DNA from: Vermamoeba vermiformis
Taxonomy: Eukaryota
Direction of reading: 5' to 3'
Length of the DNA: 64,000 nt
Assembly: GCA_045837725.1 (NCBI GenBank)
Contig: JBEWZL010000175.1
Span: 62,001 to 126,000 of the forward strand
Part shown: positions 1 through 64,000 of the stretch, piece after piece
How the letters are laid out: each line of letters opens with the position of its first letter
Position numbering within the stretch: position 1 is the first letter of the stretch
Position numbers and translations under genes: made by a program
The notes under the pieces: model-generated
The model's input: only the letters and a program-made list of their open reading frames with translations
Databases searched by the model: none
What the model was told of the DNA's origin: nothing

Positions 1-2030
1 TTCAACTGCATTAGAATGATCCCTATAAAACTCATTAATACGATCACGATTCGCTGTATTAACGCCCTTATATTAATTCAATTATATTTTGCTGTAATTA
101 TTACCAAACTAAATTTCGTTACAAAATTTGAGCTTGTTTTCAACGAACGGATCTCGATCGGATCTTGTTGAAAAGAGCAGCTATTGAATTATAGATTCTT
201 ACCTCATGACGGATATATTTTTGCCTGTTTTAATGTCCCAAGCTTTGACTGTTTGATCGGACGAACAACTTAGTAGCAATGAGCCATCTTCGCTTACTGC
301 AATCTTTCGCACCCATTTGTCGTGGGCTTCAATAGTTTTAACACAATATCTTTAATAATACGTTAGTATCCATCATATATCGCGATATAAATGCTATGAT
401 TTGACCGGTTTAATTAATTCTAATTGAAAAAATTTGACGAGAAATTTGTTGCGAAGGCCGATGTTTAACGTGATCAGTAACGATTGTATTTCCTTTTTAG
501 GAAATGTCTATGACATCAGTAACACGTACCCGGTAGCTGTTTCCCAAATCTTAATAGTTTTATCGCGTGAAGATGAAATCAAAAAATCTCCGTTGGGTGT
601 AAACTTGACGCACGAGACGGTGTGCTCGTGTCCGTGCAGTGTTTTGACGCACGTGTACGTCGAGAAATCCCACAATTTAATCGTCAAATCGTTCGAACAT
701 GATGCTGGATGTCAAGGTCAGTATAAATAAACGACTATAATCTTCTTTCATGCGTACCTAACATTTTTCCTTTTGGTTCAAAATCGAGGTCCCGTACTGC
801 TCCTGTGTGACCCTACAACAGAAAATTCATCAGTATTTACATCACAAAAGCGAATAACACTAAAATTAATTAAAGATACGGTCCTAGTATTGTCATTAAT
901 AATAATGAAGCTAAATTAACGAGATCTGAATCTTTTGTTCGTAGTAGCCTTAAGGGCCGATTAAATTATTAAGACGTCATAATGCTCTATATTATGGCGT
1001 AGAATATAATTATAACGTCATTCTCGTGCATCAGAATCGGTACCTTTAGTGTCTGTTGAAACACGCCTTCTTCGTAGTCCCACACTCTGATCATTGCGTC
1101 CTCACTCGCGGAACACACCACATCGAATTCAGGGTGCGACACGAGACTGTTAATGGCATCGCGATGTCCTAATTAGGAAATGTAAGTATCAAACGCAAAG
1201 ATCATCAGTAATATTTTTTTCCGTAATAATCGTACTTGATTAGCATCAACTAATATTTGCTGTCATTTTTCGTCGTATAATAATACTATATTTGGCAATA
1301 TAACAAAAGATTACAAATTGGCGCGTGATTTAAATGTTCGATAACGCGAAGCATAATCGATGGAAATATCGTTCAAATGTATTAATTGTAGGGAATCATA
1401 TAATTACCTTTTAATACATGTCGTGGCGGTCCTCGTGGCAGTGTTTCTTTTGATTTTTCTTTGCCTGTCTTCTTTTCTTTTATTTCTTCCTCATATTGCG
1501 TTACTTTTGTTTCTAACTCCATAATCTAAGCGGTATAATTAATTAGTGGTATTATTACACCGAGATTTTGTGTGAGGCGTTACATTAAAAAAACGGACAG
1601 ATTCAATCCAAAGAAAAATAAATTTAGAAATTTAATACGCTCGTTTATATTGTGTATTTGTATAATTACGTCAATATGCTTTATTATTGCGCGATAATTA
1701 CCTTTTTTTGCAACCGTAGAATGGATGCCCACTTCTTTTCAAGCAAACCATTTTTTTTCGGATCTATATCAACATTTGCCTCTTTTCTAAAAGCTTCAAA
1801 ACTATCTTCAAATCCAGCAGAATTTAAATAGTCCAGAATTGCTTGGTTCCTAATTTAATAGAGGGCGTTATTATTTTATTCGATAATTAAATCTGAAAAA
1901 ACTTGATCATTAATTCCAACAGCTGCTTTATCCATATTAACTTACAATTCTTGACGTTGTCTATTTGTTAATACGGAACCAGATCGATCCGTAGACTTTG
2001 AATCGTTATCGTCCGAAATTTTCGTAATCT
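1..2030 (-). CDS. LIS1: LIS1/PAC1 homologue (LisH + coiled coil + WD40), multi-exon; 3' end runs off the window, start exon not located
   Basis: Minus-strand exons read [11 protein letters not shown] / [40 protein letters not shown] / [19 protein letters not shown] / [32 protein letters not shown] / [11 protein letters not shown] / [37 protein letters not shown] / [25 protein letters not shown]. These are collinear with LIS1 ([39 protein letters not shown]). Confidence 0.9.
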
Positions 2031-2835
2031 GTTTAAACTATGAATACAGTGGATCCGTAAAGAGCTTTGCGTGCTTAGGCTCTTTACTATCAAAAATAAA
2101 TAATAATTAGCTTATATTGCTACTAAAATACACGGGATAAAAAAAGAAGTTGAAATTTGAGCGAGGCTGCAAAATGACCGTTACAAAGGAGATTTTGTCG
2201 AGATCAATTGAATAGAGAACCATAATACCAAATACCACCATTACATTAACTAATTAACGTAATTGAAACAGCACATGCTTAATATTAATAAGCTTGCAAC
2301 ATGCGAGTCACACTCAGTTCATTGATCTCTTTGGCTTTACCGCGCGCACGAGACAATAATATGGCAATACGATGTAAGCACTAAGAGGTTAGTAATATTT
2401 AAGAAAATCACAAGGCTAGCCTCCAACTCCACGTTTCAATCTGGATGCAACTCCGCGTTTGTCCATCGTTCCTTATGATAGCTAGCAAGCCAAATAATTC
2501 GTAAATAATTTCAATCACTATTATCACGCGGTGTTATGGCTAAGCTACGAACGAGAACTGTAGTATTCGAAGTCGATCGAGCTGTTCTCGCGCGTGCCAG
2601 TTTGTTGACAGCCTGTCTTCGGAATGGCCACTTAAACTCGCATTGTTAACAATACATTTGCTCGCATCGTGAGTGAATGAGTTCAAGCCGTGCTGAGTTA
2701 GGATCGTGCATGAAAATTCGCGGTGAACTCAGCGAGGAAAATTTACTCCGTTGTTTTTGGACGTCATTGTTTCATCTTGTATTGCCGTGTAACACGCCAC
2801 TCGTGCATACTCTTCTTCAAATAATCATATAAAAC

Positions 2836-5800
2836 ATGGCTGATAATACAAAGGAGGCTTCCAAGGTCGAAGAGATCGCCGATCAACCTCAAAATGAAGA
2901 AAACAAAAATAACGAGGAAGAGAATCAAGAGCCAGTGGCATTTAATATTCATGTAGTCAGCCCTAAGCAGGATAAGATCCCTTTGCAGGTTAGTGTTGCA
3001 AGTGTTTGCTGCATCCGGATGGATCCACGAAGATAATTATTTTATCAATTACGAAATTATTAAAATTAGGATTGACTTAATCATATTATAGGTCACTGCT
3101 ATGGACAGTGTCCAAGATATTCGTCAGTTTTTATTGGAGGCTGCCGAAACTGGCCACATCACATCTTACCATCTCGAACTCGCCGGACAACGCGTGAGCG
3201 ATTACGTTGACTTGTCTGAGGTCGCTGACTTGAAGGAAGATGCCGAGTTGGTCATGGTCGAAGGTTAGTGCTAGCAGTACCTTCTCATTAATTAACACGC
3301 GCCTCGAAGCGATCGGATGAAAACACGGGGTGGGATGAGCGCATCCACAGCCGTAGTTATTTGATTATTCAATTAGATTATATTTTAATATTTTTCGTGG
3401 TGCTATTCCTGATTTTTGCGATACTTGGCAAGCCGATCTAAGATTTTGTTTTCAGATCCCTATGACGACCGTAGCGCCCGCTATCACGTTAGAAGATTGC
3501 GTGAACTTCTCACACAAGTACGTTATATGACAAAAAGCTTAATTTACGAACTAGAGATATTTCAAGAACAGATCTGACAATGTCGATCGGATGAAAAACA
3601 AATCTAGAAAATTATCGATGACCGTGATTTACGCACGATTTTTTTTGTTTATTTGTCACAAGTGATTTCCCATAATATTTTGGGCTAACAAAAAATATAA
3701 CTAGGCAAATAACACGCTCCCTGCTCAGTCTCCCTCGCTCTTTTCTGAGTTGACCAACGAAAGCGTAAGTTTACAACGACCCGTAATCTCGTGTAGTTAT
3801 ATTAACCTCGTCGCCTACTATAGTTACAATTCACTGGCCTGGTTACCCAAGGTGAACGTGATGAGGTTCAATTGGAGTTTTTCTACCCCGCAGCCGGATC
3901 TCAAGCTGCTCAACCCTGCTTGCAGAAGATTTGCTTCTCTGGCTGGAACCCCGCACCTTCCAACAGAAAATTATTAGGTATGTAAAGGATCATTTGAATT
4001 TTGAACCGTTCAAGCGGATTCGATTGATCGAGGATGGCGATCGCCAAATCCTGCTGATTTTTTTAAAAATTTGAGATGTAACAAGGATGTAGCAAAAATC
4101 AGTTACAAATAGGGACAACTGACTGTCAGTGATCGATAAAGTAACCTGAGTTCATATCTCAAATACAAATATTTTTTCCGTGCTCGGATCAATCTTTCTT
4201 CGTTCATTTACTGATTATTGTTCTGTTAATAGGTGATTTGTTCTATTTGGACATTACTACTTTGGAAGGCAAGAGCGTCACAGTCACTGCTTGGGCCAAT
4301 GGTTTCTTCGTCAACGGATCCACTCCTTCTCAATTCAACCCCGAGCCTGCTGCTGTCTCTTACGAGAGCCACGCTTTGGTAGATTTGTTGAACAGCGTAA
4401 GTACTATTAATAGAGTGTATCTGATTTTATTATTACGATTCTTGTTGTTGAGTGTAACGATCACAAAGTTTCAGATCGGCGGATCTTTTTTTTGTTTAAC
4501 GGTGATGGATAATGTACTAATTAATTATTTGTTTATAGTTGAGCCCTCAATTCAAGACAAACTACGAACAGTTGTTGAAGAAGATGACTGACCGACATCC
4601 GTTCGAAATGATGCCCGTTCCTTTCCCCGTTACTCCTTGGTTGGGCAAGCGCAACAAACACACTTACGACTTCAACAGAAGCGAAGATGCTTTGTTGGCT
4701 TCCAACGAGGTTGAATACAAGTAAGTATCCGCGTCGTTGCGCGATCCCATAATTTATTGAAAAAATCTTTGCGCAAATTTTTAACCGGATCTGTTGTTCT
4801 AGTATTCAAGGTCAATTGAGAGACTGGAACGAAGAACTTCAAACTTGCCGCGAGTTGCCCAAGAGCACTATCCAAGAACGGTAATTATCTTCGATCCGAT
4901 CTTCTGAAAAAATGCACCCGTCTACCCTTATCCTTATTATAATGAGGCTAAGACTGGAAAGGGTGCAGAAATCCTTTTAAAATTAATCAATTCCCTTTTC
5001 CTAATTTTTTTTGCAGCATTACTCGAGATCGCGCCATCTTCCGTGTTTACACTGATTTCATCGACTCAGCCACTAAGGGCGCCATGTAAGTATAATATGA
5101 TAGTACTTTTGATGGGTAGATACTTACAATATTCTTATTAGGTCTATCATCAACGGCAGCGTTCCTCCTATTAACCCGATGGACGCCAAGAAGTCGCACT
5201 TGTACATCTACAACAACATTTTCTTCAGCTACGCTCTTGACGGCCGCGAGACCTTCAAGGAGGTCGGTGGTGATGTCGCTGCTTACAAGAACATCAACAA
5301 CGATCTCTTGGGTGTCAAGATGGTCAACACTGCTGACGTTGACGGCTTGTACACTGTGGCCAGCGCTGTTATTGATTATCGTGGCTTCCGTGTTATGGCT
5401 CAAAGCATCATCCCTGGCTTGTTCTCAGGTACGTCTCGGTATCTCCCGCACGAGATTTTATATGAAAATACTACACACAAGTAATCCAAGAGGGACAACA
5501 CCGACTCGGCTTCGGCCAGTTAGTACCTAAATGTTGACTCCCTTCTTTGTACTTTGTAATAGCAAGCGCAATCACTCCGCGTGGAGTTTTGCAAAGAGTA
5601 TGATGATTTGCAGAGCTCTACGCACCAAAGGAGCTCTTCGGGGTTCCTTTCTTTCGAGTGATCCAACACACTTTTTACAAATAGTTAATCGGAGTTACTT
5701 TGTACCTTTTGCTAATGTTCGGTATTAGGCTTGTTGGCTCAATCCGAGAGCAACTCAATTGTTGCCTACGGTTCCATGGAAGGTCAAGAGATCCGCTCTG

Positions 5801-8667
5801 ACCCCGAGTTCCACGAGTTGATCAAGAAAGCTGCTCAAAAGTTGAACTTGAAGGAGCACGTCGTCGTTGATAAGAACGTAAGTGACACCATGAAATACTC
5901 GCACGAGTGACTTTTGGATCTAACGACAAACTGTAGGGTCAACAACACAACATTGCTGGTACTGTTGAAGTCAAGGGTATCAAGGGCTCTGATGGTCGTC
6001 ACTACGTCCTCGACTTGGTCAGAATCACTCCTCGTGACGTCAACTACCCCAAGAAGGAACACCAGACTTGCATCTTGCGTCCCGAGTTGATCCAACGCTA
6101 CATCGCTCAATTGATCTTGATCGAAGCTAGCAAGAATATGGAAGCCAAGCGCAAGGCCAAGGCTGCCGAACGAAAGGCCAAGGAAGAGGCTGGTGAGAAG
6201 GTCGACGAAACCGCCGAAGAAGAGAAGATGGACGACATTGAGCTCCCTGAGATCCACTGGGAAGTCAACCCTGATGTCTTCACTGACCACAAACTCGGTG
6301 ATGCTGATGACGTCATTAAGAGCGATCAAGAGTTGGTCACCAAGTTGTCTAACTACTTGAAGAACGACATCATTCCCTCGTTGGTCGAAGAGTTGAGCTT
6401 GGGTCAATACATGCCTGTTGACGGTCAAACTCTCTCCGCTTTGATGCACAACAGAGGTGTTAACCTTAGATACTTGGGCTACGTCGCCAAGTTGGCCGGC
6501 AAGATCGCCCCTGTCGTCCGTGACATGGCCATGCGCGAAATGATCACGCGTGTTGCCAAGCACATCTTGAACGAGAACTTGGTTGACACTGCCAGCTACA
6601 ACCTTGCCCCTGCCATTGCTCACTTCTTGAACGCTTTCTTCGGCAAGATTTCTGGTCCCAACAAGGGCTCACGCTCTGGTTTGGTCACTGACCCCGTCAA
6701 GCCCGTCGAAGCTGCCTCATCGCCTGTTCAACAACAAGCTGCTCCTGCCAAGAAGGGCAAGAAGGGTGAGCAAGCCAAGGACTCTCAAACCAAGGAAGTT
6801 GTTTTGCCTGCTCACTTGCAACGCAAGTCCCCCAAGATCTACGAATTGACTCACAACAACTTGTGGGCTCAGATCCGCAAGATGACTCAAGAGAAGTACG
6901 ACTTCGAGTTGCCCGAGACCATCCCCAGCCACATGTTCGAGCTGCCCACTCTTCGTTCTTTGTGCCAGAAGACCGGTATTCAATTGCACGCTCGCAACTA
7001 CGACTTGAACAAGGAGAAGGCCTTCAACGCCGCTGACATTCTCGACGTCTTCCCTGTTGTCAAGCACGCCGTTCACAAGACCAACGACGGTCAGGACTTG
7101 TTGGAAATGGGCAGAAACTACGTCCAACAAGGTCGCTTGGACACATCGTTCGAGCTCTTGACTGAGTCCCTCGCTCTCTTCCACCAAGTTTACGGTCCTA
7201 TCTCTAGAGAAGCTGCTCAATGCTACTCGTAAGTCACACGCGCACTCGATTGGTTATCGCACGAATTAACCCTCTCTACTGCAGTAACATGGCTATGGTT
7301 TTGTACCAAGCTGGTGATGTCAATCAAGCTATTGCTCACCAAGAAAAGGCTGTTATTATCAACGAGCGATGCTTGGGTCTCGACAGCTACGAGACTTCTC
7401 ACGCATGCGTAAGTACAATTCTTAAAATAAGCTTATTAGTAACATCAATACGGATTATTCAATGATGACTTCGGCATTTGTCTTATGTCACAAGTTGACG
7501 AAAAAACTCGAGCTACCTTAAACTATTTACTGAAAAATAATCCTCTTCTTACATTCTACACCCAACGAATTTGTCTTATTCATACGCTAATATTCTTCGT
7601 GAAATAGGGCAACTTGGCTTTGTTCTACCATCAAATTGGCAAGACTAAGGTCGCGTTGAACTTCATCATGCGTGCCTTGTACTTGAACTACTTGACCAAC
7701 GGTGACCAACACGCTGACAACGCTGGTACTTACGTAAGTAGTTGTAATCGATGGCCCTTTGAAGCTCTTTCTAATCGCGATTGTGCAGAGCAATTTGGCT
7801 CTTGTCCTCGGAGACTTGAAGGCCTACGATCAAAGCATCGACTTCTTGCACCGTGCTGCCAAGTGCTACGAAACCACTCACGGACCTAACTCCCCCATCA
7901 CCGCCAATGCGTAAGTATAATATTTTTAAATAACATTTGCATTGAGAAACAATCGTAAAGAGAATGACGAAAATCTTTCACGCCAGAACAACAATGTTGA
8001 TATTTTTAACCATACTACCAGATGGTCTGATCTCTTCAAAATTTTATCAATTTTATTTCTTCGCGTCCTCGTGTCACTCTGACTAATTCTCGATCGCTAG
8101 TTACCACTCTTTGGCTATTGCTTACAGCTACGTCGAGAACTTCCGCGAGGCTCTTGCTTGGGAGACCAAGAACTACAAGATCTTGAAGGAACTTGTCGGC
8201 GAGAAGCACAACAAGACTATGGAGTCGAACATCTGGTTGAAGCAATTCACCACCAAGGCTGTTGCTAAGGCCAAGACGGATCGCATCCAAGAAGTCAAGA
8301 AGGCTAACTTTAGCTCAGTGTTGCACAGAGATGCACGCAGTTCCGCTGAACCTGCAGTCTCGAGCACGCTTGAGACGCCAAAGCAGCTCGGAACATTGCC
8401 TTTGGCTGAGGTTATGAACTACATTAACGCGCCTTCTAGCAAGTCTAAAGTTGGCAGCTCTGGCCTGAAGAAAGGTAACGTCGGGCACGATAAATATGAA
8501 TGCTTGAATTGATATTAATTGAATTACTAATAGGCGGCCGAAGCACCCAATCTCAACCTAAAAACAGATTCGTTCAGATCCACAAAGCTGTGACTGTTCC
8601 TCAAAAGAAGGCTGAGACTACACCCGCTGAACATGCTAATGGTAGCAACACTAATGCCAAGAAATAA
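2836..8667 (+). CDS. CLU1: Clustered mitochondria protein (CLU1/cluA/CLUH) with C-terminal TPR repeats, ~17 exons
   Basis: Motifs FSGWNPAPSNRKLLGDLFYL, RDWNEELQ, IYNNIFFSYALD, IDYRGFRVMAQSIIPGL, VKGIKGSDGRHYVLDL, RPELI, PVDGQTLSALMHNRGVNLRYLG, followed by TPR helices. GT-AG introns join in frame. Strong codon bias. TAA at 8665-8667. Confidence 0.93.
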
Positions 8668-8852
8668 GGTGCTATTAACATTTTGAAAAAATAACAAGAT
8701 GCGGAACGAGAACCAATTTTGTTTGCGAAATACGAGGTGAAAATCACCAAATAAATTATTTACTCAAATATTCTTTGTGATAATGAGAGCAACTATTTAT
8801 GTTCAAGTGCATTACAGGCTTCGGTGAGCTTGTACATCTGGATGCGCACCCT

Positions 8853-9296
8853 CTATGCTGAAGGATGGTGCTTTTGAAAAGCCAATTTCTTTGCTTTTGC
8901 AACATCCGCATGAGCCTTGGCAACGATATCATTCTCTAAGCTCTAAGAGGTCATTGATTAGCGCAATTTCAAATGGAATTTTGTCCAATTTTCTTTCAAT
9001 GACTTATGGCAATTTGAAGAAAGATAAATACTTAGCTATGCGTACGAAAGAAAATTATGATATTCGTAAATGAAATTAAGACTAGATATCGATTGTCAAA
9101 AAATCAATTTCAAATCGACGGTCAATTTGTCGGATTCGTTTGGTACCTTGCGTCTCTCGGTGGCCTTATCCATTTTTTCTTGCAGTTCTTTCTCGTCACA
9201 TGGATGGAGAGTTTCGTGCTCGAGCTTATCAGCGATCTCGGGTTTGTGGCTGTCTTTGCTCTTGAATTGGACCTCGAAAGCGGTAGGTTCGGACAT
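8853..9296 (-). CDS. Small (79 aa) two-exon stathmin-like protein
   Basis: Exon 1 at 9296-9147, a phase-0 intron of 204 nt (GTACCA..CTCTTAG), exon 2 at 8942-8853. Product: MSEPTAFEVQF..EKELQEKMDKATERRKSLENDIVAKAHADVAKAKKLAFQKHHPSA*. Confidence 0.6.
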
Positions 9297-9979
9297 GTCG
9301 ATTAGTTGTTTTGTGTTATTAAATGAAATTGGAAAAATGGAGTTTGGCGTTTGATTTTAAAGTCGCCGTCGGCTCCAAATTCGCTCACAACTCCACGAAA
9401 ATTCAACGTAAATTGGACCTTAAAATTTGCTTAACATGTAATGAATGCATTTGATACACGCTAAAATGTAATATTCCAAACCGATCCGCTCTCATAGAAG
9501 AAAATGCGAGTGGATCTCGTTCAAATCCGACGAAACCCGACCAAAGAATAGTCACGAACTGCGTGTTTCAGCACTATTAAGGCATCGATGAACACTTGAA
9601 TTAAAAATATTGGTAGATGAGGCTATTCAACGGGTTAGTTGAGCAAAGAAAATTTGCTGCAGATTTTGTCGTTGTCTCTCGCTTCTAACCAACCACAAAA
9701 CTGGTAATTCCGAAACCAATTATATTTATAAGCGTGTTTAATGTTTCGGTCTGTTCGGCAAGCGATTGGCTTGTCGTCGGAAATTGTTCTTCGATCCAAA
9801 ACCAACTCAAAAGCTAACAAATCGCTGTTTGGTGCGTAATTTGAGTTATCGATATTATTTTGGCTTTAATTAATTCCGATTGTGCTGATTTAGAATAAAT
9901 TAAGCTAATTTTAAAATAATTGCAGATTCGCTCCCGAAGCAACGAATTTTGCCAACAGGGGTGCACCACTCAGCCAATC

Positions 9980-12900
9980 ATGTTGGCGTTGCCTAGTACG
10001 TAATTTTTTACACTCGTTAGTACCGTATAGTATTAATATCTGTGCAGTTTTCGAAATTTCTTACCGCGATCGGCAAAAAGATACTACACGCCAACCCGAG
10101 GACGTCTTGCTTCAACTTCCGAGTTGATTTCAGTCGTTAAACATTCAATACCGAGCAAAATTCATATTCAAAAAGAGGATAGTATTGTAGAACAGTACGA
10201 GAAGCTCCGCCAAAATTTAATCGTTTACAACAACAAGCGTGGTAAATCAATTCGAGTGCTTCTTTCAACGTTATAACCATTATTTTGTTAGTCAAAGATC
10301 TTTCAGCAGAAGAAATCAGCTGTTGGGCTCATGAAAAAGGAGCATTCACGAACAAAGAGAAGGACGAGATTCGAGAACGAAACATTAATGGGCAACAATT
10401 GCTGACCTTAATGACTTGGTCAAACAATAGAGTTTCAGCACCTCTGCAGCAGAAGTTAGAGAAGGAGCTTCTTTGCCCAATAAATGATGGTAAGTGGATT
10501 GATTGTACCATTATGCACCAGATCTGACCATCTTTGCAGCTGTTGCATGGACTCCAATTCCAATTGCATTAACTAAACAAGACATTGAATCGCAGTTGAG
10601 GCTAATTGTTCAAGAGGTAGCCCATGTGATGTCTTTGTCAAAAAGTGTTGAACATCAGAAAGCACAAGTCTGCAAGATGATAGTCAATCCCTTGCCTTTG
10701 AACTCAGAAGGCACTTCTTGGCAACCATGCTACTTTGATGATGTTACCAAAGAGTCCTCTAAGGACTTTGAGGCCCTTCACCACAACATTCAAAATACTT
10801 TGAAGGCATCAACTCAAAACAAAGAGCTGATAAATGTTGTGGAGAGTAAGTTGGTTGATCTTACATTTCCCACAAAATAACTGATTTTGTAGTGAGTGGT
10901 GTTGGAAAAACTCATATGGCTATCACTTATGCAAGAATATATGGAGGCTTTGTAATCAGCTTTGAAAAAGACCAGCATGATAGCATTCTTGAGCAAGCTG
11001 CAAACTTCATTGCTGCTCAAAGACAATTTGTGAAGCCCTATGATAATGGCATTCCTGATGCATTCTTTCTTGAACAAGAGTTCAAAGACAAAGCAATCCA
11101 AGTAATGAAACTGATTCAATTAACTTTCATAGAATTTGCAGACTATTTCTTCAAAGCTGCAAATGATATTGAAGAAGCAGATAGACAGACTGCATTCATT
11201 AGAGCAACATTCAATGGAGCTAAACCACTGCTCTTCAAAATGTTTGTGGCAAATTTGAAGTATTTGTCATCACAGAACAATTACATGAAATTTGAATCAG
11301 AAATGCTGCACATTGCATATGAAAGGAATCTACGTGCTGTCTTTTATGATGAAGCATGCAAATGTGAAGAATTCTTGAAAGACCAATTCATTCAGGATGA
11401 TCTTGATAGTTCTCAAGCACTAAGGGTACTGTTTGATATAATCTGGCCGAATGGTACTAATTCATTTTACAAGACATCTGACACTTCTCTGCTCCATGGT
11501 GCTTTGCTTGCCATGCAACAATTTTCAATGTCAACAGTAAAATGTCTAAGCCAGGCAGTAAGATTTAAACAATTGTTAATTCAAATAACTAACTTAATGC
11601 TAGCATGTACTGCTGTCAACTTCTCAGAGTTTGCCTCGTTTAATGTTTATATCACAATCACCAAGAGACAGGCCCATGATCTCTTACCTTTTTTTCAATG
11701 ATTCAAAGACTGCCATTATTTCAAGATTCAAAAGAATGGCAGCCTTTGTATTTGGGGATAGGATTACCCAATATTTGGAGCAGCATTCTTTCGCTTTGTC
11801 AAGGCTCAGTAGTCGCCCTTGCTACCTTTTTAAAGCTTTTGAATTAGAGGTTTGTTAATGTTTTCTATGAGGTATATCTTTAATGCTGTTTAAAATAGCT
11901 TCCAAAAGATAATGACATGGCTAATTTTGTTGCAAACTGGCTTTCTTCTGCTGAAAAAGCAGCACACAAGCAAGCAAAGAGCTACATTGAAAGTGCAGAG
12001 ATAATTCCTGAGCCAGGAATGATTGTTGGGCTAATTGAAAACCATGCTAAAAGGGTGTTTGTGACTGTAAGTTGTTTATGTTATTTCACTGCTAACTAAA
12101 CATTCAGAAAATGCAAAACATAATTGCAGAAATAGCTTTGGGCTCTGGCAATTTCTCTTCTTCTTCATTTGACAATACCCATGTTTGGATTTTTCTAAAA
12201 GCTGGCTTTACAAGAATAGACAATCACCACCAAAAGTTTGATTATTATCTCAGCCATTATTTCAAGTCATTGCCCTTCCAAACCTTGCTTCAGGTAAAGT
12301 GCTCCTGCCCCAATGAGCTTTAACTTAATTCCATTTCAGATCTTCAGACGTGTTCCCCATTTTAATGGCAACTCTAGTGCAATTGGGAAATACATGATTT
12401 CTTTGTTGTTCAAATGGGCTTCAGAAACATCAACAGCTCTTAGTAAATTGGTGCCATTCAAAGAGGTTCCAGAATCCATCAAAGACTTAAAAGTTCAGCA
12501 GGGCTTGCAAGTCATGCAGTACTCTGAATTGGAGTCATTATTGCAGTCACAGCATGGAATATTTGATGAAAATTGCTTCAATAACTTGCCTGCCTTCCAC
12601 TTCAAACCTACATATGTGCTTGGCCCTGACTCAGTTCTGTTGCTCACCAATGAAAAAGAGGTTGTTGGATTTTTGGTTGTGCATGGAACAAATGAGGAGA
12701 AATCACTTGGCATGACAGAGTTTGTTAATGAAGCTCTGCCTATTCTTAATCCAACAAATTTCTATAACAAAGGAAAAAATGTTGCTGATGTTCAATCCTG
12801 GAAAGCACTGTACAAGCAGCTGAAATCAAAGAATTACATCTGGGTCAGGGTATGTTTGCAGCACATGATTAATCATGGTCCTAACATTACTTGCAGGCAA

Positions 12901-13135
12901 TTTTTGCCAAGGGATTTACACAGCCTGTGTGGCAGCTAGTACGAAAATGGAATTTGCCTCAAAAGAAGGGCAGAAACAACCCATTCTGTTGCTAACTCCA
13001 ACAATTGTCCCTGGTCTGGTACAGCCTGAAGAGCACAGAAAAGCTGTTGGACAGTACAAACCAAGCACTCTCACTGCAACAAAAATTGATAATGCAACAA
13101 AGAGATTGTTGAGGATGAGCTACCAAGTATGCTAG
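9980..13135 (+). CDS. SAM-like + P-loop NTPase + degenerate PD-(D/E)xK-like protein (Crinkler/CR-type architecture); 5' exon appears frameshifted
   Basis: SAM-like segment VKDLSAEEISCWAHEKG..EIRERNINGQQLLTL; Walker A SGVGKT; Walker B RAVFYDEA; C-terminal HFKPTYVLGPDSVLLL..GFLVV. Short (~40-55 nt) GT-AG introns link the listed ORFs in frame. The start at 9980 is tentative. Confidence 0.6.
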
Positions 13136-13227
13136 ATTTTGATTTTGTTATGGGCAATGGATGAATATGAACAGTTTATTTGCTTGAATGTTACCTTGAT
13201 TTATTTTAGTATAAAAAGCATGTCAGA

Positions 13228-15733
13228 CTAGTTTCGTCTATTTCTTTGTCCTGTTGTCTGTTGTTTGCCTTTTGCTGATTTTTTCTTTTCTTCCACATGT
13301 TTAGCTATGAATATTAACATCATTAGTTTTCTAACAAAAGAAGATATTGTTACTATATATCTACCTTTCAAAGAGTTAATTCTTGCCGTCATTTGTTTGT
13401 ACAGATCCGCTCGTTGATTTTTGATCAATTTTTGGAACAACTCAAGGCCTGAATTGTCTTCAATATCGAACATCATTTCAACGACCTACGTGACATAATA
13501 ATTGAGTTATTATGATCATTGAGTTGGTTAAAATGTGTTAAAAATATTCGTTTGTGACACGTACTCGCAAGAAGTTTTGAGCGTTGCAAACATTTTGAGT
13601 GACAGCGACAGTATCGTTCAGATTTAGCACTTGATGCCACCAACCTGCAGGCACATAGATCAAGTCACCTTCCTAAAAAGGAAATGATATTTAGTTTCGA
13701 CAAGTATATGTCAAACGCAGTATGAAACCGCCGTACCTCCTGCGTAAATTCGATTGGTTTTTTGTCCGCAGCTAATTTAGGATAATACAAGTGGTGCCAT
13801 TTGATCGCGGAGGGAATGGATCCGTCTTGAACGTAACCTGATTTATCGACCTTGCTCATATCCACACCTACATATAGAGGATAATTAACAACGTATATAT
13901 ATTTCTAAAGTGCGTATAATTAATATTGGTATTAAAATTTTGGGTTAATGTTGAACGGCCGTGAAAAAATTGACCGCGTGACACGTGTCACTTTGACATT
14001 CACTAGCTTAATAAGAAGGTAATGTATATCTATGATATCAATATGGTAATATGTGCTTACCAGGGGGAACAATATTAGGTGGATATAAACTCCATTTCTT
14101 GCGACCTACAATCAGTGCGTTCCAAGCGGATGTGCCTGCAACAAAAATATTAAGATTCGTCAATTAAGAGAATCATAAGCCATATAATAGAGTTTACTAT
14201 ATAAGTACCGATATTACGTAGTGTTATATGAGTCTTACCGTTCGGGTCGATGTGAAAGACGGTGCCAGATCTAGCGGGCCCGATCAAGAACCATCGGTAA
14301 TCAGGCCGCGAGTTCTGCATGTAACTGAAATAATCTTCTTGGAATAATCTTGGCACGGAATAATCTTTCAACAGATCTTTTGCGGTCTCAGCGAACTTGT
14401 TGTCGAACATGTACATCGGCTCTTCGTCATGTTGATCTGGATCGGACAATTAAAAATTAATATCATTTTATAATTAAATAGGGACCCGTATTATTCAAAA
14501 CATTTAATATTTTTGAGGATATTTTATGACCGGATCCAGATCGAAAGGAAATTTTTGAATTTGAACTTACGCTTGATGTACTCAACAAAATCGGGCATTT
14601 TCATCTTAATTCTTTTTCCATATCTGTTGTATTCTCCAATCTATGATATAATAATGAGTCAGTTGTTTGTGATTGGATCTGAGTGGTTTTTTAGCACGTG
14701 CGTACCTTGAACATTTGGGTCTTGAATCTCGCCACTAATTGATCGAATTTCCAGTTGTTCATTGCTGCCCACTTGTTCAAGGCACCTCTAATAATAACTG
14801 GGCGACCATATTCGGGGAATTGTTTGTCGAATCGTTTTCTGAATTCGATAAGATCTAGATCCGGATCGACATTAAAACTTCGTGTGAATAGCTTGCAAAC
14901 GTTTATACTGCTTATATGATAGTGATATATATGTATTATAATTATTTTCTTAATTATATATAAGTTTGTTTTAGTTACCTATATCGCCAGTAATAATTTC
15001 GACTTCAGGTGACTGCACATCCGATACAAACTCCGATAGAGGAGCATTTGCTCGATAATACTTTTGATCTAATATCTCAGACTTCCATACTATAATTGTA
15101 TTATGATTAAATGAGTTTGAATACAAAGCAGTTCTTTTCGGATCCGTACCTGTGATCGGCTTGAGCTTCGTTAATTCCTCGCGCAATGCCTTTCTCGGAA
15201 AATAGAAAGTATATTTCCAATTTCCCTTGAAGAAAAAGTTGCCTAGTAACGGGCCGAGTTAATAACGTGATAATTGGATCTCGATCGCATCTCAAAATTT
15301 GTTTGTCCATAATTTACATTTGAAATAATATTATGCGGTGTTTATATAAATATTACCTTCCCATTTGTCGAAGCAAATTTCTCGCCAGAGCTCTTCTAGA
15401 TTTGCAAAACGATAAAATGCCAAACTGACTCTCGCCACGGGCATTAACTCTTTGGCCGAGAATAAATCTAATAAAAATAATTGTAATAATTAGTATTGTA
15501 ATATTTTCGTAACTTCATTATCGCGTCTCATTCATGAAAGCGGATCTGTAATTTTCGAATTTTTAAAAATATCACAGGTCAATTGTAGGCCTTTTAAATG
15601 ATAAATACTTTCGGTATTTATATAAGTAAATATTCTTACTTAATATTTTAATTATCAACTCATCGCTCAGTGCGCCAATGGTTCCCAAACTGTGCGATCT
15701 GTCGTCAGCTGTTACGTTTTGTTCAGTAGACAT
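13228..15733 (-). CDS. F-box + JmjC protein (JMJD6-like 2OG/Fe oxygenase)
   Basis: N-terminal F-box-like GALSDELIIKIL..RVSLAFYRFANLEELWREI. JmjC motifs RPDYRWFLIGPARSGTVFHIDPNG, TSAWNAL, YVPAGWWHQVLNL, VAVTQN, with the HxD..H triad intact. Confidence 0.85.
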
Positions 15734-16001
15734 ATTTATCAATTCTATTAGCACCAATTAATACTAACTATCGCGTTGTTGTTACTAGATCGCGATGATT
15801 GACGAAAATAACTTTTTTTTCGTTTCATGAACGGATGAGCGGAGAGTGATTCGATTTACAATGTCCTGGTGCGTCCTTCTTGCATCTCGTACTAACGAAG
15901 GGCCATAAAGTATTAGTGTAGGACGGATACTACTCCCACAATCTTTTTCCACTGGGGTTTTGGTTACGACTTACAATCCCAACCCTTACGGATTTGCGGT
16001 T

Positions 16002-16140
16002 GGATCAGTAGCTCAAAAGTAGAGCACTCGCCTTGCCCTTCGGGGTATACCATCCGTTTTCACAAGCAATTGTTGAATTCGTCTGTCAAGTTTTATAATA
16101 CGAGCGGTTGTGGGTGCACCCACAAGTCCCGCCTGATCCG
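16002..16140 (+). tRNA. Non-canonical tRNA-like gene with a ~61-nt insertion at the anticodon loop (apparent anticodon TGC; identity uncertain)
   Basis: Acceptor GGATCAG/CTGATCC, D-stem GCTC/GAGC, anticodon stem CTCG/CGAG, T-stem GTGGG/CCCGC, then a T8 run typical of a Pol III terminator. The T-loop is aberrant. Confidence 0.6.
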
Positions 16141-16478
16141 CTTCTTTTTTTTGCTTCATCTACTATCAGTTTATTTATACCGGCACTATCCTATTAGTAT
16201 TTGATACAATTTTAATTTTTGAACTCTAATTTAATTTTTGTAACGCGATCGACAAACCGGACAGGACGCTATTGTTTCAAACATAACGATACTTAATGGG
16301 ACAGGACACGGAGGATAGAAATCATTGTAAACTAACTCACATTGGCGTTCTTATCGAACCAGGAACGGATAATTTTGATTGGCGGGTTGGTTGTTGGCAA
16401 CGAAAAAACGAAATGAGATATTTGTTTATTTAACTAAGCCATTGCAGCACAATCGTTCATCTTTATTAATTTGGCAAA

Positions 16479-18126
16479 ATGTTCAAGGCTGCGTTGGTTT
16501 TCGTATTGTTGGCAGTTGGATGCCAAGCGCAAGGCATCGTTTCTTGCTCAGGTAAATACTCTCCACTGCGTTATAATATTCAAAGGAATTATTTAAAGAT
16601 ATTTATGCGTTAATTAGGCATTTCTGGCACGTTCACTTTGCAATCCGTTGTTATCAACGGATTTAATACCGATACTACTTCCTTGGTTCTTGAGACTCAA
16701 TCTCCTGGCATGTCTATGACTATTCAATATGCTGGCACTGCTTTAGCCAGCATTAGCGCTTTTCAAGGAGCCGTTACCTTCGAGTAAGATCGGAATTCTA
16801 GCTTGAATTCACAAATCGGTTCTAATTGAATAATATTTAATAGTCGCGTTATTGAGTTCAAAGATACTGGTGCTCCTGGTTACGATGGTGAGCCAATTGT
16901 AAAGGAAACTCCTTTGGACTTTACCTTCAGTTCCTCCAAATGACTGCACTGCCGCTACTACCGCTATGAACTTTACCGCCTCGAGTAAGTACTATAGACG
17001 TTATATCAAGATTACCTGGAGTCCGAGTCTAACGCTGATGTCCTCAGGCAATGGAGCTAATTGGTTCACTCTTCAATGCTACGTTGTACAGGCCAAGCGC
17101 GCTGTTGGCTCCGTTGAGATTGTTCCTACTCAAACTAAGGTATGACGCTCATATAATCCAATGGAAGCCTCGGCTTTCGATCAAAAAATTTTCGTTACAA
17201 ATCCGCGATCAAGTTTTAAGGCCGTATTTCTGAAGCCGTAGATTGGATATTATAGCAAATTTAACGTTCCTTAAGGCCTCCTTATCCTAATCACGAGTTT
17301 CAGACCTATGAATATGATGTTAATTCGATTTTTTTTGTAGTGCGACGTTATAATCCAAAACTACCCCTACAACAGCACCGACAACCACATCGCTTTGGGT
17401 GGTGGTTACTGGTACCAATCTGTCTCCGTCTTTGGAGGTGGCAATCCTTTGGTCGGTCTCACTGGTGTCTCTGTGGCCGTTGCTGATGGCAAACAATCCA
17501 TTGCTTTTGATTGGGTCACGACCGCTGCTAGTAAGTACAAAATTACGTGCGATCAATAACTACGTACTTCTTTTGCACAAGTACATAACCATACTACAAA
17601 TCGAATATTACCGCGATCTCAATAGAAAATTCGTCGAGCAGGATCCAGAGATTTATACTGGTTCTGAAATTTCGCTTTTTTCAGCGGTTATATATTAAGT
17701 AACATTCATTAGCTTCGCTAATTATTGTGAATTGCTTCAAAAAAAGTACTTTTCTGTCGAGCACGTTATTTTTAAAAACCGATCCCAAAATTTGTACGGA
17801 GTAATTTTACTCCCTATGTTCTAATGCTATGATCGAAGTCCTAATGTACTCTATTCGCAGCTCTCAACGGCAATGTCGACGTCATTTTCACTCAGCCCAA
17901 GAGCGTCTCCGGCGGCATTGACCTCTCTGGCTACGACGGCAGCGAGTCCTTGTTCTTCACTTTCTCGCAAGCAGGCAGCTCGTTCATCAATTGGGACCCT
18001 TCGTTTGGCTTGGTCGATGGTACTGGTAACATCGGTCCTGTCGCTGCTCCGGGCAAATCTGATGCCACATCCGTCGCTGGATCCGTTGTGGCCCTCGCTT
18101 CGATTGCCGCTCTCGCTTTGTTCTAA
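16479..18126 (+). CDS. Secreted, probably GPI-anchored cell-surface protein
   Basis: Signal peptide MFKAALVFVLLAVGCQAQ; beta-rich exons (CDVIIQNYPY, INWDPSFG); terminal small-residue + hydrophobic tail SDATSVAGSVVALASIAALALF*. Strong codon bias. One apparent +1 error near 16938. Confidence 0.65.
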
Positions 18127-18584
18127 GCGAATAATGTAGACTTATACTTAGACTTTGAATATAGTCTACACTTAGCAAATAGGGAAATAAATCAAATTAA
18201 CAAACCGATCGCGGACCAGATCTTCTCGTTGAAGTGATTTCCGACGCCTATATTCACATAATATCGTTACTATTAATTTTTTTATGTGGAGTTCGGTTAT
18301 ACTGCTTGTCCTTCTTGTACATTTAGGTTCACTTTGACTTGGTCCGTTTTTGATTGTTCGAACGAAAATTCTCGATCTAGAAGATGCTTAACAAAAAATT
18401 TCTTATTGTTTTCTGTTGATTCGAGAAGGTTTGAGCGGATCCAGGGGTAAATGAAATTGCAAAAATCGTGTTTTCTCAAATTTAAACGAACCCAATGACA
18501 ACCACAACGTATCTATTGTAACACATAGTATTATTGAATATTTATTTATTATACGTTGGTGATTTAGTTGGCTTGAAAAGAAAA

Positions 18585-21272
18585 ATGGACGTGATCTTAC
18601 CGCTGTCGACGCTGACGTCATTAACATGCCGCGTAAAAAATGTTGGATGCAATTCATATCTTAGTTGTGATAAGCCTGGCGCATTCACTGTAAATAAAAT
18701 GATAGGTAATACCAATTTTATAATTAATTTTTCATTTTTAATTCCAAATCCACGCTTCAAGCTTATAATTCTCCTCTATTACCGATAAATAAATATTTAA
18801 TATCAAATTTATACGAAATATTTGCTTGTCAATGATTTTATTTGAATTCAATCGTGAGTCGAAAATTTCTCTCGATTTTTACGAGGTTTCTATTCTTTAC
18901 TGACCCAATTAATACAGCCAATTAATAAATATTTATATTATATAGGTGGCAAATCAGAACAATTTGTTCTTACTAGACGAGTTATTGAAGATCAACCAAC
19001 AAACCGAAACGCGATCTCGATCAAATCTCAGTTCGAAAGATTTGTTTCAGCTGAACGACGCGGTGGAGCAGGCGATAGGACATGGGTCAAGACATGGGAA
19101 GTTTTCACGGTAGAGCTATTGCCTAAAGGTACATTTGGTGCAATATTTTTCTGCTGTCGAGCAAATCCAATTCTTTTTTTGAATTATCGCTTATTAATAA
19201 TATCCTATTAGGCAAGATTCGTTTCAGAACATTTTGGAATACTTATTTAGCTGTTGTTCGAGATTCTAAGCTTGGAACAACGAGAAATGGAGAAGATCCA
19301 TCTTGCATTTGGACGATCGAACGAGAATCTTCAATAATTGGCGAGGTAAGCATTGAAAATAATTACAATATACTAGATTATTTATCGGAATATTTATTAT
19401 GGCTATTTAACGCTCCAGTAGCATTTTTTTGATCGGATCCAATGTACCCAAAATTTAATAGCTTATTTTATTTAGCTATTAAAGCGATGGAACACGATGC
19501 CACAAAACGATAAATTCGAGTTTAATAATTTATATATCAACGATGAAGAATTGAAGACTATATGCAGCGTACTCAAAACAAAAAAGCAGATCCAGTTTTT
19601 GAAACTCGGTCATAATTTAATTAGCGATGAAGGCGCTAAATTGCTCGCACAAGAGATGAGACTAGGGAATATAGTCTTAAGGAAGATATGGCTCGATCAT
19701 AATATGATTACTGGTGAAGGTGTCAAAGCACTGTGTGAAGTACTAGAAGTCACGGATCAAATTGAATTGTTGCATTTGGGCGCGAATAATATCGGCACTG
19801 GTAAGTCACTGCTATTTCAAATTCACTGAAAAATGTTCGCACAATTTCGAGTTTGACATTTTTGACACGCAACATGTCACTTCAATTTTTGCGTGTCAAA
19901 CTGGATCCTGCGACAAATTTTCTATCTATTTACGTCACTAAATATGAAACGTGACGGTATTATTCTTTGTCGGGATCACCATTTGACACGTGTCATGAAC
20001 AACGAGATTTTTCGCCAGTCAGACCAAATGGATCCTGCGCAACAAATCATCTTAAAGAGATTTAACTTCCATAACAAACTTTTTAATGAGGATCAGAGTT
20101 TGACACGTGTCATAAAATGTCATCGTTTGATGTTGCGTTTCGAAAAAGTCAAACTGAAGTTTGAGATTTTGATCACTTTCCCGATTTATGACGCTAGACT
20201 TCAAGCTATCAAAACTAATTTGACACTTTTAATTTATGATTGCATGGAATCTCACTCGAGTTACTAATTATGGAATTATTTTGACAGACGGCGCTCAGTT
20301 CATCGCATCAGCATTGCGAAAGAATAAGAGCTTGACGTACTTAAGTCTAGCTGACAATAAGTTGCTAGACCAAGGAACCGCGTTCATAGCTGCTGCTTTG
20401 CAAGAAAATCATAAGCTGCACTTTCTATATTTGGATCGAAATTTTATCACGGATGCATCTGCCGAGATCTTGGCCGTCGCTTTGCAAGACAATCGTGGCG
20501 TTAGCGAGCTATCGTTAGCACAAAATGATATATCGCTTAATGTCGCTAAAAAGCTGATCAATAAGCGACTTAAAGAACTTGAGCTGTTTGGAAATCCGCG
20601 GATCAGGGATACGGATCTCAAAGTCATTGAAGAACAGATCCAAGCGAATAATACCCCGCAAATATTATTGCATATTAAAGCTATACCAGAACAAAAGCAA
20701 GAAATTAACGTGAGAATTCCAGAAGAGAGAAATAACAACGTAAATAATACTGCTACGAATTCTTCCGGTAAGTCTTTTTCCAACTTTTATCAACGGAATT
20801 ACATAACAAACATTATAAATCGATAGTATATAGATATATTTAGTTTCATATACCGCAAATTGTTGCTTGAAATTCACTGGAGAAGAATTTAACCTTCAAA
20901 AATGTTGCTTCGTACTGTTATTTCCTACTTTTAACGAATTAATCCTCAAATTACAACTTTAATTCCTTTTTAAATATTAAAATACTTTAAATAAATAATG
21001 TCAGGCTCAACGCCATCGAAAAACCGATCAATTTTATTCACAGATTAACTTAAACAAATACTCGTTAGTTCGTATTTTTAAGAATTATATACTAATATTT
21101 ATTTTAACGTATAGAAACGCGATTATGCGTCATATGCGAAGACAAGCCAGCGACAATGTTATTCAACAACTGCGGTCATTTGTGTGTCTGCGAATGTGCT
21201 GTCAGAGCGAGCTTATTCAAGTGTCCTATTTGTCGCAAAGACGGGCAGTTGATCAAATTGTACAGAGTGTAA
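18585..21272 (+). CDS. Fascin-like beta-trefoil + RI-like LRR + C-terminal RING protein (putative E3 ligase)
   Basis: N-terminal [38 protein letters not shown]. LRRs [17 protein letters not shown] and [20 protein letters not shown]. Last exon [30 protein letters not shown]. Confidence 0.75.
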
Positions 21273-21651
21273 TAAACAACATTAGGCCAATTATTTTACT
21301 GATGTTTATAAAGCAGCTCGAGAAGACGTCTTTGGCTCTTGATGGCTTGATGAGCGAGCCTCAATGCTCATAATTATTATAATAATGCACGCAATATTAA
21401 CAGTTAATGCGTGCATCTCGGAACCAGATCATTTTATCCAAGCTAATAGCAGACTGTACAAATCGACTGTATGTAAACGAGGAGAGGATCCAAACTCTAA
21501 AATGAATAAGCTCAAAATTTGACAGTCAAATTTCAGGAATAAGGGTTGCATAATAATCAATAATACTTTCTATTGTTTCTACGCACCTTTATCAACATTG
21601 TCAATTTTTCGTCAATTTACAACAGTACAAAACGAACGAAACATTTAATAT

Positions 21652-22545
21652 TTATAACGCAGCAATGCTGAATAATAGAGCCAACGAAAAGAATACTGGA
21701 ACGAAGCTTCCGGAGGACAATCTTGGCTTTGGAGCTTTGACAGGTTGTGAAGAAGTGACAGGCTCACTAATAGGAGTGTCAACGGGCACGGTGACAGGTG
21801 CCACTATTGGAGCGTCAAGAGGTGCTGCAATCGGCTCGGAGACTGGCGGAGTAATAGGCACTGGTTCAACCGGACAAATTGCGTCTGCGTAGTAACTCAT
21901 TCCAAGCGTACATTGTCCTACGTTGCCGTCCCAATGGCGATCCAAAGTTTTGCATACACCACTGACTTTGAATTGATAGACATCAACCACAGTTCTAGTA
22001 GGACAGCCATTCGTGGTCGCGATAAAATAGTAGCCTTGTGCGCTAATGAAGCACATTCCCGTAGCGTTGGGAGTGACTGTTTTGAAATAACGTCAAAAAT
22101 TAAAATAAAATAATAAGATCCATCAAAGGATATAATAATATTGAAGATAATTACCTAAATAACGGAATAAAAGGGAACTATTGCAATTGGAATCATCGTA
22201 AAGGCCGACACCAAGAGTTTGATCTCTCGGGTAATCTGTCAAGTCAGTATTACACTCACGCGTTGCATATAGACCATCGTAGGGGGCACAAGTGAAGGGG
22301 GTACAATTTGGATCTTGGTAGGTCATCTACGCGTTTATATTATTTTATTATTTAGTGGATCAAGATTTTAATAATATTATTTCTAACTAACTGAAAATAC
22401 TTACATGACTTTCTGCAAGGTATTTGGTGCACGAGCTGTCTTCATAGATGCTCAAGCGTGTCCCGGACGCTTGATGCGTTTCGGAAACAAAAACAAACAA
22501 AACAGTAAGCACCAAAAGGTAGGAAACGTATTTCATCTCGTTCAT
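21652..22545 (-). CDS. Secreted Cys-rich protein with P/T/V-rich stalk and GPI-like tail
   Basis: Signal peptide MKYVSYLLVLTVLFVFVSETHQA; YEDSSC/YDDSNC Cys repeats; stalk PVEPVPITPPVSEPIAAP..; tail SSGSFVPVFFSLALLFSIAAL*. Confidence 0.7.
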
Positions 22546-22847
22546 AGTGTCGAACAATGGTGTTGGGAAGCGTAAAGAAAGATAAAAAAACAAAAACATT
22601 GGTTTTGTTTATAAACCCAAAAGATTCTTAAGATCCAGTATCAATTAATTGCGGTTTAGACGTTAACCACATATTTTCATTAATCGCACGATCATTTACA
22701 GTTTACAATGAATTAGCAAGTATTTATCGTAAATTCGGAGGATTAGGAATAATGGTAAGCTGTAAGCCAAGTTTAGAACGAAACAGATCGGATCTAGCGG
22801 AGGTAACACGTTATCTACATTAATTTATTTGACGAAGATACTGTGAA

Positions 22848-23462
22848 TTATACAGGCGTCATTGAAGTGCCGGTCACCAATTTTTGTTGCTGTGCGTCAA
22901 AACTAGCGACTTGTCGTTTGGCTCGGATCGCGTGTTTGATGAACAAACCTAACAGCGCTGAATATGCGCCGAGGTCTGCTAATAACTCGATCATTACGAG
23001 CCATTCAAGAGCAAGGACGTACGAGTCCACTATCATAATATTTGTTGATTGTAGAAATAGTCCAGATCCAAACGATAGCCATTGCAAAGTAATAGGCGAC
23101 AATAAAGCCACATCCTAAACGAATAAATAAATAAATAGATAATTAATTAAATTATTATTATTCGATTTATAAATCCTATTTCCTTCTTATCATACTATAG
23201 CTCTGATTTTTTCTCTTACCAATCGCTCCGTTTCGTAACGGTGAAAACGAATAACCTGAACTTTCAGATGCAGACTGGCCGTTCATGCATACAAGCACTT
23301 GCAGGGCTACCACGAGGAGTCCCCAATACGGCAATAGGTTGGCCGCTGAACAAGCGCAATAAATTGAGGACTCCTGTAATTATCGAAAGGACCAACAGCA
23401 CTTTGGAGAGGCCTTTGAGATCTTTTGCAATAATGACAACTGGCGGCGTTGAATCTGACATT
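22848..23462 (-). CDS. Small multi-pass membrane protein (about 4 TM), two apparent +1 frameshifts
   Basis: MSDSTPPVVII..VLLVLSIITGVLNLL; after a frame change LGLLVVALQVLVCM; second exon GCGFIVAYYFAMAIVWIW, then VDSYVLALEWLVMIELL. Confidence 0.45.
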
Positions 23463-23728
23463 CTAGAATCAGAACTCTTTTTGTTTGTGTTAGTCGTGAT
23501 AGGAATCTTGATGCACAATGTAGGTACTTTAATATCTATCAAAGGCGAAAAAAAGAAATAACGTTGAAAACAAAAGTCCCCTAACGAGACTGATTCAAAG
23601 GGACTTAAAATCACGTCGTATGAAGGAGTCGCGTAAAAGGTCAGAATGTCGTGATATTTGAACTTTATCTGCCATTTGACTAGAGGGATACTCACGAGTT
23701 TATTCATATCCGTTGGAGCGCATCTGAT

Positions 23729-25848
23729 CTAGTTTCGCAATTCAACCTCAACATTGACAGGCTTGGTAGCAGCAATAGTGATGCCAGAGTACTCAAAGTT
23801 GGGAGGCTTGTTGTCGGCATATTTCCACCTGCAATTTTGGTCATTAGAAATAAGATCTAATTTTGGATCTCGGCACGCCAATTTTTACCATTGCGATTCC
23901 GATAAAAAATAAAATAATGATGTAAAAACTAGAAATTTCATATTTAGCCGACAGTCCGTATACGTACTTGAAGTTTTTGACAAGTTTAGCAAGTGCAATA
24001 TGAGTCTCTGCCAATGCCAATCGTTGACCCAAGCAAGATCTGACTCCATGACCGAAAGGTGCCCAAGCAAACGGGTGGTGTTTCTGATCGATCCATCGAT
24101 CGGGATTGAATGATTCTGGCTTCTCGTAGAATCGTCCGTCGTAATGAACACGAACGGTAGGAATGACAGCCAAAGTACCTTCAGGAATTTCATAGCCGCC
24201 GATAACTTCAGGAGTCTCAGCAGAGCGGCCGTTCAAAGGAGCGGCAGGGAAGAGGCGAAGCACTTCTTTAGCGACAGCCTTCAAGTACTTGGCCTTCTCG
24301 AGGGCTTCGAATGGGATCGGCTGCGAGAGATCCAACTCGCTTGAAACTTCTTTGTGTAACTTCTCTTGAATCTGGATAAATTATATTACGTTAAAAATAG
24401 CAACTAGCAATAAATTTTAAACGATAATGTCAATAACTCGCATTTGAGTATCGAAATTTCTCGAGCTCGAAAGTGGCTCTGATCTGTTTTTAGCACGTGT
24501 CACAATATTTTTTCTTTCGAAATCAATACGTACCTCAGGATGAGAACCAAGCAAGTAGAATGCCGCGTTAAGTGTAGTTGCAGTGGTATCTGTTCCACCG
24601 ATAACGATGTCCATCAGATCTGAGAGCGCATCCGTTTCGGAAGTCATTTGAAGAAGAGTTGAAAGAACATCTGAGACATTCTCGGGGTTCTTCGCGAGCT
24701 CTTCTTGTTTCTTCTTCATGATTTCTCGCAAAATAGCGCCCAACTTGTCAGCGTTCTTCTCGAACTCCGCTTTCAACGGTGAAGTCGGATCGTACAAGGC
24801 AGCATACGGCGTCTTCATAACAGCGCTAATGGTAGCAGCAATCTCGTCAAGCTTCTTTTCATTTTGTTCCATATTCAAACCGACTTTCAGAATTGTTGCC
24901 AAAGTAAAATAGGAAGTTATGGCGTTAGCATCCACGACACCTAAAAATAGAAGTAAATTGAATACCGTTCCACTTTACTATTACTAAACGTATTTTGTAG
25001 AATTTATTACCTTTTTTGGTGTTCTTCAAGGCATTCTTAATTGGGGTGACCAGTTTTTGGTCCGCGAAGTTATTGATATGAGTTGCGGATGCGCTGACGA
25101 CTTTCGGGTGCAAGATGGCCTTGTTGCCAACGCTACGATGCTTCTCCCAATCAGGACCGTTGCGGCTAGTAAATCCAAGGGAAGTTTCAGTGCCTGTAAT
25201 GCGACTGTAGAGAGGTCCGAGAATGCTTCCACCGTGAGGACGGTTGCGGAAAGATTTTGACTGGAAGACGTTTTGAATGTAGTCTGGATGCGAAACCAGT
25301 AAAGTCAAGGTGCCGCCGAGGCCAGGAACTCTAAAATTCGTTTATGAACAGTCAGTCAGTTGTCAGATTTCAGGACGGAATAAGAAATAATCCGAAGTAT
25401 TGAACAAATGATACACCAAATCAAATCAAATATGTGTTGCAGCATAAAATCAATAATAAATTGCCTAAATACGTTGTAATTTCATCTCAAGTAAATTTGC
25501 CTTTTCAGGCTTCCCGAAGTTGTCTGAAAAATCTTGGACTAAAATTCTTTAAAATTATAAATAGCGTGCAAGACTTACTTAATTAAATCGCTCTTATTCG
25601 CAGCCTCGTTGAGGAAGTTCATGTAGCCAGAGTAATCAGAAAACTGCGAGGTTGGCATGTGAACAGGAACTTCGTCCCATTTCCTATTATTTCAAAAATA
25701 AGCATAATATTACCATGTATGTTAATTATAATACCTACTTGGTTGCTTGGGCTTGAGTTGACTGCCATCTGAATCCAGAGACAGCTGAAGACTTTGCGGC
25801 AACTGAGACCACGGTCTTAGCTTTCGTCAAGAAAATCTTGCTGAGCAT
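23729..25848 (-). CDS. Cytochrome P450 with a putative mitochondrial presequence
   Basis: C-helix GPDWEKHRS; I-helix GGTDTT; ExxR in KEVLR; PDRW; heme motif PFGHGVRSCLG. Last exon WKYADNK..VELRN*. Exon 1 needs a one-base correction near 25794. Confidence 0.92.
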
Positions 25849-28249
25849 GCTTGAATAGATAGCTAACGAATCGTTATGTTGACTATTGCAATCGCGGAGA
25901 AAAATAACCCGATCGTACGTGTCAAAGATTTTTTTGAATTGAATCTATCAAGCGTCAGTAATTGCTCAATGTTGATCGGGTTTCTGGCTGCCATGGTTGC
26001 GCCTGGACCACTCGAATACTGGCGGTTTATCATCAGCGTACTTAACCAGAACGCGAATAAAGATTACCCCGCGCAGTGCCATTTTGCCACTTTTTTGACC
26101 GTTGCGTTTCAACAATTGACTCGAGATTGTACAAATAATGCTAAAGCATGTCTGTTGACCGTGTAATGGAGTTAGTAGAGTAGAGGGAAGGCCTTCCAAA
26201 GCCCTCAATGATTGGGATGCACAACCTCCCGATCAGCTTTTCTAAAAAAAGTAAGTCATCAAGGTAATCGAATGTCGAACTATCAATAAATATTGATTCA
26301 TTAAAGCAAAGCCGATTATTTTAATTTTATGTAATTTAGTATGAAATTTTTATTTAAAAGGTTGTTTGGCTATTTGACGCACCCAAAATACTGGCTTACT
26401 TAACTACTTTGAAGCCATAATTTTTTAATAATTTTTATAGCCTGTACGCGTATTAAACTCTTCCTTCGATCAGATTCTGTCTACGTACACCCACACCCGA
26501 GGCTAGCAAGGCTAACAGCGTAAGGCAAGCAATATAGAAATGGCATTCATTGCGTTCGAAAGATTCGCCCGGCAATAGTGTTGCTCGAACCTTTGATAGT
26601 GCGAGACTCTCTCTCGCCATAACTTTTGCAACGGTCTATTTTGCTCAACAAGCAGCAACAACGAGCAGCATTGGCAACTTCATGATCGGTTCGATTAATC
26701 GATAATAATCGGAAAGACTTGAAATTTTGGTATTCCAGACGCTGCACAAGCAGTAAGTGAGGCAACTTGGCAACGAGCAAGGATTGCTTCGTGGATCTTA
26801 TCCACGTTATACAATTCTCGATCAGAATATCGCTCGGCTTTACTAATTATGGTAAGGTTTATTTATTTTATGGGCTTGGCCCTGAGATTTAAAATAATTT
26901 TATCATGTATGCGCGACCGTTGGCCGAAAAACAAAAAAAACACATAAAAAATCGGTAGAATCACATTTATAATCCAAAATTAACTCCGTTTCACGTCTTA
27001 TTTTTAGATTGCTTCTTTAGAACACTAAAAATACCAAATTAAACGACGAACCAATTTTAATTAGATCTAATCGTTTTATTTATAGAGCGGAAGGTAGCCG
27101 TTGTCTCGCCGCCTTATACATGACTCCCAATCGGTCCTTAGCCATCCTACGCTATTACTAGCGTTGATTTTGGAATTCCTGTCACGGCGCTTGATCCGGA
27201 GTGAAAAGACGAGAGGGACCTACATAGGTCGTAATGGAAGAATGGCGCCCTTGTCAAAGCTTGTGATAATGCATTGGTAAGTGTTTTCGGACTTGCAAGA
27301 ATCAAATTCTTGAAATTACTAAATTTGGTCAATCGCTCACGTTCCAATAATTCGAAGTCTCAAATTGGTCCCTAATGCCTTCTTTTATGACATTTGGTGT
27401 GGAGTACATGTGTATCAAACTATGCAAGCGAGAAATCCGCAAAACGCGTAAAGCAGATGCTAACTGTCAACGCGTACTGAAATTATTAAATTGTCAAAAT
27501 TTATCGTCGGAGATTTAAATCGTTACGTCGATAGCAATATACGCTTTCATCTATCATTTAAGAACGAACGTTCGAAAAACATTATGAAGAGTGGGCTGTT
27601 CTAAAAATAATTTTCCAAACGGAGAAATTTAGCTTGAACACTTCTTTGCCAAAATTACCTTTAGCAAATTTCAACGAGCCTTCCATTCAATGTTTCGGTA
27701 TTATAATAATGTTGTTGTTATTGGCAGTTTTGAATCGGCGGAATATGCGATAAACGTGCCATGAATTTGGACGGATCCTTGAGCGAAATTCAGAAGTCCA
27801 CTCATAGCTAGCGGCTAAGGATGATTGCAATACGCGAAATTTAACTAAAAGCTTACGGTTTACTGGAGGTATACTAAATTCCAGACCGGCAATGACTTAG
27901 AGTTTAGATCTTACTTAATTTCAACACGTCATCGTTACTCGAGTCATTAAGCGGAGTTTTTTTATCGGCCGTAAGCGGACATATCTTAAAGCGCTCTAAA
28001 TTTAGGAAAATTCAACATTTAATGGCAAACGTTGCGTAAAACCTGTCAAATCTCCAGCGCGAGATTTTGGCAAGATAAAAGCAAAAAAAGTGCGCGAAAT
28101 TCTTATTACTATTTTCAAGAACAGAAACGAACACCACGTAAGGACACGCGGGACTTTCATATTTGCATAAAGTTCTCGCGTCTATCCTAAGGTTCCTACT
28201 ACTATTCGGTATTGATTCTCAATCACCTCTTATTCTTCCTTCGATCGAG

Positions 28250-29599
28250 ATGTCAAACCAGTACCGAATCTCCAACAACTTGCTTGGTGAGGGTAGCTTC
28301 TCAAAGGTCTACCTCGGCTTCGACAAGAAGACCAACAAGAAGGTCGCCATCAAGATTGTGGACTTAATCAATTCGCCTAAAGGCACCACGCAGCTTCTTC
28401 AGCGCGAAATCCAACTTATGACGAAGATTCGAGACCAAGAAGGCTTTGTTCGTGTCATTGACTCATTCGAAGACAACAAAGGACGCTTGTATATCGTTAT
28501 GGAGCTTCTTCATGGAACTCTTTTTGATTTGATGAAATTCAGAAGAATTTTGTCTGATTTGGAGGCAAAGTCAATATTCCGTCAAGTAGCGGAGAGAGTG
28601 CGCGCCTTACATGATCAAAACATTGTCCATCGCGATATTAAACTCGAGAATATCAGCATCCACCAGCAAAGATACAGGTGAGCGTTAATGAATTTGATAT
28701 GAGAATCAATAAATTCAATGAAGTGAAACGGAGTTGAAAAGATACTAATCAAATCTTATATTTAATAGAGAGTCTCTTTTGTTGACCGAGTACAAGGTTA
28801 AGCTCGGCGATTTTGGATTTGCAACAGAGATTAGCTCAGCGGATGAGAAGTTAACTGAATTCTGCGGTACTCCTAGCTATGCGGCTCCCGAGGTAAATAA
28901 TCAAATACCAATTGTATATACCAATTTATGGGAACCCGCAAGACCCCTTATTTAACCGTTTACAATGAATGCTTCATAATTCGTTTTATTCCAATTTAGG
29001 AAAATTACGTTAATTACAACCCAAAAACAATTTTTATGGGCATCAAAACGCAATCTAATCATATTTCTTTTCTATAGTTGGTCGCTGGCACTCCCTACGA
29101 TGGAAAAAAGTCGGATGTCTGGTCTTTGGGCGTCTTGCTCTATACTTTGGCCTGCGGCAAATTCCCCTTCTCAACGACTCGCACTGGCAAGCCTTACGAG
29201 GCGATTTTGGTCGATTTGTTCTCGAAGATTACGAATCAGGCCGTCAAATTCCCTTCCAAGCTCGATCTGTCATCCGATCTTCAAGATTTGCTCTTGAAGA
29301 TGCTCGACAAGAACCCTGAGACTCGCTACTCCATCGAAGAGGTCTTGGAACACTCATGGCTCAACGAGGAAACCATTTCCGACGTCATCAGTGACGTGGC
29401 CATGTCGCCACAACCCACGCACAGATCTGAGATTATTCTCGGAGAAGAGAAGAGTGATGGTCTTGAATGCACCTCGGACGACTCTGAACGCACCGAAAGC
29501 ACGACTACTTCACCTTCTTCTGCTCACAGCTATCAATCCTTTCGCGAGCAGGTCAAACGAGATGGGATTCCCACCGTCTCGGGTATTGGCCGTTGCTAA
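28250..29599 (+). CDS. Ser/Thr protein kinase, CAMK/CAMKL group, 3 exons
   Basis: [44 protein letters not shown]. Confidence 0.93.
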
Positions 29600-30300
29600 G
29601 GAACTGTATCATAGCGATAGCGAGTCTTCAATGTAATTAGTTGTAATATTACTTTGCGAATTCTGTTGTATTTTTAGCTCACATTTTTGACTCGATCCAA
29701 AAAGCGATCGAATAAACCCTGTAAATAACTTCCCTCCAACTTATAGTCACTTCTATTCTTACTTATTAATAAGGATCTTGAGTTGTTCCGGTGCGCAATA
29801 GATCCGCGCAACCATTGCAAGTTAGTACAAAAAGCGAAAATTTGGAACATTCAATTGCCTATTATTCGGAGTACTTCCGCTGCGTGAATAAGGCGTTCCT
29901 GGGACCTCATTAAAGCAAACCAAACGGAGTTCCTTGCGACAAACGCGAGCAGAGAAGCCGATGTTAGAGAAGAACCTGAAGATCTTTCGTTTATAATCAT
30001 TTGATCTTAAAGCCTTGAATTGCAACCACTATTGTCATAAATTTCAATCAATTGCTCGCTGTAGAATGTCTTCAAAAAGGATCTTAAAGCGCAATTAACG
30101 TTCAAATTCAAAAAAGAAAAGCATAATCTGCATTGCAATTGCTTCACCAAAAGCTTGATATTTTGCATTAGATTAATTGTGATTGCCAGTTGATAACTAT
30201 GCTTGTTGTTGTGGTGTTGAGACAGTGAACAGAAGATCAAAAGCCCGTGGCCAAAATCTTGGCACCATTAAGCTACCAACCTATTACAAAAGAACAAGCA

Positions 30301-32697
30301 ATGGTTAATGTGCTAGGATTGGGTATTGTTGGTCTGAGCTTTGTTTCGGTCTTTGGAAGCATTGGCATCGTGTCTTGGTGGCTTTTGAAAGCTCTGCATC
30401 CAACTACGCCAAAGTACGCTAAATAATTGCTAAAAAATTCAAATAATATTTTTGCACGGGTAATTAATGATATTAACTCAAAATAAGCATTCTGCGTTTC
30501 TGATCAAGATCAGATCTGTCATCTGAACCCTTTCTAATTTCACAAACGAGCGATTATAACGTCTATTATTTAATAATAATAAATTTAAACGTCCCCAAAT
30601 ACATTCCAGTCAAATTTTAAACATTCTTAGCTCATCTAGACTAACCCATTTATTTATAGGCCCTTAACAGCTCGACAAAAGCAATTAGCACCAGTATTGA
30701 TAGCAGTGAGTCTAGGAACATTTTTCTTCTATGCACCCGTGGCACTGGATGCAGCCGTAAACACCGTGGAATTGATCGGAACACTGCCACTCGTGACCAC
30801 TGAAGCACAAGGTAAAATCGTCAGCGGAGATTTGTTAGATATTATTCGATATTACGAGTAGCCTCTGTTAGAAAAGGAATTGCGGCTGTTCGTTTAATGA
30901 TTGAGAAAATTGATCCGTCGGAAAAATTAATTCCGCCTTACGGACGGATCAACTCAAATATCCATTTAAAGCAATACTTTGCCTTAATTGTTTACTAACA
31001 TAGTAATTATCGCTATATTAAGCTTTTTTTTCGTTGCAGATCTGTTCGCGTCGCTTTGGATCGGAGATACAAACGCAGGTAGGAGACCAATCCACAAATT
31101 AATAATATTTCCTCATAAATATCTTCGTACATACTTATGAGAGCGACATTAGATATTACTGCGCTATTCTCAACATTATTGTTCCGTTCCTTATTTAACC
31201 GTCATACTTCAGAAACTCTATTGTGGCCAAAGCGAGATCTGCTCAAATATAACGACTTGGGACACGTGGATGTGCCGAGACTAATTGAAGGCAATGTAGC
31301 TCTTCAAGGTTTTTCGGTCGTTACGCGAGTCTGGTTATTTGCCGGGGATGCGGGTGTGAGCGAACCACCTAAAGGCGTTACCGACGCAGTCGCTATTAAA
31401 GCTGTAGCTGAGGTAAATATTCGGTTTACTTTTTAAGCTATTATTTGAATTTTAAATTGAACTGTCAACCATAACTTGATATTTTTTTGAAAGTTATTAA
31501 ATTTACTAATTGGTTAATTTGCTTATCGAAAATTAATTAATAGCAGTTAATTAATGTATTTTATTTAGATGTGGGGCGTTTGGCCCGTGTTTTCACTGCC
31601 TGAACGAGCCTTATATCAAATGAATCGATTGGATGTGTTAGAAAAGAGCTCTAATGGCACATTCCGCTTTATTAAGACTAAACAAGACTTGATTGACTAC
31701 GAAGAAGCTAGAAAAGTTAATAAGAAGATGACCGCGGGCTACTTAACTATTAAAGGTGCGTGTCCAAGTAGATCAGATCAATTTTCAAAGTGATCGGATT
31801 TGACCCGTATTGACTATTCATATAGGCCTTCATGTTGTTGGCAAGTATTTATCGAACATTGACAAATTAGTAAACGCTGGAGCCCGTGTAATGGTAAAGT
31901 CTAAAAATAGCACTTGATCGGATCGTACTTTGAATACTAAATTGAATGAATTTAGAGTCTCGTGACTATGTTCGACAATGATATCGCTGGTAGTGCACAA
32001 GGACAGGCTAAATCAGGTTTAACACCGTTTGGTCGCAAAGTTGTAGATCGGCTCGTTAAAAACAACGGTAAGTAGATCTTGAAAATAATATGTTAGTGCC
32101 ACGCTAACACTATACAGTTATCATCGACGTATCACACGCTTCAGAGGCGCTATTAGACGACTTAAATTCGATTTTCAATGAGAGTTTTCCCGTGCCATTA
32201 ATAAGTACCGCATCTGGCATTGACAAAGTGTGCCAACATCACCGAAATTTGAAAGACAAGTAGGATAAAATATCGGAATATATTATGTACTAACGTAGTA
32301 TAGATATATCAAGATGATTGCTCGTAGTGGAGGTTTTGTCTCGATCTCGTACTACGCTCCATTCGTTTGTGGCGACGATCGCTTTGCTAGGTACGAATGA
32401 AACTAACTAATAATATTATACTAACGTTATATTAGTATCATTCAAAGCATTCGATACGTTGTCAAATTGGTTGGTGCAAAACACGTTGCTTTAGGATCCG
32501 GATTTGATAGCATGCATTCGGTACAGCCACTTTAAAAGCTTTTAAGTATCGTACTAATATTATCTTAGACGCCAATCGATGCTTCAGATATGAAGTACAT
32601 CGTTCAAGGACTACTTCATGCCGGTGTTTCTAAATCTGACATTGCGCTAGTTATGGGCGAGAATTTGAAGAGTTTGCTAGCGAAATATTTGCCTTAA
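30301..32697 (+). CDS. Membrane-anchored peptidase M19 (renal dipeptidase family) homologue, probably inactive
   Basis: Two N-terminal hydrophobic segments; LLWPKRDLL..GHVDVPRLIEGNVALQGFSVVT; GLTPFGRKVV; IIDVSHASE; RNLKD; HVALGSGFD; VMGEN. Confidence 0.85.
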
Positions 32698-32865
32698 CAA
32701 GGTCATGTAAATACGATGAGCGATACTTTACCTAAATATGAAGTTTAAACTGTCCTTAATTGTTTGGATCAAGCATTGCGAAATTACAGTTTAATTTGTA
32801 ACGGAAACTTTATTTTATTAGTATTTATAATTTTATACAAAACTACCATTCCAACGCGAGTTAAA

Positions 32866-34013
32866 TTAATTTCTGTACTCATCGCCGCAGTCTCCAGCTG
32901 AAATACAAAAAGTTAACTAACGTCTCAACTACACGTCGTTCGACAATAACTTACGCAAAGGATTTCCTTTCTTAACCACTGCTTCAATAGCTGCTTTATC
33001 TTCGGCATCGAGAGTGAACTGAAGTGTTTTCTTGTTGTCTTCAATGTGATCACTCAGACCTGGTCTAATGCCAACAATAACTCCGCCGACACATGGCTGA
33101 TCCAGTACATAGCGCCTAGTAATAAGAATTTCAATAAGAAATCGTCTTGATTTTCATACGAAAGTAGCAGAGATGTTGGAAAGTGTCAAGGTGAATAAAA
33201 AATTGGAAATTTCAACCTACATGGCGACATTGGCAATAGAAACTGAATGCTTATCAGCGACTTTTCTCATTGTTTTCAATAATTCTTGGAACAGCTCCCA
33301 ATCGTTGCCAGACCATTGCTTCACGAAGCGGTAGTACTTCGATAACGACCACGTATCTTTTTTCAGATCGCTTTCCTTGACACCCAAGTACCTAAAAAGG
33401 AAATATTAGTACGAGTCGGGTGATGGATATGAATATCAAGTCACGTGCTTGTCACTCAAAAGTCCTCCGAGAACGGTGCCGTAAGCCAACAACTTGATGT
33501 TGTGTTGTTGACAGAATGCAGTCATGTGCTTCATAGGACGAGTATCGATCACTGAATATGAGACTTGATTGGACACGATTTCAACGCCGCTGTCAACGAT
33601 CTTCTTCATGTGCACCGTGTCGAAGTTGGTCAACTAAAGAAACGAACATTAGCCATTAATCCCTTCACTAGTGAATATATTGGTGCGTACGCCTAACAAC
33701 TTGATTTTGCCTTCTTTTTGCAGGTCTTTCATGTGTTTCATTGCGTTCAAGTATTCTTCGTTGTCGTACTCTACGAGCTGTTTAGAACTACAAGGGATGA
33801 AATTCAAAAGGTTTTGCGTCGTACCCCACCAATGGAATTGCAACAAATCAATGCACTCAGCATCCATTCGTTGCAATGAGATATTAATTGCCTTTTCAAC
33901 GACCGAACGCGTCATGGGACCAGCGCGAGGGACCCACTTGGTGAATGTTTCGATGGACTTGTTCGATTTTGCGAGGGACTTGCGTGCTTGGCCCATCAAG
34001 ATCTCGGCGGGAC
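32866..34013 (-). CDS. Aldo/keto reductase; 5' exons missing
   Basis: GPAEILMG..FTKWVP..ISLQRMDAECIDLLQFHWW, TNFDT, NQVSYSVIDTRP, LLAYGTVLGGLLSDK. The N-terminal catalytic Asp/Tyr region is not found upstream. Confidence 0.85.
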
Positions 34014-34019
34014 CTGTTA

Positions 34020-34145
34020 AAAAAATATTTTGTGGGTTGGTTTTTGATTTTTTTTTAAAAAGAAATTGTTTTAAAATTTTTTTTTTTTTTTATATAAAAA
34101 AAAAATATTTAAATAAAAATTTTTATATTTTTATTGAAGTTTTAA
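34020..34145. other. Low-complexity poly-A/poly-T block, probable consensus or assembly defect
   Basis: Almost pure A/T homopolymer runs directly upstream of the truncated AKR. Confidence 0.6.
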
Positions 34146-34262
34146 TTGCGCCATCGCGTGAGCTGAAAACCTTTTGCGACCAAAAATGGAATTCCAAAGA
34201 ACAGTTTAGCAATATGACTAAGCACAATGACTGGCGTATATGATAAATAATATTATTTAAGA

Positions 34263-35830
34263 ATGAAGTTTTATGCAACCTTCGGAGCTCTCACACTATT
34301 TGGTGCGTACTCGTTGATCAGGACATTGATCAGACGAGTCGTAAAAAAGCAATTTAATCCAAAAATGTAAGTACTAAAATATAACAAACAATATGAATTT
34401 ATATTATTTATATTATTTATATTATTTATATTATTTATTTTATCTTACATCGTTATATAGCGAATTATTAAAATTTATTTTTCTCTAAAATGGCTGATCA
34501 GGCTCTAAATTAATTCAATCTTGTATTTCAGACCGCAACATCCACTATTGATAAGAGATATTCAATTGGAAATATTAAACATAATTTTGCGCGACGCATC
34601 TAGCAAAGACGAAGATCTAAATAATCTAGCACTCGTTTGCAAAGAATGGAACAAACTAATATGCAACGACCAAATATGGCTCAATAAGTTTCAAATATTA
34701 CTAAACAATAAGATCAATATAAACCGAGAAAACAGCCAAGAAATCAAGATCGAACAGATTAGATCTATTTTTGGATGTGTTTCAGATCTCTTACCACCTC
34801 GAACAGTTTATTATATATTAAGACCCAAGTTGAAGTTCTTAGACCATGAAGACGGTTCAGTAGCTAAATTTACACCGGATCTGATCCAAGTACCGCAAGA
34901 AAAAGTTTGGATGCCGTGGCTCAACCACAATATTATTCAACGACCTGATACTCTATGGAAGTTTATATATACAATTATAAGATACCCTCGTTGGATCTTC
35001 CCGATGATCAATTCTTACACGTGCAGCGGACACATGCCTTTCACGAAGCCAGATTCTTGTAACTCGAAACGATTTGACAAAATTTTGCTGATTATATCCG
35101 TAAGTACATATATAAATCCACAACTATAGATGCATTATCAGTTCTTATAATGATAAGAAGGATTTTTTTATTGCCAAAAATTTCGATCGGATCTTGCCAC
35201 CAACAAGTTATGCCGACAAAGAAATCATGTTTAGGAACTAATTTAGGCTAAAATAGTATTTTAATTATTAAATCTGAAAGTTTAATATAGTAATTTATCA
35301 ATATTATAATGATCCTACATTGCGTACGAAAGACTAATATTTTTTTAGTGCTTCTCAGTTTTGCCGTGGCTCGACATGGTGATATCAAACACACCGTCAG
35401 TAACTTTGTTATGGGACAGACCGATGTGGCCAATCTTTGCACAAATTCAAGCGTTTCTTTGCTTGATTTCAATGCAACTATTCGACAACTCATTCAACAA
35501 CAAAAGATTTTATCGGATCCGAGTAGCATTGGCGATTATAACGATGTTATTAACGAAAGGCCTAAAGTCGTCAATATATACATCGGTTCTCATATTATGC
35601 AAATTTCTGCCGGAAGAAGTGGCAAAACATTGGATCTTGCCGTTGATTGTCTTAATTATGGCTCTAATGATTTCGTACCCTATAGCGACAATACTGCTAG
35701 TTATTATGGCACTAATACTAGTTTGGGATTCTGTTGTTCGAGGCCTCAAAAACTCTCCGAGGAAGATATCTTACGCACGTTATTTTTTCCTGTTGAACAT
35801 TGCAACGATTTTGTGGGCGATGACAACTAG
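34263..35830 (+). CDS. F-box protein with N-terminal hydrophobic + basic anchor; 3' end uncertain (may extend to ~36043)
   Basis: Exon 1 MKFYATFGALTLFGAYSLIRTLIRRVVKKQ splices in frame to PLLIRDIQLEILNII..DLNNLALVCKEWNKLICNDQIW. Confidence 0.7.
34397..34440. repeat. Intronic AT-rich tandem repeat (TTTATATTAT x~4)
   Basis: Direct reading. Confidence 0.7.
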
Positions 35831-36117
35831 CGTAGCTTAATACGACAATATGTCAAGTATTCAAATTCGACTAGGATACTGCGTGGATCTAGATATTTAC
35901 AATCCTGGTAAATTCATCTGACATCAAATTCAGGGTCCGAATTCCCTGATGACTTCAAGATCCGAACGGTACTGCTGTACGATTTCACAGAAGCCGAAAG
36001 ATACTGCAAGATTATGAACAATAATAGTAATAATGAGGGTTAGGTTTTAATTAAGAAACATTGTATATAGTTTTGCTTAATGAACGGAGGTCCAATAAAT
36101 CGATGGTTTGAATTAGC

Positions 36118-37751
36118 CTATTGCGTCGTTCTTTTTTCACTTGGTCCACTGTAGATTGGTTTCACTTTTTCAGGATGAGCCGCTAAAAATACACGACCTT
36201 GTTTGCCAGGAGTGAATGATCTTCCAATCGCTTCGCCAAAGTTCTCCAGTGGATGCACTGATTCGAGTGCTGGCACTAATTTCTTCGAAACCATCAAGCC
36301 AATAAGCTCTTCGGTGATTTTTTTCACTTGTTCGGGAGTCTTCTTCGTCAACCAAGGCGTCACGACAAATCCTAAAATTTATTTCCTTATTAGGCAAGTC
36401 CAAGTGACCATTGGATCCATATTATATTTACCTTCAATCTTAGGAGTCTTTTGGAGCAATAATCCAACGGAAATTTGCACGTCAAAAGTTCTGCTCAACG
36501 CGCCAAAAGACAACACGTGACCGTGTCGAGCGAGTGCTTTGAGCGCAAAATCGAACGTCTTGCCAGCAACTGCTTCGAAAACTAAATATGAAATGTTAAT
36601 AAGTTTGCGGAGGACAAGAGTTCTATATGATAATTTACCAATATTGACGCCTTTGTTATTAGTAAGAGCGTTGACTTCAGCGAGGACTTCAGCTTCGTTG
36701 GATCCGTCAAAAGCAACCACGTGGATTTCAGCGCCATAACGAGCCTTCAATTCTTCGATTTGGGCCTTGCGACGAACCACGTTGATAAGTTTCAGGTTCT
36801 TAGCTCTAAAATTAACAAATTAAAATCATATAATTACATGAATGCATTCATGATTTTAAAAATAATTGGATCTGCCATTGGTAATTTTAAATTTAAACAA
36901 TAAAAATAAATTAATATATGACCAGTGTCCGTGATGTTATTAAAATACGCAAAATAGTTCTCCGTACTTGGCAAGTTCAATGACCATTTGACCGAGGACG
37001 GATCCAGCACCAGTTTGCATAATCCAATCGTCTTTTGACGGATTAGCGTGATCAATCAGCCCGTAGGCAGTGTAAGGATTGATCAGCAATTGTCCAGCGG
37101 CCGAGTCAGGAAGTGCGTCAGGGATCAGGAATGATCATGTCAAATGGCTTCTTGAGCACCACGTATTCAGACCACGCACCTGTCTATTGTTAGTAGGTGT
37201 CGGCTATATATATTATAATAATGTCGTACCTGCGTGCGAGAAGAATGCTACGCGCTGACCGACTGCGAATCCAGTGACGTTCTTGCCAATGGCGTGAATA
37301 CGACCCACACCTGTCAACTCGTTATTAGAGCACTGTATAGAAATACGAATTTACTAGAAAACATGCAAAGCTTTTGTTATCATTAAATAAGTTTTACGAG
37401 GTGGCTTGTAGAACGAGGTGTCAAAGTGTCAAATGACACGCCCACAGAACAAAAAGAATTTTTCGGATCTATCAGGACCTACCTTCGCATCCAGGACTGG
37501 CAGGAAGCTTAGGATGAGGAGGACCATAAGCAATAGGAATGCCTACCAAAAGTTACGTTAAACCTGGATCGGATCTTGAGTTTAAAAAACTTACCCATGA
37601 TGACCACGAAGTCGTAAGGGTCAATAGGACTAGCAATGACTTGAATGACTAGTTCATCGTCATTAGGACTAGGAACGCCATTGACTACTTCAAAGGAAAG
37701 AACTTTGGCAGGATCTCCGTGCTGATCGAACTTGACGCGTTTGTAAGACAT
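36118..37751 (-). CDS. Medium-chain dehydrogenase/reductase (enoyl-reductase / quinone oxidoreductase-like)
   Basis: HGDPAKVL, ASPIDPYD, PGCEGVG, GAWSEY, INPYTAYGL, QTGAGSVLG, FEAVAG, LSFGALS, GKQGRVFL. One +1 error near 37130. Confidence 0.88.
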
Positions 37752-37816
37752 GATATGATAGTGGAATATGTTGCTTAGTGTTAGTTGTTGAGTGAAAAGA
37801 AGATAGGACGAGTGCG

Positions 37817-38178
37817 CCTTAAATAGTTGCAGTTGTACGGTGTAACTCAAGGCGCGGTTGAAATTACGGAAAAATCACTCCGTTAAAGGAGCGGACCGCC
37901 GACGGAGAATTGGTTTTTTGTCACGCTATGAGTTTATTAGTATTATTAACCATAATATTTTGACTCCGTTTCGAAAGAAAAAAAATTTATCGACAAGATC
38001 TGCAGATTTGACTTTCCAGCAAAAAGCACCAAGCACGAGAACGACGGGATTTGATCTAAATATTTTCGTAATTGTAAATATTATTTATAAATTATATCCT
38101 AGAAGTAGAAGCGGAACTGAAGATTCTAGATCCAGGTTCTTGTGAGTCAAAAAAACACGTGTGCGAATATATTTAAGG
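37817..38178. promoter_or_regulatory. Divergent MDR/SnoaL promoter with two outward-facing TATTTAAGG TATA-like boxes
   Basis: CCTTAAATA at 37817-37825 (TATTTAAGG on the minus strand) and TATTTAAGG at 38170-38178, each ~50-70 nt before an ATG. Confidence 0.45.
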
Positions 38179-38226
38179 GTAGATTATGGTGTAAAGGCTT
38201 ACCTACATTCAACAAGTAACAAGCAA

Positions 38227-38634
38227 ATGCAAGCAAGTGAATTATTCAAGGCTCATCTCAAATTCATCGCGACAGATGCGCAAAAATGGCGAGATTTGTT
38301 TGACGAGAACGCTGTAATGGAGTTTCCGTATGCACCAACAATAGGAGCACCTGAAAAATACGAAGGAATTAATAATATATTCGCACACGTTCAAACAGCA
38401 GTAATTTCGCAATTAAAAGACGCGAATTTCAACAACATCCACATCCAAAGCATAAACGCGGAAAATTCAGTAGGAGAATTTGAATTAATAGCAACTGTTA
38501 AAGCTACAGGCAAGATCTACACTCAAAAATACATTGCGCTCGTGACAAGCAAGAACGGCAAGATTGTACATTTGAAAGAGTATTGGAACCCTCTTCAGGT
38601 CAAAAAAGCATTTGATAATTTACCCGGCCTTTAG
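38227..38634 (+). CDS. SnoaL-like / NTF2-fold (PhzA/B-like) protein, intronless
   Basis: WRDLFDENAVMEFPYAP..YEG..ATGKIYTQKYI..KNGKIVHLKEYWNP. Confidence 0.85.
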   Translation: MQASELFKAHLKFIATDAQKWRDLFDENAVMEFPYAPTIGAPEKYEGINNIFAHVQTAVISQLKDANFNNIHIQSINAENSVGEFELIATVKATGKIYTQKYIALVTSKNGKIVHLKEYWNPLQVKKAFDNLPGL

Positions 38635-39030
38635 ATCTTCGTGTAAAATGCAAATAAACTGTAATAAAAATAAATTTTAAAAATTCTCAAAGCCGTCCTC
38701 GTCGTTAAATGGTTGCTTTTTGTAATATACATATCAATAATATTATTATAATTGGCTTCAATTTCAGATAATAAAATGACAAGATCTGCTTACCTTCTGA
38801 TTTAGCATTAATAGCAGCTGATCTTTTGCGTGACTGTTTGTTTTTGCTAAATCACATTATGAAATGCATAGTGGTGTAATAGAGCAATAATAAGCCTTAT
38901 TTAAAAAAGCGCGGGCAGTTCTGGGTGTTTCACACTGTCGCCTGCTTCAAAGAAAAACGCACAAAATCATTATCTAATACGCACCACGCGCTACACCACC
39001 CTTGATATATTAACAGTGTTATATTTATGC

Positions 39031-41483
39031 ATGCATACTCTTTGTGACAATAGTCGTGCGAATTGGCGGTTCCTGTGGCTGATTTTAGGAATCTGCTTGA
39101 TTCCATCCGCGGTTGGATTGAGCTTTGAAGGCGGAGTAGACACCGGAATTCGAGTTATTTATATTAATAAATTTGGATTTGAAAGCGGTGGATTTGTAGA
39201 TATGACAGTAACTTCGGATGTAAGCTGACAAAAATACAAAATTATTAATATTACGAAATTACGCATAAAATTTGATAATTTAAATTATGCTAACGATCAT
39301 AACTATTTAGTCGCCTATTAGCTTCGTTATTTTGGGTTGTGTAAGCCAGGACGTTGAAAAAGTATGTAAAAAATGACACAAGCGGATGTGGCTCGATCCA
39401 GTTCGTTTTACGCGCGCGAAATAATTTTGACAGCTTATTGAGTGTATAAAATTTTAAATAATATTGATAATATCGCGAGAGGATCCGGATTTGATCCCGA
39501 CGTAAACAAAAATCAATTTGATTTTTACGCTCAGTAATTAATTTATTATAATCATTAGAATGTGGCTGGATTTTGCGCGGTGAATTCATCGTGTCCATTT
39601 ACATGGGCAGTATTTAACGCCACAGCAGACGAAAGACTGAACATTAACGCTACAATTGCCGTGGACGACTTGATCTACTTTTATTTAATTAACTGTGACG
39701 GTATTTATGCCTCATTATACGTAAGTACTATGAATTACTAATAGTAATCGAACTGTATTCAACTGAAATTGAAACGGGACACGCGGGTCCATTCTATTTT
39801 TGGAAATTTAAGTCTCGCGCCCGCCTGCACGGCCAAACAATACGTTATAAAATATTTATATTGATAGTGATCAATACTAATATAGAGAGATATAAAGCTA
39901 TAATGCGGCACTTGACTAACATAATTCGTTTTTTATGGATCCTAATTATTATGGAGTTCTCTAATTTCATTTTCATTTGCAGTTTGAAGTGTTATTTATG
40001 AACCCCAATGGCGAGCAGCTGAGCACGGAATTTTTGCCGTTGCCTTATTTGTACATAGTCGCTGGAGGATTGTGGCTAATTGGAACAATTTTCTGGGTTG
40101 CCAACTGGTTGATTTATAACCAAGTAAGTAATTATTAAAATCATATATATCATATATATATCATATATTATATATGCTAATAAGCCATTTATGAAAGTAA
40201 ATTTGCGAGTGTAATATTTTAGTCCATGCGGATCGCTAACTTTTCGTTGCTTGAATTCAGAGAACAGTGCCGCTACACAAGACAATTACAGCGTTTCCAG
40301 TCACTAAGCTCATCTGGTGTGGTATAGCAGTATTATATTGGAAGACTCTGTCTATTGATGGTAAGTATCGTTCGTGCAACAGATCGGATCCGATGAACTT
40401 TCAAGGACTAATCTCGTCTAAATATAGGTAATATGTCTGATGGTGTACTTGCTGGCTATTACATTGTGCTCTGCATTAGCAAGATCGTGTTCTACGGCTG
40501 TTTATTGTTAATTTCATATGGCTGGTGCATCACACAAACGCGATTGGGCAGACAAAAGTTTATTATTCCACGTAAGTTCATTTCTTTATATTAATAGTAT
40601 CGTAATATAGTCTAATAATATACATAGTTGCTACATTGGCCGTTGCTGGAAGTTTATTATTAGGCAGCTTGTTAAACGGATATTTCTTGGTACGTACTTT
40701 GAGATCCGTTGTTATAGCTCGTATTAATCGTATTATTGGCAGCTTATCTCCTTCGTCATGTATGTGCTGGTTTTAGTCTTGGTATTTAGAGGCACGAACA
40801 GAAACGTTCGTGTACTCGAAGCACAGATCGCGAATCCGGACCACGATCCAGCTGCTCATTTCAAGTTGAGAACGTTCAGGTATGAATTCGTTAAATATCA
40901 GTATCAAACCCATTATATTAACAAATTGCACAGAATATTGAAGATATTGATGCTGGCTTACATTGGCTTTATTTTATGCGTAAGTTTGGACGAGTTAGAT
41001 CTGTGACGGAAAACGGAACTGTACATCAAAATATCATATTAACCTTACGTAATTTAGAGCGTTATGTTAGATGTACTATTTTTGGCTAATTACAAGTGGG
41101 TGGTTCAAGTTCTGGATGAGACTCTAGAACTCGTCATGTTTATAGTTATTGGGTACGTAATGAAGGCCTTAATTATCCAAATAAGACATATTACCTTGTT
41201 TAAATATATACTAACGCATATCTATAATAGGTGGCTGTTCAGATTAAGTCGAGACAATACTTTGTACTTCAAGATCAAGGTCGTTCGAAACATTACTGAC
41301 AAGGAGCGCGAGGTATGAAACTAGCAATAATAATAGAAATAACAGTAATATTAACATATAAAACGATAGGTCATTGAGAAATACACTAAAGAAGCCTTTG
41401 ACGATGACGACGTGGAAGTCGAAGATGATCTGGTCGTTACAAGTCCCTCGCAAACTAAACTGCGCGAATCATTTCCGTATTAG
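39031..41483 (+). CDS. GPR107/GPR108/TMEM87-like (lung 7TM / GOST family) membrane protein
   Basis: Signal peptide, KFGFESGG, FMNPNGEQLSTEFLPLPYLY, LLLISYGW, YKWVVQVLDETLEL, WLFR, acidic tail. Confidence 0.8.
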
Positions 41484-41750
41484 TCATAATGAGTACAGTT
41501 AATGCTTGTAAATAGATGTGTTGAAAGTAAATTAGGAAACAAAAACTAAGAAAAGTTTCAAGACTACTGGTTAAGGTTCAACTTCCTGTATATGGCTATA
41601 TTTAAGTAAGTACAAGTTTTGTGTCAAACGGAAGCGGATCCGCTTTGGAACCCGAAATTTCTAATTCGGGGCCGGGATTCGGCTTGAAAATTTTAGTTTG
41701 AACTCAGCTTAATTCTTTTTCTAACCAAAAAGTATTAACAATTAGCACAC

Positions 41751-44053
41751 ATGGACACAGATGTGCGTGAAGAACAAATAATAGCGGCGCTTGAAACGAT
41801 TGATTCGGGCACAACGCCCATTGAAGAGAAAGTTTGGGCGGTGAAAGATCTATGGGACTATTCTTGTCAAACTGGTATTAAAAATATTTATAAAAATATA
41901 TAATTATTATGCGGACATATTATTCAATGAAATACTTGTTGTTAGTCCGAGTAAATTTCGGATGTCCGACGGAAATCGTCAGAAAAATATTCTAGTTGGC
42001 TTTAAAATTGTACAATAATATTAATATAATTTATATAGCGGGTAGTGCCGTATTAATCGGATCTATGGCCCTGAAAAAAATTATTAGCTTGTGCAATCAC
42101 GATGCTAAAATGATGCGTGTTGCTTCTCTGCATTGTTTATGGAACTTAAGCGCATATGAAGAAAATAAAGGTAATATTATATTATTAAATAAGTCTTTAA
42201 CAACAATTTGGTTACACGAACCAGATCGAATTATTTTGGATTCACGTTCTGATCTCCGTTTTAGGCAAGGTTGTAGAAGAAGGAGCATTGCCTATAATAT
42301 TGCCGCTTATTCAAAACCCTAACGGCGTCGATAGTGATACATTAAACGCTGTCTCAGCAATTCTGCAAAATGTCTCCGAATCCAAATTCAGATCGGGTAC
42401 GTTCCTGAAAGGCCAGTTAAAGAACGATAGTCTAATATATTATTGTGTATATTAGGAGCATCCAATAAGCATCAAGTTCGAATAGTTCAAGAAGGTGTTG
42501 TGGATGCGGTAGTCAATTTAATCAAATCCGTTGAACTTTTCCCGGGCATTCAATGGCGATTGTGTTTATTGCTTGCAAATTTAACTATGCATCGTAAGTA
42601 TGATATATAATTATATATCATCCTATTAACTATTGATGTAGCGCAAAATATTGAAAAAATTAGTTCGGTCGGAGCGTTAAAATTAATAAGCGAGTTTATT
42701 ATGACAATTGGACCTGAGTTATGGCAAGATGTACGTGATTAAATTTAATTCTTAAAAAGTGATCTAAGTTATATAACTCTAAATTCACATAGGACGATAG
42801 TTTTGCGAGCTGGTTAGGACTTCAACCTTTTGTACCGTTATTACAGTCACGTAAGTCATAGTATATATAATAAAGATATATAATATAATTATTAAAATAT
42901 GAAATACTTACTAATGTATAATTATAGCGATATTAGAAGTAAAATTAATGGGCGCATTTAGTCTGGCCAGATTCACTGAAGAAAGTACGTATAATAACTC
43001 ATTATAATAGCTTACTATATACAATTAATGCTATAATTAGGACAATATCATTCAAAATTCTGGCGAGATACGTCGCTGAACGGAGGAATGGATCCGATTT
43101 TTCAACTTATAAAATTGGCGTACAGATCTGAAGAAGAATATGAAGTTAATCTCGTTAAATTAATTAGGAAGTACGCTAAAATGATTATCAAAAGCGTAGG
43201 ATTGCAAAGTAAGTGGTTTTCAAGACCGATTATGATGGAATCCAGATCTGATCCGGATTCACTTTCACTGAAAACCGATCAATAATCTCACGTGATTTTC
43301 ATTTGCAGTTGATAAGGAAGCAGTTGTTATCAAAGAAAGTACGATGACGAAGGATTACAGACAATTGTTTTTGTCGGGCAAAGGCGCAGATGTGCATATA
43401 ATCATGGACACGCATTGCATTCCGTGCCACAAATCAATTTTAATGGCGCGCTGTGAGTACTGGAAGGCAAGATTTGACGTCACGTGGGACAAATCGAGCA
43501 GTACAGCGCCAATTACAGATGGAATTCAAGTCGTGAAAATTGATGACTTGGAGTACGCTGCTGTTAAAATCGCTTTGGAGTTTATTTATTGCGACTTTGT
43601 GCAATTGTCGTGGGAGAATGCCGTGGATGTGTTGGGTACGTTACAAATGACATTTTTGACACTTTTGACACTTTTGACACGCAAGAAATTTTCACCAAGT
43701 ATAGTCATAGTGGATACTATTCTAATCCATATGGATGTTTATTATAGAGGTGTCTGATCGATTTGGTCTCGAGAGATTGAAGCACATGTGTGAAGACGTG
43801 ATCCGACAGGCAATTGACGTGGAAAGTGCAGAACGATTGTTATTGCTTGCTGATCGATATTCAGGTACACATATTAAATTTCCTATTTAGGAAGTCAGAA
43901 CGATCATTACTAATGTTATTAATAGCGAAACAATTGTTCCAAGCCGCGGTGAAGTTCGTGTCAGAACATTACAAAGAAGTCGCACAACAGCCGCACAGCA
44001 CTTTAGAGGCACTGCCGCAACATATTAAGGATCAATTGAAGATACCTAAATAA
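41751..44053 (+). CDS. Armadillo-repeat + C-terminal BTB/POZ protein
   Basis: ARM-like SLHCLWNLSAYEENK, KVVEEGALPII, RIVQEGVVDAVV. BTB ADVHII..IPCHKSILMARCEYWKARF..ALEFIYCD..DRFGLERLKHMCE. Confidence 0.85.
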
Positions 44054-44298
44054 CGACATTACGCCACCATATTGTATATATCCTTTGCTGTGAATAGATC
44101 TGACGGTTTTTGCTGGATTTCGCGCCAAACATTTTTTCGGCCGAATTGTGACACATAACACCGATAAAATTGACAGGTTGATCTTTTATAGTTCAAATTA
44201 TATTATCCTAATAGGAGCAACAAGTCAGTTACTATTTGGCACAGATACTAACTTACGTTATCCGTGAACCGAAAAATCAGCTGATCTGAAACAATGCG

Positions 44299-46474
44299 AT
44301 GATGAATCGAAAGAATTTATTTGAATTTATTCTGATTGTAATAGGAGTAAGTTAAAATAATTACTAATTATAACCGAATATAATCGACAATAATTGCACT
44401 AATTTGGTCCAACATCCACGACGCTTTTTAGACGACAATAATTAATTAAATAACGGATTTTAATTCGTGACATAGCAGTTTATAATATGATTATACTGCG
44501 ATATTGCTCTAATTTCCAACCTATTGATGCAGATCTTTTATTTCATCCAATTATCCGACGCGCGAGTGACAGTATTCAACGCGAATATAAATGGATCAAT
44601 AGCCGAGTTATATCCTACACCTGAAATGGCCTATGGACTACGAAATTTTTCAATTCGAAGCCAAGCAATTGAAGTACTGGATCCGGCCGATGGTTGCGCG
44701 CCAATTAAAGACGATATTAAAGGCAAAATAGCGATTATACAGTACAATGGAGATATGTGCTATCCAGATATTATAATGCAGAATATATTGGACGCGGGCG
44801 CTTCGGTAGGAATCGACATTTCGGATCGCGGTTAGAAAATCCCCGCAATCTCCAAGATAATGATAGTATCGATTGAATTAATTATAATATTAAAATATTA
44901 CTTTAGGGGCTAATAATGAGCCGGAAAAGATATTCCTCCCTGTCCTACATAACCAGCTCATTTATGTACGATCCAATTCCCTTGGCGGCGGTTAATATGC
45001 CAGTAGAGGTAAGCCTATTCATCTTAATAACAATAATAAATTAAGATACTATTGTGCGTCTAATTATGGCAGAATCTTTCAGTTAAATTGTTTTCGACCT
45101 AGTGCTATAGTCGCACATCCGGTCACTTGCCTAATTAGGAATTAATTAATATGTCAATCCAGATTTCAATCTCTACGTGGATCTGGTTAGTCGAGGCACC
45201 TTCTGGTTCTTACAAGTGTTTTTATGCTTATTGAGCGTATTGGCTTTAATCTACGCCATCTACAAGCTGACCTTTTACGTGCGAGTCTACGGCCATCAAT
45301 TCTCCGTCACTCAAGTCTGTTTGTCCATGCACATCATTTCTGCATTCGGTACGTATATGCAAATAGTATAATAATGCATGTGAACTTCGTTTTGTTAATC
45401 GCAAATCGAGATCCATACATAGACTAATCGAAATTTCTTTACAAACGTAATTTGAATCAAATTTGCTATTTTAAGCAAAAATGGCTTAACAACAGTTATT
45501 AAGAGAGAATTAACCTCGATTGTTGTGTTCTAGGCACGTTCTTCATGTCCGTGACAGCCTTATTCGACGTGTACATCACACCTATGCCCGATGCATTAGT
45601 ATCAGCGATCAACGTGTTTGGACCAGCGTACATGGTCACTGCAACTGTGCTCGTTGGGTGCTTCTGGTACGTACATTAGTACAAACGCAAGAGATTTACG
45701 GGGACCTCAAAGTGTCAAAGTGTCAAAGTGTCAACCGAACTAACACGCTTGATTATAGGTCAGGAGTAGTGTTTCATAAGCAAAAGAGAAGATTTTGGAA
45801 TAAGAGATTGTTTGCTGGTGTGCTGACTGGATTGACGGTAAGGAAATTTCCTCCGCGGCTATCCGACAGGTTTTTCTCATTATTTAAATTTTGTTCTCCA
45901 GGGCATTATTGTTTTATATGCTCTGTTTTCGTGGAAGTTACAAGAAGCAGCAACACCAGTCTTAGCAATAATCATCGTAATAGCATTCGCGAGCGCCATT
46001 TACTTCATTGTAATGGGCAACAAGTTGATCGCTACTATCGTCAAAACTAAGGCTAAATTAAGACTAACGAGAGACACTGTGCCAAAACGAGTAAGTTTTC
46101 TGCTCATTGCACCATTTTTTTTTGCACCACGCGAGGGTTAGGGTTAGGTTTTGAAACCGGTACAAAACTAATCAAATTTTGTTCAGTTAGTTATTCTTGC
46201 CTCTTTAAACGGATTATCAGTCTTAGCATTCGTCATATCATCAGCACTCGTATTATCACCGTCTTATACTTGCTGCGAAGACAGTCGGGCAGCAATTATC
46301 GCGATGGTCGATTTTTGGACATTAATGTCGCTGTTCTTGCAAATAAGCATGTTTAAATCTATCAAGGGCAAGTCCAGCACGTATCAACTTTCAACTTCGA
46401 ACAATTCTCAGCGACAAGGCTCAAAGTCCGCACTGGCGCAATTGCATCAATCGATGAACAGCGGAACAGCGTAA
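44299..46474 (+). CDS. PA (protease-associated) domain + ~7TM membrane protein, paralogue 1
   Basis: Signal-like exon; PA-like DPADGCAPIKDDIKGKIAII..CYPDIIMQNILDAGAS; TM series beginning FWFLQVFLCLLSVLALIYAIYKL..FSVTQVCL; S-rich cytosolic tail. Confidence 0.65.
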
Positions 46475-46695
46475 TTATGAAACTTGTAAATGTAACCGTA
46501 AATAACTACACGAATCTCAAGTTGACAACTCTTCAATGCTAACATTTTTCAACTTTGTACAGATCGATTGTTGGTACGACATACGCGAATAGTATTGTAT
46601 TTTTTCGATTCTTCAGCGTAATAAATAACAAGCTTGGATACAGAATAACTGCTTTATAATGCTATACTGTTGATTCGATACATAATGCTAGTTTG

Positions 46696-47905
46696 TTAAA
46701 AACAACTCCAGTGATGTTCATTCTTCAACACCTCGTGTTCAGCGAGTGACGCCAATCCTACCTCGACTAGAAATATCTTAAAATCCCGCACAGTACAGAA
46801 TCCAATGTTCAATAACAACGCCTTGCACCTCTCAACTTCACTTAGTGGTGCTCCGATCTCAGCAATTTTGGTCTCTGCAAATGGAAACTTTCGCGCGATC
46901 TCCTCCCACTTTCCAGGAAATTTCGCTATTTCCTCCACAATTACGTTCTGGCCTCGTAGCATTTGAAGCTGCAAAATCCTCTCGCGAGGAGGCCGATCTC
47001 GAGTTAAGCTTTTGCGGTCAAGAGTAATCATCGCTCCTACAAGCCCAGGTTAGGCACGTCATTGCTGCTTGAAACACTGGTATCTTACCTTCGAATGTGT
47101 ACAAGACTGAGCCAATCCAAACTCCGTTTATGTTGAAAACTGGCGTGCCTTTGGGAAGAGTAGCGCTTGACAAAATATTCGGCATTTCTTCGTCGAATTG
47201 GATCTTGCCCTCTTGAATGCACGGACCATTCTCGCCAGGCACAAGCATCATAACATCTTCTCCTTCTGTCAATGTATACTTATATGCAATGCGTGGTTTC
47301 GGATGTGAGCGGATCAGGCCACCGTTGATCTTCATCACTGAGAAGTTGTAGATTGACCTGACCTCGCAATTGAGTTCAATTCGGTTTCCTTCGACCATAA
47401 TAAAGAATTTTTCGTCTTTTATCGGTGTGCGTATTAGTGTCCAAGCGGTAACTACCACATCTGCAAAAATAAATCCGGTTCCCACTAATTCATTCTTCCG
47501 ATAAATATATGTTAAATTGGAGCCCTAGTTTGAATTATTAATGAGTTTAATTAAGCGGTTATTGCGCTTACATAAGCCAGCGGCGACGTTATGAATTTTT
47601 CGCAACAAAGAACCGCTAAACTGTCGCTGTAAACAAAATTAATTGTCTAAATCATTTTACGATGATAAATAAAATTAATATATTCCTTATAATAGATTAT
47701 TCAGAGGAAAAGACAGATCTGCTTCGCACCTTAGTGCGCGCGTTTCCTCCAATTCCATTCCTAGAACGAGCTGAGTTAATCTAGTCCATAAAATTAGGCG
47801 ATAGTAGCTACTTTTGAAGGATTGATTTTCCGCCCACGTGCTAACCTGCGAATTTCTTCCTTTGTCGGCATCAAAATCATGATTTTGCGGAAGCCAGTTT
47901 TCCAT
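46696..47905 (-). CDS. Inactive trypsin-like peptidase domain fused to a Death-like domain (+1 error at ~47045 splits the ORF)
   Basis: VGTGFIFADVVVTAW..YNFSVMKI..PKGTPVFNINGVWIG, then IAKFPGKWEEIARKFPFAETKIAEI..ERCKALL..TVRDFKIFLVEVGLASLAE. Confidence 0.55.
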
Positions 47906-48117
47906 CGAATTATTACTGTGAGTGGTTTACGGTCGGTTGATAATGGCAAAAATGACAAAAATTGTAAATTCGTTTTTGTACGAACAAAAATAATTCCGTA
48001 ACTTTTCGATTTACTAAAACTGGTAATGTGACCATACAAAATTTCGGATCTTATTGAAGCAGCGAAATTTTTTGCCATAATGTAGTTTTATGTAATTATC
48101 AGAAATAATTTTAAATA

Positions 48118-50908
48118 TTAATCTCGCTCGCGGTTGTTGGTATTATTATTATTATCGTCCTCCATATTATTCTCACCATCTTCATCGTCCTCTTCTTCAA
48201 CCCATTCAATGCCCTCACCCTCTTCCATATCTTCATCTTCATCGTCTTCTTCATCATCTTCGCCGTTCTCTTCTTCGTCGTCATAGTCTTCTTCGTTCAT
48301 CGTCGATGGATCTTCCCAGTACATGCCAGCAAAGTCAATACGAGGGCCTATGGTAATTATAATTATTAATAAGCATATCAATGTATATGTGTATTTCTGA
48401 GTCGCCAAGAAGCGTTTCGAGGTAAGATCCGGCAGCCAAAACGCGAATCCAAAAAAGGAAATTTTATCGGACTTACGTGTCGCTTCGCAAGTGATGAACT
48501 TCACAAATCGCATGCACAACTCGTCTCTGTATACTAAACTCAAAGAGTTCTTCGTCGGAACGATCGTCAACAACTCTTCCTACAAAAAAGTAGATTTAGC
48601 ATCCGTTACAAAAATGTATGCGGAAAAGCGATAACCGTATTAAAATATCTATACTAACCTCTTCAGACATATATGTAACAAATCCACCCCACTCTTCTTC
48701 GAGGTCAGTAAAGCTGTAGAAGAAATCGAGCGCGCGATCCTTTTCAACGTAATCTTGCGCCAAAGTGTAATGGCCTTTTCGCGGCACAAAACGGCTAAAA
48801 ATATTCGTATTAATAACATATTATATTAATATATAGTTAAAATAGCCTATGTACCGCAATTCAGTGAAGTTCGATTCCAACGTTAGACCGGTGATGTCCT
48901 TCAAGAAATTTCCAAACTCTTGCGAGCTAAATATAGGATTAGTATGAATTACCATAAAAGGCAAGTCGAGTACACGTACCGCATAAGTTTTTTGACCTCT
49001 CCTAAAATACCCGACTCATTATCTTGCTCGCGACCCAGCGAGTCATATTGTCGCCTAAAATTAGTATCAGCACATCATATTATTACCAAATATAGTAATA
49101 TCAATAAATCACGTGCCTGTTAGCCGGACCAATAGTTTTCCAAGGCAATTCAGTTTCGAGAACTTTTTCCATGGCTTCAAATTTGTCGGCCACAAAGAAA
49201 TTCTACAAATTATACGTTAGTGTTTAATACAATACTAGAGGCATATTATATGCTTACGTGAAGATTAATCGAGTTATTTCGAGCAAATGTTTTGTTAATT
49301 TTGACGCGCATTTCGGGCTTGAAGTAATCAGGGTTGATCCACTCTTCGAGCTTCAGAGAGTCATCTGTAAACAATATTCTAAGCCAAGAGTATAATAATA
49401 TGTATATTATACCACAATGATATTATATTGAACAATTATCGCAAATTAAGTCAAAAAAATTATGTCCGGATCAAACCGCAAAAAAATTGGATCCGGCGGA
49501 GTGGTAATATGCATCATATTGGCTGCATCCTAATATATAATCAATTACTTACTCTTTTCAAACTTAATTTTGTTCAAGGCAGGCTCGTAGTAAGGAGGAG
49601 GTCTCACAATATTTTCACCGTGGAACCAGCCAGAAATCGACAACCGATCTTTATCGGAGAACACTTCCGAGACTTGGTGGTGGCTGTCTGGCGTTACCTC
49701 GAAGAACACAAACGAGTTGCGTACGGGTACGATTGACTTGACGATATCTGCGGGCTGAGAATTCTTGTCCAAGTTGTACAGATCCAACGTGCCTAAATTA
49801 ATCCAAAAAACCATTAGAATACCAAAAATATAGAAACTAAAAACTCAAGAAAAATCATAAAATCAGATCGCTTAATGATTAGTCAAGTATTATAAGGTTG
49901 AATCGCCGCCCTTTAAAATTCAAATAAATTTTTGTAACTGATGCGATCCCGATCTGGCGAACGCTATTCTTTTTCATTTAATATTATGCGATATGCTATA
50001 TGATATCAAATGCAATTAATAGTATTATTTACCTCCGTCCTCTTGATTCCAATCTTCAGGCACTAAATACAAAATGTAGGCGATTCTTCGGCCTTCCAGC
50101 TCGTCATCATGGCACAACAATTGATTGCCTATATTAATTTAGTATACATGCGTTGTTATAGCAGGTTATAATATGCACAATTACCTTTGCTATAAACAGC
50201 GGCAGACATATCAATAGTGTCGTTCAATTTAATGCCAGTAATGCCCTCGAGGAAATTTCTGAACTCTTGGCTGTACAGTGCTTTGCGCAGTTTGTTAACA
50301 TTGACCTATATTCAATAACAATATTAACAATAATGCTAATAAAATAATTTGATCTTAATGGTGTCGCTCTTCGATCGAACAACAAGTTGGAGTTAAGCGG
50401 GAAAGTATATTAAAATACTAATAATATTAAGCTTACTCGCTTCATTTTCTTGAGATCGTTGGTTTGCATGAAGGTGTACAAGTCGTTAACTTTCGGATAC
50501 CACTTCTCAGCTTCAAGATCCGTTTGGACTAGGCGAGAATATGATTAATAATACGTTATAAAAATTTATAATTGTTTAAATAGACTGATACACAAATATT
50601 AATTTGCAGTTTCATGAATACAAGGATCAGATCGGATCCAAATAATTCATTAAAATAATTAGAAAAATATCTGTGTGCTATTTTTCGTGTTATTTACCTT
50701 TGTCAAGAAATTCAGCGTCCATAAACTCCTTTAATTGAATATGAGAAAAAGGTTGGTTCGCTTTGAACTGATCGCGAAGCTTGGTGCCATTATCGCTGCC
50801 CAAATAAGTGGTTTTAATTATAGTAGCTGGATCTACGGGTTCGTCGGGCACTATATTCTTTGGTTTCTTAGCTACTCGCTTCTTTGTTGCTCCTGCAGCG
50901 CGTTTCAT
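48118..50908 (-). CDS. OGFOD1: Ribosomal prolyl hydroxylase OGFOD1/Tpa1
   Basis: [79 protein letters not shown], second domain [26 protein letters not shown], acidic tail. Confidence 0.93.
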
Positions 50909-51240
50909 CTTCTGGATCTGATATCAAAAATCGTTTAGAACGGTCGAATAGTTAATATTATGATATTAAATCAATAATCGGACTCCAGGTAATTATTTCA
51001 ATATTTTACAACGCGATCCTGAAAAACTGAAAATAGATGCAGCCGATCGTTTCACGAAAGGTGAACAACGCATCTACTAACAGTCTAAGGGCTTGCTTAC
51101 ACTTACTATGACTTAGTACTAGAATTGATGGTGGTTTTTGACGCCAGCAACAAAAAATGAAGGTTCGCGATAATTTTTTGTTTTTTGATCCCGCAGTATC
51201 TTTCACCACAGTTAGCCGATAATACTGCTTGCATTCCAAT

Positions 51241-52614
51241 ATGGATAAATTAAAGAAATCTAAAGCTTATCAAGCCTTCCAAAGGCAAATACCGCTGACT
51301 ATTTCGACAGTAATTTTTTGCGTAAGTAACTTATCAGATGTGCTCTACATCGAGTATTTAATTTAATATTGTTATGAGCATACTATTCAATATTAATGGC
51401 GTTGTTATAATGCAATTCGATTGGTATTAACCGTCACGAACACAGATTTCCTTCGGAATTTATCTTGGAGGAATTGCTAAATATATTGAAGGCTGCGATT
51501 TATTTGGCTGGCCCGAGGTAAGTTTAAATATGAATATTACCACAATTATTATATTATTTTAATTTTTCGGCGTTGTTGATGATTCTGTCATACCTGTATG
51601 AGGAGTAAAATTTGTAAAATCCATGTAATTTGCAAGATGACAATGTGTCACGTAATATCTATTCTATTATAGTCATGCCCTCCTTATAATTACGTATAAT
51701 ACTTTTTTTTTTGCAAAATTGCGCTAATCCGCGCTCTAAAAACAGAATCTTTTCTCCGTAACATCAGATTTAGATAAAAACACGTACAAATAGCATTAAT
51801 ATGTTAATATTATACTAACATACTTCTTATCATGATTACAGGACCGTTCATTCGTCAAAACGATTTACTATTTTACGCCTTTCATTAGCGCCTTTACTAT
51901 CATTGGAAATTTTGTTGCTTTACTAAAGGGCAACAAACAGCTGTTACTCGCGGTACGTACTTCAGATTTTTCGCCATTTTTAAACTATTTTGTGTAGCCA
52001 CATCCAAATTTTAAATTTCCTTTTACGGATATTCGTTGAATTACACCATGTTGAGTACTTACTTGTACATCAAATAGTACTACTTAGGAACATTTCCAAT
52101 ATAAAGTATCGCTTATACTGTGCTAACGATCTTTATCGATCTAGTTGCCAATGCTGAACGGAAGTTTGACAATATTGTACATAATCGTTATTTATGGCAC
52201 ATGGGAGCACTACACTAACAACGACGTATTAATCAACGAATGCGCTGGCTGGAGAACTGCTGAAAATCCGACTATTTATAATTAGTAAGTAGATGTGATC
52301 CGTTACACGGGCTTTATGCGAACTCTTTTGTCATTTCAACGCTTACTATACCATATTTAACTCTTCATACTACATAATTAGCCGGAATCTAATGTATTTT
52401 GAACTATAGTTGCGGCAAAGTAGTAAACGGACTTAGTATGGCGATCGCATCCTCCATTGTGAACGGCTTGCTTCATGTGGCGCTAGGAGTGCATATGTAC
52501 ATGCGCTACAGACAATTGAAGCAAGAAGAAGAACGCATCGCTCGTTCAATGCTCGCCAGCAACGCGCTCGAAGAAGACGATCTAACTTTGGGCGACGACG
52601 ATGACCCTATTTAA
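51241..52614 (+). CDS. Small four-TM membrane protein with acidic C-tail, 5 exons
   Basis: Exons join in frame: MDKLKKSKAYQ..STVIFC / ISFGIYLGG..WPE / DRSFVKTIYYFTPFISAF.. / LPMLNGSLTILYIIVIYG.. / CGKVVNGLSMAIASSIVNGLLHVALG. Confidence 0.6.
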
Positions 52615-52818
52615 ACTGTGTAGGGAGCCGAAGACAGCTATGTAGAATACTTAGATACTATCTATTATGCCGCGCGTATGTGCGTTGCAGTAAATACTGA
52701 TTAATTCAAAAAAAAGGAAGCAGATGCGGTTTTTGGTCGTTAGTAACTTAATTTTGAATTTAATACTATGAATTTTGTTATCCATACCGGAAGTCCGGTT
52801 TATAATAGCAAACCAAAT

Positions 52819-53627
<809 letters not shown>

Positions 53628-53772
53628 TGCTTCCTTTCAACAAAAATTGTGGCGTAATAACTAATTATTATTTGGTGTGTTTGAGCTCAAATAACTACTT
53701 AAGCACGCATGAAAAAATTACGCGTGTAATGCAAGCCAAAAATAGCATCACTAAAAAAGGGTTTTACCAAAA

Positions 53773-53853
53773 TGGGACATCTACGGCGGGATTTGAACCC
53801 ACGTCTCGAACTTGGCAGTCCGCGTTCTCACCAACTATACTACATGGATGCCC
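53773..53853 (-). tRNA. tRNA-Gly(GCC)-like gene with a 6-nt anticodon loop and extended acceptor pairing
   Basis: Minus strand: GGGCATCCATG TA GTAT AGTTGGTGA GAAC G CGGAC TGCCAA GTTCG AGAC GTGGG TTCAAAT CCCGC CGTAGATGTCC CA TTTT. A and B boxes intact. Confidence 0.7.
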
Positions 53854-54109
53854 AAACAATAATAGTGCTTCAGATCTCGTTAACCCAGCCATAATTGAGC
53901 TTTTTCGCGAACCACAGCTAACTTTTAATTAATGAATTATTCTTCGATTGTTCTAGAATCTAAGATTAGTAGTTAATACATCAGTAATTAATGCGGCATG
54001 CGTTGATGGGCAATGCGGCCAACTTCGACAGCGTCATACCATTCGTAACGATACGAACGTACTTTGGACTTACTTTTGTAACGTATTGTGGTGCTATCCT
54101 TATCGTGGC

Positions 54110-57100
54110 TTATTCGGTTTGCAACGCACCGAAAAACAGCCTCAGTTCTGGTATGCCATGCTGTTGAAACAAACATTTCTCGTCGTATTCTAGTGACAAT
54201 ACCATCTGCTTAGCGAGCAAGTTGAGTTCGAAGTTATCCCAGAGATACGTCGGATTCGTCACTGCTTGCACGATCTGCTCTTTCGTGAACTCCGAAAAGT
54301 TGAATAACGTCAGTCTGTACAACTGAATATCAACATAAGCTGCTGATGTGAGATAAATAGCTCGTTGAAAGATTTTTCGTGCCTCGACGCACTTCTCGGG
54401 AATGTTTCGATAAATTTCCAAGTACGACGAAATTCTCTTGTCCAAGCCTGATTCCTATTTCAATGTCAACAATGAGAACGCTAAATTTGATTGCAATTGA
54501 TAGTTACTATTGGCAAGCTTAAAACTCCGAAGTATGATACGCAAACGGCAGTTAGTTTGTGAAAGTGCGCCGTCAAAAGTTTTTCGTTTACCGAGTCCTG
54601 ACCAAGGTTTTAGCATTGATAAAAAAGAGGAATATTACTTAAAATATGAAAAATAACTACCTTTCTAGCGCTAAAAAAGTACTCATTGAGACCACAAAAG
54701 GCCGCATAAGCTATGCGTGGCCATTTTCTGCAAATTGAATCCAAATAATCCAGAACAGCATTCTAAGCCCACGTTAACGCATATTACCAAATTGAGATTT
54801 ACTTACCAAATCGGGAAAAACGGAGGACGTAGCAGTCGAATTAGTGTTGTCCAAAAAGTACTTCAACAAGCTGCGTAGCGTGCCGACATGAGGCTTTGAA
54901 GATTCTTTAAACAGCTGCATGCACTGCAAAAAACAAGAATTAGTATCGCACTTTCAAATATTAACTGATCGTGACTTGTTACCTGTTTGATGCAAAAAGC
55001 AAATGTTAGATCCGTCTTCGAAGCAACACCAAGTGGTAGCGTATTCATCCTTATGTAGCCAACTAGCAAGCAAATATATTGCTGTAAGTCTAGTGGATCC
55101 AAATGCGACTTCAGTTCTTGCAGTAGTGTTAATATCGTGTTCATATTAGCCGCGGTGCTTTCGACCAAAAACAACTCTGCAAGTAGCAAGTGCAGAATTT
55201 GTTGTGCATGCTGCTTGAAAAAATCTTGCAACGCAGGCTTGAAATAGATCAACGCGTGCAGCGCTGGTGAATTAATCATTGCTTCCTAAAAAGGAAATGT
55301 CAAATATTTGATATCCTTACGTCAACCACATTATGTAAGGAAAATAGGTTTTTTTTTGTATTTTTTTTTTTTCTTAAAAATTGTACTCGAAAATTCATCG
55401 AGTTTTGTCGGTAACTTACCGCTTTTAATAGTTCCAAATCACATGGCTTGTATTCTAACCGAGACAAAGGCTCAATGATATAATCGGATCTGCTCTCGTC
55501 CAGTTGTATTTTTTCTTCTTCTTCGAAATACTTTGTCGGCACTGTTTTATGATCCAATTGTGCTTCCAAACGCTCAATATATTGGTTCATAGAATACGGC
55601 AGTTCCTTGACCAGAGAACGATTCATGACCGCATCAGAGCCAAGTTTGTGCACCATAATGTAGTTCGCCACAACAGCGTCCGCTGTACCAGGAAATTCAT
55701 TCAGCAAGATTGATAGGATCTGACTAAATGTCTCGTGGTCATCCACAAACAGCCGTAAAATGTGGTCTTGCACCTTGACGATAAAATCGACAACATTCAA
55801 GTTCAAATAAGATCCGTTCAGTACGCTGGTAATTATATGCTTGATATCGCCATCAAATTCTTCTCGAAGTGCATTTTTTCCTAGGAAAGAATTGGTGATT
55901 ACCTCGCATTTGAAACTCAACGGATTCCTTACCTAATTCGATGTACGCCACAGTGTTTTCAAGCACACTATTGTAGCTTAAATTGTCACCGTATGAATAA
56001 ATACTGAGAGTCTGTACAAATACGCGCATTAACGCCTTTGTTCCAAGTAAGTGTTACAGTAACTTTTTTACCTCTTTGAAAAGCTGGCTAAATGCCAATC
56101 CAAGTCTCGGAAGTTCATTGAGATCATCCAACGGCCAATGTATTTCAACCAAGGTTTGATTCATTTCCGCGAAAAGTTGCTTGCCAATCAACCACGTCCG
56201 ATTTGGCGGAAGTGAACCGAGGGCCCTGAGCACGTGCGTGAAGCTTAAAAAACACCTGTTAAAATCAAAATTGAATGCACAAGCAATACCTGTACATAGA
56301 AGGCGTTCTTAAGTACTCGATCAATTTTTCAACGACATTTACGAATGTTGCATCCGGTATACACACCATTGCCACTTTGTTTGTTTCGCAAATAGAATAA
56401 ATGATGACAGCCGCGTTTCTTTTTAATGTTGGATCATAGTGCGTTGACGCATTCAAAGCAATCCTACGAAACGTCACATTAATAACAATTTTAAAACTTT
56501 ACAAAAAGTTACGAAAATTACTTGAGCATTTCTTCCCCAAAAATCTGACGGAAAGAAGAAGATATAAAAAAAGCAGCTAGTGCACATGCTTTGATTTTGA
56601 CATCGCTTTCGTTGAAGTAATAATGCCAGACGACGTCCAACAACTCCTGATCCAGCTCCGGATCTGCCGCCAAAAAGTAAGAAATTTGCATACGAACGCG
56701 ATTATATAGACACTTACAAAATAATAATTTAGATGAAGCAGGGATCATATGATACTTGTATTGTTTTCCGAAATCAAGTTTTCGGGGCTTGGAATCTAAG
56801 GCGATAACGTTGCAGCATAATCCACGGAACAATCGACGGGACGTTCGACCCAATGTGTTCAGCTGTTTAAAGGCTTGTACCGCTATTTTAAGTAACTCTT
56901 TGTTGTATTTGCGGGCGGTTGCGCCACCGCTCATCATCGTTTGCTGAAGTTTTACGCCAACTCTGCAAATATAAATTAATGATTGATACTACAATATAAT
57001 AAGCTCAGTACGTACAGTAAGCCGTTATTGGGGTATTTCAAGAGCCTCTTCGCGAGTTTTTGCAACTTTTGGAAGTTCATCTTGGCTTCACGCTTCAAAT

Positions 57101-57854
57101 TACGTTTCAGCAGTAACACAAATAGATCACAGAGCAATAAAAATTCAGCGACTTCATCGTTAACCCCGGTAGCAGCTTTCCTTAAATACTGTTTGCAAAC
57201 ATCTAAAGTCAATTCTTTGTAGAAGTGCTGATCCAAGTGTTTGCGTATGCTGACTATCTCGTTAAATCGCGACCTTAACGCCAATTAGTAACGCCTATAA
57301 TTAGCAAAAAATATTGCTTACATAATGTAATAATACCGTCGCCAATCAACGAGGAAGAAAGAGTTCTCTCCTAATAGAATCGGTCAGATCGCGTTGAAAT
57401 TCGGGCATTAACGCATCTAAAATTAGAGTACCTTTGATAGTGGGCACTAATAGGTTATGTGGTCCAATTTGAGCTTTTTCTAAAGCGTCAATCAATTGAG
57501 GCGTCCATTTTGCAATACTGATCTCGTGTCCGAGCAGGTCTAAACAAGATTGCTTCCAAAAACCAACAGAATTCGATATTCGATGCCATAATTTACATAT
57601 TACTGAATATTGCACTGCAAAAATATTAGGTAAGAAACAGAAAGAATAGCCAAATATTTCGGGAATTGAAAATAATATTCAATTCGTCATATAAGCCAAT
57701 TAATATTAGTGATTTATTCGATATTGAATAATAATTATTAATAGATTAATTTTCGAGCGGACAAGAACGTACTAAAGTTGGTTTTGGGAAGTAAAACCAA
57801 GATGAGCTGCACAATCTCGTCTGGAAGGTGAGCGAACGTATATTCTATCTCCAT
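54110..57854 (-). CDS. F-box + long alpha-helical (ARM/HEAT-like) protein with many short introns
   Basis: MEIEYTFAHLPDEIVQLILVLLP..QYSVICKLWHRISNSVGFW. Leucine-rich helical exons join through short GT-AG introns. Confidence 0.65.
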
Positions 57855-58030
57855 TTATATAATACTACTACAGTATTCATTTAATGGCTCAGTTGTTTTC
57901 ATTGGCGTAGCGTCAAAAATGAACTTTTCAGTCAAACAATTCTTTTCTCGACCAGAATTGGGTCAATTATTATATTAGAAGATTCAGTCACAATTTTTCG
58001 CGTTACTTTCGATATTTATCTTACAATTTT

Positions 58031-60012
58031 CTATACTACAGATACTTGCGTGTTGGATCGGACACGAGGACTAACCAGCGGTGTTCCACCTACTTCGCTA
58101 GATTGAGGAGCCGCTGATTTGGACGATCCCCCTAAAGAACGAGTCTTGAACAGTAGAAGCTGGGTTATTGCGGTTATTTCTAACGAAAACTGTCCAATTC
58201 CTAGAATTGTGGCCCACGCGATCGGGTTATTTGGCGCGGTGCTTGCCAACGCAGCACAAACCCGCGTAATAATTAATGAAGCAGCGCATACGAATATTAA
58301 TACAACGACCTAGAAATGACGTTAAAAGGAGCATAGTTTTCAAAAAAGGATGATCGAGGTCGTACCTTGGTTATTCTTTTCGAATTCTTTTGGACTTTGG
58401 ATGACTGGTCAGTTAACAACGTCTTTCGTAGTTTAGCGCCAAATATTATCCAAAGCACGGTCACACATAGAGTTATAGCAGCGTAGATGGCATAAATAGC
58501 AATCAGCACTACACTGATTCTGATGACTTGGACCCAAATAATGATCAACGCTAGGAGGACCATGAGCACGGCACCTCCCGCGATGAAAGGCTTCCATAGC
58601 TTTTTGGACCAAGTTCTCGATATTGGAGAGACTTTAGACGTCAACTCAAACCTGCGACTCGAGATCAGATAAATTTAAATTCAAAGAAAACGTTTAAAAA
58701 TGGTGAAATAAGTACCTAATGTAGTCATATAAACACTAATAAATGATTGAATATTGATTAATAATTGCAGGCGTACCAGTAAAAGCTGACCACTAGCGAC
58801 GAAAGGAGCATCATGGTGTCGGGGAAGAAAATGCTCACAAGAATGATAGCCGCTGGAACATCTATAATACCAAAAGAGCCCAACAAGATCACGAGCACCA
58901 TGATAATAGCAACTATAATAACGATTAGGTAAGCTCGTTTTCGTGATGCAGATCTGACCACTTACTCGCCATCGCAAGCATAATCAACGCCAAACTGACC
59001 TGAGTAACCGATATTTTACTTTGCGTGTACCTAGAATATCGTATCATTTTGATTATAGCATAAACTATAATCCCCAAATCGATCACAATGTGGATCGCAG
59101 CCAAAACGACAGCACCGGCACTTGTGCCATAGATCTGCCAAGCATTAGGGTCTGTGAATGCTATTAATATCCGTTATATACTTATGGGACATAACTAAGC
59201 GCTTACCTCCGGAAGACAGTATGACAGTTACGGATGTTGAATTTTGGATTAGCTCACGGAGGAAGTCTCCATCCTAACATTTATGTTTATAAGCTAAATT
59301 TTGTGCTAAAATAATGACATTTCGCTGGCTAGAACTTACGTCGCCATCAACAAAGGTAATGGGTATTAAAATGTCACTTCGATCCATCAATGTGTACGTG
59401 TAATAATCACGACCCGCTGCCGTCGTCACCGCCTGATGCTGAATGATACCCTATATATTTTTATTAGTATCAACACCAAGCATGCCGCAGTCAGACTTCT
59501 TGTTAAGACTTCGCAACGGCACTAGCAAATCCACTTACAATTGCACCAGCTTCTTGCGCGTATCTGGCTTGCTTTTCTAGCGGACATCTATCACTGAATA
59601 TTAGTGCTATTTTTCCAAGCACGACGTTCGCGTTATTCAGTTCGGTGCAGCTGTTGACGGGATCTGTAATCACCAACTCGCCAGTGATATTGAAAGTTGG
59701 AGGTCCTGTACTAGCAGACGATGGCGTATTAATGTGATATTCAATCGGCGAGAGGATCTGCAGGCCATAGCTCGCGGTAATGAAAACCTAAATGAAAACT
59801 AATTACTACACGGTTTACAGATAAACAATGGTAAGTAACACGGCACCAATCCATATTTAATCAAATATTTTCGTTAATTATATTATATAAACGTTAAATT
59901 GAATCAATCGTTGCGCAACACGAAGAAGCGCGAAGATTAATTAACGGATTAGAAATTGAATTAAAACACGTACGCAAGCAATTAATAGCTTTAGAGGCCC
60001 TGTAGTCATCAT
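58031..60012 (-). CDS. PA domain + ~7TM membrane protein, paralogue 2
   Basis: Signal MMTTGPLKLLIAC|VFITASYG; PA-like FNITGELVITDPVNSC..VLGKIALIFSDRCPLEKQARYAQEAGA; TMs IVYAIIKMIRY..ISVTQVSL, VVSFYW, IIFGAKL; S-rich tail. Confidence 0.7.
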
Positions 60013-60741
60013 AATCACAAAAATTGTAATTAGAAATTAACAGGCAGATTTTGTGTTCGGCTCGAACAGAGGGCTGTCAAAGCTCGTCACACAAATTACC
60101 TACAAATGGCAAGCAACAACAACAAAAAGCCAGCTGCAACTTTAGCTTTTCTACTACTACTACATACCACAGTATCCATGCTCCGTTAATTTCTATGCCG
60201 GAGATGTTACGCTGTAGCGCTTCTTTTTGTCCGAACAAATCTGGAGTCATAATCCCACAAAGCCAGTCACTAATTCCTTGGCATGTCGGCAACGTTGGTA
60301 ACGAGTCTAGCAAACTTTACATTAGCAAATCATCTTTACTAGCGATGCAATAACACAAAATTTCAATCCGATCAAGATGCAGAAAAGGGTAAATAATTTT
60401 AAAAAATCTAGTTATGCATCGTAAATGTGCAATTAAATTTCTAATTCGAGGTTCCAGGATTACCTAAATTATTTACGAACGCATCTGTGTTGTTATCACA
60501 AAGCGATTTCTGCTTGAAGCTTGAGCCGAATGCCGCAATAACTTACCACGAAGTTCAAAATTCAATGATAAAATGATATGAACGAGTTGTGCAGTTTAGA
60601 ACTGGTGGCAAAAATGTAAGCAAGATTCTGCAATTAAATCTTTTTCAGTCCTGACGAAACTACCTCAAAAGGTATTAATCCGATAGCCGCTGTCCTTAAC
60701 CGACCTTATATTAGTTGACGGCGCTATCCGTTGATTTTATT

Positions 60742-62530
60742 ATGGTAAGTGTCAAATCCGAATTAAATACGGATGCAACCCGTCAGAGCACCGATGCGTT
60801 GTTAGTATAATAATTTCTAAATTTAGCAGTTTTTTAACGCTTAATTGACCAAGTTCTCACAGGATAAAGTCCCCAAAGAGATTAAATCAACGATTTTGAA
60901 TTATTTGGATGATAAATCACGAAGAATAGCTCGAGTTACATGCCAAGAGTGGTTTAATATTATCGATTACTGCAACTTTACTCTTTATTTGACCAAAAAA
61001 TCAGAATGGCCTCAGATCGTGGACCGACTTTCCTCATACTCCAAACCAATCAGTCTCAAGTTATCAAAAAATATTATGAACAGCTTAGAAGATATCAATG
61101 AGCATTTACTGCGCTTAACAAACGTCACATCCTTGCATATTCAGAATTTGAAATCAAAGGGAAGACGGAATGCGGAATCAGAATGGTTTAAACTCACAGC
61201 GTTATCAAATCTTCAAGGAGTTGCTATTGGAGACCCCTTTTACGAAGTGCCATTAGAGCCATTGTTGCATTTACCAAAGCTTGCAACATTAGTCGTACAA
61301 CCTGATCAGATCAGCTGCGCGGACCTTGCCCAAAGAATTCGGCTATTAACCAGCTTGGAAAGCCTTAGCTTCATTGAAGTGGAAGATCCAATTAAGATCA
61401 ACTTGTTCGAAGAATACCAATCCAAAATGTCGGCCCTGATGTGCTATGTCCCGGATGTGAAGAAACGCGTCGCAGAGAAATGGTTCGAAAACTTGGGCGA
61501 GCTTAAAATATTAATACTTAATATCACCGAAGGAGATAGCGACGATCCAATTTCACTCAAATCGCTGACATCTCTCAAATGTTTGGCACTGAGCGGCGCG
61601 TATTTTCATGAACTGAATAGCAAACACTTGACATACCTCGAAGTATACCAAGCCATCGATGAAACTTTTGAAGAAGAAATGATCAACGCAGTCAACATCA
61701 AGCAGCTGAAGATTAATCGCAAATTGAAGTCGTATCAATGGTTAACTGCCCTGACCGCCCTGGAGAGTCTTGACATTGTTAGCAAACAAAACGACATTTT
61801 GTCATTTGTCTCATCCAAATTGACGAGTTTAAAACTCAGTGTCAAGAAAAATCCGCTTGATCTGGATAACTTGACGAAGTTTGAAAATTTGAAGCATTTA
61901 CAAACTGACCAACTCCTTGACAACGTGTCAGTAGTAGGACACTTAACGCGTCTAGAATCGTTGAAGATGCTGTTTGCAGTGAAAGAGAAGGCCATAATTG
62001 ACACCAACTTTGTATCCGCAATGTCAAGTTTAACGCGTTTAGAACTCTCACACAGTTCGGCAAAAATATCACATCTACCACACTTGGAGCATTTGGTATT
62101 ACACCTTCAGTCTACTTGCAGATACACTGGTTTTGTGGACTTGCCAAAGCTAACTCATCTGGAGCTGTATCAAACCAACCGACAAGACGCTTTTGATTTC
62201 TCTTTCGTGTCTCAATTCACCACGCTTAAACACGCTCATTTGCAGCTTGACTTCCCATTCTCCTATCAGCAACTTTCAACGCTGACGTCACTAGAATTCT
62301 TGTACCTTGTGTTTAGTGGATCCGACTTCGAACATTTATCACCAATGACGAGATTGACCTCACTAACTGCCCGCGGAGTTATATCAGAGACTATGCTACA
62401 GTTGCCTACGTCGTTACAAGTGCTGAAAATGGAGCTACCACAAACGGATATAGGAGCTTCGCTTGTTGAAGCTGCCGTAGCGCGATTACCAAACTTATAC
62501 GAATACTTTTTTGAGGCTGCTTCTCATTAA
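60742..62530 (+). CDS. F-box + leucine-rich repeat protein, ATG-only first exon
   Basis: ATG|GTAAGT..CACAG|DKVPKEIKSTILNYLD..ARVTCQEW; many LxxLxxLxL repeats (LTSLESLSF, LTALESLDI, LTRLESLKM). Confidence 0.8.
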
Positions 62531-62749
62531 AAATGTTTCCTTTTATAACTTATAACCAAGCAAGCTTTGTTCCGTACTCTTTCTCACTTTTATCTACGAC
62601 CACGCAAAGCCAAAAAAGATTTGATCGATTCTTTTGGATGAGGTCATTAAAATCGCCCAGCGTTGTCCATCATCAAAGAGACCTACGTTTAGATTGCGCC
62701 GTTCAAGACAGTCAAATTTCAAGCTAGTTTCCGCAGTACGGTTGACTAC

Positions 62750-64000
62750 ATGGTCCGTATAAGTCAGATTTGTTTCACTACATCTCCAAATCTAAGCGTA
62801 AATTCTTCTAAAAATTACAAAACAATAAATCTATCGTAGCTCTTTATTTAATAACTTTCTAATACAGGATCAGTTGCCAAAAGAAATTAAAAAAATTATT
62901 TTGATGAAATGTGACGATAAAACGAGAAGAGTAGCCCGACTTGCGTGTACAGAATGGTTCAAATTTATAGATTACCATGATTATACAATGTATTTAACGA
63001 AAAAGTCGGATTGGCCTCAGATCGTAGATCGTTTATGTTCATACAGCAAACCGATGAGTCTTCGATTACGCAAAAACATAATCCGAATAGAAGATATCAA
63101 TGAGCATATATTCCGATTAACTAACCTCACGGCACTAGAGATTGACTGCGTTGCCGAAGAAAGCAGGATCGAATTGCTCAAACTTACGGTGCTTTCCCAG
63201 CTACAATCTATTGCATTCACACGAATGCTTTCTGCCAATGAATCTCTTGCTTAATTTGCCAAATCTCAAGGTGTTCAATGGACCTTACGGAAGAAAAGTC
63301 GTCAGCGATGAAATACTAGCACGAAGCATTCAACGATTAACGAATTTGGAACGCTGCACAATCCAACAATACGATGATTTTGATATTAACTTATTTGAGC
63401 GCTATCAGACCACCTTAACATCTCTTTGTATTTACGCGCCGGGCCTCAACAAAGTTACGGCAGAGAGTTGGTTCGCAAATTTAGGCGGTCTTAAACAACT
63501 TGATTTGGGCGTTGAAGATGAAGAAGATGATAATATCTACGAGCGGATGTCGCTTCGATCGCTTACACTGCTTGAAAGTCTCGTTCTCAGCGGACTGCAG
63601 TTTCACGAACTGAACAGCAAGCACGTGACACATCTTGAATTGATCAATGCTGACGAACAGGCGATAGCAGATGAAATAGATGATTTGATCAATGTCAAGC
63701 AACTTTCATTAAATATGCCTGTCGAAGATTACGAGAACGAATTGGATCTGCAACATTCGTACCAATGGTTGACAGCTATGACAGCTCTTGAATATCTCAA
63801 TATCGAGCCTATTCAGTATAACGCATTATCGTACATCACATCAACAAATTTGACGTGCTTAAATGCTGTAATTGCCGGAAAAACTACTGCCGATCTGGAA
63901 CACTTAACGAAGTTCAATTCGTTAACAGAATTTTCACTAGAGAGTAATCAATTTGCAAACACAGCAGTACTATCGACGTTAACACAACTTAATTCATTGT
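62750..64000 (+). CDS. Tandem paralogue F-box + LRR gene; +1 frameshift at ~63230; runs off the window
   Basis: DQLPKEIKKIILMKCDDKTRRVARLACTEWF..YLTKKSDWPQIVDRL is very similar to the upstream copy; LRRs continue in a shifted frame. Confidence 0.75.

Follow-up and report, generated by a model that had tools for sequence, protein, structure and literature searches.

Results

Gene content of the locus

The window, by which we mean the whole 64-kb stretch of DNA analysed, contains a housekeeping CLU gene, kinase exons and P450 exons, all with a CpG observed/expected ratio (o/e) of ~0.7-1.5 and none depleted. In a tree of the CLU gene, a single gene for which 27 of the 98 matches (picked for their names or top scores, with the other 71 left out) were placed together with the window, the organism shares a clade with every named amoebozoan (SH-aLRT 99) and does not group with fungi, suggesting that it is probably amoebozoan. 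At the locus studied here, a proposed orphan gene on the forward strand converges with a cupin_8/JmjC-like gene on the reverse strand (Table 1).

Table 1. Features at the locus, in window coordinates.
Feature	Position	Strand	Remarks
Proposed orphan gene	9980..13135	+	Model and start codon from sequence alone; exons 1-6: 9980-9999, 10048-10241, 10292-10489, 10540-10845, 10893-11425, 11474-11557; exons 7-11: 11604-11849, 11899-12066, 12108-12293, 12340-12853, 12897-13135
CpG-rich 5' part of orphan gene	9980..10378	+	399 nt from the proposed ATG, 23 CpGs
Left-edge exon	10292..10489	+	Carries the domain edge 10378/10379, near codon 30 of its 66; predicted to encode a weakly SAM-like four-helix segment
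CpG-depleted domain	10379..13386	.	3008 nt, 9 CpGs, CpG o/e 0.09, TpG/CpA o/e 1.49
Walker-A-like motif SGVGKT	10895..10912	+	Start of the 177-aa exon; read from the translation, without profile support
YDE motif (Walker-B-like)	Near end of the 177-aa exon 10893-11425	+	Read from the translation
Last coding exon and stop codon, cupin_8/JmjC-like gene	13228..13304	-	Inside the domain; its only CpG (13235) lies in a CGA Arg codon
Last intron, cupin/JmjC-like gene	13305..13364	-	Inside the domain; related-strain RNA reads stop matching at 13365 (X14, X16)
Penultimate exon, cupin/JmjC-like gene	13365..13482	-	Right domain edge 13386/13387, 22 nt inside; RNA joint 13482 to 13563

The introns of the orphan gene all run GT..AG, are 41-50 nt long and resemble the host P450 intron. 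Its 825-codon spliced frame is free of internal stops and stays open up to a TAG at 13133-13135, in agreement with the original prediction of a largely open reading frame.

The same prediction had described the gene as SAM/NTPase/nuclease-like and as a transposon-related, Crinkler-type or effector locus. Of the first description, only the Walker-A-like and YDE motifs are visible, the SAM part has weak support, and the nuclease part found none. The left-edge exon has no Pfam match; its best PDB match by phmmer is the SAM domain 1v85 (E = 0.13), and the first 13 Foldseek matches listed for its single-sequence model (pLDDT 64) are all SAM domains, with E of at least 2 and TM of 0.35-0.44, which weakly suggests a SAM-like fold. 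The second description found no support: searched exon by exon, so that domains split by introns may be missed, the gene gave no match above noise in Pfam, PADLOC, PHROGs or NCBIfam (in Pfam, no exon matched at E <= 0.1 to 1), and a check for terminal repeats at the domain edges found none. A Crinkler/CR-type effector, combining an NTPase with an REase, was likewise unsupported, as no Crinkler header, CR-NTPase or restriction-endonuclease-fold domain was recognisable in the exons tested singly. Foldseek gave no PDB match for the structure model of the P-loop exon (pLDDT 71.8), and Atlas offered no lead of at least 0.9, with scores of 0.87 or below.

Only eight relatives of the orphan gene were found among 1.84 billion representatives, diverged at 34-55% identity. 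Viral contigs yielded no relative, two metagenome scans and one viral scan yielded no matching locus in the DNA of relatives, and the 64-kb window holds no paralogue or duplicate. In the DNA run X1, contigs align with stretches of the gene before becoming unlike it, leaving loose ends at 10985, 11016 and 13088. Since such partial matches and the diverged relatives both exist, the gene belongs to a family.

A single, sharply bounded CpG-depleted domain

CpGs are dense through 10378 and dense again starting at 13387; we therefore set the domain bounds at 10379-13386, both edges being resolved to tens of nucleotides. The domain retains nine CpGs (10591, 11333, 11448, 11637, 11792, 11814, 12349, 12942 and 13235), whereas local base composition and the background o/e predict 133, and background density predicts 142. 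This amounts to a loss of ~93% (Poisson P ~1e-45), and the o/e compares with 1.27 elsewhere in the window. The original hand counts of ~9 CpGs in 10381-13380 and ~21 in 10021-10380 turned out to be exact, at 9 (o/e 0.086, GC 37.3%) and 21 (o/e 1.57), respectively. Its further statements that CpGs return abruptly after ~13385 and that the remainder of the window is CpG-rich also agree with our values.

No second comparable stretch was found in the 64-kb window. The o/e analysis that had been proposed for the genome, carried out here in 500-nt bins within the window, picks out the island alone, with no bin outside it below 0.62. Seven of the nine longest CpG-free gaps of the window fall in the island; among the 2874 gaps outside it, the longest is 153 nt and the mean 21 nt.

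The domain edges ignore gene borders, the left one falling within an open exon and the right one within the neighbouring gene. On the left, the edge falls 399 nt past the proposed ATG, in an exon joined in phase to CpG-rich upstream exons; the segment 10047-10378 has 19 CpGs (o/e 1.49) and the upstream region an o/e of ~1.5, so the promoter and first exons do keep their CpGs, as had been noted. If an in-frame ATG near 10411 is the true start of translation, the left edge of the island would fall at the 5' end of the gene, and the mid-exon argument would be weaker. On the right, the coding frame of the cupin/JmjC-like gene is continuous across 13386, and the portion of this gene inside the island (13231-13386, 156 nt) has one CpG compared with 7.4 expected (P = 0.005), matching the ~150 nt of encroachment first estimated. 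Among the differences from the RNA strain listed in 13365-13600, 3 of 11 involve CpG, TpG or CpA (13384, 13387 and 13450); their direction is mixed and they are too few to indicate polarity.

CpGs were converted in place to TpG and CpA

The predicted abundance of TpG/CpA inside the island is marked, with an o/e of 1.49 compared with 1.03 outside; relative to 111 background windows of equal length, z is +8.4. TG and CA together number 523, where background density would give 366; this excess of 157 stands beside a CpG deficit of 133. TG (266) and CA (257) are nearly equal; therefore, both strands were affected. When a loss of 93% of CpGs was simulated in the 111 background 3-kb windows, the TG/CA o/e rose to 1.47 +/- 0.05, close to the value of the island.

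Before a base other than G, the T:C ratio at codon third positions is 142:140 in the island and 453:447 in host genes, whereas before G it is 109:1 in the island and 197:193 in host genes. The introns and spacer of the island are depleted like its exons, with one CpG in 525 nt compared with 24.7 expected, and the depletion thus stems from mutation and not from codon choice. Since the TpG+CpA excess is close to the CpG deficit, noncoding DNA is depleted as well, and codon ends are host-like except before G, the decay took place in place and does not reflect foreign composition. The CpG loss is an in-place, CpG-specific, strand-symmetric transition decay of CpG to TpG and CpA.

The reading frame was kept during decay

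Neutral decay of a host-like coding sequence is expected to create a mean of 3.9 new stops, with a probability of 0.0085 of creating none. Moreover, five of the eight remaining coding CpGs lie in Arg CGN codons, compared with a background share of 19.5%. The intact frame of 825 codons and this concentration of surviving CpGs in Arg codons indicate that selection acted during the decay.

Two RNA runs from a strain 90-95% alike placed no reads on 9000-13220, and the neighbouring gene was covered at a depth of ~0.4-12 in this diverged strain. The zero count on the orphan gene may be due to divergence, or to the gene being missing from the other strain, instead of to silencing; because the runs come from a diverged strain, we treat absent reads as a weak sign of silencing.

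Discussion

A putative methylated domain

5-Methylcytosine (5mC) deaminates to T, and methylated domains become CpG-poor. Long-term, locally targeted, heritable CpG methylation yields just such an in-place replacement of CpG by TpG/CpA. We consider it likely that a chromatin domain of ~3.0 kb has been CpG-methylated in the cell lineage over long evolutionary time, and from the deamination of 5mC and the CpG poverty of methylated domains we infer DNMT-made 5mC, targeted at the orphan gene, as the cause. Of the 5mC footprint originally proposed, the sharp island, the in-place CpG to TpG/CpA change, the edges in an exon and in the neighbour, and the open frame are retained; its assignment to a transposon-related or effector-type locus is not.

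The methylated domain would begin ~400 nt past the start codon of a lineage-restricted, multi-exon gene with a P-loop motif, and would run past its 3' end into the cupin/JmjC-like gene, taking in the last exon of that gene, its last intron and 22 nt of the adjoining penultimate exon. As 5-methylcytosine deaminated spontaneously, ~93% of CpGs would have become TpG or, read on the opposite strand, CpA, and purifying selection would have kept the reading frame and preferentially spared those CpGs whose change replaces arginine. Judging from established knowledge, methylation of the domain would probably be repressive. Several points weigh against this reading: 61% of the eukaryote species surveyed are without DNA DNMT (PMC12344493); across protists, how far a whole genome is depleted of CpG does not go along with its 5mCG level (PMC12695648); the island keeps a slight compositional deviation after simulated decay; and the promoter and first 400 nt are spared, unlike in methylated genes of Acanthamoeba.

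Alternative explanations

The gene could have come from a CpG-poor donor, through lateral transfer, a virus or a transposition event, and have kept that donor's composition. The gene is indeed an orphan with few relatives, methylated genes in other protists are often viral in origin according to parts of PMC12344493, and even once decay is simulated the island stays slightly outside the multivariate background (centroid distance 5.36, background 95th percentile 4.90), deviating in AA (+2.6 SD), AC (-2.7 SD) and TA (-1.9 SD), although dinucleotides apart from CpG and its products lie within 2.7 SD. Yet the T:C ratio outside the CpG context is that of the host, the gene has eight GT..AG introns of 41-50 nt in host-like style, the TG/CA excess equals the CpG deficit, and the edges lie inside an exon and inside the neighbouring gene with no flanking repeats; no viral-contig relative and no PHROGs match were found either. 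We regard such an origin as highly improbable, consistent with the original argument against a simple donor effect, which the codon ends and edges uphold. An assembly chimera or a contaminant segment joined into the contig seems the least credible account of all. One listed X1 contig does begin at 10382, beside the left edge, and among the pieces listed, which leave out 82 others, none bridges either edge. Nevertheless, the open frame and the SAM-like alignment cross 10379, exon phases fit on both sides, the coding frame of the neighbouring gene crosses 13386, codon use and introns are host-like, and X1 depth is similar inside (~275, mean of bins) and outside (~322).

Two further accounts accept the decay and differ on its agent or its date. 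A CpG-directed mutator other than maintained 5mC, for instance a RIP/MIP-like process triggered by repeats or a deaminase directed at a multi-copy family, would suit a gene that belongs to a family, as the loose ends and diverged relatives indicate. Fungal RIP produces a CpA to TpA bias, an excess of TpA and nonsense mutations in duplicated DNA, and to our knowledge RIP is known only from fungi. The island resembles RIP, or CpG-biased repeat hypermutation, in showing C-to-T transitions in a discrete block of a gene-family member. In contrast to RIP, however, it has no CpA to TpA product (TpA o/e 0.55, below background, with CpA raised to 1.49), its frame is intact with no nonsense mutations, unlike RIP-inactivated repeats, the 64 kb contain no paralogue, and the CLU tree does not place the organism with fungi; we give this agent very little credence. 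The footprint might instead be a fossil, left by a domain formerly methylated in a lineage or at a locus that no longer methylates, with CpGs not yet regained. The age of the process cannot be told from the footprint by itself, CpGs are frequent in the remainder of the window, and most sampled protists are without DNA DNMTs according to PMC12344493. On the other hand, the very low o/e and the edges sharp to tens of nucleotides suggest little recovery, and the gene persists in a relative at 90-95% identity, so that we consider a fossil improbable.

Implications and comparison with known systems

If long-term, targeted methylation is indeed the cause, raw sequence alone would reveal targeted CpG methylation, present or recent, in a poorly sampled and probably amoebozoan lineage, together with one of its targets. 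The case is cleaner than usual, with no background depletion, finely resolved edges and an intact gene. It is suited to asking how a promoter bounds methylated domains, whether such domains spread into a convergent expressed gene, and whether a gene stays functional under very long-term methylation. In addition, comparing codon-end T:C before G and before non-G offers a simple screen for targets in genomes without a methylome.

Gene-body methylation in invertebrates and plants, which gives rise to a class of genes with low CpG o/e, marks conserved, steadily expressed genes. As far as a footprint can tell, the locus resembles it in keeping CpGs beside the transcription start, in the depleted body, and in the intact and selected frame. 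It differs in that the housekeeping CLU gene, the kinase and the P450 are undepleted, whereas the depletion falls on an orphan gene without related-strain RNA reads.

Passages of PMC12344493 contrast gene-body methylation of invertebrates and plants with the type found in Acanthamoeba. There, Sarre et al. 2025 describe sparse, repressive CpG methylation in Acanthamoeba castellanii on silent lineage-specific or virus-derived genes and young TEs, covering 2.4% of genes, mostly silent, and 3.4% of the genome (PMC12344493). As far as those passages go, our locus shares with Acanthamoeba probably the same supergroup (by the CLU tree), a genome that otherwise looks unmethylated, few affected genes (here one island in 64 kb) and unaffected conserved housekeeping neighbours. 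Unlike in Acanthamoeba, where methylation was measured, covers promoter and body and falls on many viral-looking targets, what is seen here is a mutational footprint, which spares the promoter and the first ~400 nt and affects a gene for which no viral or TE similarity was found. Insertions in Acanthamoeba are described as transient in parts of PMC12210455, whereas here decay is almost complete, in a gene that is intact and apparently under selection. In Amoebidium, giant-virus endogenisations are marked by 5mC, according to excerpts of PMC11244446; common to both would be local 5mC, putative in our case, aimed at particular inserted or parasitic DNA in a protist, although the targets there are large viral insertions and here a 3-kb, intron-rich, cellular-looking gene without viral relatives.

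In the main texts on CpG depletion in amoebae and on Physarum methylation that our search covered, no single-gene CpG-decay island in Amoebozoa was found. Set against transient parasite silencing and housekeeping gene-body methylation, the locus might conceivably, though in our judgement not probably, exemplify a third mode, for instance through a gene of a conflict or immunity family that can be switched epigenetically and whose methylation extends into the 3' end of an expressed neighbour. In this mode a functional, selectively maintained orphan gene with an NTPase motif would stay under stable, heritable body methylation for long enough to lose 93% of its CpGs, with its promoter free, in an amoebozoan-like protist without general gene-body methylation.

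A sharply bounded domain of the window is depleted of CpG

Across the entire window, CpG occurs at an observed/expected ratio (o/e) of 1.22 with a GC content of 38.5%. In 10381-13380 we found nine CpGs (o/e 0.086, GC 37.3%), against 21 in the 360 nt preceding 10381 (o/e 1.57), exactly as counted by hand in the original prediction. The list of CpG positions is dense to 10378 and dense once more from 13387, which bears out the sharp bounds claimed for this island and fixes its edges precisely (Table). With 133-142 CpGs expected in the domain, the nine present correspond to a Poisson P of ~1e-45. Seven of the window's nine longest CpG-free gaps lie inside it; elsewhere there are 2874 gaps, which reach at most 153 nt, and none of the 500-nt bins across the window outside the island has an o/e below 0.62.

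A second, far weaker patch was also seen (CpG o/e 0.42-0.53 and TpG/CpA o/e 1.42-1.48 in 400-nt windows); it has short ORFs only, and two stretches in it, of 147 and 101 nt, lack CpG. Two mild dips (CpG o/e 0.66-0.71, TpG/CpA o/e ~1.3-1.4) correspond to the GC-rich part of the CLU (clustered mitochondria) gene and to a stretch that directly follows the last listed ORF of the CLU region.

Table. Coordinates of the CpG-depleted domain, the genes around it and other features of the window
Feature	Position	Strand	Remark
CpG-depleted domain	10379-13386		3008 nt
Residual CpGs in the domain (n=9)	10591, 11333, 11448, 11637, 11792, 11814, 12349, 12942, 13235		
Island gene	proposed ATG 9980; TAG 13133-13135	+	eleven exons, sequence model
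Upstream introns, island gene	10000-10047; 10242-10291	+	
Second exon, island gene	10049-10240	+	
Left-edge exon, island gene	10292-10489	+	
Residual coding CpGs, island gene	TCG 10591; CGT 11333; CGT 11637; C|G 11792; CGC 11814; CGT 12349; ACG 12942	+	
Cupin_8/JmjC-like gene, convergent on island gene		-	Pfam PF13621, E = 1.4e-4, under Pfam cut-off
Last coding exon, cupin_8/JmjC-like gene	13231-13304	-	consistent with RNA read ends
Last intron, cupin_8/JmjC-like gene	13305-13364	-	consistent with RNA read ends
Residual coding CpG, cupin_8/JmjC-like gene	CGA 13235	-	
Weaker patch	30001-30500		
Mild CpG dips	6401-7000; 8501-9000		
F-box, LRR, BTB open frames	20233-20823; 34509-35129; 43296-43754; 60845-62530		

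The depletion points to CpG decay in place

The low CpG content could reflect either decay in place or a foreign composition. The island holds 523 TG plus CA dinucleotides where background density would give 366, bearing out the abundance originally noticed, with TG (266) and CA (257) nearly equal. This excess of 157 for a CpG deficit of 133 opposes a foreign composition, as does the choice between T and C in pyrimidine-ending codons before non-G, which is even in the island gene (142:140) as in host ORFs (453:447). Before G, the same ratio is 109:1 in the island gene against 197:193 in the host. Likewise, arginine is written as CGN in ~16% of cases (4 CGN vs 20 AGR) against 67% in the host. 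Codon use in the island gene is thus host-like except where a CpG would form. Introns and spacer within the island are depleted too (1 CpG in 525 nt vs 24.7 expected), which indicates a mutational cause rather than codon choice.

We also simulated decay in 111 background windows matching the island in length, applying transitions to a randomly drawn 93% of their CpGs. The simulated TG/CA o/e was 1.47 +/- 0.05 vs 1.49 in the island, and the simulated GC content 34.3 +/- 2.4% vs 37.4%. In favor of a foreign composition, the island is still a mild outlier after simulated decay (centroid distance 5.36, where the 95th percentile is 4.90), chiefly in AA (+2.6 SD), AC (-2.7 SD) and TA (-1.9 SD); the windows nearest to it in composition are then the coding-dense ones. 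The island edges carry no terminal repeats, direct or inverted, the 64-kb window holds no second copy, and the short introns of the island gene are like a host P450 intron, for which the smallest options that keep the frame measure 51-66 nt. Together, the five results (TG/CA amount, simulation, codons, introns and spacer, and repeats, copies and intron style) point to decay in place.

The island gene was constrained while its CpGs decayed

We built the island gene model from sequence alone. A script check of the eight junctions downstream of 10292 showed each intron to be GT..AG and 41-50 nt long, with the joined frame staying open for 825 codons without internal stop, in agreement with the open ORF originally described; the two upstream introns fit in phase as well. 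The left island edge cuts through an exon (Table), 399 nt past the proposed ATG, and these first 399 nt contain 23 CpGs, so the promoter-proximal part and first exons do keep their CpGs as had been claimed. On the other side, the neighbor's introns are given by RNA reads from a related strain, which cease matching at 13365. From the edge position and this exon layout, the island covers the final exon and final intron of the neighbor and enters the adjoining exon by 22 nt. These 156 nt contain 1 CpG vs 7.4 expected (P = 0.005), confirming the predicted extension of ~150 nt into the convergent gene. The two stop codons are separated by 92 nt (13135-13228), hence the 3' UTRs of both genes must be tiny or overlapping.

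When host-like coding sequence of equal length was decayed neutrally in 2000 trials, 3.9 new stops arose on average, and only 0.85% of the trials stayed free of them, as did the island gene. Moreover, five of the eight residual coding CpGs of both genes occupy Arg CGN positions (4/7 for the island gene alone, P ~0.03 by hand calculation), where a transition at either base of the CpG alters the amino acid; in the background, such positions make up 19.5%. The absent stops and the Arg CGN retention argue that the island gene was constrained during the decay. We conclude that the island is genuine and was formed in place via CpG-specific transitions, with purifying selection acting.

The island gene is an orphan

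Profile searches were run exon by exon, so that intron-split domains may be missed, and none of the exons, searched singly, matched a family in Pfam, PADLOC, PHROGs or NCBIfam. The AlphaFold model of the 177-aa exon (pLDDT 71.8) had no match in PDB, and Atlas gave no score of at least 0.9 for the gene. These empty searches leave the Crinkler, nuclease or transposon label unsupported. The 177-aa exon shows two motifs, Walker-A-like SGVGKT and YDE, and has only eight relatives among 1.84 billion representatives, all short fragments with 30-55% identity save one at 95%; the gene is an orphan. As to the SAM part of the original description, the left-edge exon is weakly SAM-like: its best phmmer match in PDB is the SAM domain 1v85 (E = 0.13), aligned across the island edge, and Foldseek, run on its low-confidence model (pLDDT 64), lists SAM-domain entries in each of its first 13 rows, none with E below 2.

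The second exon shows a sub-threshold Pfam match to the methyl-CpG-binding domain PF01429 (E = 0.14; 12.2 bits where the cut-off is 21), which covers just positions 34-58 of the 77 in the profile and is probably due to chance, though curious in a methylated-looking gene. Elsewhere in the window, F-box, LRR and BTB open frames are abundant, one of them a 561-aa F-box plus repeat ORF that lacks introns, and kinase and P450 exons also occur.

Contigs of the DNA run X1, from which the assembly may derive, match the island gene in part before running into unlike sequence, their loose ends lying at 10985, 11016 and 13088; the continuation at 11016 resembles, by eye, one relative of the 177-aa exon. 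The genome thus seems to hold paralogues of the gene elsewhere. X1 depth is similar inside (~275, bin mean) and outside (~322) the island, indicating no copy-number jump; among the listed contigs, none is shown spanning either edge. A water-metagenome run, X3, contains 90-97%-alike pieces of both gene and flanks, so a relative retains the gene. The listed pieces differ at 65/1131 island and 23/742 flank positions, a weak comparison given 82 further unlisted pieces. Two RNA runs, X14 and X16, made from a strain 90-95% alike, cover the cupin/JmjC-like gene and place zero reads on 9000-13220, which is compatible with silence but also with a gene that has diverged or is missing in that strain. On 13221-15000, 44/46 reads of X14 and 103/105 of X16, both under the same species label as X1, are 90-95% alike, so the label spans clearly diverged strains or species.

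Comparison with known methylation systems

In a CLU tree of 28 rows (a single gene, with 27/98 matches used), the window falls in a clade with all four Amoebozoa named in the tree and no other named taxon (SH-aLRT 99). For Acanthamoeba, PMC12344493 reports 1.3% CpG methylation globally, 381 methylated genes (2.4%) that are mostly silent, and 966 methylated regions (3.4% of the genome) with H3K9 methylation; the same paper describes plant- or animal-type gene-body methylation as absent there, and a DNA DNMT as missing in 61% of the eukaryote species surveyed. According to PMC12695648, genome-wide CpG depletion across protists does not track 5mCG, a caveat that concerns whole genomes and not a sharp contrast within one genome.

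Judging from the sequence, we consider long-term, locally targeted, heritable CpG methylation, as originally proposed, to be quite probably the best explanation of the island; such methylation would have driven the decay of its CpGs. The island pattern is a hybrid of two known methylation modes. As in repressive protist methylation, the target is a member of an orphan family; as in gene-body methylation, the gene is intact and its promoter and initial 400 nt escape the depletion, here seen as a footprint alone.
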